From: a virus
Taxonomy: Duplodnaviria > Caudoviricetes
IMG/VR virus record: IMGVR_UViG_3300021411_000013
Span: 1 to 43,354 of that record
Length of the DNA: 43,354 nucleotides
Direction: 5' to 3' (one strand)
The position numbers and the translations under genes are program-made. Positions within the stretch are counted from its first letter, which is position 1; each line of letters opens with the position of its first letter. The notes beneath the pieces are model-generated. The model was given only the letters and a program-made list of their open reading frames with translations, was not told the origin of the DNA and ran no database searches. Positions 1 to 43,354 of the stretch are shown piece by piece.

Positions 1-28
1 TGTCATCTACCGTGGCGCCTAGTTACCA

Positions 29-48
29 TACTTACCGGCCGGTAAGTA
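29..48. repeat. Perfect 20-bp palindrome TACTTACCGGCCGGTAAGTA near the left genome end
   Basis: Self-reverse-complementary by inspection; lies in a cluster of GTAAG/GTAAC pentamers. Confidence 0.85.
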
Positions 49-127
49 AGGGGCTCGCCGAGACACAGAATTGACCCAGAGTAAGGGCCTGTAAGAGGCC
101 AAAAACCCACCGTTACGGAGAGCAAAC

Positions 128-295
128 ATGGCAATCTCACCGATCGTAACCGTCCCGCTATCGCTCGAAAACGCGGACGGATCCGGCGCAGTTTTGGCTA
201 CGGTTTCCCTCGAAACCGCGCGTGTTTTGGCCGCAGACCTGAAGGTGTTTCTGTCCGCGATCGACCGCGCCACCGACAAGATCCTGAAGGGCTAA
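128..295 (+). CDS. Small hypothetical protein (55 aa, MAISPIVTVPL...DKILKG)
   Basis: GGAG RBS at 117-120, ATG 128, TAA 293-295, 3 nt before terS; too short for the ORF track. Confidence 0.65.
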   Translation: MAISPIVTVPLSLENADGSGAVLATVSLETARVLAADLKVFLSAIDRATDKILKG

Positions 296-298
296 CCG

Positions 299-760
299 AT
301 GCCTGGACGCGGCCCCTCTCCAAAGGAAACGAGCCTACAGCAAGGCTCCCCGCTGATCCAGCCCGGCAAGTTTCAGACGCTCTCGGCCGACGGCGAGGCA
401 CGCGGCCCCGAACTTCCTGAACTGCGCCCGGACGGCGTCCGCTGGACCGATGCCACTCGCGAGTGGTGGGAGGTCTGGCGGTACTCGGCGCAGGCGCAGC
501 TGTTCACGCCTACGGACTGGACGGAACTGCATTTCGCGGCTCTGCTGGTAGACGAAATCTGGACAAAGTCGCGCGGTCGGACGATGGCGCTCACTGAGCT
601 CCGGCAGCGAATGACGCGCTTCGGCGCAGCGATCGATGACCGGATGCGCCTTCGCATGAAGATCAGCGACACGCAGCCCGCAGACGGCAAGAGCGGGACC
701 ACGCTTACCGCCGTGGCCCCGATCGATCGTCGCCGGAAGCCTGCTGACTTCGGCACCTAA
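299..760 (+). CDS. terS: Terminase small subunit
   Basis: MPGRGP start, TREWWEVWRYSAQA and ELRQRMTRFGA..DDRMRLRM motifs typical of actinophage TerS; upstream of terL. Confidence 0.85.
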   Translation: MPGRGPSPKETSLQQGSPLIQPGKFQTLSADGEARGPELPELRPDGVRWTDATREWWEVWRYSAQAQLFTPTDWTELHFAALLVDEIWTKSRGRTMALTELRQRMTRFGAAIDDRMRLRMKISDTQPADGKSGTTLTAVAPIDRRRKPADFGT

Positions 761-763
761 AGC

Positions 764-806
764 AAGAGAGCGGCGGCCTCGACTCCGGCCGCCGCTCCCA
801 GCTCTT
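764..806. terminator. Hairpin between convergent genes (GAGCGGCGGCC-N8-GGCCGCCGCTC)
   Basis: 11-bp perfect stem, 768-778 with 787-797, between the terS stop and the stop of a minus-strand ORF. Confidence 0.7.
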
Positions 807-807
807 G

Positions 808-906
808 TTACCTCCGCCACCCGCTCCGGATTGTGAAGAAGATCGCCAGCACGAACACTGGAAAAACCACCCATGGGACGATGACCGTCCACAACCAGTC
901 CATCAT
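808..906 (-). CDS. Small single-TM membrane protein (32 aa, MMDWLWTVIVPWVVFPVFVLAIFFTIRSGWRR)
   Basis: ATGA overlap with upstream minus ORF; hydrophobic helix plus basic tail. Confidence 0.6.
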   Translation of the reverse strand: MMDWLWTVIVPWVVFPVFVLAIFFTIRSGWRR

Positions 907-1073
907 GAGTGCAGTTCCAGCGCGTGGTACTCGGCGGATCGATCTTCGCCCTTGCCTAGACGACGGTACGCCGCGACCTCTTCGCGAGCCCTGTCTTCGT
1001 CGCGGAACGCGCACACGTCGCGCTTGTCTTCGTACTCGCCTACCGTGACTACGTAAATCGTGATTGTCTCCAT
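903..1073 (-). CDS. Hypothetical protein (56 aa, METITIYVVTVGEYED...), probably leaderless
   Basis: YVVT.GEYED...AF...E.A pattern seen in small phage proteins; promoter directly upstream. Confidence 0.65.
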   Translation of the reverse strand: METITIYVVTVGEYEDKRDVCAFRDEDRAREEVAAYRRLGKGEDRSAEYHALELHS

Positions 1074-1079
1074 GCGTAG

Positions 1080-1109
1080 ATAGTAGCACGCCATCGCCGG
1101 ACGCCGCAA
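1080..1109 (-). promoter_or_regulatory. Sigma-A-like promoter TTGCGG-N18-TACTAT with TGn extension, 6 nt before ATG
   Basis: Read on the minus strand; spacing implies a leaderless mRNA. Confidence 0.55.
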
Positions 1110-1146
1110 GGGCTCCCTGCGACCTACCCGTAAAGGGAGTTAGATT

Positions 1147-1575
1147 ATGTGCTCCGCTGATTGCGATCGTTCCGCTGAGGTGAAGGGTTTGTGTCGTCGG
1201 CACTACGAGGAAAAACGACGTCGCGGCCGGGGGGCGCCCGTGCGCTCCTGGGCGGAACTCGGGGAGTGCCGTACGTACAGCGGATATGTATATGTGAAGG
1301 TGGCGGCCGACTACGTTGGGGGCAATAACGGCGGCTGGGTCCGGGAACATCGGCTGGTCATGGAGCGGATGCTAGGAAGGACGCTTCGGCCCGGAGAAAA
1401 CGTTCATCATATGAACGGGAACCGGCTGGACAACCGACCAGAAAACCTGGAACTGTGGGCCATCCAACAGCCTTCCGGACAAAGGGTAAGTGATATTGTC
1501 GCGACCGCTCAACACACTGTCGATGATCACGTGGTGGCAGGATGGCCCGCGTTGTCTGACCGTTTGGCTGTCTGA
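1147..1575 (+). CDS. HNH homing-type endonuclease inserted between terS and terL
   Basis: EHRLVME..LGR.L...ENVHHMNGNRLDNRPENLELW motif; N-terminal C..C...GLC..HY Zn motif; TGATG overlap with terL. Confidence 0.9.
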   Translation: MCSADCDRSAEVKGLCRRHYEEKRRRGRGAPVRSWAELGECRTYSGYVYVKVAADYVGGNNGGWVREHRLVMERMLGRTLRPGENVHHMNGNRLDNRPENLELWAIQQPSGQRVSDIVATAQHTVDDHVVAGWPALSDRLAV

Positions 1576-3218
1576 TGTCGTGGCGGCCGCGTGGGGACGA
1601 ATGGCTGCCGTTTCCCTCTTTGGGCCCATTGTTTTGCGGTTGGATGGAATTTAACCTCGTCATCCCGGACGGCAACGCGGCGGGCAACCCGTTCCGCGTC
1701 ACGGACAGCCAGTTTGACCACTTCTACAACCTCTTCCGGCTGAACCCCGACGCCGAGTACGACCCCACGGACTCCGTCGCGAACAACGAGTCCCGCGCTG
1801 CCGTCTACACGACTTCCGTCTTCAGCCGCGCGAAAGGCTCCGGTCGGTCACCGCTGCTGGGCGCCGCCTCCTGGGCTGCTGCGCTCGGCCCGGTTCTCTT
1901 CGGAGGTTGGGACGAGGACGGCCAGCCCATCGGCCTGCCGCACCCGAACCCGTGGGTCCAGATCATGGGCTACTCACAGAAGACCACGAAAAACCTGTGG
2001 ACGTCCCTCATGCTCACGGCGGACCGTGACATGGGCGCGATGGCGCTGGTCGACCGCGATGACGTGAGCATCGGTCGATCGCAGGTCATCCTTCCCAACG
2101 GCCTGATGGAGTTCGTCACCGCGTCCCCCGGCTCGCTGGAAGGCAACCGCGTCACCTTCGGCGTCATCGAGGAGTCCGGCTACATGCTGCCGGCCAACAG
2201 CGGCATCGAAGTGGCAGCTGTCCTTGAGCGCAACCGTCAGAAGACCGGCGGCAAGATCGTCCAGATCTCTAACGCGTACGTCCCTGGCCAGCAGTCGGTC
2301 ATGGAGTCCGCTCACGACTACGTCAAAGCTCACGCTGCCGGCAAGGTACGCGGCAATCTCTCCGTCTACTGGGATCACCGCGAGTTCCCTCCGGACACGA
2401 ATATCCACGACGAAGATTCGCTCCGCAAGGGCCTGAAGTACGTCTATCAGGACTCCACCTGGGTGCCGATCGAGTCGATCATCAACACGTTCTACGATAC
2501 GCGCACACCGATCGCATCGTCTCGCCGTTTCTTCGGCAACCAGATCACTGCCGCTGTCGACGCATGGATTTCCAACCCCGAGTGGGGCGCATGCAAGCGT
2601 GACGACGTCACTGTGTTGCCGGAGGAGCCGATCACCCTCGGTTTCGACGGCTCCATCCGCGACGATTCGACAGCTCTCGTCGGCTGCCGCGTGAGCGACG
2701 GTCACCTGTTCCTGTTGGGTGTCTGGGAAAAGCCGTTTGGCAAGGATGGCATCGGTTGGGAAGTGGACCGTGAGGACGTTGACGCAACGTTGGCATCCGC
2801 TTTCGACAGCTACAACGTGGTCGGGATGTTCGCGGACCAGGCGCATTGGTCTGACCGCGTAGACGTGTGGCGGAAGCTGTACGGTCAAAAGCTGAAGGTG
2901 TCATCGGGCAGCTCCGTCAATCCGATGTACTTCGCGATGAACCGTAATCTAATGGTAATCACCGCACTCGACCGGTTCCTGCAGGCCACGCTCGCGAAAG
3001 AGCTGTCTCACGACGGAAACATCATCATGGAGCAGCACATCTTGAACTGCCGGCGCCGCATTTCGCGCTCAGGTATCCAGATTGCCAAGGAATACCCGTC
3101 GTCTCCGAACAAGATTGACGTTGCCATGGCCGCAATGCTGGCCTACGAATGCACCGCAACGGTGCGCCGCGAGTTCAAGCCCAAGGTCCAAGGGCGAATT
3201 TTCCGTATCAACCAATAG
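1575..3218 (+). CDS. terL: Terminase large subunit
   Basis: Walker A-like RAKGSGRSP, ISNA coupling motif, nuclease motifs LGFDGS..DDSTALV and KIDVAMAA. Confidence 0.93.
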   Translation: MSWRPRGDEWLPFPSLGPLFCGWMEFNLVIPDGNAAGNPFRVTDSQFDHFYNLFRLNPDAEYDPTDSVANNESRAAVYTTSVFSRAKGSGRSPLLGAASWAAALGPVLFGGWDEDGQPIGLPHPNPWVQIMGYSQKTTKNLWTSLMLTADRDMGAMALVDRDDVSIGRSQVILPNGLMEFVTASPGSLEGNRVTFGVIEESGYMLPANSGIEVAAVLERNRQKTGGKIVQISNAYVPGQQSVMESAHDYVKAHAAGKVRGNLSVYWDHREFPPDTNIHDEDSLRKGLKYVYQDSTWVPIESIINTFYDTRTPIASSRRFFGNQITAAVDAWISNPEWGACKRDDVTVLPEEPITLGFDGSIRDDSTALVGCRVSDGHLFLLGVWEKPFGKDGIGWEVDREDVDATLASAFDSYNVVGMFADQAHWSDRVDVWRKLYGQKLKVSSGSSVNPMYFAMNRNLMVITALDRFLQATLAKELSHDGNIIMEQHILNCRRRISRSGIQIAKEYPSSPNKIDVAMAAMLAYECTATVRREFKPKVQGRIFRINQ

Positions 3219-3237
3219 CGATCCCGAAGGAGGGCAC

Positions 3238-4731
3238 GTGGCGCCATCGCTTGACACCTCCGCAGGGAGCCCCGGCTACTGGCTCGCAGAGCTGAATCGC
3301 AGGCTTGACCTGAAGTACCCCCGCCTGCTGGCTCTGGAAGAGTACGACGTCGGCAATCCGCCGCTTCCACGCGGCGGGAAAAACACCGCTGCCGCGTTCC
3401 GCCGCTTCCAGAGTATGGCTCGCACGAACATCGTCGGCGTGGCAAACGCAGCTATCAGCCAGACGCTGAACCCCGCCGGTTTTCGTACCGGCGCGGACGC
3501 GGATGCTCTCGGTGATGAAACCGCGTACGACATCTGGGTCACAAGCCACATGGTTGCGGACTCGAAGCTCTTGGCGCATTCCGTCGCGTCGCTAGGTGAG
3601 GGATACACGCTCATCGAACCGTACGACAATCCGACCGGCGTTCGTATCAACGTCCAGTCGCCTTTCGACACGATCACCGCTCGCGCGGCTGGGGATCGCC
3701 GCAAGACGATCGCGGGTCTTCGCCGCTGGAAAGAGGACGACGGCACGTGGCGCGCGGTCGTCCACCTCCCTGGGCGAGCAGTGCACATGTCGGGTCCTCC
3801 GTCCGCCACGGCAGGTGGCCCCGGCGGCTGGCGTATCGACTCCGATGAGCCCACGGACATCACCCGCGTGCCGATCGTGCGCTATTTGAATCGTCCGCGC
3901 CTCAAGCCCGTGCTGACCTTCGAAGGTCGCCACTGGACGGACACGCTCGCCGAGGTAGAGGATTCCCTGGACATTCAGCGCCGCGTCAACGCGGGGGTTA
4001 TCAACCGCCTCGTGACGAGCGCCGCTCAGGCCTTCCGTCAACGGTTCGTGGCCCTCGGGGAGAGCGCGTACAGCCAAGAGGACCTTGACGACATTCTCCG
4101 CAACGACCCGGGGTCGGTGTGGGCGCTGACTGGCGACCCCAAGTTCGGCGAATTCCAGCCGTCCGACATTCTGCAGCTCCTCCGGGAGACTCAGGCGGAC
4201 ATCGAGATTTTCGGTGCTGTCACGAGCACGCCATATCAGCTCCTCCCGGGCGGTACGACCAACGTCGGAGCCGAAACGATCCAAGCCGGTCGCATCGGCC
4301 TGCAGCTCAAGGCTGCGGATCGTCGCGTGCAGGTGGGCGAGGGCAACGCATCGACGCTTTCCATCGCCTTCGAGATCCTCGGCGACGAGGAGCGCGCGAA
4401 AGAAGGCTTGATCGAGACGATCTGGCCTTCGCTGGACGACATCCCGATCTCGGCCCGCGCGGACGCTGCCGCGAAGCTGAAGGACATCCTGCCGCACACG
4501 ACCATCATGCGCGACGTCCTGGGCATGACCCCGGCCGCCATCGAACGCGCCAAGGCGGACGCTGCGGAGGACGCACTCACAAGGAGCATTGCCGATGCCG
4601 CGAACCCCGTCCAACCAAGTGGCGGCGGAGGACCTGTTGGCGCAGCTGCTGGACAGCCTGGCAGCACAGCAGCAGTCACTCCTCAGAGCCCTTCAGGGAC
4701 AGCTGGCGCAGCTGGCCAGCCTGCCGGATAA
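3238..4731 (+). CDS. Portal protein (SPP1 gp6-like)
   Basis: Follows terL; AAGGAGG RBS then GTG 3238; motifs ARTN, AFRQR, KFGEF, ETIWP, RADAAAKL. Confidence 0.9.
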   Translation: MAPSLDTSAGSPGYWLAELNRRLDLKYPRLLALEEYDVGNPPLPRGGKNTAAAFRRFQSMARTNIVGVANAAISQTLNPAGFRTGADADALGDETAYDIWVTSHMVADSKLLAHSVASLGEGYTLIEPYDNPTGVRINVQSPFDTITARAAGDRRKTIAGLRRWKEDDGTWRAVVHLPGRAVHMSGPPSATAGGPGGWRIDSDEPTDITRVPIVRYLNRPRLKPVLTFEGRHWTDTLAEVEDSLDIQRRVNAGVINRLVTSAAQAFRQRFVALGESAYSQEDLDDILRNDPGSVWALTGDPKFGEFQPSDILQLLRETQADIEIFGAVTSTPYQLLPGGTTNVGAETIQAGRIGLQLKAADRRVQVGEGNASTLSIAFEILGDEERAKEGLIETIWPSLDDIPISARADAAAKLKDILPHTTIMRDVLGMTPAAIERAKADAAEDALTRSIADAANPVQPSGGGGPVGAAAGQPGSTAAVTPQSPSGTAGAAGQPAG

Positions 4732-5374
4732 GGACGCCGCAGCGAAGCGCGCAGCGACGCTGATAGAGGCCGGCAAACGCAAGATGGGCCAAGTAGCAGA
4801 GGCCCATGCCAACCGCATTGTGGAAGCCCTGGGGCTCACCCCAAACCCTGCGAAAGGGGAGCTCGCCGCTCGCGTCGTCTCGATGTCCGACCGCCTGAAG
4901 CTTACAGCGGCCGCGAAGGGCATCCTGTCCGACCCGTTCGACGTCTCCGGTGACTCTCTCGGCTTCCTCGCGGAGGACGAACTGGACGCGGTCGCCCGTG
5001 CTGTCGCGGCCCGCGTGTACGAAGCGCGCACCGCGATCACTGGCTACCGTCGCGTGGTCCACCCCGAGCTCTCCGCTTCGGGGCACTCTTGCGGCCTGTG
5101 CATCGCCGCGAGCCAGCGGTTCTATCACAAGGCCGATCTCGCGAAGATCCACGATAATTGCAACTGCGCAGTCGTGCCGATCGTCAAGAGCATCGACCCC
5201 GGGCAGCTCCTGAACGACAAGGAGCTCGCCGCCCTGTACAAGGCTGCCGGTGGCACAGACCGCGCGGCCCTGAAGAATGTCCGGTTCACGCCGGAGGGTG
5301 GGAATCTCGGCAAGGAACAGCCTCGCACGAATCCCAAGCCCAGTACTCCCACCAAAAAGGCCGCGTCCGCGTAA
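4595..5374 (+). CDS. MuF-like minor head / capsid maturation protein
   Basis: GYRRVVHPELS...CGLCIAAS.RFY....IHDNCNC motif; AAGGAG RBS at 4581; overlaps the 3' end of portal. Confidence 0.8.
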   Translation: MPRTPSNQVAAEDLLAQLLDSLAAQQQSLLRALQGQLAQLASLPDKDAAAKRAATLIEAGKRKMGQVAEAHANRIVEALGLTPNPAKGELAARVVSMSDRLKLTAAAKGILSDPFDVSGDSLGFLAEDELDAVARAVAARVYEARTAITGYRRVVHPELSASGHSCGLCIAASQRFYHKADLAKIHDNCNCAVVPIVKSIDPGQLLNDKELAALYKAAGGTDRAALKNVRFTPEGGNLGKEQPRTNPKPSTPTKKAASA

Positions 5375-5412
5375 CGCCTAGCGGCCCTGTATCCGAAACG
5401 GATGGTAAGACA

Positions 5413-5922
5413 ATGCCCGATGACACTGACAACGACGCCCCTCCCACCGAAACGGATGCGGAGAAGGCTGAGCGTTGGAAGTCATTCAGTCGCAAGAACG
5501 AAAACGACAAGAAGGCTGCGATCGCCGAACTGAACACGGTTCGTGAGCAGCTGACGGCCGCTACGTCTCGCGCTGACTCTCTCGCTGCAGCCAACGCTGC
5601 CGCTGTGGAGAAGGCCAAGGCGGACACGTTGTCCGCCTCTCGGCAGGATCTCGTCAAGGTTCACGTCAAGTACGCCGCAAAGGCGCACGGTGCGGACCCG
5701 GATGCCCTGCTCGAAGGCCGCGATCTGACTGGGTTCGTCGGCGAAGACGGTGCCATCAAGGAGGATGCGATCGAGGCATGGATTGCCAAGGTCGCCCCCG
5801 CTGGCACCCGCAAGGCTGTCGATTTCGGCGGCGGAGCTCGGGGCGGCAACACGCCGCCTCCGGCGAATCCGTACGCTGACGATGACCTGTACAAAGCTCT
5901 CTCCAATCTCACATCCGAATAG
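5413..5922 (+). CDS. Scaffolding protein
   Basis: WKSFSRKNE motif and helical Ala/Glu/Lys-rich sequence, immediately before the capsid gene. Confidence 0.85.
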   Translation: MPDDTDNDAPPTETDAEKAERWKSFSRKNENDKKAAIAELNTVREQLTAATSRADSLAAANAAAVEKAKADTLSASRQDLVKVHVKYAAKAHGADPDALLEGRDLTGFVGEDGAIKEDAIEAWIAKVAPAGTRKAVDFGGGARGGNTPPPANPYADDDLYKALSNLTSE

Positions 5923-5931
5923 GAGCCTTCA

Positions 5932-6876
5932 GTGGCCGCACCAGTTATCACTTCTACCACGGCGAATCAGCTCACCGGCTACATTCGCCCCGACCAGTCC
6001 GGCCCGCTGTTCGCGCACGCGGCCGAGACCTCCCTCGCGATGCGCGTCGGCCGTCAGGTCCCGATCGGTGATTCGGGTGAGGTTATCCCGATCAACGTCG
6101 GCGTGCCGGCCGCTGACTGGGTCGCTGAGGGTGACCTGAAGCCAATCGTTGGCCTGCAGAGCACGCTGGCGACGCTGGTCCCGAAGAAAATCGCAGTCAT
6201 CACCACGATGTCTGACGAGCTTCTGAAGCAGGACAAGCTGACCTTGATGCTGGACGACTTCTACAAGACGGTCGGCACAGCCATCGCCCGCAAGATCGAT
6301 GCGGCTGCGTTTTACGGCAAGGGTTCGCCGTTCGCCACCTTCGTTGACCAGTCGGCGCAGCCGGCTGTGGTCATCCCGGCTGCGGATACGGTCCCGGGGG
6401 ACACCTACCACGCCTACCTGGACGCGTTGGCCGAGCTCGCGGCGGACGACGTGGAGCCGAATTACTGGGCTCTGTCTCCTGCCGGCCGCATCTTGATTCA
6501 GCGCGCTGTCGATTCGACAGGTCGCCCGCTGTTCGATGGGGCTACGGGTTCGCTGTTGGGCCTGCCGACTGCGTTCGGCAAGGGTGCGCAGGGTACCGCT
6601 CTGCCGACCCCGGACCGCTCGACTGCCGTTGGCTTCGTCGGCGACTTCTCGAATCTGGTCTTCGGTGTCTCGCAGGGCCTGTCGTTCAGCATCTCGCGGG
6701 AGACCGCGCTGCCGATCGGTCCGTCTGGCGCCATGGTTTCCATGTGGCAGGCGAACCTCGTCGCGATTCGCGCGGAGCTGTACATGGGTCTCTACGTGAA
6801 CCAGCGCACCGGCAAGGAAGCCCTTGTGGCTGACACCCCGTTCGGCAACTACGTCAGAATCGAACAGGGCGCGTAG
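5932..6876 (+). CDS. Major capsid protein (HK97 fold)
   Basis: WVAEG..KP, PKKIAVI...S.E, DSTGRPLF, GDFS, NLVAIRAE motifs. Confidence 0.93.
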   Translation: MAAPVITSTTANQLTGYIRPDQSGPLFAHAAETSLAMRVGRQVPIGDSGEVIPINVGVPAADWVAEGDLKPIVGLQSTLATLVPKKIAVITTMSDELLKQDKLTLMLDDFYKTVGTAIARKIDAAAFYGKGSPFATFVDQSAQPAVVIPAADTVPGDTYHAYLDALAELAADDVEPNYWALSPAGRILIQRAVDSTGRPLFDGATGSLLGLPTAFGKGAQGTALPTPDRSTAVGFVGDFSNLVFGVSQGLSFSISRETALPIGPSGAMVSMWQANLVAIRAELYMGLYVNQRTGKEALVADTPFGNYVRIEQGA

Positions 6877-6894
6877 TCCGGTAACCTTGAACGG

Positions 6895-6943
6895 ATCCAC
6901 CGTCCATTCAAGTATGACAGTCATACTTGAATGGACGGTGGAT
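6895..6943. repeat. 49-bp near-perfect palindrome (24-bp arms, 1-nt centre)
   Basis: ATCCACCGTCCATTCAAGTATGAC-A-GTCATACTTGAATGGACGGTGGAT. Confidence 0.95.
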
Positions 6944-6986
6944 GGAAACGTACCCACATCCCCTCGACCTGGTAACAGGAGTATCC

Positions 6987-7142
6987 GTGCCTATCTACCT
7001 GACTCGGCCCGGCGGCCAGAAGACCAGCGCCGATGACGATGCGGATGCCGCTCGCCTTGAGGCTCTCGGCTTCGTCCGCGATGACGCCCCCCAACCCAAG
7101 AAACGCACTCCCCGCAAGACGGCTCCGAAGGTTGACGCGTAA
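6987..7142 (+). CDS. Small post-capsid protein (51 aa, basic C-terminus)
   Basis: AGGAG RBS, GTG start, TAATG overlap with next gene; usual position after the MCP gene. Confidence 0.7.
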   Translation: MPIYLTRPGGQKTSADDDADAARLEALGFVRDDAPQPKKRTPRKTAPKVDA

Positions 7143-7519
7143 TGGGCAGTTTCACTGACGCTCGTGAGAACGCGATCCTTGAGGCCGAGTTCGGCGTCTC
7201 CGCTCACGTCGCGCCCACCGGCCCCTTCAAGCTTGCCCTGACGACCACAGCACCAACGGACGCTGCCGCCGGCACCAAAGTCACCGGAGGAGGCTACACC
7301 GACCCCTCGATCACCTGGGGTTCCGCCGCTGCCGGCGTCATCGCGAACACGAACGCCATCACGATTAGCAACATGCCGGCCGTCACTGTCCTCGGCTTCG
7401 ACGTTTACGACTCCGCCGGCTCACCGCGCCGCATCGCTTGGGGCACCGTCTCCAAGACGTACACCGCTGGCGATGCTGCCACGATCGCAGTCGGTGCGCT
7501 GACTGTCACGCTTGATTAG
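7142..7519 (+). CDS. Virion structural protein (head/neck fibre-like beta-rich domain)
   Basis: LALTTTAPTDAAAGTKVTGGGY...NTNAIT...VYDS...GALTVTLD pattern; synteny. Confidence 0.7.
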   Translation: MGSFTDARENAILEAEFGVSAHVAPTGPFKLALTTTAPTDAAAGTKVTGGGYTDPSITWGSAAAGVIANTNAITISNMPAVTVLGFDVYDSAGSPRRIAWGTVSKTYTAGDAATIAVGALTVTLD

Positions 7520-7536
7520 CTGAGCGGAGGCTCATC

Positions 7537-8556
7537 ATGGCCTTTCGCGCATCGGCAACGTACAACTCAGGTGCCGTGGCCGTCACGAGCGCATCGATTC
7601 CGAACGATCCCGCTGTGCAGGCGGGCGACGTCGCTACGCTGGTTATCGCCAACCCTGACCCCGCATTGATCACCACAGCGGCCACTGGGTGGACGACGCG
7701 CATAGCCGATACGATCGTCGGCACGATGCTCTACTCGGTGTTCACCCGCACGGTGCAGGCTGGCGACACTGCGGCTGCGTTCACCTTGTCCGCTGGCAAG
7801 CTGGTTTCGGCTGTCGTGGTCTGGGAGACATCCAACGGTGTGGACGCAATTGGCACCCCACAACCACGCCCTGCGTCGCAGGTGACGACGATAGCCCCGT
7901 CTATGACGGCTTCCAGCGCGTCCGGCACCGTGCTGGCCGTGCTGGTAGAGAAGACAACGGGCCTCAACGGCGCGCCTACGCTTTCGAAGGGCACGCAGCG
8001 CGCTTTCGTGGAGGTAGCGGCCGGCGCGGTCTGCTCGATCACGGTAGCCGAGTTCACTCCGGCTTCGACCACAACCGGCGACCTGACAGCCACGTACACG
8101 ACGGCCAACACAAACGGTGTCGGCGTTCAGGTGGCCTTGCTGCCTGCGTTCGCCACGATTCCGATCGTCGCGACCAGCACACCAACAAGCTCCGCAAACC
8201 TGGCCCTCAACGCATCCCGGCCCCTCACGCTAACGTCTCCCAGCTCCGCACTCGCCGCGCTCGTGGTCTCCCGGGCCATACCGCTGACCTTGTCCTCAGC
8301 TCCGGCATCGCTGGCGGCTGCTCTCCTGGTCCGCTCGGCTGCCCTGCAGATGTCGTCCTTGGCGCTCGCTCAGCCGTTCCTGGTCCTGGGCAACGCCGCA
8401 CCGCTGACCTTGTCGGTGGCAGCTTCGTCCGGTGTCCGTCTTCGACTGCCGTTTGATTCCGGCGTCACGGAGCGCCGTTCTATGGCTGGCAGCACCGAAT
8501 CCGTCCGGCTCGCCGGTCCAACGCAAGCCCTGGAAGGAGCGCCCACGTATGGCTGA
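7537..8556 (+). CDS. Ala/Thr/Ser-rich virion protein (putative head/neck fibre or decoration)
   Basis: Beta-sandwich-like N-part (VQAGD, GWT), repetitive L-x-L-S-S C-part; between capsid and adaptor. Confidence 0.6.
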   Translation: MAFRASATYNSGAVAVTSASIPNDPAVQAGDVATLVIANPDPALITTAATGWTTRIADTIVGTMLYSVFTRTVQAGDTAAAFTLSAGKLVSAVVVWETSNGVDAIGTPQPRPASQVTTIAPSMTASSASGTVLAVLVEKTTGLNGAPTLSKGTQRAFVEVAAGAVCSITVAEFTPASTTTGDLTATYTTANTNGVGVQVALLPAFATIPIVATSTPTSSANLALNASRPLTLTSPSSALAALVVSRAIPLTLSSAPASLAAALLVRSAALQMSSLALAQPFLVLGNAAPLTLSVAASSGVRLRLPFDSGVTERRSMAGSTESVRLAGPTQALEGAPTYG

Positions 8557-9202
8557 GCTCGGTAGCATCAAAACCGTCACGTTCCATTTTCCGGCTGGCT
8601 CAACGGTCAACGTCGCGGTGACGGATCCGAACAACGTCGCGGCTCCGTCTGTGCCGGTCACGGAGACCACGCCGGGCGAGTTCCCGTTCACGTTGACCTT
8701 GGACATTGAGGGCACTTGGAGGCTCGTTGGCTCTGACAGCATCGACGTTGAAACAGCGTTCGTCCATGCCTCGGTACCGGAAACGCCGCTGGCGACGGTC
8801 GAAGATTTTCAGACCCAAACGGACACGGAGCTCAACAGCGAGGACGCCGCGCGTGTAGCGGCCCTGCTGCAGGCGATCTCTTCGGACGTCCGCGACTACA
8901 CCGGCAAGCCGTACCCGGATTCCGCCGTGGCTCCGTGGCTTCGTGCCGCTGTGGTGGAGGCGGCCGTGGAGCTCGGTGCTCTCGGGGGTTCTGTCGATCC
9001 TCGAATCGCTGCGTACTCCGTTGGCGAGACCGCGACCACGTACCGTTCGGGGAACAACTTCGGATTCCTGACTCCGTCGCTCCGGTCTCGCCTGCCTCGT
9101 CGTGTGCATTCGATTCAGACTCTCGAAGACTACGGCGACGCACCGACCGGCGACACGTGGTATCCGTTGTGGAGCCCTTCGAACGCCTGGCCGTATCTGT
9201 GA
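8549..9202 (+). CDS. Head-to-tail adaptor with an extra N-terminal Ig-like domain
   Basis: AAGGAG RBS; PLATVEDF...ARVAALLQAISSDVRDYTG adaptor motif after a ~75-aa beta-rich domain (VTDP...GEF...EGTWR). Confidence 0.75.
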   Translation: MAELGSIKTVTFHFPAGSTVNVAVTDPNNVAAPSVPVTETTPGEFPFTLTLDIEGTWRLVGSDSIDVETAFVHASVPETPLATVEDFQTQTDTELNSEDAARVAALLQAISSDVRDYTGKPYPDSAVAPWLRAAVVEAAVELGALGGSVDPRIAAYSVGETATTYRSGNNFGFLTPSLRSRLPRRVHSIQTLEDYGDAPTGDTWYPLWSPSNAWPYL

Positions 9203-9543
9203 TGATGCCTCACTGGCTGCGGGGCCTGCTGACGGAGACCGCCACCGTCTACCCGGCGATTACCACAACGGATTCTATGGGCAACGTCGTGACCGCGCTT
9301 GGCACGCCTGTCGAAGAGCCCTGCATCATCCAACCGATCAGCTCTTTCGATCGCGTGGATGAGCCGCTCACGTTGACCACGCACAAAATGATCGCGTTGC
9401 CAACGACGATCGCGAACACGAACGGCCGCGTGGTGTGGAATGGCCTGCGGTTCGATGTCTACTCGGATCCTCTGATGCATCGTCACCCGCTTTTCAAAGT
9501 CCATCACGCCACGGTCTACCTGCAGATCTCGGGAGGCGGATAA
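9202..9543 (+). CDS. Head-to-tail stopper
   Basis: TVYP...TDSMGN...C.IQP...RVVWNG.RFDV...P...HH.TV.L pattern; synteny. Confidence 0.8.
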   Translation: MMPHWLRGLLTETATVYPAITTTDSMGNVVTALGTPVEEPCIIQPISSFDRVDEPLTLTTHKMIALPTTIANTNGRVVWNGLRFDVYSDPLMHRHPLFKVHHATVYLQISGGG

Positions 9544-9842
9544 TGGCGATCGTCTACACGGATCGACACACGTACCATGCACTCGCCGCGCTCGTGAACG
9601 ACGACGTCCATCGAGTTGCCGAGCGAATCGCAGCGGCCGCGCGCGTACGCGCTTCGGGACACACCCGCACGGGGCAGTTCGCCGGCTCGTTCTCGGTGGA
9701 GCGGGAAAACTCGCTCGACTGGGCTGTCGTGAACAGCGACCCGAACGCGGCTTCCATCGAGTTCGGCCACCACACTCCAAACGGCACGTTCGTGGAGGGC
9801 ATGCACGCTCTTGGCGGCGCGCTCCGAGATGCGGCGATTTGA
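9543..9842 (+). CDS. Neck / tail completion protein (HK97 gp10-like)
   Basis: TGQFAGS...DPNAASIEFGH...VEGMHAL motif. Confidence 0.75.
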   Translation: MAIVYTDRHTYHALAALVNDDVHRVAERIAAAARVRASGHTRTGQFAGSFSVERENSLDWAVVNSDPNAASIEFGHHTPNGTFVEGMHALGGALRDAAI

Positions 9843-10237
9843 TGCGCACAAAGAGTCTCCTCGACTATCTCCGCGCGCAGCTGCCCGACGTCGACGTGTT
9901 CACGCAGATGCCCACAGCGGCCTGGACGAAACCGCGAATGCTCGTGAGGCGGCTCCCGGGAACCAATACGCGGTCGTCCCTTTCTACTCCCGGTCTCCGC
10001 GTTGTGCGGCAGGGTTTTCTGCTGTCTCTGTGGTCTCTGGACGAGGGTACCGGGGAGGACACCATGGCCGCGCTTGAGCTCGGCTTGTGGAACCTCCCGG
10101 GTGCCAGTTTTACCGGCTTCGGCGTCTCCGACGTTGAAACGGACGGTGCTCAGTACGCGCCGGATGCAGATACTCCCGAGGGCTTCCGCCATCGGCACCT
10201 GCTGAATGTCATCATCACCGGGAGGTCAACCGCATGA
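9842..10237 (+). CDS. Tail terminator protein
   Basis: P.MLVRRLPG motif; position before the major tail gene. Confidence 0.7.
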   Translation: MRTKSLLDYLRAQLPDVDVFTQMPTAAWTKPRMLVRRLPGTNTRSSLSTPGLRVVRQGFLLSLWSLDEGTGEDTMAALELGLWNLPGASFTGFGVSDVETDGAQYAPDADTPEGFRHRHLLNVIITGRSTA

Positions 10238-10728
10238 CGGCCAGCTACGGCCAACGGAAGGCCGAAGACCGTCGCGAGAATTCGATCAGGTGCTTCTCCT
10301 GCCGGGAGTGGAAGACCGACGCCGAATACCAGCTAGTGGGCAAGTATCGAAGGCAGGACTGTAAACCATGCTGGAATACCGCGAAGAGGTCGCGGTACAC
10401 GCCCAATCAGCATCGTAAGCACAGTTTGAAATACAAATTCGGCATCACGGAAGACGACTACACCGAACGACTGCGGGCGCAGAGCGGCGAGTGTGCGATA
10501 TGCGGGGCCACGGACCCCGGGAGCGGCCACGAGTTCTTCTCCGTGGACCACGATCACGTCTGCTGCCCGGGCCGGCGTAGTTGTGGTGCGTGTATTCGAG
10601 GCCTTCTGTGTACCTCGTGCAACACCGGCATCGGCCTTCTCGGGGACGCCCCAATAAGGCTGCGGGATGCCGCAGATTACCTTGATCTAGCGGCTTTGAC
10701 CGCCCCTCGAAAGGAAGGCATCAAATGA
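10234..10728 (+). CDS. Endonuclease VII-family (HNH) free-standing endonuclease
   Basis: LKYKFGIT...Y.....Q.G.CAICG...VDHDH.CC....CG.CIRGLLC..CN.G.G motif. Confidence 0.92.
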   Translation: MTASYGQRKAEDRRENSIRCFSCREWKTDAEYQLVGKYRRQDCKPCWNTAKRSRYTPNQHRKHSLKYKFGITEDDYTERLRAQSGECAICGATDPGSGHEFFSVDHDHVCCPGRRSCGACIRGLLCTSCNTGIGLLGDAPIRLRDAADYLDLAALTAPRKEGIK

Positions 10729-11315
10729 GTTTCACCGCAGGCGACGTGGTTTTGGCTGAACGAGGTTTCATTTATTTTGCAGTGGGCACCTCGTCCAGCG
10801 TTCCCGCTATCAAACCGACCATCCCCACCGACCCGTCCACAAACCCGACCGTCCCGACCGGTTGGGTGGGCGTCGGCTCCGTTTCCGCTGACACCCCGGT
10901 CACGATCGGACGTACCCAGGACGACCCGACCGCGCTCCCCACGTGGGCTGCGCCTTCCGGCATCCGGGTCACTTCCCCGGCCGTGAAGTGGAACCTGCAG
11001 TTCGCTGTGCTGGACCAGAGCCAGCTGGCTCTGGACCTGTATTTCGGTGCAGGGGGCACGTCCGGCACCGGGTCGTACGCGGTGTCTCGCACCTCGTCCG
11101 GCACCGCGAACTACGGCGCCCTGTACGTCCACTTCCTGGACGGCGCGCACGCGGGTGGCAAGCTTGGCCTGTACATCCCGAAGGTCTCCGTCATCGGTTC
11201 TGATGATCTGGCTTACGCCACGGACGCGTTGAACGTCAAGCCTGTCACGGCGACCCTGCTGGACGCTGGCGGCTCCAACAACCTGCTCGAATGGGTTGAC
11301 ACCGCGATCGTCTAG
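10725..11315 (+). CDS. Major tail protein
   Basis: G.IYFA, GW.GVG.VS motifs; precedes the chaperone and tape measure genes. Confidence 0.85.
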   Translation: MSFTAGDVVLAERGFIYFAVGTSSSVPAIKPTIPTDPSTNPTVPTGWVGVGSVSADTPVTIGRTQDDPTALPTWAAPSGIRVTSPAVKWNLQFAVLDQSQLALDLYFGAGGTSGTGSYAVSRTSSGTANYGALYVHFLDGAHAGGKLGLYIPKVSVIGSDDLAYATDALNVKPVTATLLDAGGSNNLLEWVDTAIV

Positions 11316-11324
11316 CCCGAATGC

Positions 11325-11367
11325 GGTGGACGGCAGTTGTCTGGTGGGTCAGCTGCCGTCCACCTTT
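11325..11367 (+). terminator. Hairpin after major tail gene (GGTGGACGGCAGTTG...CAGCTGCCGTCCACC TTT)
   Basis: 15-bp stem with one G-U pair, followed by a short T run. Confidence 0.65.
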
Positions 11368-11398
11368 ACCACCCACCGAATCCACCGCAGGAGAAAAC

Positions 11399-11722
11399 AT
11401 GCCCAACTCTGCCCAGTTCACCGAAGCCCAGTCCGGTTCGCAGACCGCGCCCTACGTCCACAAGATCGGCCGCAAGTCGTACACGTTCCGCCCGCTGAAC
11501 AAGGCCGGCTACGCCGCCTTCCGCGCGATGGGGACCCTTGAAGCGACCGCCGCCGACCCGGAGGCCGCAGGCTCTTCGTCCGTAGTCGCCCTCTTCGAGC
11601 TCATGATCGCCCTGGTTGCTCCGGCGCAACGTCCAGCATTCGAGGGTGAGGACGTTGGCCTCGATGTGCTGACGGAGATCTTCGAAGGTTGGCAGGCGCA
11701 GCAAGGCCCAAAAGCGGAGTAG
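11399..11722 (+). CDS. Tail assembly chaperone (short form, gpG-like)
   Basis: AGGAG RBS; between the major tail and tape measure genes. Confidence 0.85.
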   Translation: MPNSAQFTEAQSGSQTAPYVHKIGRKSYTFRPLNKAGYAAFRAMGTLEATAADPEAAGSSSVVALFELMIALVAPAQRPAFEGEDVGLDVLTEIFEGWQAQQGPKAE

Positions 11723-12111
11723 TTCACTGGCTCCTGCTGCACTTCTCGGAGCAGCTCGAATATGACTGCCTCGCCCTCGGTGTCGATGTCCTTGACTGGC
11801 ATCGTGGTGAGCTGTCTACGCGTCGCTTGGGCGTGCTGTTCGAGAATCTCCCGGCGTCCAGCGCGACCAAGTCCGCGATCGTGGCGGAGCACAACAACGC
11901 CGCCCCGGACGCGATGCGCGAGTGGGGCGTCTCGGAGCGCCTGCTGGCCACGGTCATCGACGCGATCCAGATCAACACTCACGCCCTTTTGCAGGTGAAC
12001 AGCAAGAAGAAGCTGAAGCCGCCTCCACCGATGGAAACTCCCGGTTCCGCTGCCCGTCCGAAGCCACGACAAGTCTCGTTGGCTGAATTCAGATCAATCA
12101 CGGAAGGGTAG
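11707..12111 (+). CDS. Tail assembly chaperone -1 frameshift extension (gpGT-like); slippery site C CCA AAA at 11707-11713
   Basis: X XXY YYZ heptamer two sense codons before the stop; the -1 frame continues PKSGVVHW...LEYD...GELSTRRL.VL...LP..SA, typical of these extensions. Confidence 0.88.
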   Translation, partial: PKSGVVHWLLLHFSEQLEYDCLALGVDVLDWHRGELSTRRLGVLFENLPASSATKSAIVAEHNNAAPDAMREWGVSERLLATVIDAIQINTHALLQVNSKKKLKPPPPMETPGSAARPKPRQVSLAEFRSITEG

Positions 12112-12114
12112 CTC

Positions 12115-15021
12115 ATGGTTGCAGGTGTGTCCGCCGGTCAGGCAAAGGTCACGGTTGTCCCAGATCTTGCCCGCTTCGCCTCCAAGCTCCGCCACGATCT
12201 TCGGGACATCGAGAAGACCGTCAAGGCCACGATCACGGCAAACCTGAAACTGGATACGGCCGAAGCGCGCACCGAGCTCGATCGGTTCGCGGCTTCGGCC
12301 GTCCAGCTTCGCGCGACGATCGACACGAGCTCGCTGATCGCCAGTGTTCGCCGTGGCATCCGGGACGCCCAGCGATACGCGCGCACGAACCCTGTCAAGC
12401 TGGCCACGACTCTTGAAATCGACCGTGCCGCTATCCGGGCACAGATCAACTCGATCACGGGCGGCAACGTCACGATCCGATTCGACCTCGACATCGCATC
12501 CGCTCGTGCTCGTGCCGAGATCTTCCACCGCTACCTCGTCGCCTTGTTCAACAACATCCCCATCGGCTTCGACATCCGGAACTCCGGCATCGCTGGCCTG
12601 ATCGCTCAGCTTGGCCTGCTCAACAACGCGGCCAACGGCGGCGGCAGCGGTGGCAGTCGCAGGAGTCGGGGTCTGCTGGGTACGATCACCGGCATGATCA
12701 GCGGCATCGCCCGTCTCGGCGGAACGATCATCCCGGCGTTCACGAACATCCTCGGCGGTATGGGCAACACGTTTGCCCAGCTTGGCTCGTGGCTTGGTGG
12801 TCTGTCCACTTCGCTCCAGGGTCTCGGCGGCCTCCTCGGCATGCTCGGCACCCGTATGGCAGGTATGGCGCAGGTCTTCAGTGAGTCGGTAGGCCCGATC
12901 GCTGGCCCTGTCCTGCAGATCGTGTCCATGACTGCCGCTGTCGGCGTCGCGGGCATCGCGCTCTCCGTGATCACCGCTCTCGTCGTGCAGCTCGCCGGAG
13001 CTCTCCTCGTGGCCGCTGGCTCCATCACCGCGCTGTCCGCTGGCGCTGTGGGCCTAGCTGCGATCCTCGGTGGCGTCATCATCGGTGTGCAGGGTGTTGG
13101 CACCGCTATCAGCGCGCTGGCGTCCGGGGACACGAAAGCTCTCAAGGCCGCGATGAAAGACCTCACCCCGAGCGCTCAGGCGTTCGTGGCGGAGATCAGC
13201 AAGCTGCTCCCCGCGTTCAGGGAGATCAAGCGCCAAACCCAGGAGTCCCTGTTTCGGGGGATGAGCGTCGATTTGCAGAACGCCGCGCGTGTGTCGCTCC
13301 CGGCGTTCACGTTGGCTCTGCAGCAGGGCGCCCGCACCGCGAACATCTTCGCGCGCGAGCTTCTCAAGGCGTTCGCGATGCCTCGTGTTGCGGGCGACCT
13401 GTCCACCACGATCCTGAACCTCGGTCCAGGCTTCGATCACCTCATGGCTTCGATCAAGCCGTTGACGGTGGGCTTCCTGGATCTGGCTAAGGCAGCGTCC
13501 GGCCCGCTCGGGGGTTTCTTGGACGACATGGGCAAGAATTTCTCGGACTTCGGCAACACCTTGCAGAACATCGCGAAGGATCCGGCGTTCGAGGGGTTCC
13601 TGACCAAGGCCCTGCAGTCCTTCTCTCAGCTGGGCTCGATCATCGGTAGCGTCGTTCGAATCCTGAGCGGCCTATCCACGGCAGCGGCGGCTGGCGGCGT
13701 CTCCTTTGCTGGCTTCGCGGACATGTTCACCCGCCTCGCGGACTACGTGAGCAGCCCGGCTGGCCAGCTGGCGTTGGCTAACTTCTTCGCCACCGCGCAG
13801 GACGCCGTGAACAAACTCATGCCGTTCTTGGAGTCCGTGGGTAGCGCCATCGGAACTATCGTGGACATCGCGGTCACGTTGGCTCCGGCGTTCGCGGACT
13901 TCCTCAGCTCCACGCTGGCCCCACTGCTGAACAACTTCAGCAAGTTTTGGACGATCATCAAGCCGTTCGCCCCGCTCATCGGCGGCATTCTGCTGGGTGC
14001 GATCATCGCCCTCGGCGTCGCTGTGCTGTTCATCCTGTCTCCGTTCATCGCCCTCGGTATCGCGATCGCGGCAATCGGTGCGATCATCGCCCTCGTGGTG
14101 ATGGCCATCGTCTCAGGTGTCACGTTCCTCGTGAACGCGTTCATCTCGGCCCTCCCCGCTATCGGCGGCTTCTTCGCTGGCGTCGGCAACTTCTTCGCCG
14201 GCTTGGGCGTCGCGATCGGTGGGTTCTTCGCGGGCATCGGTGTGGCGATCGCAGGGTGGTTCATGGGCATCGTCGCCTCTGTGACCACGTTCGTTGGCGG
14301 TATCCAGACGGCCATCCGTAACTGGCTGACGTCGATGGGTGCGGCTGTCGCGGCGGGCTGGAATTTCGTTGTCATGAAGATCAGCGCGGCTATCGGGTCC
14401 ATCATCGGATTCGTGTCGGGGCTCGTTTCCCGTGTCGTCGCATTCTTCACGTCGCTCGGCAACGGCATCAGAACGGCCGTGAGCAACGGAATCAACGCCG
14501 TCGTGGGGTTCTTCCAGGCTCTGCCCGGCAGGGTCATAAGCATCCTCAACAGCCTTATCAGCCGTGCGACCAACGCGGGCGCTGCGATCGTGCAGGGCAT
14601 CGCTAACGGCATCTCCGGCGCCATCGGGGCTGTCACCGGCTCTATCCAGAACGTCATGAATGCGATTGCCAACTTCCTGCCGCACTCTCCGGCCAAGACC
14701 GGTCCGCTGTCAGGCAAGGGGTGGTCGCTGTTCTCGGGCCAAGCGATCGGTGACGCGCTGGCTGAGGGCCTCGCGTCCCGCCAGGGTGCGGTGGAGTCTG
14801 CCATGGCTGCTCTGCTGGCTCCGGCGTCGCTGGCCTCCGCTGGTGGGGACTTCGTCGGCTCCGCTCTGCTGAATCACGAGCTCACGCTCGCCAACCAGCA
14901 GCTCACCCTGCAGGTGGGCGGCACTGAGATGGACGCGTACATCGTAGACAAGCAGTCCGCGCACGACACAAGCCTTGCGAATAGCCTGCTGTTCTCGGGC
15001 GCTCGCCCCGCCTTCACATAG
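12115..15021 (+). CDS. Tape measure protein (968 aa)
   Basis: Long Ala/Gly/Leu-rich helical protein with hydrophobic segment, F/W-spaced repeats and LPHSPAKTGPLSG motif. Confidence 0.93.
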   Translation: MVAGVSAGQAKVTVVPDLARFASKLRHDLRDIEKTVKATITANLKLDTAEARTELDRFAASAVQLRATIDTSSLIASVRRGIRDAQRYARTNPVKLATTLEIDRAAIRAQINSITGGNVTIRFDLDIASARARAEIFHRYLVALFNNIPIGFDIRNSGIAGLIAQLGLLNNAANGGGSGGSRRSRGLLGTITGMISGIARLGGTIIPAFTNILGGMGNTFAQLGSWLGGLSTSLQGLGGLLGMLGTRMAGMAQVFSESVGPIAGPVLQIVSMTAAVGVAGIALSVITALVVQLAGALLVAAGSITALSAGAVGLAAILGGVIIGVQGVGTAISALASGDTKALKAAMKDLTPSAQAFVAEISKLLPAFREIKRQTQESLFRGMSVDLQNAARVSLPAFTLALQQGARTANIFARELLKAFAMPRVAGDLSTTILNLGPGFDHLMASIKPLTVGFLDLAKAASGPLGGFLDDMGKNFSDFGNTLQNIAKDPAFEGFLTKALQSFSQLGSIIGSVVRILSGLSTAAAAGGVSFAGFADMFTRLADYVSSPAGQLALANFFATAQDAVNKLMPFLESVGSAIGTIVDIAVTLAPAFADFLSSTLAPLLNNFSKFWTIIKPFAPLIGGILLGAIIALGVAVLFILSPFIALGIAIAAIGAIIALVVMAIVSGVTFLVNAFISALPAIGGFFAGVGNFFAGLGVAIGGFFAGIGVAIAGWFMGIVASVTTFVGGIQTAIRNWLTSMGAAVAAGWNFVVMKISAAIGSIIGFVSGLVSRVVAFFTSLGNGIRTAVSNGINAVVGFFQALPGRVISILNSLISRATNAGAAIVQGIANGISGAIGAVTGSIQNVMNAIANFLPHSPAKTGPLSGKGWSLFSGQAIGDALAEGLASRQGAVESAMAALLAPASLASAGGDFVGSALLNHELTLANQQLTLQVGGTEMDAYIVDKQSAHDTSLANSLLFSGARPAFT

Positions 15022-15033
15022 ATCGGAGCGTCA

Positions 15034-15807
15034 GTGCCTACCCTAACCGCAGTGCTGGACTTGGTCGGTGCGTCCGTTCCTCGCGTGAACCTCACGGTGA
15101 ACGCGACGGACGTGCCGACCGCTGTCTCGGCTACCGTCGTCTGCAACGAATCCCCCGCTCGTCCTGTCCGTGGCGCGGAGCCGATTTCGCTGGCTTCGAG
15201 CATCGCTGTCGCCCGGGACTACGAGACCCAACGCGACACCGCGCTAACGTGGACGGTCACGTTGAACACTGGCCAGACCGCCACGAGCGCGGCTGTCACG
15301 GTACCCAGCGACGGCAAGGTGCTCCTGCTACATCCGGGCACCCCGGCCCTTTCAGCCTTCGTCAACGGGGATCCGCCAGAAGAGCACACGTACGCCATGC
15401 AGTCAGACATCTTCAATCCCCCAGGTCGCGGCGAAGCGGTCTACTGGTCCACCGGCTCAGACGCCGCCACGGGCTCCATGACGCTGTGGACGGACACCTC
15501 GGTAGACCGTGACGCCCTCGTCTCCCTGCTGCGCTCTGGCTACCCGGTAAAGCTGCTCACGGACCCCGCCTGGTTCCCTCCCAAGTACCTAGGCGTCACG
15601 GGCCTCACGGTCACCCGGATTTCCCAGAATGCATGGGACCAACAGCGCCGGATCAACGTCTCGTACACGCTCGTGGCGCGCCCCGTGTCCGCGCTGACGC
15701 TCGACTGGTCGTACGCCAGCCTCAAGTCCCGCTATACGACGTTCAATGACCTGAAGACCGCGTACACCGGCAAGACGTACCTAGACGTTCTCCTCGGCCC
15801 ACCGTAA
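15034..15807 (+). CDS. Minor tail protein (distal tail-like)
   Basis: First gene after TMP; PVRG...DYE...LHPG.PALS pattern. Confidence 0.75.
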   Translation: MPTLTAVLDLVGASVPRVNLTVNATDVPTAVSATVVCNESPARPVRGAEPISLASSIAVARDYETQRDTALTWTVTLNTGQTATSAAVTVPSDGKVLLLHPGTPALSAFVNGDPPEEHTYAMQSDIFNPPGRGEAVYWSTGSDAATGSMTLWTDTSVDRDALVSLLRSGYPVKLLTDPAWFPPKYLGVTGLTVTRISQNAWDQQRRINVSYTLVARPVSALTLDWSYASLKSRYTTFNDLKTAYTGKTYLDVLLGPP

Positions 15808-15823
15808 ACGACAGGAGCCCCGT

Positions 15824-16954
15824 ATGTGGACTATCAGCGATCGCCTGAAAAAGGCTATCCTGTCGTCATCTCGCTTCAAGATCATCGTTAAGCCGAACCG
15901 CGTGTTCGCCACCGACCTCGGCACCGAGGAGTACCAGCTGCTATCTGGTTCGCTCACGGGCAGCTCCGGTAATCAGGTGCCGTGGTCCGGCGACATCGAA
16001 GTCGCCTCGCGCCTTGTCGACGGACGCAACGCCTTCTCCTTCTGCGATCCCCGCGAAGGACGTACGATCAAGATCACGTACCGGTACCTGTTCTCGGACA
16101 ACACGTACGAGGACATCGATTTTCCGCCGATGCTGATCACGGACCTGACCCCGTCACTCGGCAAGCTGCAGCTGAAACTGGCTTCCATGGAGCAGTTCTT
16201 CGCGGATGACCGCTCTCCGCATTTCTCGGACCCGCTCACCGTCTTTGCCAACGTCACCCCCGGGTACGCGATGTGGCACTGCGGCCCTTACCGTTCGTTC
16301 TCTGAATTCACCACCTCGATCCCCGTACCCGCACTGGCAGACACAAGCGGGGTGGCAACGCTAATAAATGTGTCCCCCCGCACCCCGGACTCCAAGAAAC
16401 CCATGGACCAGATCGACGCTATCGGCGACTCCTACGGTCTTGCTTGGTCCGTTGGCCGTGCCGGCACGTTCTCGGTCCGCAAGAAGAAGACTCTCTCCTC
16501 GGCTGTCGATTGGTCGTTCACGTCGGACTCAAGCGCCAACCTTCTCGGCCCTGCGGGCTTCACGATCAGCCGCTCGGACTATTACAACGTGGTGAACGCG
16601 GGCAACCCTGATGAACCGACTGTACAGGGCCGGGTCACTCAAAACTCCGGAAGGTTCCGGATTGACGGCAACTTCGGCGTCCGTGGTCGCTACTACGCGT
16701 CCACGTTCCTTACGACCACGCCGCAAACTTTGTCCGCCGCTGCCTCGATCCTGGCCACCGCAACTCAGGACCGTTGGGCACTGGCCTTCGACTCCATGCC
16801 GGCCCCGTTCCTCGACCCGGGCGACGTCATCAACGTCTACCTCGAAGGCGTCGGCACCGTGAAGCGCCTCGTCGACACCGTAACCCACCCACTGACGGTC
16901 GGAACTCGTTCCCAGTTCACGACCGCCGCTGCCTCGCTTCCGGAGGATGCGTAA
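15824..16954 (+). CDS. Minor tail protein (baseplate hub-like)
   Basis: SRSDYYNVV...FG.RGRYYAS..LTT..Q..AA..IL...P.PFLDPGDVI pattern. Confidence 0.78.
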   Translation: MWTISDRLKKAILSSSRFKIIVKPNRVFATDLGTEEYQLLSGSLTGSSGNQVPWSGDIEVASRLVDGRNAFSFCDPREGRTIKITYRYLFSDNTYEDIDFPPMLITDLTPSLGKLQLKLASMEQFFADDRSPHFSDPLTVFANVTPGYAMWHCGPYRSFSEFTTSIPVPALADTSGVATLINVSPRTPDSKKPMDQIDAIGDSYGLAWSVGRAGTFSVRKKKTLSSAVDWSFTSDSSANLLGPAGFTISRSDYYNVVNAGNPDEPTVQGRVTQNSGRFRIDGNFGVRGRYYASTFLTTTPQTLSAAASILATATQDRWALAFDSMPAPFLDPGDVINVYLEGVGTVKRLVDTVTHPLTVGTRSQFTTAAASLPEDA

Positions 16955-17187
16955 TGGCCAACGACCTCGTAACGGGCCTCGCCACTTGGGCCGCCAACCA
17001 GACCCCGACCACCGAGCTTGTGTGGGCGGAGGTGACCTCCGTGTCCAGTGGCGCCCCGCTCACGTCGGTGGCCTTCGACGGTCGCGGCATCGGCGATTCG
17101 TGGACCCTCAACGGAGCCACGTACGTCGTGGGCGACATCGTCCTCTTCGCCCTCCTGAATACTCCCGTGGCACTAGGAAAGAGATAA
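16954..17187 (+). CDS. Small minor tail protein (OB-fold spike-like)
   Basis: AEVTSVS...V.FDG...YVVGDIV...VALGK; coupled to both neighbours. Confidence 0.65.
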   Translation: MANDLVTGLATWAANQTPTTELVWAEVTSVSSGAPLTSVAFDGRGIGDSWTLNGATYVVGDIVLFALLNTPVALGKR

Positions 17188-17188
17188 G

Positions 17189-17698
17189 ATGCCGACTACC
17201 TCTCGCGGGTATCACTACCCAGCTGCCACGGACACTCCGGTTGACGTTCCCGCCGTGCTGGCTCTGCTGGCTGGCGACATCGACGCCGACGCGACCGCGT
17301 TCACCCCGACCAACTGGGCTTTCGCGACTTTCCAGAACGCGGCAGCTGTCACCCCCGTCGCGACCGGCCTCACCACCGTCACCTCCGCGAGTATCGTGGT
17401 CGGGGCGGGGGTTGGGCTTATGAAGGTCTCCATGCTGGTCAATTACAACACGAACGTGGCGAACGCGGTGGAGGCCATTTGGACCGCAACGTACGGGGCA
17501 ACCCCACTCCTGGGCAGCGGAGCTCGCTGGGCACGCGGCAGCAGCAGCGGCACCACTTCCATTGTCTGGAATGTCGATATGTGGCTCCCGTCGCCCGCCG
17601 CAGGAACCGCCACATTGACAATTCAGTCTCAAACGAGCGCCGGGCCGGCGCAGGTTCCTGCCGGCGGCTGCCGTGTGCTCGTGGAGCTGATGAAGTAA
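17189..17698 (+). CDS. Minor tail protein / putative receptor-binding protein
   Basis: N-terminal T..GYHYP..TD...DVP..L..LA.DID anchor motif. Confidence 0.7.
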   Translation: MPTTSRGYHYPAATDTPVDVPAVLALLAGDIDADATAFTPTNWAFATFQNAAAVTPVATGLTTVTSASIVVGAGVGLMKVSMLVNYNTNVANAVEAIWTATYGATPLLGSGARWARGSSSGTTSIVWNVDMWLPSPAAGTATLTIQSQTSAGPAQVPAGGCRVLVELMK

Positions 17699-18264
17699 TG
17701 CCGCTGACGACGATCAAGAAGCTGCCGTATCCGCCAACCGATGGCAGCACAGCCCCCGACATCGCGGGGGACACTGCCGCGTTGGCCAACGCGATGAACG
17801 TCTGGGCAACGGGTGCCGTGGCTGGGAAGTACGCCAGTTATCGCTACACGCGGAGCTCGCTGAGTATCAACGCATCCGTCGTCACCACGCTCCTTTTCGG
17901 CACGCTGTATGACCTCGACATCAAGCCAAGCACGAAGCTGGCAAAGCTGACCTTCGACTACTCGATCCTGAATCGAAGCACCACCAGCTGCATCAACGAG
18001 GCCACGTGGCGGAAGACGCTCACGGACAACACCGGAGCCGACGTAGCGGCGTTCAACGACAACGGGATCGCTCGCGGCACCGTCACGGGTTTCCCCGCCT
18101 CCTCAGCGGAAGTGTGGTTCCGGCACGTCTCGTGGATCATCAACCCGCCCACCGTGGTCGCGTCCGATGCTGGCTTCGTGGACCTGCTGGTCCAGATCAC
18201 AAGCGGAACCGGAGCCGTCACGACCCTGCAGAACGTCAACGCCAACTTGGAGCTATTCCGTTAG
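17698..18264 (+). CDS. Minor tail protein / putative receptor-binding protein
   Basis: N-terminal TT.KKLPYP..D...PDI.GD..ALA anchor motif, paralogous to the previous gene. Confidence 0.7.
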   Translation: MPLTTIKKLPYPPTDGSTAPDIAGDTAALANAMNVWATGAVAGKYASYRYTRSSLSINASVVTTLLFGTLYDLDIKPSTKLAKLTFDYSILNRSTTSCINEATWRKTLTDNTGADVAAFNDNGIARGTVTGFPASSAEVWFRHVSWIINPPTVVASDAGFVDLLVQITSGTGAVTTLQNVNANLELFR

Positions 18265-18273
18265 GAGTCCCGA

Positions 18274-18402
18274 ATGACTGACCCGGATCGAGAGCGTCTC
18301 GACACCGATTATGACGTCGCGGCGGACGAAGAGGTTCCGCTGGCTGCGTGCCAGGAGCCCTACATGATCAACGCGGACGCCGACGCCGACGAAGGAGAGT
18401 AA
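18274..18402 (+). CDS. Small acidic protein (42 aa)
   Basis: AGGAG RBS, ATG 18274, TAATG overlap with the endolysin. Confidence 0.6.
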   Translation: MTDPDRERLDTDYDVAADEEVPLAACQEPYMINADADADEGE

Positions 18403-19337
18403 TGCCCGTCCTAAACGGCGTTTCGTACGCCATCGCACAGCCGTGCCTCGATCTGGCTGCCCAGATGAAAGCCCTGGGAATCCAGAACCTCGGCATTGTC
18501 GGGGACCTGTCGCACCAAGCTGGCTGCGGTGACCACGTCCCGTGGCAGTGCACTGGCCATTACGGCAAGATCACAGCGATCGACATCGGCTGGGGGGGCA
18601 CCGTAAACGGCGTTCGCCTCACGCCCGCCCTGCTGCGCAGGTACCTGCTCCCCCGGCTGCGCGCTCACACGTGGGAGTTCTACCAGATCAAGTACATCAT
18701 CACGAACTACCTGCTGAACGACACCCGCGCGCCGTACAACCTGAAGGATCAGACCGGCGGCGACGGTCCGGACCACATGCACATCAGCTTCCTGAATTCC
18801 GCATTCTCGGCTCGTTGCGCTCTGCTCACTGACTTCGTCGCGTGGGTGCGCGCCGGACAGCCCAACCCCGTCACATTCAAGGCTGGCTCCGCGCCTGCCA
18901 GTTCGGAGGACTCGACCGTGAGCGCAACCACCCTGTCAGACGGACGGACGCTGTTCGCGATCGTCGGCACTGACGGCAAGATCTACCGCTCCACCGACCC
19001 AACCGTCAAATACTCGCTGGTCGGCAACAGCACGTGGCTGGCTGGCGTGGGCGTCGCGGCGGTCGGCAAGACCGCGTATTTCGCCGTGCGCGACGAGGAC
19101 AAGAGCATCCATCTGGTCACGATCTCGGATCTTGATTCGGGTGCCGGCTACGTGGACGAGAAGATCGGGGGCACCGGCTCCGGCGCGCCTGCCATCGCGG
19201 TGACCCTCACGGGCCTGCGCCTGCTGGTCAAGGGCACCGACCCGAAGGGCACGCTGTACGTGAACACCTTCGACCGCACGAAGCCGGCGGGGCAGCAGTG
19301 GACCGGCTGGAAGCCCACGCCCGGACAAGCCAAGTAA
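18402..19337 (+). CDS. Endolysin (Zn-peptidase-like N-domain plus beta-repeat C-terminal binding domain)
   Basis: GIVGD..H....DH.P...AIDI...YII...HMHIS motifs; C-terminal repeats ending WTGW; upstream of membrane proteins. Confidence 0.8.
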   Translation: MPVLNGVSYAIAQPCLDLAAQMKALGIQNLGIVGDLSHQAGCGDHVPWQCTGHYGKITAIDIGWGGTVNGVRLTPALLRRYLLPRLRAHTWEFYQIKYIITNYLLNDTRAPYNLKDQTGGDGPDHMHISFLNSAFSARCALLTDFVAWVRAGQPNPVTFKAGSAPASSEDSTVSATTLSDGRTLFAIVGTDGKIYRSTDPTVKYSLVGNSTWLAGVGVAAVGKTAYFAVRDEDKSIHLVTISDLDSGAGYVDEKIGGTGSGAPAIAVTLTGLRLLVKGTDPKGTLYVNTFDRTKPAGQQWTGWKPTPGQAK

Positions 19338-19742
19338 GTGAACGTCCCGTCAAGGCGGGTGTGGACAGCCTCGCTCGCCTTGGCGTTGGCGAACGTCGCC
19401 GCTGGACTCTCCTACCTCATCCGACCACCGTCCGACGTATCTACGCCTGTTGCGTCGGCACTAAATCATCTGGCCGGGGGCGCCAACGTCCTCGGCATTC
19501 TATTGCTATCAACCGGCCTGCTCGTGCTGATCGGATGGATTGGAGACCTTCGGGTCTTCGCTCTGATCGGGCACGGAGCAAGCTTCGGCGCCTTCTGCAT
19601 GGGTGCCGTGGCCGCTACAGCCAGCGCGTTGATAGCTCACACCGGCTGGGTAAGTGCATCGTACGCTCTTGTGGTCGGATTGGGTCATCTCCTGATCGCA
19701 CAGGTGCTGCCGCGCCGCCCTCGAACAGACAGGCGGCAATGA
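19338..19742 (+). CDS. 4-TM membrane protein, putative holin
   Basis: Four hydrophobic segments and a basic C-tail, directly after the endolysin. Confidence 0.65.
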   Translation: MNVPSRRVWTASLALALANVAAGLSYLIRPPSDVSTPVASALNHLAGGANVLGILLLSTGLLVLIGWIGDLRVFALIGHGASFGAFCMGAVAATASALIAHTGWVSASYALVVGLGHLLIAQVLPRRPRTDRRQ

Positions 19743-19743
19743 A

Positions 19744-20001
19744 GTGGACCCGGCAACCGTCCTAGCGGTCGGCACTGTCGCGACGGGACTCCTAACCGGC
19801 GGCGGCGGCCTGCTGGTCAGTCTCCGCAACCGTCGCAGCGCGGACGACGACGAAACCGAGCGCGAGCGTGACAAGCTCCGCCTTGAAGCCCGCGAGCTCC
19901 GCCGCGAAAACGTCTCGCTGTGGACGTGGGTGGGAACCCTGTTGAAAGCGATCAGAGACCAAGGCGGAGACGCCCCAGAGGCACCGGATGGACTGAAATG
20001 A
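19744..20001 (+). CDS. Membrane protein (N-terminal TM plus coiled coil), lysis cassette
   Basis: Hydrophobic N-terminus, charged helix, ends P..P..L. Confidence 0.7.
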   Translation: MDPATVLAVGTVATGLLTGGGGLLVSLRNRRSADDDETERERDKLRLEARELRRENVSLWTWVGTLLKAIRDQGGDAPEAPDGLK

Positions 20002-20660
20002 CCCCCAAGCGACTATCGCTCTTGCTGTTCGGGATCATGGCTGCCCTCGTCCTCACCGGCATGGGGCTGTTCATCATCCGCGACCAACAGCGCGTGGTGG
20101 CCGACGCCAACCGCGACGCCGCGATCACGGCCCTCACGACCGACGCGAACAAGTACCGCTCCGCCCTATCAAACAAGGGCGTGAATCCAAACTCTGTCGC
20201 CCCTCCGCCCGCGACGCGCGTGGAGCAGGTGACGGGGGAGCCAGGCCAGCCGGGCGCGCCGGGCCAGCAGGGCGCCCCAGGGGCCAGCGTCACCGGCCCC
20301 AAGGGCGCCCCGGGAGCTCAAGGCGCCACCGGGGCCCAAGGCGATCCGGGGGTCGAAGGACAGCCCGGTAAGGACGGCACGAACGGCACCAACGGTGCTG
20401 ACGGTCGCGGCATCTCCTCAACCTCCGTCACTCAGTCCGGCGACACCTGCATGATGACCGTGACGTACACGGACGGAACATCGCAGTCCGCTGGTTCTTG
20501 GTCTTGCCCCGCTGCCGCGCCACCCACGAGCAGCGCCCCCATGCCGGTGGGCGTCTCCGCCATGGGCCTCTTCGCGCTCATCGGAGCAGGTAGGCCACGG
20601 GTTGCGGGACTTGAGGTGGACGTGCTACCCTACTTGGGAAGACATCGACAGATCGCCTAA
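19998..20660 (+). CDS. Membrane-anchored collagen-like protein
   Basis: N-terminal TM, about 18 Gly-X-Y triplets, C..TY.DG....W.C motif, hydrophobic C-segment. Confidence 0.75.
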   Translation: MTPKRLSLLLFGIMAALVLTGMGLFIIRDQQRVVADANRDAAITALTTDANKYRSALSNKGVNPNSVAPPPATRVEQVTGEPGQPGAPGQQGAPGASVTGPKGAPGAQGATGAQGDPGVEGQPGKDGTNGTNGADGRGISSTSVTQSGDTCMMTVTYTDGTSQSAGSWSCPAAAPPTSSAPMPVGVSAMGLFALIGAGRPRVAGLEVDVLPYLGRHRQIA

Positions 20661-20675
20661 CCCAAGGAGTATCCC

Positions 20676-20933
20676 GTGATCAGCCTCGCAATCGCGCTGG
20701 CCCTGCAGTTGGAGCCGGCCAAGACCATGGCCGCTGTTCCGGCTTCCGTCGCCACGCCCCCGGCCGCCACGTCCCCGTACCGTACCGTGCCGGTCCCGCA
20801 GATCAAGCCGCCACGCATCGCGCAGGAGCCGAATCCGCACCCGAGCGGATCCTCGTGGCGCGCCCCCGCTGCCGCTCCGCCCGTCGTGGCGCAGGAGCCG
20901 AATCCGCACCCGACCGGTCAGAACTGGGGCTGA
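20676..20933 (+). CDS. Small Pro-rich protein with hydrophobic N-terminus and duplicated AQEPNPHP(S/T)GxxW motif
   Basis: AAGGAG RBS, GTG start; 25-bp exact direct repeat at 20820-20844 and 20889-20913. Confidence 0.7.
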   Translation: MISLAIALALQLEPAKTMAAVPASVATPPAATSPYRTVPVPQIKPPRIAQEPNPHPSGSSWRAPAAAPPVVAQEPNPHPTGQNWG

Positions 20934-20934
20934 C

Positions 20935-21528
20935 ATGAGCCTCCCCGACATCGCAGTCTACGGCTACGCCCGCTCCGGCAAGGACACGATCGCCGAGTAT
21001 TTGATCGAGAACTACGGGTATGTCAAGATCGCGTTCGCCGATCCGCTGCGTGCGGTGATGGCAGCGATGAACCCCATTGTGGCAGCGAGGCCGGGTGGAG
21101 ATGGAATCCTGATCACGAGATACAACGACGCCATCGAAGCCGCAGGATACGACGGAGCCAAGAAATATTTTCCCGAAATTCGCCGGCTCCAGCAAGCTCA
21201 CGGCCTCGGCGTCCGCGAGCAGCTGGACGTGGACGCATGGGTGAACGCAGCATCCGAGCGGATCATCAACACGCCGGGGGACACCCCGATCGTCGTCACG
21301 GATGCTCGGTTCGGCAACGAGTTCGACCACCTCGACCGCGCTAGTTTCCTGTTCGTCCGTGTCCTACGTGACGGTCAGACGAACCGTGATCAGCACGTCT
21401 CGGAGACGGAACTGGACAAGCAGGTTCCTGACCACACGATCCGCAACAACGGAAAAGACCTGCAGGCGCTGCACGACCGTGTAGCCGACCTCATGCAGGA
21501 ACTACAGAACGGAGACGATATTGTCTAG
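20935..21528 (+). CDS. Deoxynucleoside monophosphate kinase
   Basis: GYARSGKDT P-loop, AFADPLR, RRLQQ..G, VVTDARF.NE, HVSETELD. Confidence 0.92.
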   Translation: MSLPDIAVYGYARSGKDTIAEYLIENYGYVKIAFADPLRAVMAAMNPIVAARPGGDGILITRYNDAIEAAGYDGAKKYFPEIRRLQQAHGLGVREQLDVDAWVNAASERIINTPGDTPIVVTDARFGNEFDHLDRASFLFVRVLRDGQTNRDQHVSETELDKQVPDHTIRNNGKDLQALHDRVADLMQELQNGDDIV

Positions 21529-21784
21529 CCCCGTCGAGCCCACCCCCGAGCCTGCCGTTTTCGGCGCTGCCGCAGTGGCAGTGATCAACAGCGTGCTGGT
21601 GCTCCTGGGTGTCCTCAGCCTTACCATCCCGACTGGTCTCGGTGCGGCTCTCGCAGGCATCGTCGCTGCGCTCGTCGTAGCCGTGCCCCTGGTCGTGGGT
21701 GTCATCGTTCGCTCGAAGGTGACGCCGGTCAAGGCGCCCGTCGTAGCTACGGTCGCGGCCCACTTCGACCCGCCCGTCAACTAG
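21521..21784 (+). CDS. Second holin-like membrane protein
   Basis: EPA motif, two TM segments and RSKVTPV C-terminus typical of actinophage holin-like proteins. Confidence 0.7.
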   Translation: MSSPVEPTPEPAVFGAAAVAVINSVLVLLGVLSLTIPTGLGAALAGIVAALVVAVPLVVGVIVRSKVTPVKAPVVATVAAHFDPPVN

Positions 21785-21795
21785 TCCCGATCAGG

Positions 21796-21829
21796 AAGCC
21801 CCGTCACTGAATGTGGCGGGGCTTTCTTC
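21796..21829 (+). terminator. Intrinsic terminator closing the late operon
   Basis: AAGCCCCGTCAC-TGAAT-GTGGCGGGGCTT followed by TCTT. Confidence 0.8.
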
Positions 21830-21840
21830 GTCTCTGGGGC

Positions 21841-21869
21841 TTGACATCTGTTCCATCACCCCGTATCGT
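21841..21869 (+). promoter_or_regulatory. Sigma-A promoter TTGACA-N17-TATCGT
   Basis: Consensus -35 with 17-nt spacing, at the start of the right arm. Confidence 0.8.
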
Positions 21870-21880
21870 TCTCGTTGTAA

Positions 21881-21954
21881 GGCACAGCGGCCGCCGATGG
21901 ATTCGGCGCCGGGAGGACGAACGAGCCTCGTAACTGGGATCTCGCCGCTGTGCC
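21881..21954 (+). ncRNA. Putative structured 5' leader RNA (three-way junction)
   Basis: GGCACAGCGGC/GCCGCTGTGCC 11-bp closing stem enclosing CGCCGA/TCGGCG and ACGA/TCGT hairpins. Confidence 0.5.
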
Positions 21955-21976
21955 GCCCACCCTCAAAGGAGACAAC

Positions 21977-22372
21977 ATGCCCAAGGTACGAAGCTTCAAA
22001 GACGCAACCGGCGACACATGGTACGAGATGTCGGACCTTCCGAATCATTACACCATGTACAAGCCTTTGGCTCGCCCGGGAGGATCCGATGGCGGCGGCG
22101 GCTGGCACGGCACCGAAACCCAAATCTCGTCCCGGTGGGCGCCCCTGCACAGCTATAAGCTGCGGGAGATCGGTCCAAAACCGAAGGGCATCAAGGTCAC
22201 CCTGACCCAGTCCGAGATCGACCTGCTGGACGAGCTGCTGTACGGGTACGTCGGGGTCGGCTTGTCTGACGAGGCTGGGGGGGACAAGTTCCTGGCGCTC
22301 GCGTCTGTCGACCCCCAGGACAGCCGGATCGTCCGAAGCCTGGACGGCATCCCGACCCTGAAGGCCTCGTAA
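21977..22372 (+). CDS. Hypothetical protein
   Basis: AAGGAG RBS; first gene after the promoter; FKDATGDTWY module. Confidence 0.75.
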   Translation: MPKVRSFKDATGDTWYEMSDLPNHYTMYKPLARPGGSDGGGGWHGTETQISSRWAPLHSYKLREIGPKPKGIKVTLTQSEIDLLDELLYGYVGVGLSDEAGGDKFLALASVDPQDSRIVRSLDGIPTLKAS

Positions 22373-22626
22373 TGCTGGACATCGAAGGCGAAGCCTGCTA
22401 CTACGCAGCTGAGAACGGCGAATCCCTCCTCGCGTCGCTGCGCTTCGTCCGCTCGTACATGAAGTACCGGGACATCAACGGAACCCCGCACGCGGGCGGC
22501 ATGACCATCCCCCAGTTCTACCGTTTCCACACGGACGTGAAGAGCGCTTTCGCTGAGTCCGTCCACAACCCGCACCCCCGTCGCATCGGCATCGTGCCGA
22601 CGAACATCGTCCGAGGAGAGAACTGA
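22372..22626 (+). CDS. Hypothetical protein
   Basis: TAATG coupling to the upstream gene. Confidence 0.7.
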   Translation: MLDIEGEACYYAAENGESLLASLRFVRSYMKYRDINGTPHAGGMTIPQFYRFHTDVKSAFAESVHNPHPRRIGIVPTNIVRGEN

Positions 22627-22628
22627 CC

Positions 22629-23174
22629 ATGGCACCACCGAGCGAACGAACCACGTACGAGGTCGGCACGACTGCGCTGGCGCCGTCCGAGTGGGAACTC
22701 ACGGAGGCGGGTCGATACCGCGAGCGCGGGACGGACGGCCATTGGCACGAGCGCAACGGTTCCGTGGCATTATCGGACGCCGGGGCTACCCAGATGTACT
22801 CGAACTTCACCCCGCCGGGCCTGCCGCTGGCTGCCGGCGCGGTGCTCGACGCGAAAAAGCGCTACGTGTACGACGGGGGCGGCGGTGTCAAAATCCTAGC
22901 GTACGTGAACGAAGTGAACGTTTGGAGGGTTTCCTCCGGATCGACACTCTCCGTAGGGACCTTCGTCGTCATTGACGACGAGATCGTACGAGAGATCATG
23001 GATCCCGTCAAGGCCGGCTTCCAGCTGGCGGACGAGCGGGATCGTGCTCGCGACGCCCTGCGACGTGCCGTGGCCGACCGCGACAGTGCCTGGCGCGAGT
23101 TGTCCGAGGCTCTCCAGGACCTGAACGCTCTTCGTTCTACACTGGGCAGAATCCGAGAGGCTTTGGACGGATAA
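22629..23174 (+). CDS. Hypothetical protein with C-terminal coiled coil
   Basis: GAGGAG RBS; heptad-like C-terminus. Confidence 0.7.
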   Translation: MAPPSERTTYEVGTTALAPSEWELTEAGRYRERGTDGHWHERNGSVALSDAGATQMYSNFTPPGLPLAAGAVLDAKKRYVYDGGGGVKILAYVNEVNVWRVSSGSTLSVGTFVVIDDEIVREIMDPVKAGFQLADERDRARDALRRAVADRDSAWRELSEALQDLNALRSTLGRIREALDG

Positions 23175-23175
23175 C

Positions 23176-23376
23176 ATGCGACACCCACCTCTCACTGCCG
23201 CCATGTACTCACCTCAGTGCCACGCTTCGGAAGCGTTCGAGGTGTTCCCCAAAGTGCTGGTCTACGTGCGCTGCTCGGACAAGTTCGGGCATGGCGGACA
23301 CGACTCACTGGGTTTGCTTGCGGAGGTCGTGCACGCCAGCCACGCCCACGGCGCGGACTTCTCCTGGCGGCAGTGA
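23176..23376 (+). CDS. Hypothetical His/Cys-containing protein
   Basis: Fills the gap in the operon; C...C...GH.G.H...W pattern. Confidence 0.55.
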   Translation: MRHPPLTAAMYSPQCHASEAFEVFPKVLVYVRCSDKFGHGGHDSLGLLAEVVHASHAHGADFSWRQ

Positions 23377-23392
23377 TGTCCGCCCTCCGCAC

Positions 23393-23422
23393 TTGACAGG
23401 CGAGGACGACCTGTGGTTAGCT
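23393..23422 (+). promoter_or_regulatory. Probable sigma-A promoter (TTGACA...TGgTTAGCT)
   Basis: Consensus -35 in an intergenic gap; non-canonical -10. Confidence 0.5.
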
Positions 23423-23457
23423 ATGACGGAAGAGCTAATCAACGAAGGGCACAGGCC

Positions 23458-23715
23458 ATGAAGGTTACGATCGTCAACCCGCACGAATCCGGAAACTACG
23501 ATGTCCACGCGGCTAAGTGCGGGGATCTGCGGAAGTACCCGAAGGACTCCTCGTGGACCATCGAAGCCGACTCCCACAAGGCGGTCGCGATGGACATGTA
23601 CGACCCTGAGTGCTTCGAGTCCATGGACCCCGACGGTGCCAACTGGCGCGACCACCTGGTTGACGTGACGTTCAAGCCATGCGTCAAGGCTCTCCCGGAC
23701 GAGGTGTCGAAGTGA
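23458..23715 (+). CDS. Hypothetical protein (VHAAKCGDL...FKPCVK)
   Basis: RBS-like GAAGGG; VH...C.D and PC motifs. Confidence 0.7.
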   Translation: MKVTIVNPHESGNYDVHAAKCGDLRKYPKDSSWTIEADSHKAVAMDMYDPECFESMDPDGANWRDHLVDVTFKPCVKALPDEVSK

Positions 23716-23840
23716 ACGTCACTGTATACTCCCAGGGTCGCAGCAAGGTCGTCCCGCTGTCTGCCACGGCAGCTCACATTGCCGCGATCCTCGCCCGATC
23801 GCCGCACGCGGACATCCGAATCACGGAGGCCAAGTCGTGA
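23712..23840 (+). CDS. Small hypothetical protein (42 aa)
   Basis: GTGA overlaps on both sides. Confidence 0.55.
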   Translation: MNVTVYSQGRSKVVPLSATAAHIAAILARSPHADIRITEAKS

Positions 23841-24115
23841 CGAACCCAAACGTTGATATGTCGGACGCCCTGCAGGACGCGATCATCCTCGTCTCTCTGA
23901 TGCTCCAAGACGACGAGGAGGCGGGCACCGACCATCTGATGACAGTGCTCGCTGGCCCACACGCGGTGGCCATGCTGCCGATGCTTGGGGGCCTCACCGT
24001 GGCCCTGCTGAAGGAGTTTTCGCGCTTCGTGAACACCATCTCGCCGGAGGCCGAAGCGACCCCAGAGACGATCTGGCAGCAGGCCGCCCAGAGTTTGTCC
24101 GGCTACACTGGCTAG
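23837..24115 (+). CDS. Hypothetical protein
   Basis: GGAGG RBS, GTGA overlap. Confidence 0.7.
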   Translation: MTNPNVDMSDALQDAIILVSLMLQDDEEAGTDHLMTVLAGPHAVAMLPMLGGLTVALLKEFSRFVNTISPEAEATPETIWQQAAQSLSGYTG

Positions 24116-24117
24116 TC

Positions 24118-24168
24118 GGTCGAGTGGCGTTCCGACTCCGGAGGGGTGAGCCTGAGCGTCGCTCGACC
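24118..24168 (+). other. Intergenic RNA stem-loop (15-bp stem with 3 G-U pairs and an inner hairpin)
   Basis: GGTCGAGTGGCGTTC pairs with GAGCGTCGCTCGACC. Confidence 0.55.
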
Positions 24169-24193
24169 TACTGGGCAACAGAAAGGCAAGGCT

Positions 24194-24268
24194 ATGCAGA
24201 TCGAACTATCGGAGGCAGCCGCGCGCCTCACGTGGCGCGTGGAGATGGCGGAGTTGGAGGACGAATGA
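24194..24268 (+). CDS. Mini-ORF (24 aa, MQIELSEAAARLTWRVEMAELEDE)
   Basis: GAAAGG RBS; ATGA overlap with the HNH gene. Confidence 0.45.
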   Translation: MQIELSEAAARLTWRVEMAELEDE

Positions 24269-24687
24269 GCCTACCGGACATTGGTCCGTGCGAGCCGTGG
24301 GAAGGACAGATCGATTGGCACGGGTACGGGCGCTTAACACACAACGGAAAGCGGATGAAGGCTACGCATTTTGTCTTAGCGCAAGCTGGACGTGCACTTA
24401 AGCCCGGGGAGTTCGCCTGTCATCGTTGCGACAACACTGAGTGCGTCCGGCTGGGTCACCTTCACGTCGGAAACCAGCACGATAACATGTCCGCGATGGT
24501 GTCTCGGGGTCGTCACTACAAAGCCTTGATCACCCCGGAAGACGCGAGACGGATCTATGCCCTTCAGTTTTCCGATGTTTCAACCCGGACCGTAGCTGAC
24601 TCGTACGGACTGAAACCCTACAACGTCGCCGCAATTTGGCGGGGTCACACCTGGAGGTCGGTAAATGTCTCTCCCAGCCTTGGCTAG
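24265..24687 (+). CDS. HNH homing endonuclease
   Basis: C..W.G.....GYG...CHRCDN..CV..GHL..G...DN..M..RGR plus C-terminal HTH-like I..G.TW. Confidence 0.9.
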   Translation: MSLPDIGPCEPWEGQIDWHGYGRLTHNGKRMKATHFVLAQAGRALKPGEFACHRCDNTECVRLGHLHVGNQHDNMSAMVSRGRHYKALITPEDARRIYALQFSDVSTRTVADSYGLKPYNVAAIWRGHTWRSVNVSPSLG

Positions 24688-25504
24688 ACGAAAGTCAAAT
24701 ACCGGCCGCCAATATGTCCACCCTGTCACCGGCCAAGCGTACCCGTCGGTCACCACGATCACGGGCATGAAGGACAAGCCGGCCCTGATGAACTGGGCGG
24801 TCAACGAAACCGTGGAGTACGTCATCCGAGAATGGGACACCTTGTCCCCGATGACGAAGAAACTAAAGCGGATCCTGCTGAAGGGCGCCCGCTACGAGGC
24901 TCGCGCCCCGGGCACCGACTTCACCCCGTCAAAAGCGGGTGACTTGGTGCACGACCTTGTAGAGTCCTACTGCAATACGGGTGTGCCAACCTTCAGTTCG
25001 TACGCACTGAGCATCTGTGCTGACGCGGACGTCGATCCCGTTGAAGCCATGCGGCAGGTGATGCCTTGGTTCGCTCAATTCCTTGCTTGGGAAAAGCGCT
25101 TCAAGCCGGAGTGGGTGCTCAACGAAGCAACGATCTTCAACCACTCAATCGGTTATGCGGGTACGATGGACTTGCTCTTCAAAATCGGAGACAAGCACCA
25201 CCTGTGCGACGTTAAGAGCGGAAAGGGGGCATATCCGGAAACCGCCTTCCAACTGGAAGCCCTCGCACGCGGCGAAGAGGTCGTGACCCGGGACGGCACG
25301 ATCACACAGCTCCCGAAGATCGACCAGCTCTCAATCCTGCACATCACACCCAAGATGGCTGACTGGATTCAGATTCGGCCGGATCAGCGCGACCGTACGT
25401 GGCAAGGATTCCAGGCTCTGGCTAACATACAAAATTGGGACGTAGAGAGAGCGCATTTGCAGTTCGGAACGATCAGTACAACGGTGTCGGATGTATCGGT
25501 ATGA
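24665..25504 (+). CDS. Cas4/RecB-like PD-(D/E)XK exonuclease
   Basis: YPSVTTI...KPALMNWA, G.LVH, E..I.....GYAGTMD...DVKSGK..YPE..QL.A. Confidence 0.88.
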   Translation: MSLPALARRKSNTGRQYVHPVTGQAYPSVTTITGMKDKPALMNWAVNETVEYVIREWDTLSPMTKKLKRILLKGARYEARAPGTDFTPSKAGDLVHDLVESYCNTGVPTFSSYALSICADADVDPVEAMRQVMPWFAQFLAWEKRFKPEWVLNEATIFNHSIGYAGTMDLLFKIGDKHHLCDVKSGKGAYPETAFQLEALARGEEVVTRDGTITQLPKIDQLSILHITPKMADWIQIRPDQRDRTWQGFQALANIQNWDVERAHLQFGTISTTVSDVSV

Positions 25505-25778
25505 GCAGAGTGTGCGATCAGTGTGGACTGCCTGTCCCCTCCGGTACACGCAGAAAACGCTGTTCAGGTGCGTGCTCGCCTGTGTGTTTCACGTGTGGCG
25601 TAGCATTTGACGGGGATAATAAGGCGGAGATAGGTCATTTGATCCCGCTGTCTCGGGGGGATCTAACAAGAGAAACAACGTCGCGGCGCAGTGCGTAAGG
25701 TGTAATCGGGGCACAGGGGGCCAGCACCGTAAGATCTTTCCAACGGAATGGACCCCAAGGTGGGCTTGCCAAATCTAG
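25501..25778 (+). pseudogene. HNH endonuclease interrupted by a frameshift in a G6 run (25655-25660)
   Basis: Frame 1 gives C..C...GHLIPLSRG; adding one G continues GSNKRNNVAAQCVRCN...TAG, a complete 92-aa HNH. Confidence 0.8.
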
Positions 25779-25794
25779 GATTTTCTGATACCCT
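25766..25794 (+). promoter_or_regulatory. Promoter TTGCCA-N17-TACCCT
   Basis: Upstream of the SSB gene; -35 lies inside the HNH 3' end. Confidence 0.6.
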
Positions 25795-25826
25795 ATGACA
25801 GCTAACATCAACGAAAGGACCACTGT

Positions 25827-26273
25827 ATGAGTTCCATCGAAGAGCAGCTGAAGGCCCTAGGTCTCGACCCGGCCGCCGCTGCCCAGGCGGCCCAGCAGGC
25901 TGAGTCATCTTCCGGTGACGGGGTGTATCTTCGACACAAGGAAGTCCCCGCCTTCTCAGTCGTCGGCAAGGTCGTCTCCGTCTGGTCGTCTCCCGGCTAC
26001 AAGGGCGTGGGAACCGATCCGGGTGTCGCCATCGCCCACGAGGGCATCACCGAAGCCGGTTTCGACGCTGGTGTTCTCAAGGTCTCCAACGGCCTCACGA
26101 GTTGGCGTAACCAGGTGGCGCAATCGAACCCGCAGGCTGGTGACGTCGTTGTCCTACAGTTCGGCGGACTCACTGAGTCGAAGAAAGCGGGCGGCAGCTC
26201 GTACTACGACTTCCGCCTCACAGTCGCACAGCGTGCGTTGAACGCCAACGGCGCGGAAACCGCGCCTTTCTGA
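25827..26273 (+). CDS. Single-stranded DNA-binding protein-like (OB fold)
   Basis: Follows the exonuclease; P..GD.V...F.G pattern; C-terminal ...APF. Confidence 0.65.
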   Translation: MSSIEEQLKALGLDPAAAAQAAQQAESSSGDGVYLRHKEVPAFSVVGKVVSVWSSPGYKGVGTDPGVAIAHEGITEAGFDAGVLKVSNGLTSWRNQVAQSNPQAGDVVVLQFGGLTESKKAGGSSYYDFRLTVAQRALNANGAETAPF

Positions 26274-26292
26274 TAAGTTGGAACCGCACAGA

Positions 26293-26325
26293 GATCCCCC
26301 CGACTGGGTTGCCAGCGGGGGGATC
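26293..26325 (+). terminator. Hairpin after SSB, overlapping the next promoter
   Basis: GATCCCCCCG.CTGG-GTTG-CCAG.CGGGGGGATC. Confidence 0.6.
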
Positions 26326-26337
26326 GTGCTGTATGCT
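26309..26337 (+). promoter_or_regulatory. Promoter TTGCCA-N17-TATGCT
   Basis: Near-consensus elements with 17-nt spacing. Confidence 0.7.
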
Positions 26338-26364
26338 GAAGTCTCTACCACGAACGGAGAGCAC

Positions 26365-26613
26365 ATGAGCAAGGAAGACGACGCCCGCCGCGCTCACGAG
26401 CAGCTGCAGCGTCAGCTGGAAGAGCGACGTCGCCGAGAAGCCGATCGTCAACGTCAAGCGGAGCAGGCTCGCCAGCGGCTGCAGCGTCAACTGGACGAGC
26501 GTCGCCAGCGGGAAGCCAACGAGGCTCGTCGCAGGCAGCACGAGGAGCAGGCCCGCGAAGCTGCCCGGCGTCGCGATGAGATCAAGCGCAACGAACGAAA
26601 GGGTGGCTCGTGA
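26365..26613 (+). CDS. E/R/Q-rich single-alpha-helix protein (82 aa)
   Basis: GGAG RBS; LQRQL(E/D)ERR internal repeat. Confidence 0.7.
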   Translation: MSKEDDARRAHEQLQRQLEERRRREADRQRQAEQARQRLQRQLDERRQREANEARRRQHEEQAREAARRRDEIKRNERKGGS

Positions 26614-26834
26614 TCCTTGAAGGCATCGCCGAAGCGATCGTCGGCTGCGCAAAGGCCGCTGTAGGCGTCGCTAACGTCATCCAACGCTTCGCGGACGCGA
26701 TGGCCCCAGAGCCCACGGACGCGGCCCCCTACGTGCTCCTGAGGGGCGAAGAGGTGTCGTACGAAGAGGCGGAGCCGAGCACGGACCACCTTGAGGACGC
26801 AGAGCCAGAGTTCAAGATCGGGTTCCGGTCGTGA
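26610..26834 (+). CDS. Hypothetical protein
   Basis: GTGA coupling; ends IGF motif. Confidence 0.6.
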   Translation: MILEGIAEAIVGCAKAAVGVANVIQRFADAMAPEPTDAAPYVLLRGEEVSYEEAEPSTDHLEDAEPEFKIGFRS

Positions 26835-27001
26835 GCGGCGGGGAGACAGTGGGGGTCTGCACAAGATGCGACCACCAGCTTGAATACGGCACCCTCGTGT
26901 TCACCTTGGCGGCACAGAGTTACCGGGAGCGTCAGGTGGCGCACCTGTGTCAGCAGTGCACAGAGGAGCTGCAGCGCTGGATTGACGATGGGGGCAAGTG
27001 A
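26831..27001 (+). CDS. Small CxxC...CxxC zinc-ribbon protein (56 aa)
   Basis: VCTRCD...HLCQQCTEELQRWI; coupled to both neighbours. Confidence 0.6.
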   Translation: MSGGETVGVCTRCDHQLEYGTLVFTLAAQSYRERQVAHLCQQCTEELQRWIDDGGK

Positions 27002-27207
27002 TGGCGACCACGCTCTGGAAGCTGGACGCGAAGCACGAGCCCCCAGTGTGGCGCCCCATCGGCACAGGCGACCTTGCCTACTGCCGTCCGGGCGACCGTG
27101 TTAGGTTGGACGGACACAGAGGAGAATCGGACTTCGGCGCACGGGAGGCAGCGGTTGGCGCTGCCGTGATGCGGGGAGTCCTTGTGGACAGGAGAGTTGA
27201 AGCATGA
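27001..27207 (+). CDS. Hypothetical protein
   Basis: Coupled ORF in the operon. Confidence 0.5.
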   Translation: MATTLWKLDAKHEPPVWRPIGTGDLAYCRPGDRVRLDGHRGESDFGAREAAVGAAVMRGVLVDRRVEA

Positions 27208-27497
27208 AAGACTGGAGAGGCACAGAGATCGTCGTAGGCAGTCTCGTCGCGGTCATCGAAAACAACCGCGTGGACGGAGTGGGCGGCACGCACATGGCAT
27301 GCGGTGAAATCGTCCGGCTGGCTGCCAAGCGGCCGATCGTTCGGATCACGGAACGATCGCAAGAGCAGCGGAACTGGCGTGGCTACTTTCCCCCGTCCGA
27401 TACGGTTCCTAGGGCGCTGGCTCGGGAAAAGGTGACGGTCATCGGACACGTCGCGCCCAAGGCGTTCGAGGCTGTCGTGTGGAGCAAGGATGACTAA
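27204..27497 (+). CDS. Hypothetical protein (SH3/KOW-like MKDWRGTEIVVGSLV)
   Basis: AGGAG RBS; common phage D..G.EI.VG..V start. Confidence 0.7.
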   Translation: MKDWRGTEIVVGSLVAVIENNRVDGVGGTHMACGEIVRLAAKRPIVRITERSQEQRNWRGYFPPSDTVPRALAREKVTVIGHVAPKAFEAVVWSKDD

Positions 27498-27828
27498 CTA
27501 CGACATCGGCCGCCTTACGTCTGGCCCGCTGACGGAGGTTCGCACCGTGCTGTCGCGGGCGGAGACTGCTCTCGCGTGGCTTGAGCACGGCACCGGCAAG
27601 GACGCACAGCTGGAGGTCGAGTCGGCCAGGCGCCACGAAGAGCCTTACGGGGACCGTGTCTACGGACATTTTGACAAGATCGGGTATCAGCCGCGCAGGA
27701 TTGTCACGGACAAGCCGGCCGTAACGATCCCGCACCCGGACCTTGAAGAGATGCGGGACGCCCTGCGCACGACGATCAACGTGCTCCGAAAGTGGGAACG
27801 CACCGGAGCGAAGAAGCGGCCACGATGA
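27490..27828 (+). CDS. Hypothetical protein
   Basis: Coupled ORF, GGAG RBS. Confidence 0.65.
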   Translation: MTNYDIGRLTSGPLTEVRTVLSRAETALAWLEHGTGKDAQLEVESARRHEEPYGDRVYGHFDKIGYQPRRIVTDKPAVTIPHPDLEEMRDALRTTINVLRKWERTGAKKRPR

Positions 27829-28178
27829 GCGCACAACGCGCCAAGGGCACGGCGTGGGAGACCGCTGTCACCCGCTACCTGCAGGACGGCGGTCTGTGGG
27901 CCGAACGCAAGGCCATGACGGTGCCCGACGCTGGCGATGTGAACGTCGGACCCGACGTGGTGACGCTGCAGCTCAAGGCGTACAAAGATCTGACTGCGGC
28001 GCTGCGGGAGGGTGTTGAGGGGGCCGCGATTCAGGGACGGGTGGCTGGGACACCCTGGAACGCGGCTGTGCTGAAGAGGGCGAGGAAGGGCGTGGGAGAT
28101 GCGTACGTGGCGATGACGTTGGCGCAGTATCGAGAGCTGTTGTGGATCTTGGTCCAGCATGACAAGGGTGCGGAGTGA
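27825..28178 (+). CDS. Holliday junction resolvase (Hjc-like PD-(D/E)XK)
   Basis: KGTAWE..V..YL...AER.....D.GDV....Q.K...KR..KG...AYV.MTL motif. Confidence 0.85.
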   Translation: MSAQRAKGTAWETAVTRYLQDGGLWAERKAMTVPDAGDVNVGPDVVTLQLKAYKDLTAALREGVEGAAIQGRVAGTPWNAAVLKRARKGVGDAYVAMTLAQYRELLWILVQHDKGAE

Positions 28179-29017
28179 CCCGGGCGGGGGGTCACGAGCG
28201 TCGTTACGGCCGGTGTGAGTGCGGCAGTGTCGCCAGCGGACCGGCCGGGCTGTGCAAGTCGTGCACGTACGGCATTTGTACGCAATGTGGGGGTAAGGCC
28301 AACGGACCGGCGGGGCTGTGCAAGTCGTGCACGTACGGCATTTGTACGCAATGTGGGGGTAAGGCCAACGGACCGGCGGGGCTGTGCAAGTCGTGCACGT
28401 ACGGAAAGTGCACAATCTGTGGAAACAAGGCCCGCTCCCCGACCGGGCTGTGCTTCTGCTGCCGGTACGGCGCCTGCAAGATCTGTGGAAACAAAGCCAA
28501 CGGACCGGCCGGGCTGTGTACCTCGTGCACGTACGGACCTTGCCAGACCTGTAAAGGCAAGGCCAACGGACCGGCGGGGCTGTGCCAGTCGTGCCGGTAC
28601 GCCGGGCTGCGTCCGTGCACCGTACCGGGCTGCTCGAAGCTCAACGGAACTCGGAGGGGAACTGTCTACCGGGACCTGTGCGACGGTCACGCGACGCGCC
28701 TACGTACCCACGGAGACACCTTCCCAGACGTTCCGATCGGTCACAAGATCCCCGAGACCTGGGAGCAGCGTCCCTCAGTCGTCTACGTCGCCTATGATCT
28801 CCTCGGCACGCCGCTCTACATCGGCTCCTCTTTCGGCGACGGAACCCAGCGCTTCGCTTGGCATCGCAAGTTCCAGCCGTGGGCGTCCGAGATAGCGTCC
28901 TTCAAGATCCACTCTGAGCACCCGACTCGTGGCGAGGCGTTCGTGGCGGAGGCCTCGCTCATACAGGAATGGAGAGCCATGTTCAAGCTCTACAACAAGA
29001 TCGGAGCTGCCGTGTGA
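28175..29017 (+). CDS. GIY-YIG endonuclease with six tandem Cys4 zinc-finger-like repeats
   Basis: 6x C-x(1-2)-C-x10-C-x2-C-x-Y-G repeat, then C..PGC...LC..H..R..THGD Zn motif, then VVYVAY...LYIG...RF.WH...W...A..AE..LI...YN. Confidence 0.85.
   Translation: MTRAGGHERRYGRCECGSVASGPAGLCKSCTYGICTQCGGKANGPAGLCKSCTYGICTQCGGKANGPAGLCKSCTYGKCTICGNKARSPTGLCFCCRYGACKICGNKANGPAGLCTSCTYGPCQTCKGKANGPAGLCQSCRYAGLRPCTVPGCSKLNGTRRGTVYRDLCDGHATRLRTHGDTFPDVPIGHKIPETWEQRPSVVYVAYDLLGTPLYIGSSFGDGTQRFAWHRKFQPWASEIASFKIHSEHPTRGEAFVAEASLIQEWRAMFKLYNKIGAAV
28211..28603 (+). repeat. Coding tandem repeat, 66-bp unit, 6 copies (first copy 63 bp)
   Basis: Unit such as ATTTGTACGCAATGTGGGGGTAAGGCCAACGGACCGGCGGGGCTGTGCAAGTCGTGCACGTACGG; copies 2 and 3 encode identical peptides. 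Confidence 0.95.
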
Positions 29018-31311
29018 CTGACATCCTCGACTACGCCCGCCGCTACACTGCGGCGGGTATGGTCGTCCTGCCGGCTATCCCCGGCACGAAGCGTCCAGCA
29101 GCCGCGTGGAAGACCATCCACGCAACCCCGGATTTCTCCGACCCGATGTGGCTGAACGCCGATCGCATCGGAGTGCTCACCGGTCGCGGCCAAGCAGCTC
29201 TGGTTGTCGTAGACCTCGATAAGAGCGACCACGTAGACGGCAACGTAGAATGGCGGAAGCTGCTCAACTCTCTCCAACTGCCCTATCACGCCCCGCAGGT
29301 CACCACACCCTCGGGTGGCGGTCACGCTTACTACCGCCTGCCGCCGGGGGACACGACCCTGGGCAACAGCGTCAAGGTGCTGCCAGGGATCGACATCCGT
29401 AAGGACGGGGGCTACGCGGTTCTGCCCGGCAGCGATGGCTATGCGTTCGCTGCCGGGGTCACCCCCGAGTCCCTAGTCACCACGGCTCCGATGATGTCTC
29501 CGGCCCTCATCGAAGCCCTGTCCCGCAAAACCAGCGTGGCGACCCGAGCCCCGTCTCAACTGGCAGCTTCCATCTACGCACTCCGCCTCATCCGGAACCC
29601 AGCCGCGACGATCGACAAGGCGATCGATGACTACCTTGCCAGCGCGGCCCCTGGAAACTTCAACGATCGCGGCTTGTGGCTGATGTGCCGCGTAGCTGAG
29701 CTGGACGAAGCCCAGCCTGGCATCGCAGAGGCAACGTTCCCCCGTCTCCTGGACACCTTCCGGCAGGCGGGCAGCGTTCTCCCGGCCGGTGAGTACGAGA
29801 GCATGTGGCATCGCGCCAAGGACATGTCCGCCGGTTCCCTGGACATCGCGGGTGCTTGCCAGCTTCTACGCAAAGCCCAGAACCTCAGCTTGCCGGCCCC
29901 GGCCGACCCAATCGATGTGGACGCGATATTGTTTTCTGTCACCGATGCGAACAATGCGGCCGCTCTCCACCGAGTGGTAGACGGGGGCATCGCGTACAGC
30001 CATGGGGCCAGCTGGCGCGTGTACACAGGCCATGGTTGGGTGGACGACCCTGACGCCCGGCGCATCCGCACCCGCTGGTATCAGCTGCACGAACAGGTAG
30101 AGGACACGGTCCGGGCGGAGCTGCAGCTTGAAACCGTGGACACTGCTGCCCTGATGCGCAAGTACAACGCCTCCGCCAAGCTGAAATCAGCAAAGGCTGC
30201 CGACGACATGGTGTCCAAGCTTCGGGACATCCCAGGCGTCTACGTCGACGACGATGCCTGGGACTCCGACCCGTGGAAACTGGCTTTCCTCAATGGGGTG
30301 GTCGACCTTCGGGACGGCTCCCTCGAACCTTGGCACACGGGTCTCCGGTTCACCAAAGTCATCCCGCACGACTACGACCCTGCCGCGAAGTGCCCAGCCT
30401 GGCAGCAGCAGCTGGCGGACACCTTCCTAGATCACCCGGAGGTCACCGAATATATCCGTCGCATGCTGGGCTATTCGATCACGGGGTCTGTCCGGGAGCA
30501 AAAGTTCTGGGTCTTCCATGGAGTCGGGGGGACCGGCAAGTCCAGCTTGATGGAAGTCGTCGGGGGCGTCCTCAAACCGATGTTCCGCAGTATCAACGTG
30601 CAGGCGTTCGTGGCCACCGGGGACAACAACCCTGAGCTTGCTTCGATGCCCGGCATGCGCATCGCTTTCGTGGACGAGGGGGAGCTAAGCGTCGGTCAGC
30701 TGCAGTCCGGCGTCCTGAAAAAGTTCACAGGGTCTAGGGACTTCACCGCGTCCGCAAAGTACAAAAACCCCGTAACCTTCGAGATTACCGCTAAGCTGGT
30801 CATCTCAGCAAACTCCCGACTCACTATCCCAACGTCCGACGATGCTGTGTGGCGTCGTCTCCGCCCTGTCGAGTTCCTGCACAAGGTGCCTGACTCGACC
30901 AAGGATCTCAACCGCGTGGCGAACCTCATCCGCGACGAGGGTCCAGGTATCCTCGCGTGGCTGGTCCGGGCCGCCCAAGACTGGTATGCCACCGGCCTTG
31001 AGGAGCCTCCGATCATCACGGAGTGGCTGGAGCAGTATCAACGGGAGACGGATCCCTTGGACGAGTGGCTAGGGATGGTCACCGCTCCGACCGGAACCCC
31101 CACCCGACTGTGCAGCCCAGCGGGAGCTGTCTACTTACACTACGTGACGTATATGGACACGATGGGGATGGCGCGAGCGGCGTGGGGACGTCCTCGGCTG
31201 ATGAAGGAACTGGACGCGCGGGGCTTCAAGGGCCAGAAAAGTGACGGCCGACGGGTGCTGAATGGGATTCGTGTGACATCTGGTCACGACCCAGATGCTG
31301 TGAGTAGCTGA
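29014..31311 (+). CDS. Bifunctional primase-polymerase / D5 (P4-family) SF3 helicase
   Basis: IGVLTG..LVVVDLD, TPSGGGHAYY, IDIR..GGY (PrimPol); NGVVDL, GVGGTGKS Walker A, FVDE, LKKFTG, AVWRRL. Confidence 0.93.
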   Translation: MTDILDYARRYTAAGMVVLPAIPGTKRPAAAWKTIHATPDFSDPMWLNADRIGVLTGRGQAALVVVDLDKSDHVDGNVEWRKLLNSLQLPYHAPQVTTPSGGGHAYYRLPPGDTTLGNSVKVLPGIDIRKDGGYAVLPGSDGYAFAAGVTPESLVTTAPMMSPALIEALSRKTSVATRAPSQLAASIYALRLIRNPAATIDKAIDDYLASAAPGNFNDRGLWLMCRVAELDEAQPGIAEATFPRLLDTFRQAGSVLPAGEYESMWHRAKDMSAGSLDIAGACQLLRKAQNLSLPAPADPIDVDAILFSVTDANNAAALHRVVDGGIAYSHGASWRVYTGHGWVDDPDARRIRTRWYQLHEQVEDTVRAELQLETVDTAALMRKYNASAKLKSAKAADDMVSKLRDIPGVYVDDDAWDSDPWKLAFLNGVVDLRDGSLEPWHTGLRFTKVIPHDYDPAAKCPAWQQQLADTFLDHPEVTEYIRRMLGYSITGSVREQKFWVFHGVGGTGKSSLMEVVGGVLKPMFRSINVQAFVATGDNNPELASMPGMRIAFVDEGELSVGQLQSGVLKKFTGSRDFTASAKYKNPVTFEITAKLVISANSRLTIPTSDDAVWRRLRPVEFLHKVPDSTKDLNRVANLIRDEGPGILAWLVRAAQDWYATGLEEPPIITEWLEQYQRETDPLDEWLGMVTAPTGTPTRLCSPAGAVYLHYVTYMDTMGMARAAWGRPRLMKELDARGFKGQKSDGRRVLNGIRVTSGHDPDAVSS

Positions 31312-31500
31312 CAGGGACGTACAGGGACGCGACAGGGACGTAAATTTCGGCTGTTTGTCCCTGCCTCAAACCATGGTCTAGCTGCAGTTATACCCTCGAC
31401 AGGGACGTACAGGGACGTAAATCCCCCGGTTATTTCTAGAGAGAGATTTTCTAGGATAGTTTCCAAAGAACACCCCGATTTTGTCCCTGTGCGTCCCTGT
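31311..31500. repeat. Putative replication origin: (A)CAGGGAC iterons, 5 direct and 3 inverted, around an AT-rich core
   Basis: Forward at 31311, 31321, 31332, 31399, 31409; reverse at 31357, 31483, 31493; AT-rich 31430-31470. Confidence 0.8.
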
Positions 31501-31573
31501 GCTTAAAGTAGTCAGACAGCTACACACTGAAGTGGCTCGCCGCAGTCACACACAGCGACCCTCACGCCCCCGC

Positions 31574-31602
31574 TTGACACACCCCCCGAGCCATGCAACA
31601 AT
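31574..31602 (+). promoter_or_regulatory. Promoter TTGACA-N17-AACAAT with TGn extension
   Basis: Consensus -35 with 17-nt spacing, upstream of an AAGGAG RBS. Confidence 0.7.
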
Positions 31603-31632
31603 GAACCCAACGCCCACCAAACAAGGAGAGCC

Positions 31633-32196
31633 ATGATTTACCCAGAAGGCACCACTGTCCGCGCCGTTGCGGCGGACGAGATCCGTACCCGGAATTCCCG
31701 GGGGGCGTGGTTCCGCGAAGACGGCCGCGCAACCAACAACGACCGAGGCGTGACGGATGGTCTCCGCTCCGGATTCTACGATCAGCTCACCCTGCCGACC
31801 ACGTACGCCTACTCGCCCGGAGATGTCCTGAAGAACAGCAACGGCAGCGTGTTCGTCGTCAGCAAAGATCACCGCGCGTACTGCGTGGAGGAAGACCTCA
31901 CCGCAACCGGCAGCAACTGGATATCCATCCCAGCTGCCGGCCGCAAGTCCTTCTTGGATGTCACCCACGTCAACGACGTCCCCATCGTCCCGCCGAACCC
32001 CCTGGACGAGGCTGCCACCGGCTCTCTCGCGCACTCCGACATCATGAACCGCACGTACGTCCGCCTTCCGGACGGTTGGGTCCTGGCCACGGTCGGCTCG
32101 AACACCTCGATCCGTGGCACCCTCAAGGGCGGCGCCAGTGGCGCCCGTATCTACGCGACTTCCGATCTCCCCTCCGACACAAAGTTGGTGAAGTGA
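31633..32196 (+). CDS. Hypothetical protein built from short P.G.V..D/N..G modules
   Basis: AAGGAG RBS; paralogous to the next two genes. Confidence 0.75.
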   Translation: MIYPEGTTVRAVAADEIRTRNSRGAWFREDGRATNNDRGVTDGLRSGFYDQLTLPTTYAYSPGDVLKNSNGSVFVVSKDHRAYCVEEDLTATGSNWISIPAAGRKSFLDVTHVNDVPIVPPNPLDEAATGSLAHSDIMNRTYVRLPDGWVLATVGSNTSIRGTLKGGASGARIYATSDLPSDTKLVK

Positions 32197-32573
32197 TGTC
32201 CGAGTTCAAGCCCGGCGATGTCCTGCATTTCCGAGACAACGACACCACCTACGTCGTTAACACCAAAGGCTACCTATACCAGTCCCGCACCAAGGCGGGC
32301 TATGGCCCCCCGCAGCAGCGCGTGTGGGAGTTGAACTCGGGCGGCCCCGTGACCGTGAACGGAGAGCCGTACGACCCGCCGGTCGACCTCGATGCCCTCC
32401 CCGTCGGCTCTGTCGTCAAGGATGCCGCTGGGGACACGATGGCCAAGTCCGGCGACGGCTGGCTTATCCTCGTCGGCGTCGGTGCCCCCCGCGTCCGGCC
32501 GGGCAGAAACCCTGCTACTCTCTTCCCCTCAAATGCGATCGAGCAGCCCGTCACGGTGGTGTTCAAGCCATGA
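32196..32573 (+). CDS. Hypothetical protein (LDALPVGSVVKDAAGD module)
   Basis: TGATG coupling. Confidence 0.75.
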   Translation: MSEFKPGDVLHFRDNDTTYVVNTKGYLYQSRTKAGYGPPQQRVWELNSGGPVTVNGEPYDPPVDLDALPVGSVVKDAAGDTMAKSGDGWLILVGVGAPRVRPGRNPATLFPSNAIEQPVTVVFKP

Positions 32574-33070
32574 TGCTCGATCCGTTCAAGCGCTACATGG
32601 ACAACGCTGGCGATGTCTGGTCGTACAACGGTTTCTCGTGGGCTTGGGACGACCCGAGGCACCCGGGCGTGGGCACCGACGGATACAACGAGGAGTTTGT
32701 ACTGTCGTGTGGGGTCACCCCGGATCGCGAGATGGGTGACGACCCTTCCCCCGACGCCGACGCTTACAGGGCCCTCCGGTTGGCCAAGGATGCAGCTCTC
32801 CTCGAAGCAAAGCAGCAACGTGACGACGCCCTCGCGGAGCTCTCGTCGCTGCGAGCCGCGACTGCCACCGCATCAATCAGCCCCTTCGAGGTCAACCGCC
32901 TCCCTGTCGGTGCAGTTGTCCGCGACGGCGACGGGGACCTGTACGCCAAGATGTACGGTGGCGCGTGGGTCGTGCTGGAGAGCCCCAACGCCACCGCGTA
33001 CGTGGGCACCGATGACCACGCTCTCGACCTTGTAGAGCCCATCACCGTGATCAGCACCCCCAATGGCTAG
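32570..33070 (+). CDS. Hypothetical protein (LPVGAVVRDGDGD module, central coiled coil)
   Basis: ATGA coupling. Confidence 0.75.
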   Translation: MMLDPFKRYMDNAGDVWSYNGFSWAWDDPRHPGVGTDGYNEEFVLSCGVTPDREMGDDPSPDADAYRALRLAKDAALLEAKQQRDDALAELSSLRAATATASISPFEVNRLPVGAVVRDGDGDLYAKMYGGAWVVLESPNATAYVGTDDHALDLVEPITVISTPNG

Positions 33071-33263
33071 CATCGGCTTCGTCGTCCTGGCGCTCGCACT
33101 GTCCATCGTGGCAGTGCGAGTGTTCCAGGTCACCGATCTCCACCACCTGAAGCGCAAGGCTCGCTATCAGCTTCGCCGGCTGGGCAGTGTGCTCGTGGTC
33201 GCCCTGCTCATCGGGGCGGCGATTCTCGGTTACATCGGACTTCACGGACTGGGAGCACTATAA
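33063..33263 (+). CDS. 2-TM membrane protein
   Basis: Two hydrophobic helices with a basic loop. Confidence 0.65.
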   Translation: MASIGFVVLALALSIVAVRVFQVTDLHHLKRKARYQLRRLGSVLVVALLIGAAILGYIGLHGLGAL

Positions 33264-33586
33264 TGGACGCGTACGCAAAGGTCCGCCGGATGTGGGTGCT
33301 GTCCGACATCCGCGCCGAACTCGAATCTCAGGACGCGAAGTGGGGCGTGCAGAATTACCCGAACGGTACGGGCCTTCCAGGAGACAAGAAGCTTGCGGAT
33401 CGTGCTCGCGCGATATGCGACAAAGCCGACTCGAACGAATTGTTGACGTTCCGTCACATCCTGACGGAGGAGTTCTTCGAAGCTGTCGCTGAGTCGGATC
33501 CCGGCAAGCTGTACGCTGAGCTGATTCAGGTCGCTGCAGTCGCCGCTCAGTGGGCGGAAAAACTCAAACGGGAGCACGGCTCATGA
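33263..33586 (+). CDS. MazG-like nucleotide pyrophosphohydrolase
   Basis: QDAKWG.QN...ILTEEFFEA..E......ELIQVAAVA..W. Confidence 0.8.
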   Translation: MDAYAKVRRMWVLSDIRAELESQDAKWGVQNYPNGTGLPGDKKLADRARAICDKADSNELLTFRHILTEEFFEAVAESDPGKLYAELIQVAAVAAQWAEKLKREHGS

Positions 33587-33969
33587 TCGGCTGCCGCGGT
33601 GGTGCCTCGTGGCCAGGAACCCTTATCAGCCACTGCTCCGCTTGCCACGAGACCTTCTCCTCCGTCTCCACGTTCGACGCGCACCGTCGTAAAGTGAAAT
33701 CTGAGACGTCGAAGTACGTTGCCCGGTGTCTTGACCCTCGGGAGGCAGGTTTGTCGCTTGTAGCCCTCCGCGCAAAGGCAGGACGGGGCATCCTCGTCTG
33801 GCGTGCCCCTGCCGGCGAGCGCCCGAAGCACTGGAGGGCGGCCAAGGACCCAATGGAAGGTCACGACATCGACGCCGGAGGCTGCTGCCGCAAGCCCGGC
33901 TGCGCTTGGTACTCTGATATCGAAGAGGACCGCGTGCACACCGACAGCGACGGAGACCCGATCTTATGA
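33583..33969 (+). CDS. Zinc-binding protein with FDxHR motif
   Basis: HCSACHETFSSVSTFDAHR...CLDP..GL. Confidence 0.75.
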   Translation: MIGCRGGASWPGTLISHCSACHETFSSVSTFDAHRRKVKSETSKYVARCLDPREAGLSLVALRAKAGRGILVWRAPAGERPKHWRAAKDPMEGHDIDAGGCCRKPGCAWYSDIEEDRVHTDSDGDPIL

Positions 33970-34226
33970 CCCCGCTCTCGCACACCGTAAACCTTCGCAA
34001 GCACCGCACCTTCGCTGCCGTCACCCGCGTCGACAAGGAGCACCTGAATCAGAACCCCGACACTCTCCGAACCGTGCAGCGCGAGCTTCTGTGGAAGCTG
34101 GCCGAAGATGTCCGCCGACGCTGCCTCACCTATATCCAGGTCCGCCACGTGTTCTACGAGCTCCACGAGGATCCGCCTCGCGACTTCGTGATCGTCGTGG
34201 TGAAGTGGCGGGAGAGCATGCCGTGA
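33966..34226 (+). CDS. Hypothetical protein
   Basis: ATGA and GTGA coupling on both sides. Confidence 0.6.
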   Translation: MTPLSHTVNLRKHRTFAAVTRVDKEHLNQNPDTLRTVQRELLWKLAEDVRRRCLTYIQVRHVFYELHEDPPRDFVIVVVKWRESMP

Positions 34227-35998
34227 AGCCAACCACGCTCACCCTGGACCTAGAAACGCGAAGCGCAGCCGAGCGATGGGACTACGCTCCCGAGGATTTC
34301 GTCCGTTTGGGCGGCTTCGCCTGGGGGGACGGCCCCGTCCAGCTGTCCACGGACATAGAAGAGCTCCGGGACACAGCCCGCCGTGCCGACCGCATCGTCG
34401 GGCACGTTGTGCATGCCTTCGACCTGTCGGTGCTGTTCGGCAAGGACTCTATCGAGCCGCTGGAGATGGCGCTCGAAGACAAGATTTACGATACTTTCGC
34501 CGACGGCCCCGTCGTCATGCCCTACCCCGAGTCCTACGAGCACTACACGGGGGTGATCAAGGGCTGCTCCGGACCCGGCTCCGCGCGAACGTACTACAGC
34601 CTGAATCAGATGAGTTTCGAGCTTGGCACCCGTCGTAAGGTCAACAGCGTCACGGATCTGGCCAAGAAATTTGGCGGCTTCGAGAAGATCCCCACGGACG
34701 ATGAGGAGTTTCGCGCGTACCTGATCGGGGACATCGAGGCCTCCCGAGATCTGGCAACGGCCATGCTCACCAAGTACCCATGGTCCGAGTACCGAAAGAT
34801 GGAGCAACGCAAGCACGGCATCCTAGCCCAGATCTCCCGCACCGGCATCCCTATCGACGCCACGGCTGCCCGCGAGCGTATCCAGGTCCTGGAAGACCGC
34901 AAGGCACACCACCTGTCCTGGTTGGAGCGCGACTACGGCTTTCCAACCACCGGCAAGGCACCGCTCCGCTCGAACCCAGGCAAGGCAGCCGTGCTGGCGG
35001 CCCTGGCCTCCGTGGGCGTCCACGAGGACGACCTCCCCCGTACCAAGGGCGGCGCACCGTCCATGGGTGGCGACGCGGTCAAGGATGCCGCTGCCGGCAA
35101 GGGCGACGCTGCCGAGGCTCTCGCGGAGTCCATCGCTGCGATTTCCGGCGCGCGGATGACTGCGGAGATGTTGCTCCGTAATCAGAGCTCCGACGGCCGA
35201 GCCCACCCGGAAATCACGGCTCTGCAGCGCTCCGGTCGGTTCAGCTTCACGAACCCGGGCCTGACGGTCGTTGGTGCTCGCGGCGACGGCGCCAACGACC
35301 GCAAGATCATCGCTGCCAAGCTCGGCCACTTCATCGTGGAGTTCGACTTCGCTGGCGCGGACACCCGTGCTGTGGCAGCTTACAGCGGCGACGAGGCGTT
35401 CTACCGGGATTACGTCCTTGGCGATGCGCACACGACCACCGCGTCCCTTATCTGGCCGGACGACGCTCTGCTGCCTAACGGCAAGCACCCTCAGCGGCAG
35501 CGCGCAAAGGCAGTCACTCACGGGTCTGCGTACCGAATCGGCGCCCGTAAGCTGGCGTCAATGACGGGGTTGTCCAAGTCTGAGGCTGAGAAGTTCCTGG
35601 CCAATCTGGCGCGGGCGTACCCAAAGCGTACGGCGTGGCAGGAGATCTGCACGATATCCGGAAAGTTGTCCGGTCAGGTGACGTCAGCGTGGGGACGCAG
35701 CCTTCCTGTAGATGTGGGGCGCAGCTACACGCAATCTACTGCGCAACTGGGTCAGTCAGCGACGCGGGAACTCCTCACGGAGGGCCTGCTCCGCCTGCCG
35801 GTAAGGCTGTTGTGCCGAGTGGTAGGACTCGTGCACGACGCCGCGCTCTTCGAGCTCGAAGAGGGTACGGTAGAGGAGGACATGAAGATCATCAAGAAGG
35901 CTTTCAACCTAACCTTTCACCCGCCCGGGGGAATCGCCGTGCCGTTTACAATGGAGTCGGGAGTCCCTGGGCGCAACTGGTATGAGGCTGGGCATTGA
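34223..35998 (+). CDS. polA: DNA polymerase I (family A) with 3'-5' exonuclease domain
   Basis: Exo motifs DLET, GH...FD, Y..GD; QRSGRFS..NP; motif A DFAGADTR, motif B RQRAKAVTHG..Y, motif C VHD. Confidence 0.92.
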   Translation: MKPTTLTLDLETRSAAERWDYAPEDFVRLGGFAWGDGPVQLSTDIEELRDTARRADRIVGHVVHAFDLSVLFGKDSIEPLEMALEDKIYDTFADGPVVMPYPESYEHYTGVIKGCSGPGSARTYYSLNQMSFELGTRRKVNSVTDLAKKFGGFEKIPTDDEEFRAYLIGDIEASRDLATAMLTKYPWSEYRKMEQRKHGILAQISRTGIPIDATAARERIQVLEDRKAHHLSWLERDYGFPTTGKAPLRSNPGKAAVLAALASVGVHEDDLPRTKGGAPSMGGDAVKDAAAGKGDAAEALAESIAAISGARMTAEMLLRNQSSDGRAHPEITALQRSGRFSFTNPGLTVVGARGDGANDRKIIAAKLGHFIVEFDFAGADTRAVAAYSGDEAFYRDYVLGDAHTTTASLIWPDDALLPNGKHPQRQRAKAVTHGSAYRIGARKLASMTGLSKSEAEKFLANLARAYPKRTAWQEICTISGKLSGQVTSAWGRSLPVDVGRSYTQSTAQLGQSATRELLTEGLLRLPVRLLCRVVGLVHDAALFELEEGTVEEDMKIIKKAFNLTFHPPGGIAVPFTMESGVPGRNWYEAGH

Positions 35999-36357
35999 TG
36001 ATCAAAACCTGCAGGAGGTGCGATCTTCCCTTTGAGACAAACCGCCCTCGTCTGATCTTTTGTTCCGACAGCTGTCGAGTCTCGGCGGATCGCGCATGGC
36101 GTCGGGGGACAGTTCGCGAAGATCTACCTGTTGGAGTGGTGGCCCACCTTGACACGCGGCCGGACAGCGACTATGGTCAAGGCATGAGAATCAGCTTGGT
36201 AGTCACAGTAGAAGTCGACCGCGAGGACTGGGAGCGGTCGTACGGGGCGCAGCCCGGCGCCCTCCTCCGCCAGGACGTCAAGTCCTACGTGACTTCGCTC
36301 CTCAGCGGCAGCGTAGCCGTGGAAGACGGCACCGTCCGCCGGATCGAAGTGCGCTGA
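35998..36357 (+). CDS. Hypothetical protein: N-terminal CxxC...FCSxxC zinc finger in frame with a downstream 57-aa ORF (start 36184)
   Basis: TCRRCDLPFE...FCSDSCR; internal promoter with leaderless ATG at 36184. Confidence 0.6.
   Translation: MIKTCRRCDLPFETNRPRLIFCSDSCRVSADRAWRRGTVREDLPVGVVAHLDTRPDSDYGQGMRISLVVTVEVDREDWERSYGAQPGALLRQDVKSYVTSLLSGSVAVEDGTVRRIEVR
36149..36177 (+). promoter_or_regulatory. Promoter TTGACA-N17-TATGGT, 6 nt before ATG 36184 (leaderless)
   Basis: Near-consensus elements. Confidence 0.8.
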
Positions 36358-36458
36358 TGTGGGGGATCCTGTACTACTCCGTCATCATCGGCATCGTCGC
36401 AGTCCCGACGGTCGCCGTCGCTCAGCTCATCGTCGCCCGCATCCGGAGGAAGGGCTAG
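36357..36458 (+). CDS. Small TM protein (33 aa, MWGILYYSVIIGIVAVP...)
   Basis: TGATG coupling; hydrophobic helix plus RIRRK tail. Confidence 0.6.
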   Translation: MWGILYYSVIIGIVAVPTVAVAQLIVARIRRKG

Positions 36459-36460
36459 CC

Positions 36461-36631
36461 ATGCTCCGCAAAGTGCCCTCGGCTCTCGTCGCTCATCTCC
36501 GTGAGCCACGCTCCGAGGACCCTTCGCGCTGGTGGCTCCTCGTCCTCGCCGCCGCAGACATTCGTCACCTGCACGAGGACGGCCTGAAACTCACCCCGAA
36601 CAGCAACTGGAAGACGGGAGTACCACGATGA
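36461..36631 (+). CDS. Hypothetical protein (56 aa)
   Basis: GGAGG/GAAGG RBS. Confidence 0.55.
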   Translation: MLRKVPSALVAHLREPRSEDPSRWWLLVLAAADIRHLHEDGLKLTPNSNWKTGVPR

Positions 36632-36870
36632 GCGCGACCACCATCACCGTAGCCGTGGGTTACTCGCGGCGCCCCATCCACCCGGACCAGAGCATCAGCG
36701 CGGTCACCGTCCCGCTGCACATCGCAGACACCGGAGACCCTGCTTCCGTCCGCCAGGCGGAGATGTATGCTATGATCGAGGCGTACGGCCTGGTGTTGGC
36801 CAGGCTGAAGAGCACCGGAGACCATGAGGGCGTGATCACGTCCATGGAGATCGTTGGGGAGACGTTGTGA
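36628..36870 (+). CDS. Hypothetical protein
   Basis: GGGAG RBS, ATGA coupling. Confidence 0.65.
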   Translation: MSATTITVAVGYSRRPIHPDQSISAVTVPLHIADTGDPASVRQAEMYAMIEAYGLVLARLKSTGDHEGVITSMEIVGETL

Positions 36871-37010
36871 ACGAGATCTTTGAAGTGGACGAGGACATCC
36901 GCTGCGTCGACTGCGGCAGCCTCGCGATGGGCGAGCGCCTGCTCGGGATGAACGGTGAGGACGAGGTTGTGGATCTCGTCTGCTACGAGCACATGACGAG
37001 GTGGGCATGA
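36867..37010 (+). CDS. Small CxxC...CxxH zinc-binding protein (47 aa)
   Basis: RCVDCG...VCYEH; coupled. Confidence 0.6.
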   Translation: MNEIFEVDEDIRCVDCGSLAMGERLLGMNGEDEVVDLVCYEHMTRWA

Positions 37011-37180
37011 GAGAACCCGCGAACGGCACCCTGCTCCGCGACGAATTCGGGTTCCTGTACGAGCGTATGGGCACCGTGTGGCACGACCTTGGTACGGCGA
37101 GCCAGCCGGTCTCGCCGATCGAATGGCGTTGGGCCGACCTGGTCAAGCGCTGCGAAAGACTGGAGATCTTGTACCCATGA
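37007..37180 (+). CDS. Hypothetical protein (57 aa, EPANGTLLRDEFGFLYER)
   Basis: GAGG RBS, ATGA coupling; same module as genes at 31633-33070. Confidence 0.6.
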   Translation: MREPANGTLLRDEFGFLYERMGTVWHDLGTASQPVSPIEWRWADLVKRCERLEILYP

Positions 37181-37290
37181 TCTCCCGTGACGCTGCGCTC
37201 TTCGATCGCAAGGCGTGGCTCCTACTGGCTGCCATCGTAGCTGTGCCGGCCGCGATCGGTGCGCTGATTGGGTGGGCGTGGCCGCGATGA
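37177..37290 (+). CDS. Small TM protein (37 aa)
   Basis: ATGA coupling; hydrophobic helix. Confidence 0.6.
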   Translation: MISRDAALFDRKAWLLLAAIVAVPAAIGALIGWAWPR

Positions 37291-37793
37291 GCCCGTATCT
37301 CGCCTACGCTCTCATCGGCGCGGGCCTCGTCGTACTCTGGCTCTCCGTGCGCTGGCTCATCGGTCGCGCCCGGAAGTGGTTTCGGGTCACGTACCGCCGG
37401 GCGCCCGGGAAGCCGACGCCTTGGACGGACGAGTCCGATCCTGAGATCGGCTGGACGTATGAGGTCTACCGAAAGGGCCGCGCGCCGGACTACACGGAAA
37501 GCGAGCACCTCCCGGCACGGCGGGCGCAGCTGCTCTACGTCGGCTCCGCCAAGCGTCACCCCTTCGGGCGCCTGGCTGATCACGTCACCAAAGAGTGGTT
37601 CCCCTCGGATGCCTTGATCCGATGTGACAAGCACATTCACTACGCGGCCGCACACGACGCGGAGATCGTCAAAATCCAAGATCTACTACCGTCCGAGAAC
37701 AAGATCAGGTACACTAGTAAGCGAGTCAGCCGACCTGCAGGGGAGCTGACGCCCGTCAGCACTTCGTGGATTCGACTGGAGAGAGAACGATGA
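37287..37793 (+). CDS. Membrane-anchored GIY-YIG-like protein
   Basis: N-terminal TM helix, then GWTYEVY...LLYVG...RLADH...WF...A.DAE...I....P.EN. Confidence 0.65.
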   Translation: MSPYLAYALIGAGLVVLWLSVRWLIGRARKWFRVTYRRAPGKPTPWTDESDPEIGWTYEVYRKGRAPDYTESEHLPARRAQLLYVGSAKRHPFGRLADHVTKEWFPSDALIRCDKHIHYAAAHDAEIVKIQDLLPSENKIRYTSKRVSRPAGELTPVSTSWIRLERER

Positions 37794-38494
37794 TCACCAC
37801 CCTTGTACGCCCCCGAGAACCCCTCTCACGGGACGAGGAGCGCGCCGCAGTCAAAGCTGCCAAGAAGGGCGACCAGGCAGCCACCGAGGCTCTGTGCGCG
37901 TCCTTCGATGGCCTCATCGCCAACGAGGTCCTTCGGCACTGCCCCGTGCAGCTGTATCAAGACGGGATGTCCGCCGGCTACCTCGGCCTGATGAAGGGCA
38001 TCGAGCGCACGGACCTGCGCAAGAAGACCTCGTTCTGGACCTACGCCAAGCACTGGGTGCGCGCCGAGGTCTTGGAACTGGCCCGTACGCAGAGCAAGCC
38101 TGTCGTCCTTCCGCATGCGGACAAGCGTGTGAGCGACTCCGTGAAGGAGGATCGCGCCAACGCGATGCTTCCGCCGAAGAGCCTGGACAGGGTGATCAAC
38201 GCGGGTGCGGAGGATAGCAACGCCACGTTCACGCTCCTCGACGTGCTGGCCGAGCGCGAGGCGCCCCCGGGATCCGTGTACGACGTCCCGGTGTCCCGGG
38301 ACCTCCTGGACCACGTCGCGGGCATCACTCGCCCCGAGCTGCGGGCGCTGCTCACCCGGGTCTACGATCTGGACGGACAGGGCAAGTTGACCATCACAGA
38401 GTACGCGCGGGAGGCGGGCATCTCTGGCACGACCGCCTTCGATCAGCACAAGTCAGCTGTTGGCATCCTGCGGCGTCGCATGGGTGTGCGTTGA
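37790..38494 (+). CDS. Phage RNA polymerase sigma-70-family factor
   Basis: LSRDEE...AKKGDQAATEAL, GYLGLMKGIER.D....FWTYA.HWVR (region 2), SLD, region 4 HTH. Confidence 0.9.
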   Translation: MITTLVRPREPLSRDEERAAVKAAKKGDQAATEALCASFDGLIANEVLRHCPVQLYQDGMSAGYLGLMKGIERTDLRKKTSFWTYAKHWVRAEVLELARTQSKPVVLPHADKRVSDSVKEDRANAMLPPKSLDRVINAGAEDSNATFTLLDVLAEREAPPGSVYDVPVSRDLLDHVAGITRPELRALLTRVYDLDGQGKLTITEYAREAGISGTTAFDQHKSAVGILRRRMGVR

Positions 38495-38546
38495 GTCGCG
38501 GGGCTAGACCCGTACGAGCCAGCATAGTGATAGTGGACAAACTGGA

Positions 38547-39023
38547 ATGGAGGATACCGTGAGGATGCCCGAGGTCGTCCCCGACATGACGGAGGTGGCG
38601 GAGCGGGTGTATGCATCCCCGGAGGGGGACCCTCCGGCGCTCCCGGCGGTAAGGCGCTACCGGGAGGCGAAGCGGGCGGAAGCTGAAGACCTCATGTCCG
38701 ACAGCGATCGTTGGGCCGTGTGGGCCTTCTTCCGTGCCCAGGGGTACCGCGACAGCATCCCGGTTGAGGACGCGCTGCAGTCTGTGCTTCTCGGCATGGT
38801 GGAGGGGGGTGCCACGGGAGACATTGACCGGTCCGTGAAAAACGCCCTCATCGACACCACCCGAGCGTTCGCAGGGGACCCCGTGCCGCCCCGCACCCTG
38901 TATCGATACAAACAAGCGGTTTCCGAATCTCTGAAGCGAGGCCGAGATCTGACAGAGGAGGAGCTGCGCAGGATAGGTATCCGGCGGGCAACCGTACAGA
39001 TGCTACATCGTCAATTTGAGTGA
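38547..39023 (+). CDS. Hypothetical protein, possibly with a degenerate sigma region 2-like segment
   Basis: VEDALQSVLLGMVE resembles sigma region 2.2; HTH-like C-terminus; start uncertain (38547, 38559 or 38565). Confidence 0.55.
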   Translation: MEDTVRMPEVVPDMTEVAERVYASPEGDPPALPAVRRYREAKRAEAEDLMSDSDRWAVWAFFRAQGYRDSIPVEDALQSVLLGMVEGGATGDIDRSVKNALIDTTRAFAGDPVPPRTLYRYKQAVSESLKRGRDLTEEELRRIGIRRATVQMLHRQFE

Positions 39024-39150
39024 TTTAAGTCACAATTTATCTCCTGGCGAATATTTGGCCGGAGTATACTAAGTGTAAGGCGAGCTCCGCCAACCGACGC
39101 ACACACACTCAACGTCCATCAGCGTGGACGGTGCGGGCAGCCTTACGTAC

Positions 39151-39231
39151 GCCCAACTGTCGAAATGGAAGACGAGCCCCATTCAAACCGGGGTGGCTGC
39201 GGCCGTGTGGGTTCGAATCCCACGTTGGGTA
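39151..39231 (+). tRNA. tRNA-Leu(CAA)
   Basis: Acceptor GCCCAAC/GTTGGGT, anticodon loop TT-CAA-AC, long variable arm, GTTCGAATC T-arm; CCA not encoded. Confidence 0.8.
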
Positions 39232-39232
39232 C

Positions 39233-39336
39233 GCGGTGAGCATCGGAGCGGGGTTCCCGCCGAGACGATGTGATCCAGCTTGGGAGCGGAGCGGTACCGT
39301 TCAGTACGGTTGAAAGCTGTCGACAGGCAGCGCCGC
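39233..39336 (+). ncRNA. Putative multi-branched RNA between the two tRNAs
   Basis: Closing GCGGTG/CGCCGC; inner stems CATCG..GCGGG/CCCGC..CGATG, ACCGT/ACGGT, GCTGTC/GGCAGC. Confidence 0.4.
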
Positions 39337-39348
39337 AAATCCGCACAC

Positions 39349-39422
39349 GACGGGATGCAGCAGTCTGGTAGCTGAGCGGCCTCATAAGCCGAAAGTCGGT
39401 GGTTCAAATCCACCTCCCGTCA
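39349..39422 (+). tRNA. tRNA with CAT anticodon (Met; fMet-like body)
   Basis: Acceptor GACGGGA/TCCCGTC, D-arm CAGC-AGTCTGGTA-GCTG, loop CTCATAA, T-arm GGTGG-TTCAAAT-CCACC. Confidence 0.88.
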
Positions 39423-39443
39423 CAGTGAGAACGACCCTCTGAT

Positions 39444-39621
39444 TTCCGGCCGCGTTGCAGCCGCCGGAAGCTGTGCGCCCCGGCCCGCCGTGATCCTCAG
39501 ATGAGGTGAGCGGGGTGCTGCACGCGCACGGCCGCCGCAGGTGCTCCGCTGCCTCTCCCAGCGTTGAGCCCTGCGGCCACTACGTTGAGAGTAGGCTTGG
39601 AGCCTACGCTCGTGACACGAG
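39444..39621 (+). ncRNA. Putative structured RNA downstream of tRNA-Met (five consecutive stems)
   Basis: TTCCGGC/GCCGGAA, GCTGTGCGC/GCGCACGGC with inner CCTCA/TGAGG, GCCGCAGG/CCTGCGGC, GTAGGCT/AGCCTAC, CTCGT/ACGAG. Confidence 0.4.
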
Positions 39622-39650
39622 AAAAACCCCCCGGCCGGCTCCGGGGGGCT
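39622..39650 (-). terminator. Intrinsic terminator, U-tract on minus strand, probably bidirectional
   Basis: CCCCCCGG-N6-CCGGGGGG flanked by A5 on the plus strand. Confidence 0.75.
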
Positions 39651-39656
39651 AACTGT

Positions 39657-39884
39657 CTAGTAGTGGATGATTTCCTTGAGGGCGTTGTCCGCCCGCGTGC
39701 CCAGCTCCCGCATGACCATCGTTCCAGTCCAGTCGATACTGTGTCCCTCGTCGTCAACGTACTCGTACGCGACGCCATCCACGATCTCGAAGGCAACACC
39801 TGCGGTCAAGAAGCGGATAACCGCCCCGAAGAGGGTCTCGTCAAAGCTCATCGCGGCAACGTCTGCGGTGGTCTTGGTGATCAT
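39657..39884 (-). CDS. Acidic hypothetical protein (75 aa) in an inverted cassette
   Basis: GGAG RBS; TTGACA at 39947-39952 on minus strand; own terminator. Confidence 0.7.
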   Translation of the reverse strand: MITKTTADVAAMSFDETLFGAVIRFLTAGVAFEIVDGVAYEYVDDEGHSIDWTGTMVMRELGTRADNALKEIIHY

Positions 39885-39957
39885 CTCTGACTCCGTTTTG
39901 TAGTTGTCAATGTGTCTAAGACCATTCAAGCACGCCGGAGAGGCGGTGTCAAGTCCC

Positions 39958-40206
39958 ATGGGCAAGCCAATGCTGCGCAAAGTCAAGGGCACGATGCGCG
40001 GACGCATGCGCCACCGCCCAACCATGAAGCAGCGCCTTCGCCGTCGCCTCACCTTTCGATCCCCGGCTGCCCGGTTCGAGAGCTTCTTCAACTCCCTGAT
40101 GATCACGCAGCTCATGGGCGTCCGCATCAAGAAGCTCCCCGCCAAGATCGGCAGCCGCCGCTGGCAACGCGAGCAGCGCAGAGACAACAAGGGCAGGTTC
40201 GCGTGA
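39958..40206 (+). CDS. Very basic Arg/Lys-rich protein ending RDNKGRFA
   Basis: GTGA coupling to next gene; RDxxGRF motif; start codon uncertain. Confidence 0.6.
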   Translation: MGKPMLRKVKGTMRGRMRHRPTMKQRLRRRLTFRSPAARFESFFNSLMITQLMGVRIKKLPAKIGSRRWQREQRRDNKGRFA

Positions 40207-41324
40207 GCGTCACAGTCCCAACGTCCGACGAGCTCACCGTTGCCGTGCAGCGCATCGACGCATTGGAGAGTACGGATGCCGTTCCCGGACCACAAGGAGC
40301 TCCCGGGCCAGCTGGCCCTATGGGACCAGCCGGAGGATCCGTACCAGGACTTCCGACAGCGTTGGATAGCTACCTCGGAAGCGACGATCAGCGACTTGCA
40401 GCCTTCCTTGCCGCCTTCGACGCGGCACCGAGCGGAGCTAAACCTGTCCTAGCGCTCGCGGCACGGTCTCACGTCTTGACGGGCCAGTACAACCTTCGCA
40501 ACGGCCTGCAGATCCTCGGCCCCGGCGCAGAGACGGAGTTCGGTAACCACTGCACGGTGGCTGTAAGGCACGCAGCTGGCCTCTTCATCGTCCCGGCGGG
40601 CAACGTCCGCGACGTCGTCATTCAGGGCGTGTGCTTCGTTGGCAACGGCAGCAACGCCTTCGTGCAGGATAGTCTGCCGCTGGGCACCGGCCCGCAGATG
40701 CAGGACGTTCGTATCCTCGACTGCGGTTTCAAGTCCTTCCGCTCGATCATGAAGGCGACGCACCTGCGCTGCACGATCGACCGCACCTACGTCAACGGCG
40801 GGACCGGCACCCAGTTCGCGCTGGCAGGCTCCGATAACCAGTACTGGCCCACAGCAGGCTCGTACATGAGCTCGACCACGATGCCTGCGGGGTCCTTCTA
40901 CCTGGACTTCGTGCACATGTCACAGACGATCGTGGGGCCGCTCTACCTCACCACGGAGACGGTGGGCGTACGCGTGCAGGCCAGCTACGGTCAGCTGCGT
41001 TTCGAGGGCACGCGGTTGGACGGCACGAACCGCCCGGCAACCAGGGCTTGCCAGGCGGCGGGGCTGCTCATCACGGGCGGCGTGGGCGTCACCCTGCGGG
41101 ACGTGTGGACCTTCAACAACGCCGCAGGCGCCGGTCGCGGCCAGATTGAGATCACGGGAGGCTCCGGCCACCGCGTTCTGAATCTCGCCACCGCGCACAG
41201 CTTCGGGGGCTTCGTGGCGAGCACGCCAGCGACCAAGCCAGCCGTCTACTCCACCGTCCCGATCAAGGCCACCGAGGTGTTCAGCGATGGGATTCAGGGC
41301 ACTGCTGTCGTTGCTCCGGCGTAG
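40203..41324 (+). CDS. Collagen-linker plus right-handed beta-helix protein (tailspike/depolymerase-like)
   Basis: GPQGAPGPAGPMGPAG then pectate-lyase-like rungs (LQILGPG, DVVIQGVCFVG, DVRILDCGF, GVTLRDV). Confidence 0.75.
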   Translation: MSVTVPTSDELTVAVQRIDALESTDAVPGPQGAPGPAGPMGPAGGSVPGLPTALDSYLGSDDQRLAAFLAAFDAAPSGAKPVLALAARSHVLTGQYNLRNGLQILGPGAETEFGNHCTVAVRHAAGLFIVPAGNVRDVVIQGVCFVGNGSNAFVQDSLPLGTGPQMQDVRILDCGFKSFRSIMKATHLRCTIDRTYVNGGTGTQFALAGSDNQYWPTAGSYMSSTTMPAGSFYLDFVHMSQTIVGPLYLTTETVGVRVQASYGQLRFEGTRLDGTNRPATRACQAAGLLITGGVGVTLRDVWTFNNAAGAGRGQIEITGGSGHRVLNLATAHSFGGFVASTPATKPAVYSTVPIKATEVFSDGIQGTAVVAPA

Positions 41325-41382
41325 CGAAGGCACGCCGTGGCTCCTCTCGGACCGACCAGAGGCCCCGGCCGACAAGGTCCCT

Positions 41383-41676
41383 ATGCTCTTCCAGCTGCTC
41401 CCAACGGTCAGTGAGAGGGGCTCTCTGCTGGCAGCGGTGGAGATGACTGGATACACGGGGTCGCTGCCAACGGAGGCTCTGTGCTTCTTCGATGACGACA
41501 GCGCACGGCTGCTCACGACCACGGAGCCGTACTTCTCCTGGCATGACGAGTTTTGGTACTACGTGATCTTGACATCGGACGAGCTTGGCTCCTATCACGA
41601 ACAGGGGGCTATCGTGCTTCGCTCCGTTGTGAACCGCAGCCGAATCAACCCTACCGGGCGGCTAGCGGTCGGTTAG
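41383..41676 (+). CDS. Hypothetical protein (start uncertain)
   Basis: Open frame after the beta-helix gene; weak AAGG RBS. Confidence 0.45.
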   Translation: MLFQLLPTVSERGSLLAAVEMTGYTGSLPTEALCFFDDDSARLLTTTEPYFSWHDEFWYYVILTSDELGSYHEQGAIVLRSVVNRSRINPTGRLAVG

Positions 41677-41700
41677 AATCACCGTACCACGAGAGGCGGC

Positions 41701-41856
41701 CTACTGACGCTCGCCGAACCTCGTATCTTTCATCCCCTTGTGACGAATACGCGGCCTAACCGGAACCGGATCGTTATCTAGGTCGAAGCACTCCCGAGAG
41801 CAGTAAAGCCAGTCGTCAGTGACTGGCTTACTGCATTTCGGGCGCTCACAGACCAC
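41701..41856 (-). CDS. Small zinc-finger protein (C...C...LYCSREC)
   Basis: GTG overlapping the end of the upstream minus ORF; paralogous motif. Confidence 0.5.
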   Translation of the reverse strand: MVCERPKCSKPVTDDWLYCSRECFDLDNDPVPVRPRIRHKGMKDTRFGERQ

Positions 41857-42079
41857 GTGCGGCCCGACGCTCGGACAGGGAAGGGGTTCGGGTAACGTGA
41901 GAGTGAGCCGCGCGGCGCTCCTCCGCATACGACGCACGGGGGTACGGGCGCTCGTGCGGGTCACTAACACCCTCGGATTCATCACGGCAAGCGGCGGAGC
42001 AGAAAAGCCCCGTCTGTGCCGGAGTGTCCTCGCAGTTGGCGCAGACCCGACCGCTGATAATGTCGCTGTAGTTCGTCAT
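41846..42079 (-). CDS. Small zinc-finger protein (CANC...LFCSAACR), leaderless
   Basis: ATG 6 nt after a TATGGT -10 element. Confidence 0.65.
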   Translation of the reverse strand: MTNYSDIISGRVCANCEDTPAQTGLFCSAACRDESEGVSDPHERPYPRASYAEERRAAHSHVTRTPSLSERRAARGL

Positions 42080-42085
42080 GGGAAG

Positions 42086-42115
42086 ACCATAGCATGAAGG
42101 GCGGCCGGATGGCAA
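42086..42115 (-). promoter_or_regulatory. Promoter TTGCCA-N18-TATGGT with TGn extension (leaderless)
   Basis: Read on the minus strand. Confidence 0.7.
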
Positions 42116-42345
42116 GCAACCTACAGTTCGGACGTGGAAGTCAGCTATGGACCTACTGGACCAAGGGCCCCGGGCTCCTGCGCTGGCGGCTCTCTCCGCA
42201 CCCGTGGACGACGCTCCGGGACGCGCTGCTGTCCGAAGGTGTGCCGGTTTCGCAGGCTTCGGGGCTTGCGTCAAACTTGTTCAAGGCCGTGTTTGGCTAT
42301 TGGCCGTCCGAGCGAGAGGGGGTTAACCCCGTTGGACGAGGTTAA
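42109..42345 (+). CDS. Conserved actinophage-type hypothetical protein (LWTYWTKGPG...PHPWT.L...WP)
   Basis: GAAGGG RBS; Trp-rich motif recalled from actinophage late proteins. Confidence 0.7.
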   Translation: MASNLQFGRGSQLWTYWTKGPGLLRWRLSPHPWTTLRDALLSEGVPVSQASGLASNLFKAVFGYWPSEREGVNPVGRG

Positions 42346-42349
42346 CCCC
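42319..42349. terminator. Hairpin at convergent junction built from two GGTTAACC palindromes
   Basis: GGGGTTAACC (42319-42328) pairs with GGTTAACCCC (42340-42349). Confidence 0.5.
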
Positions 42350-42367
42350 TGCTGCTGTGCTCAAGCC

Positions 42368-42649
42368 CTAGAAATCGCAACCCTGGAAGGCACCGATCCG
42401 GTGCTCCGTCGTGCTGTAGTAAACCCCGCCCGACACGATCGAACTGCAGGCGCTGACGCCAACCGACGAGCCCTGCGTGTTCCAGGAGAGCCCCAGGAGC
42501 GTCGTGGCGAGGCTGCCAGCGAAGAACGAGATGGCTCCGGCGACCAGGATGAGGGCGACGATCCGGACCCACGGGAGAGGCTCACGGGTCGCTGCGGTGA
42601 CTGCGACTGCGTTGGCGCGCTGCTCGCGGAGGGTGCTGAGAACGATCAT
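42368..42649 (-). CDS. Membrane protein (93 aa) in an inverted cassette
   Basis: AAGGAG RBS, TM segment, C-terminal Cys pair; own promoter. Confidence 0.7.
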   Translation of the reverse strand: MIVLSTLREQRANAVAVTAATREPLPWVRIVALILVAGAISFFAGSLATTLLGLSWNTQGSSVGVSACSSIVSGGVYYSTTEHRIGAFQGCDF

Positions 42650-42690
42650 GACTGGCTCCTTCGTTGGTGCTGCGTCTTGCTGATAGGACA

Positions 42691-42719
42691 ATCATGCTGC
42701 CGGCGTGCCCGGCTGTCAA
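42691..42719 (-). promoter_or_regulatory. Promoter TTGACA-N17-CATGAT
   Basis: Read on the minus strand. Confidence 0.7.
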
Positions 42720-42739
42720 GTCAACCGAACGGATGAGTT

Positions 42740-42844
42740 ATGCCCGGGACCAAGCCGAACAGCGGTACGCCCAAGGACAAGAGGAAGAGCGGCAACGGGG
42801 GAGCGAAGCCGGGGCCGAAGAAAGGTAGCAAGAATGCCAAGTGA
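42740..42844 (+). CDS. Small Lys/Gly-rich basic peptide (34 aa, MPGTKPNSGTPKDKRKSGNGG...)
   Basis: ATG 42740 to TGA 42844; KP..GT.KDKR pattern. Confidence 0.5.
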   Translation: MPGTKPNSGTPKDKRKSGNGGAKPGPKKGSKNAK

Positions 42845-42854
42845 TGGAGAGACC

Positions 42855-43049
42855 GTGAGGGAAGAGAGAGCGGATCAAGGCTATCCGACGCCTACCAGCG
42901 ATGACCTGAACAGCTCCGAGTTCGCAGCTGTATGGCTGGCGATACGGCATTGGGATATCCAGCGGACCCCCGCCGAGGGCTACGCGCATGCCACGGGCAA
43001 CGACGTCATGCACGTCCTGTTGTCCCTGCGCCAAGCGGAGCGCATGTAA
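42855..43049 (+). CDS. Conserved phage hypothetical protein (EF.AVW.AI..WDI...ATGNDV)
   Basis: GGAGA RBS then GTG; alternative ATG at 42834. Confidence 0.7.
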   Translation: MREERADQGYPTPTSDDLNSSEFAAVWLAIRHWDIQRTPAEGYAHATGNDVMHVLLSLRQAERM

Positions 43050-43073
43050 TTCCATGTAATACCGGAGGCTGCC

Positions 43074-43354
43074 ATGGCATGGGACAACCGCACAGGAGGC
43101 AGTAGGCGCTCCCCGCTCCCTATCAACTGGCCCTCCATACGACGGGGTGTCCTGGGGAGGGACGGGCACAGGTGCACCTGGGAGGATCCCACTGGGGGTA
43201 GGTGCACAGCACAGGCTACTGAGGTGGATCACCTGCAGCGCGATGACCACAGGATGCACATGCTCAGATCATTGTGTCATCACCATCACGTGATGGTCAC
43301 AGCTAAGCAAGCTGCAGCAGGACGACACAAGCGCGAGCGTCCGATCGAACAGCA
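43074..43354 (+). CDS. Terminal HNH endonuclease (cos-packaging type), truncated by the window end
   Basis: GGAGG RBS; LPINWPSIR..VL.RDGHRC...ATEVDH..DDH....LC.HHH...R.RP.EQ; no stop inside the window. Confidence 0.88.
   Translation, partial: MAWDNRTGGSRRSPLPINWPSIRRGVLGRDGHRCTWEDPTGGRCTAQATEVDHLQRDDHRMHMLRSLCHHHHVMVTAKQAAAGRHKRERPIEQ

Follow-up and report, generated by a model that had tools for sequence, protein, structure and literature searches.

A recently expanding array of small Cys4 units on a predicted C-terminal GIY-YIG nuclease of a probable actinobacterial phage

Nucleases of the GIY-YIG superfamily share the GIY and YIG motifs, a central Arg and a C-terminal Glu, with an Asn in the lineage of UvrC and the homing endonucleases (PMC1564403), and the catalytic residues of I-TevI are R27 and E75 (PMC12774661). 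Zinc modules accompany such nucleases in the T5orf172 subfamily, where 200 of 229 genes carry CapR, DUF723 or DUF4397 zinc fingers, many of them in multiple copies; these genes are described as 'beads on a string' which undergo domain swapping, and the in-frame loss of a 228-bp repeat is reported for gp174 (PMC10448857). An N-terminal zinc array joined to a C-terminal nuclease of a GIY-YIG subfamily, with gain and loss of repeats, is already described in that source (PMC10448857). Seven free-standing endonucleases of phage T4 are promoterless, several of them overlapping upstream genes (PMC2988022), and in the natural homing enzyme I-Bth0305I (EDxHD) repeated N-terminal motifs, which bind largely non-specifically, precede a C-terminal nuclease (PMC3239194).

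The DNA analysed here (the window) comprises one complete IMG/VR virus record, 43,354 bases long and with 63% GC. Profile searches with Pfam and PHROG identified genes for terminase, portal, capsid, tail, tape measure and exonuclease, along with a RusA-like resolvase, a Prim-Pol/D5 primase, a polymerase A and a sigma factor. The runs that contain this phage are soil metagenomes. The best matches of its primase in GenBank phages lie below 60% identity (approximately 25-31% in the best 15), and 13 of the 15 best matches among cultured phages are from Streptomyces or Mycobacterium phages, pointing to a probable actinobacterial host. Between the resolvase and primase genes lies a gene for a putative nuclease with a zinc array (Table 1), which a first-pass annotation of the sequence had described as coupled to both neighbours; both junctions are indeed GTGA start/stop overlaps (rusA stop at 28176-28178, primase GTG at 29014), and the overlap with the primase is also kept in the related locus L003. 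The GC3 of the nuclease gene (0.78) is like that of the core genes, the two HNH genes of the phage having values of 0.63-0.64, which suggests that the gene has long been resident in the phage genome. Beside core genes the window phage has no fewer than four further free-standing nucleases, as genes or remnants, and two of its other nuclease genes differ in L003, where such genes are variously present, absent or decayed.

Table 1. Positions of the nuclease gene, its parts and its neighbours in the window
Feature	Coordinates	Strand	Remarks
Upstream RusA-like Holliday junction resolvase	27825..28178	+	phrog_244, E 7.4e-14; stop overlaps start of nuclease gene
Cys4-array/GIY-YIG nuclease gene (predicted)	28175..29017	+	280 aa, GTG start; array, Cys3His module, linker, C-terminal GIY-YIG
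Six-unit Cys4 array, aa 13-143	28211..28603	+	Spacing C-x2-C-x10-C-x2-C; Tandem Repeats Finder
Unit starts in array	28211, 28274, 28340, 28406, 28472, 28538	+	Unit 1 is C-x-C
Recent 66-bp duplication, 92-bp exact period-66 run	28247..28404	+	28247-28338 = 28313-28404
Cys3His zinc module (putative) and conserved linker	28616..28744	+	C148, C153, C169, H172
Minimal GIY-YIG domain, aa 199-276	28769..29002	+	Y204, Y215-I-G217, R226, H230, E259, N274
Downstream Prim-Pol/D5-type primase-helicase	29014..31311	+	PF09250, PF08706, PF19263

The C-terminal domain carries the residues that define the GIY-YIG superfamily: V203-Y204, Y215, G217, R226, H230, E259 and N274 are invariant in all six aligned relatives, with I216 replaced by Val in one. 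The annotation's C-terminal GIY-YIG domain with Y, YIG, R, H, E and N positions is thus borne out in every motif residue, and the predicted fold matches moderately well. The PHROG family phrog_16880 ('endonuclease') was matched over aa 198-271 of the window protein (E 3.4e-7), with E 1.9e-8 in a further comparison, while PF01541 was matched in three of the six members at E<=10 (best 2.1e-4), the match to the window's own domain being weak and below the cut-off (E 0.077). A PDB sequence search returned nothing below E 0.01. In the AlphaFold model of the full protein the mean pLDDT is 50, with about 60 in the GIY-YIG domain, and a fold search among 48,161 chains gave PD-T4-3 (9u75, VIA Z 6.7), UvrC (1ycz, Z 6.5, rmsd 2.7 over 69 aligned residues), a plant Grx N-domain (Z 5.9), I-TevI (1ln0, Z 5.5) and T4 EndoII (Z 4.0). 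The top five of the 48,161 chains are of GIY-YIG type, as their titles state except for PD-T4-3 and the plant Grx N-domain, which are structures of the same type. Foldseek likewise puts the GIY-YIG group first, with none at E 0.001. With Z below 8 and a model near pLDDT 60, the fold and profile match to GIY-YIG is moderate. The dN/dS of the nuclease domain against L003 is 0.215 (rusA 0.09, primase 0.03-0.05), which points to purifying selection, and the nuclease is probably active.

At the N-terminus, the six tandem units listed by the annotation are present with the sequences it gave. Its description of them as 22-aa Cys4 units holds for units 2-6, while unit 1 comprises 21 aa. Tandem Repeats Finder reports the array with a period of 66, 5.6 copies and a score of 348, the other four of its five rows in the window scoring 59-61. 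The Pro and Tyr positions, which had been called fixed, are so within the window, but across five proteins they are present in 21 of 24 units. The four Cys are invariant in 24 of 24 units from these proteins, and on this ground each unit is predicted to bind one zinc. The array is strongly basic, with 15 K/R against one D/E in the 131 aa of the window (15 against 1-2 when L003 is counted). A model of three units reached pLDDT 76 in one of five models, the others reaching 41-44, and in the best of these columns 17-19 form a short helical turn, each unit having no more helix than this. The fold search with the three-unit model gave at best VIA Z 2.1, to LIM domains, and Foldseek gave no match at E<=0.001, a result which does not by itself show a new fold. 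The unit is without an above-threshold family match in Pfam, PHROGs and NCBIfam: DZR_2 (best E 0.0061, four of six members at E<=10) and Zn_ribbon_LapB (best E 0.0047) matched below their cut-offs, the window array scores 8 bits against zinc-ribbon family cut-offs of 26-27, and among six members Zf_WRKY19 matched P0004 only (E 0.45). No description of this 22-aa unit was found in a word search of the accessible literature, which cannot catch an unnamed motif. The novelty of the gene would therefore lie in this small Cys4 unit, as judged against the three family libraries.

The array is followed by the zinc motif of Cys and His residues that the annotation had placed behind the repeats, here recognised as a Cys3His module. 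Modules of this type recur, in repeated copies, among numerous phage HNH and GIY-YIG proteins; the type is that of the phage HNH endonucleases of PHROG 5351, 1271 and 3593 (Zf_WRKY19 PF24906-like). A deep search of 1.84 billion representatives, one per 50% cluster, gave 232 matches at E<=0.001; among the best 150 of these, which were examined, a regular expression recovered at least 22 proteins with two or more Cys3His modules before an HNH motif and at least four with such modules before a C-terminal GIY-YIG domain, and Pfam on 30 hand-picked matches agrees. As the module is so common, a C-terminal GIY-YIG domain behind zinc modules is not peculiar to the window gene. The module of L003 differs from that of the window and resembles that of the related locus L004. 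In contrast to the Cys3His module, the Cys4 unit is shorter, ends in Cys rather than His, lacks the helix and the spacer and has no PF24906 match. Intermediate units ending in His occur in the deep-search proteins P0009, P0011 and P0015, and a profile of 37 Cys4 units against 209 His modules scores 3.5 bits, compared to 1.9 +/- 0.2 for shuffles in which C and H were held fixed. From this weak profile signal, the Cys4 unit may have descended from the Cys3His module.

Relatives of the array protein differ in unit number. Three units are present in P0003, four each in P0002 and P0006 (= L004) and seven in L003, P0003 belonging to the same 90% cluster as P0006. The search for homologues varying in repeat number that the annotation had proposed was thus run with a positive outcome: 3, 4, 5, 6 and 7 units were found, refuting a fixed number. 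The deep search added P0011 (three units by pattern, four by eye, with the same nuclease), P0015 (six units of 25-27 aa) and the fragment P0012, and recovered P0009 (four full 21-aa units), which had been found before, bringing the range of unit length to between 21 and about 27 aa. In P0009 and P0015 the array ends in a His-type unit, which is followed by a C-terminal region unlike the window nuclease (z 1.6 and -0.3). These regions resemble T5orf172 by eye only; no Pfam or PHROG match and no significant pairwise similarity was found, and both were left unassigned. P0004 and P0008, on the other hand, share the linker and nuclease of the window protein but bear zinc modules of HNH/EndoVII type in front of them, with no Cys4 array, and in a 48-row tree of the nuclease domain, built from few columns, they form one clade (100/99) with the six array proteins. 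Modules have been exchanged on one nuclease clade, and the array repeat also occurs on unrelated C-terminal domains. The modular protein envisaged in the annotation is supported in that unit number varies from 3 to 7 and modules are swapped on one clade; the TALE/ZFN-like code that went with it is not. Many deep-search hits, including P0016, P0017, P0047, P0048 and P0064, were set aside as compositional false positives which match the repeat part without its cysteines, and 31 of the 150 examined matches have neither module nor nuclease motif. Relatives with their gene surroundings were rare, and no confirmed match was found in viral contigs, GTDB genomes or GenBank phages. A DNA pattern for the unit gave no viral match and six in GTDB, all six being chance matches in non-coding frames, and the ESM Atlas offered only leads under 0.9.

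As in the T5orf172/CapR genes gp174 and gp165 of ICP1, zinc modules stand at one end of the window protein and a nuclease of the GIY-YIG kind at the other; repeat loss by recombination, swapping and a free-standing position beside replisome genes are further points of likeness (PMC10448857). The trait of zinc modules that vary in number (3-7) and are swapped recurs in the array family. The finger of the T5orf172/CapR proteins is, however, of the form CxxC...CxC and the gp174 deletion spans 76 codons (PMC10448857), whereas the window unit has 22 aa and the spacing C-x2-C-x10-C-x2-C. None of the six members has a T5orf172 or MUG113 domain in Pfam at E<=10, PF01541 being matched instead, and unlike T5orf172 the window nuclease bears the C-terminal Asn motif; zinc fingers of the CapR, DUF723 or DUF4397 type likewise have no Pfam match in any of the six, and differ in spacing and length. 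The window gene would work like the T5orf172/CapR genes, but by profile tests it is not a member of their family. With I-TevI and the T4 Seg family it shares the catalytic fold and motif residues, the seg genes also being free-standing and overlapping their neighbours (PMC2988022, PMC1564403, PMC12774661). The order of domains in the window protein is the reverse, with the nuclease C-terminal, and zinc modules take the place of the NUMOD/HTH elements. I-Bth0305I resembles it in having repeated N-terminal DNA-binding motifs (binding being predicted for the window protein) and a C-terminal nuclease, but these are NUMOD2 motifs and a Vsr-like nuclease rather than zinc units and GIY-YIG (PMC3239194).

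Units 2 and 3, which the annotation regarded as near-identical 66-bp copies and a sign of recent expansion, differ at one of 66 nucleotides and span the 92-bp exact run of Table 1, in agreement with that view. Three other records of the same protein (P0001, P0005 and L002) have five units, the contig of P0001 being exactly 66 bp shorter than the window and L002 differing from it by one substitution outside the array over approximately 16.7 kb. In the light of these records it was a real possibility that the sixth unit is an assembly artefact in an otherwise fixed array. The six-unit form is set apart by only four 31-mers (starts 28309-28312); a 34-nt contig consisting of precisely these k-mers was found in four of four runs at 0.49-1.72 times the flank depth; as the runs represent two samples from two studies, two of them possibly the source of the window, this is read-level support and not independent sampling. 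Together with the relatives that have 3, 4, 4 and 7 units, these k-mers largely refute the artefact, which is considered extremely improbable, and the duplication stands as more than a product of assembly. The five-unit form has no 31-mer of its own, so that true five-unit molecules are indistinguishable from assembler collapse. The pooled depth of the 92-mer is 1.41 times that of the flanks (1.11-2.67 per run), the expected value being 1 or 2, and rough Poisson calculations give P 0.002 against all-six and 0.007 against all-five. Lying between 1 and 2, this depth suggests that the phage population is a mixture of five- and six-unit alleles, as a rough estimate with one run at 2.67. In the five-unit allele, 26 bp are still repeated exactly and directly 66 bp apart, a likely substrate for duplication or deletion by slippage or recombination.

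Tandem arrays N-terminal to the nuclease are also the design of TALEs and of engineered ZFNs and TALENs, TALE repeats being near-identical, with hypervariability focused on one residue pair. The window protein shares this order of parts with TALEs and TALENs, and the annotation had considered it a natural nuclease of the ZFN/TALEN kind whose specificity could change by shuffling of repeats. On a programmable reading, residues in fixed variable columns (such as 10, 17, 18 and 20) would let each 22-aa unit recognise one base or a few, and changes of units would retarget the enzyme as in TALENs or ZFNs. In favour of such programmability are the rigid scaffold, in which seven columns (the four Cys, Ala, Gly and Leu) never vary across the 24 units of five proteins, with variable residues between them, the short helical turn at columns 17-19 in the best three-unit model, and the heterogeneous arrays of the window and P0011. 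Variation is, however, dispersed over eight of 22 columns with more than 1.9 bits (1, 3, 4, 7, 10, 13, 17 and 20; 24 units), and no single hypervariable pair of the TALE type was found among these units. Eight columns were picked for their variability (1, 3, 4, 7, 10, 13, 17 and 18), and for the 14 full units with DNA their pN/pS values were 0.505/0.482 (window), 0.249/0.288 (L003) and 0.411/0.439 (L004), with pN of 0-0.06 at the remaining, conserved columns. This choice of columns favours a high pN, and yet replacement changes are not in excess, which argues against a TALE-like code. The sole hint towards one is column 10, where pN is 0.42 and pS 0.01, with few synonymous sites and non-independent pairs. 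All six full units of L003 and all three of L004 have their nearest unit in their own gene, the six of L003 being near-copies, and adjacent units are near-identical in P0002 and P0009; in the window this holds for two of five units, with one tie and two nearer to units of L003. That arrays expand and homogenise independently fits an element of affinity or reach better than a stored address, and homogenised arrays could encode repetitive targets only. Unit length also varies between 21 and about 27 aa among relatives. The ZFN/TALEN-like code thus finds little favour, its variation being spread, about neutral and set in homogenised arrays, and a programmable nuclease is regarded as improbable. 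The same doubt attaches to a bolder proposal, in which the Cys4 unit of 21-27 aa would be a minimal and so far undescribed zinc repeat for DNA reading, set by phages on at least three different C-terminal domains. Each unit would have a base preference of its own via a few fixed positions, and the 66-bp slippage events, which apparently segregate in one phage population, would retarget a monomeric nuclease, making it a small programmable array of natural origin.

Homing cannot be inferred from sequence alone, as PMC10448857 warns in its treatment of the T5orf172 genes. The nuclease domain of L004 is 74% identical to that of the window (58/78) versus 39% for the nearby Prim-Pol (54/137), an extra ORF lies between the nuclease gene and Prim-Pol, and the upstream gene is not RusA; the gene is therefore found in two different neighbourhoods, and in this one case appears to be laterally mobile. 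In the window it adjoins essential genes, lying between rusA and the primase. Against L003, segments of 150 bp show 67-77% identity in the array and gene ends and 90% in the nuclease core, with 90-93% in rusA and 83-97% in the primase. The setting of the gene is like that of a homing endonuclease, and the resolvase and primase, which the annotation took for the likely homing targets, would be candidate targets. The sister phages seen, two lineages at this site, all keep the nuclease gene between rusA and the primase. The search gave no empty allele: the gene is kept at the site in L002, L003 and contigs from runs X5 and X6, and X7 provides short pieces. No contig in X5-X7 joins rusA directly to the primase, the region being covered in pieces such that missing joins prove little, and no other close relative was found in viral contigs or GenBank phages. 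Sixteen distant Prim-Pol loci were discarded as too remote to serve as empty alleles. Three distant Prim-Pol loci (L019-L021) have an unrelated gene with an N-terminal GIY-YIG domain two genes upstream of the primase. A co-conversion tract, considered for the low dS of the primase 5' end (0.22 against 0.44-0.46), was set aside on account of the equally low value of the dNMP kinase gene (0.19).

The explanation favoured here, and considered fairly probable, is that the gene encodes a free-standing homing-type endonuclease of a probable actinobacterial phage. This reading is adopted because the motif residues are invariant in six of six relatives with a dN/dS of 0.215, because the best fold matches are of GIY-YIG type, because L004 places the gene in a different neighbourhood, because identity to L003 is lower over the array and gene ends than in the nuclease core and rusA, because one nuclease clade bears different zinc modules and the repeat also precedes other C-terminal regions, because the phage has four or more further nucleases of the free-standing kind (genes or remnants), two differing in L003, and because T4 free-standing endonucleases share its gene overlap and the T5orf172 genes its design and repeat dynamics. 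The nuclease gene would be translated by coupling within the replication operon, and its product would grip DNA through the small predicted zinc modules, a basic chain resembling beads on a string, the GIY-YIG domain cutting beside the bound stretch. In a mixed infection the nuclease would cut the allele of a related phage close to resolvase and primase, and the gene would be copied into the cut phage when the break is repaired from the carrier genome. Each unit would probably add affinity, reach and at most a loose sequence preference rather than reading single bases; unit number would change by slippage or recombination between identical stretches of 26-36 bp inside the array, and whole modules would be swapped with other phage nucleases. 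Against homing stand the absence of an empty allele from the search, the core-like GC3, the weak Pfam match, the fold Z below 8 and the mean pLDDT of 50.

Some of the same observations would suit a domesticated nuclease, of homing descent but now of use to the phage: it might attack rival phages or satellites, or act with RusA and the primase on replication or recombination intermediates, and the array would tether DNA in a largely non-specific manner while its length drifts. The same site in both phage lineages, with primase coupling in each, the ameliorated GC3 and the dN/dS of 0.215 agree with this, and some T5orf172 genes (Odn, CapR) have been domesticated according to PMC10448857. The dN/dS is, however, 2-7 times the values of rusA and the primase (0.03-0.09), the neighbourhood in L004 is different and just two lineages are sampled at the site, and domestication is thought rather unlikely. 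The array may, alternatively, not bind DNA but act as a spacer, a protein-interaction surface or a redox or zinc sensor regulating the nuclease, with the Cys3His module alone binding DNA. In the models the related module has a long helix after its His, which the units lack, and I-TevI's zinc finger is described as regulatory, setting the cleavage distance, and not as a binding domain (PMC2988022, PMC10448857). An array at the N-terminus does not stand between a binding module and the nuclease and so cannot be a ruler, it is strongly basic in both the window and L003, and on the one clade of nucleases it stands in place of other zinc modules that putatively bind DNA; a non-binding array is hence held to be highly improbable.

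The homing-type reading thus retained, the locus presents a real array of a small uncatalogued Cys4 unit, recently expanding, on a probably active GIY-YIG nuclease, and the known parts of phage homing-type nucleases gain a very small zinc repeat with no match in the family libraries. Were the units to have individual base preferences, engineered DNA binding could draw on a compact 22-aa scaffold, although the sequence evidence leans against this. The relatives form a natural series of 3, 4, 5, 6 and 7 units on nuclease domains that are 74-100% identical, and this series would test the prediction made in PMC10448857 that gain and loss of zinc modules alters binding and cutting.

The free-standing nuclease genes around the exonuclease gene differ between the window and its sister phage, L003 (coordinates are collected in the table). 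The HNH gene located 5' of the exonuclease is missing in L003, where an unrelated ORF takes its place, and this represents a clear case of presence/absence. A short remnant in the window has as its L003 counterpart an intact HNH gene, positioned 3' of the exonuclease, and is a homing-type gene in decay. The two phages also differ in the ORF preceding rusA, the middle segment of which has been swapped (windows of 61-69% identity), while both ends are conserved.

Nuclease genes and other ORFs of the window and of related or comparable loci.
Locus	Coordinates	Strand	Feature
Window	1147-1575	+	Free-standing HNH nuclease, between terminase genes
Window	10234-10728	+	Free-standing endonuclease VII, flanked by the genes for the tail terminator and the major tail protein
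Window	24268-24687	+	HNH gene
Window	25501-25698	+	Remnant, 65 aa
Window	26362-26613	+	Small low-complexity ORF, R/Q/E-rich
Window	27490-27828		ORF 5' of rusA
Window	37290-37793	+	Divergent second GIY-YIG gene (phrog_16880, E 0.0014)
Window	39912-41324	+	ORF, 470 aa
L003	3974-4228		Unrelated ORF, 84 aa
L003	5045-5584		Intact HNH gene, 179 aa
L003	7283-7638		ORF compared with window 27490-27828
L004	1208-1636		ORF, 142 aa (phrog_34607, E 0.0017)
L020	2164-2886		GIY-YIG gene

The HNH nuclease encoded between the terminase genes carries an N-terminal Cys3His module resembling that behind the window array. Arrays of this module are also found in proteins P0021-P0023, P0028 and P0043, which either have no nuclease or carry a sigma-70 region 4 HTH. 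The plant-named Pfam family Zf_WRKY19 was matched at E<=0.1 in 17 of the 30 proteins scanned, five of these matches exceeding its cut-off. The second GIY-YIG gene of the window is followed directly 3' by a sigma-factor gene. In its product a 19-aa N-terminal segment is hydrophobic (mean hydropathy 1.89), and the protein is possibly membrane-anchored. Among the other ORFs, the 470-aa one includes a short collagen-like stretch, appears repeat-rich and beta-helix-like by eye, shows a weak match to the tail family phrog_819 and lies distant from the window tail genes, while the low-complexity ORF, with an internal repeat at 75-bp spacing, is kept in L003.

Nucleases likewise occur near primase genes in other phages. 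In an unrelated phage (loci L019-L021), a GIY-YIG gene of a broad subfamily shared with that of the window lies close to the primase and a gene that is RuvC-like by eye; its GIY-YIG domain is N-terminal, whereas that of the window array nuclease is C-terminal. In L004, an ORF with an N-terminal zinc motif, T5orf172-like by eye, is flanked by the array nuclease on one side and Prim-Pol on the other, a tandem pair of nucleases at a single site.
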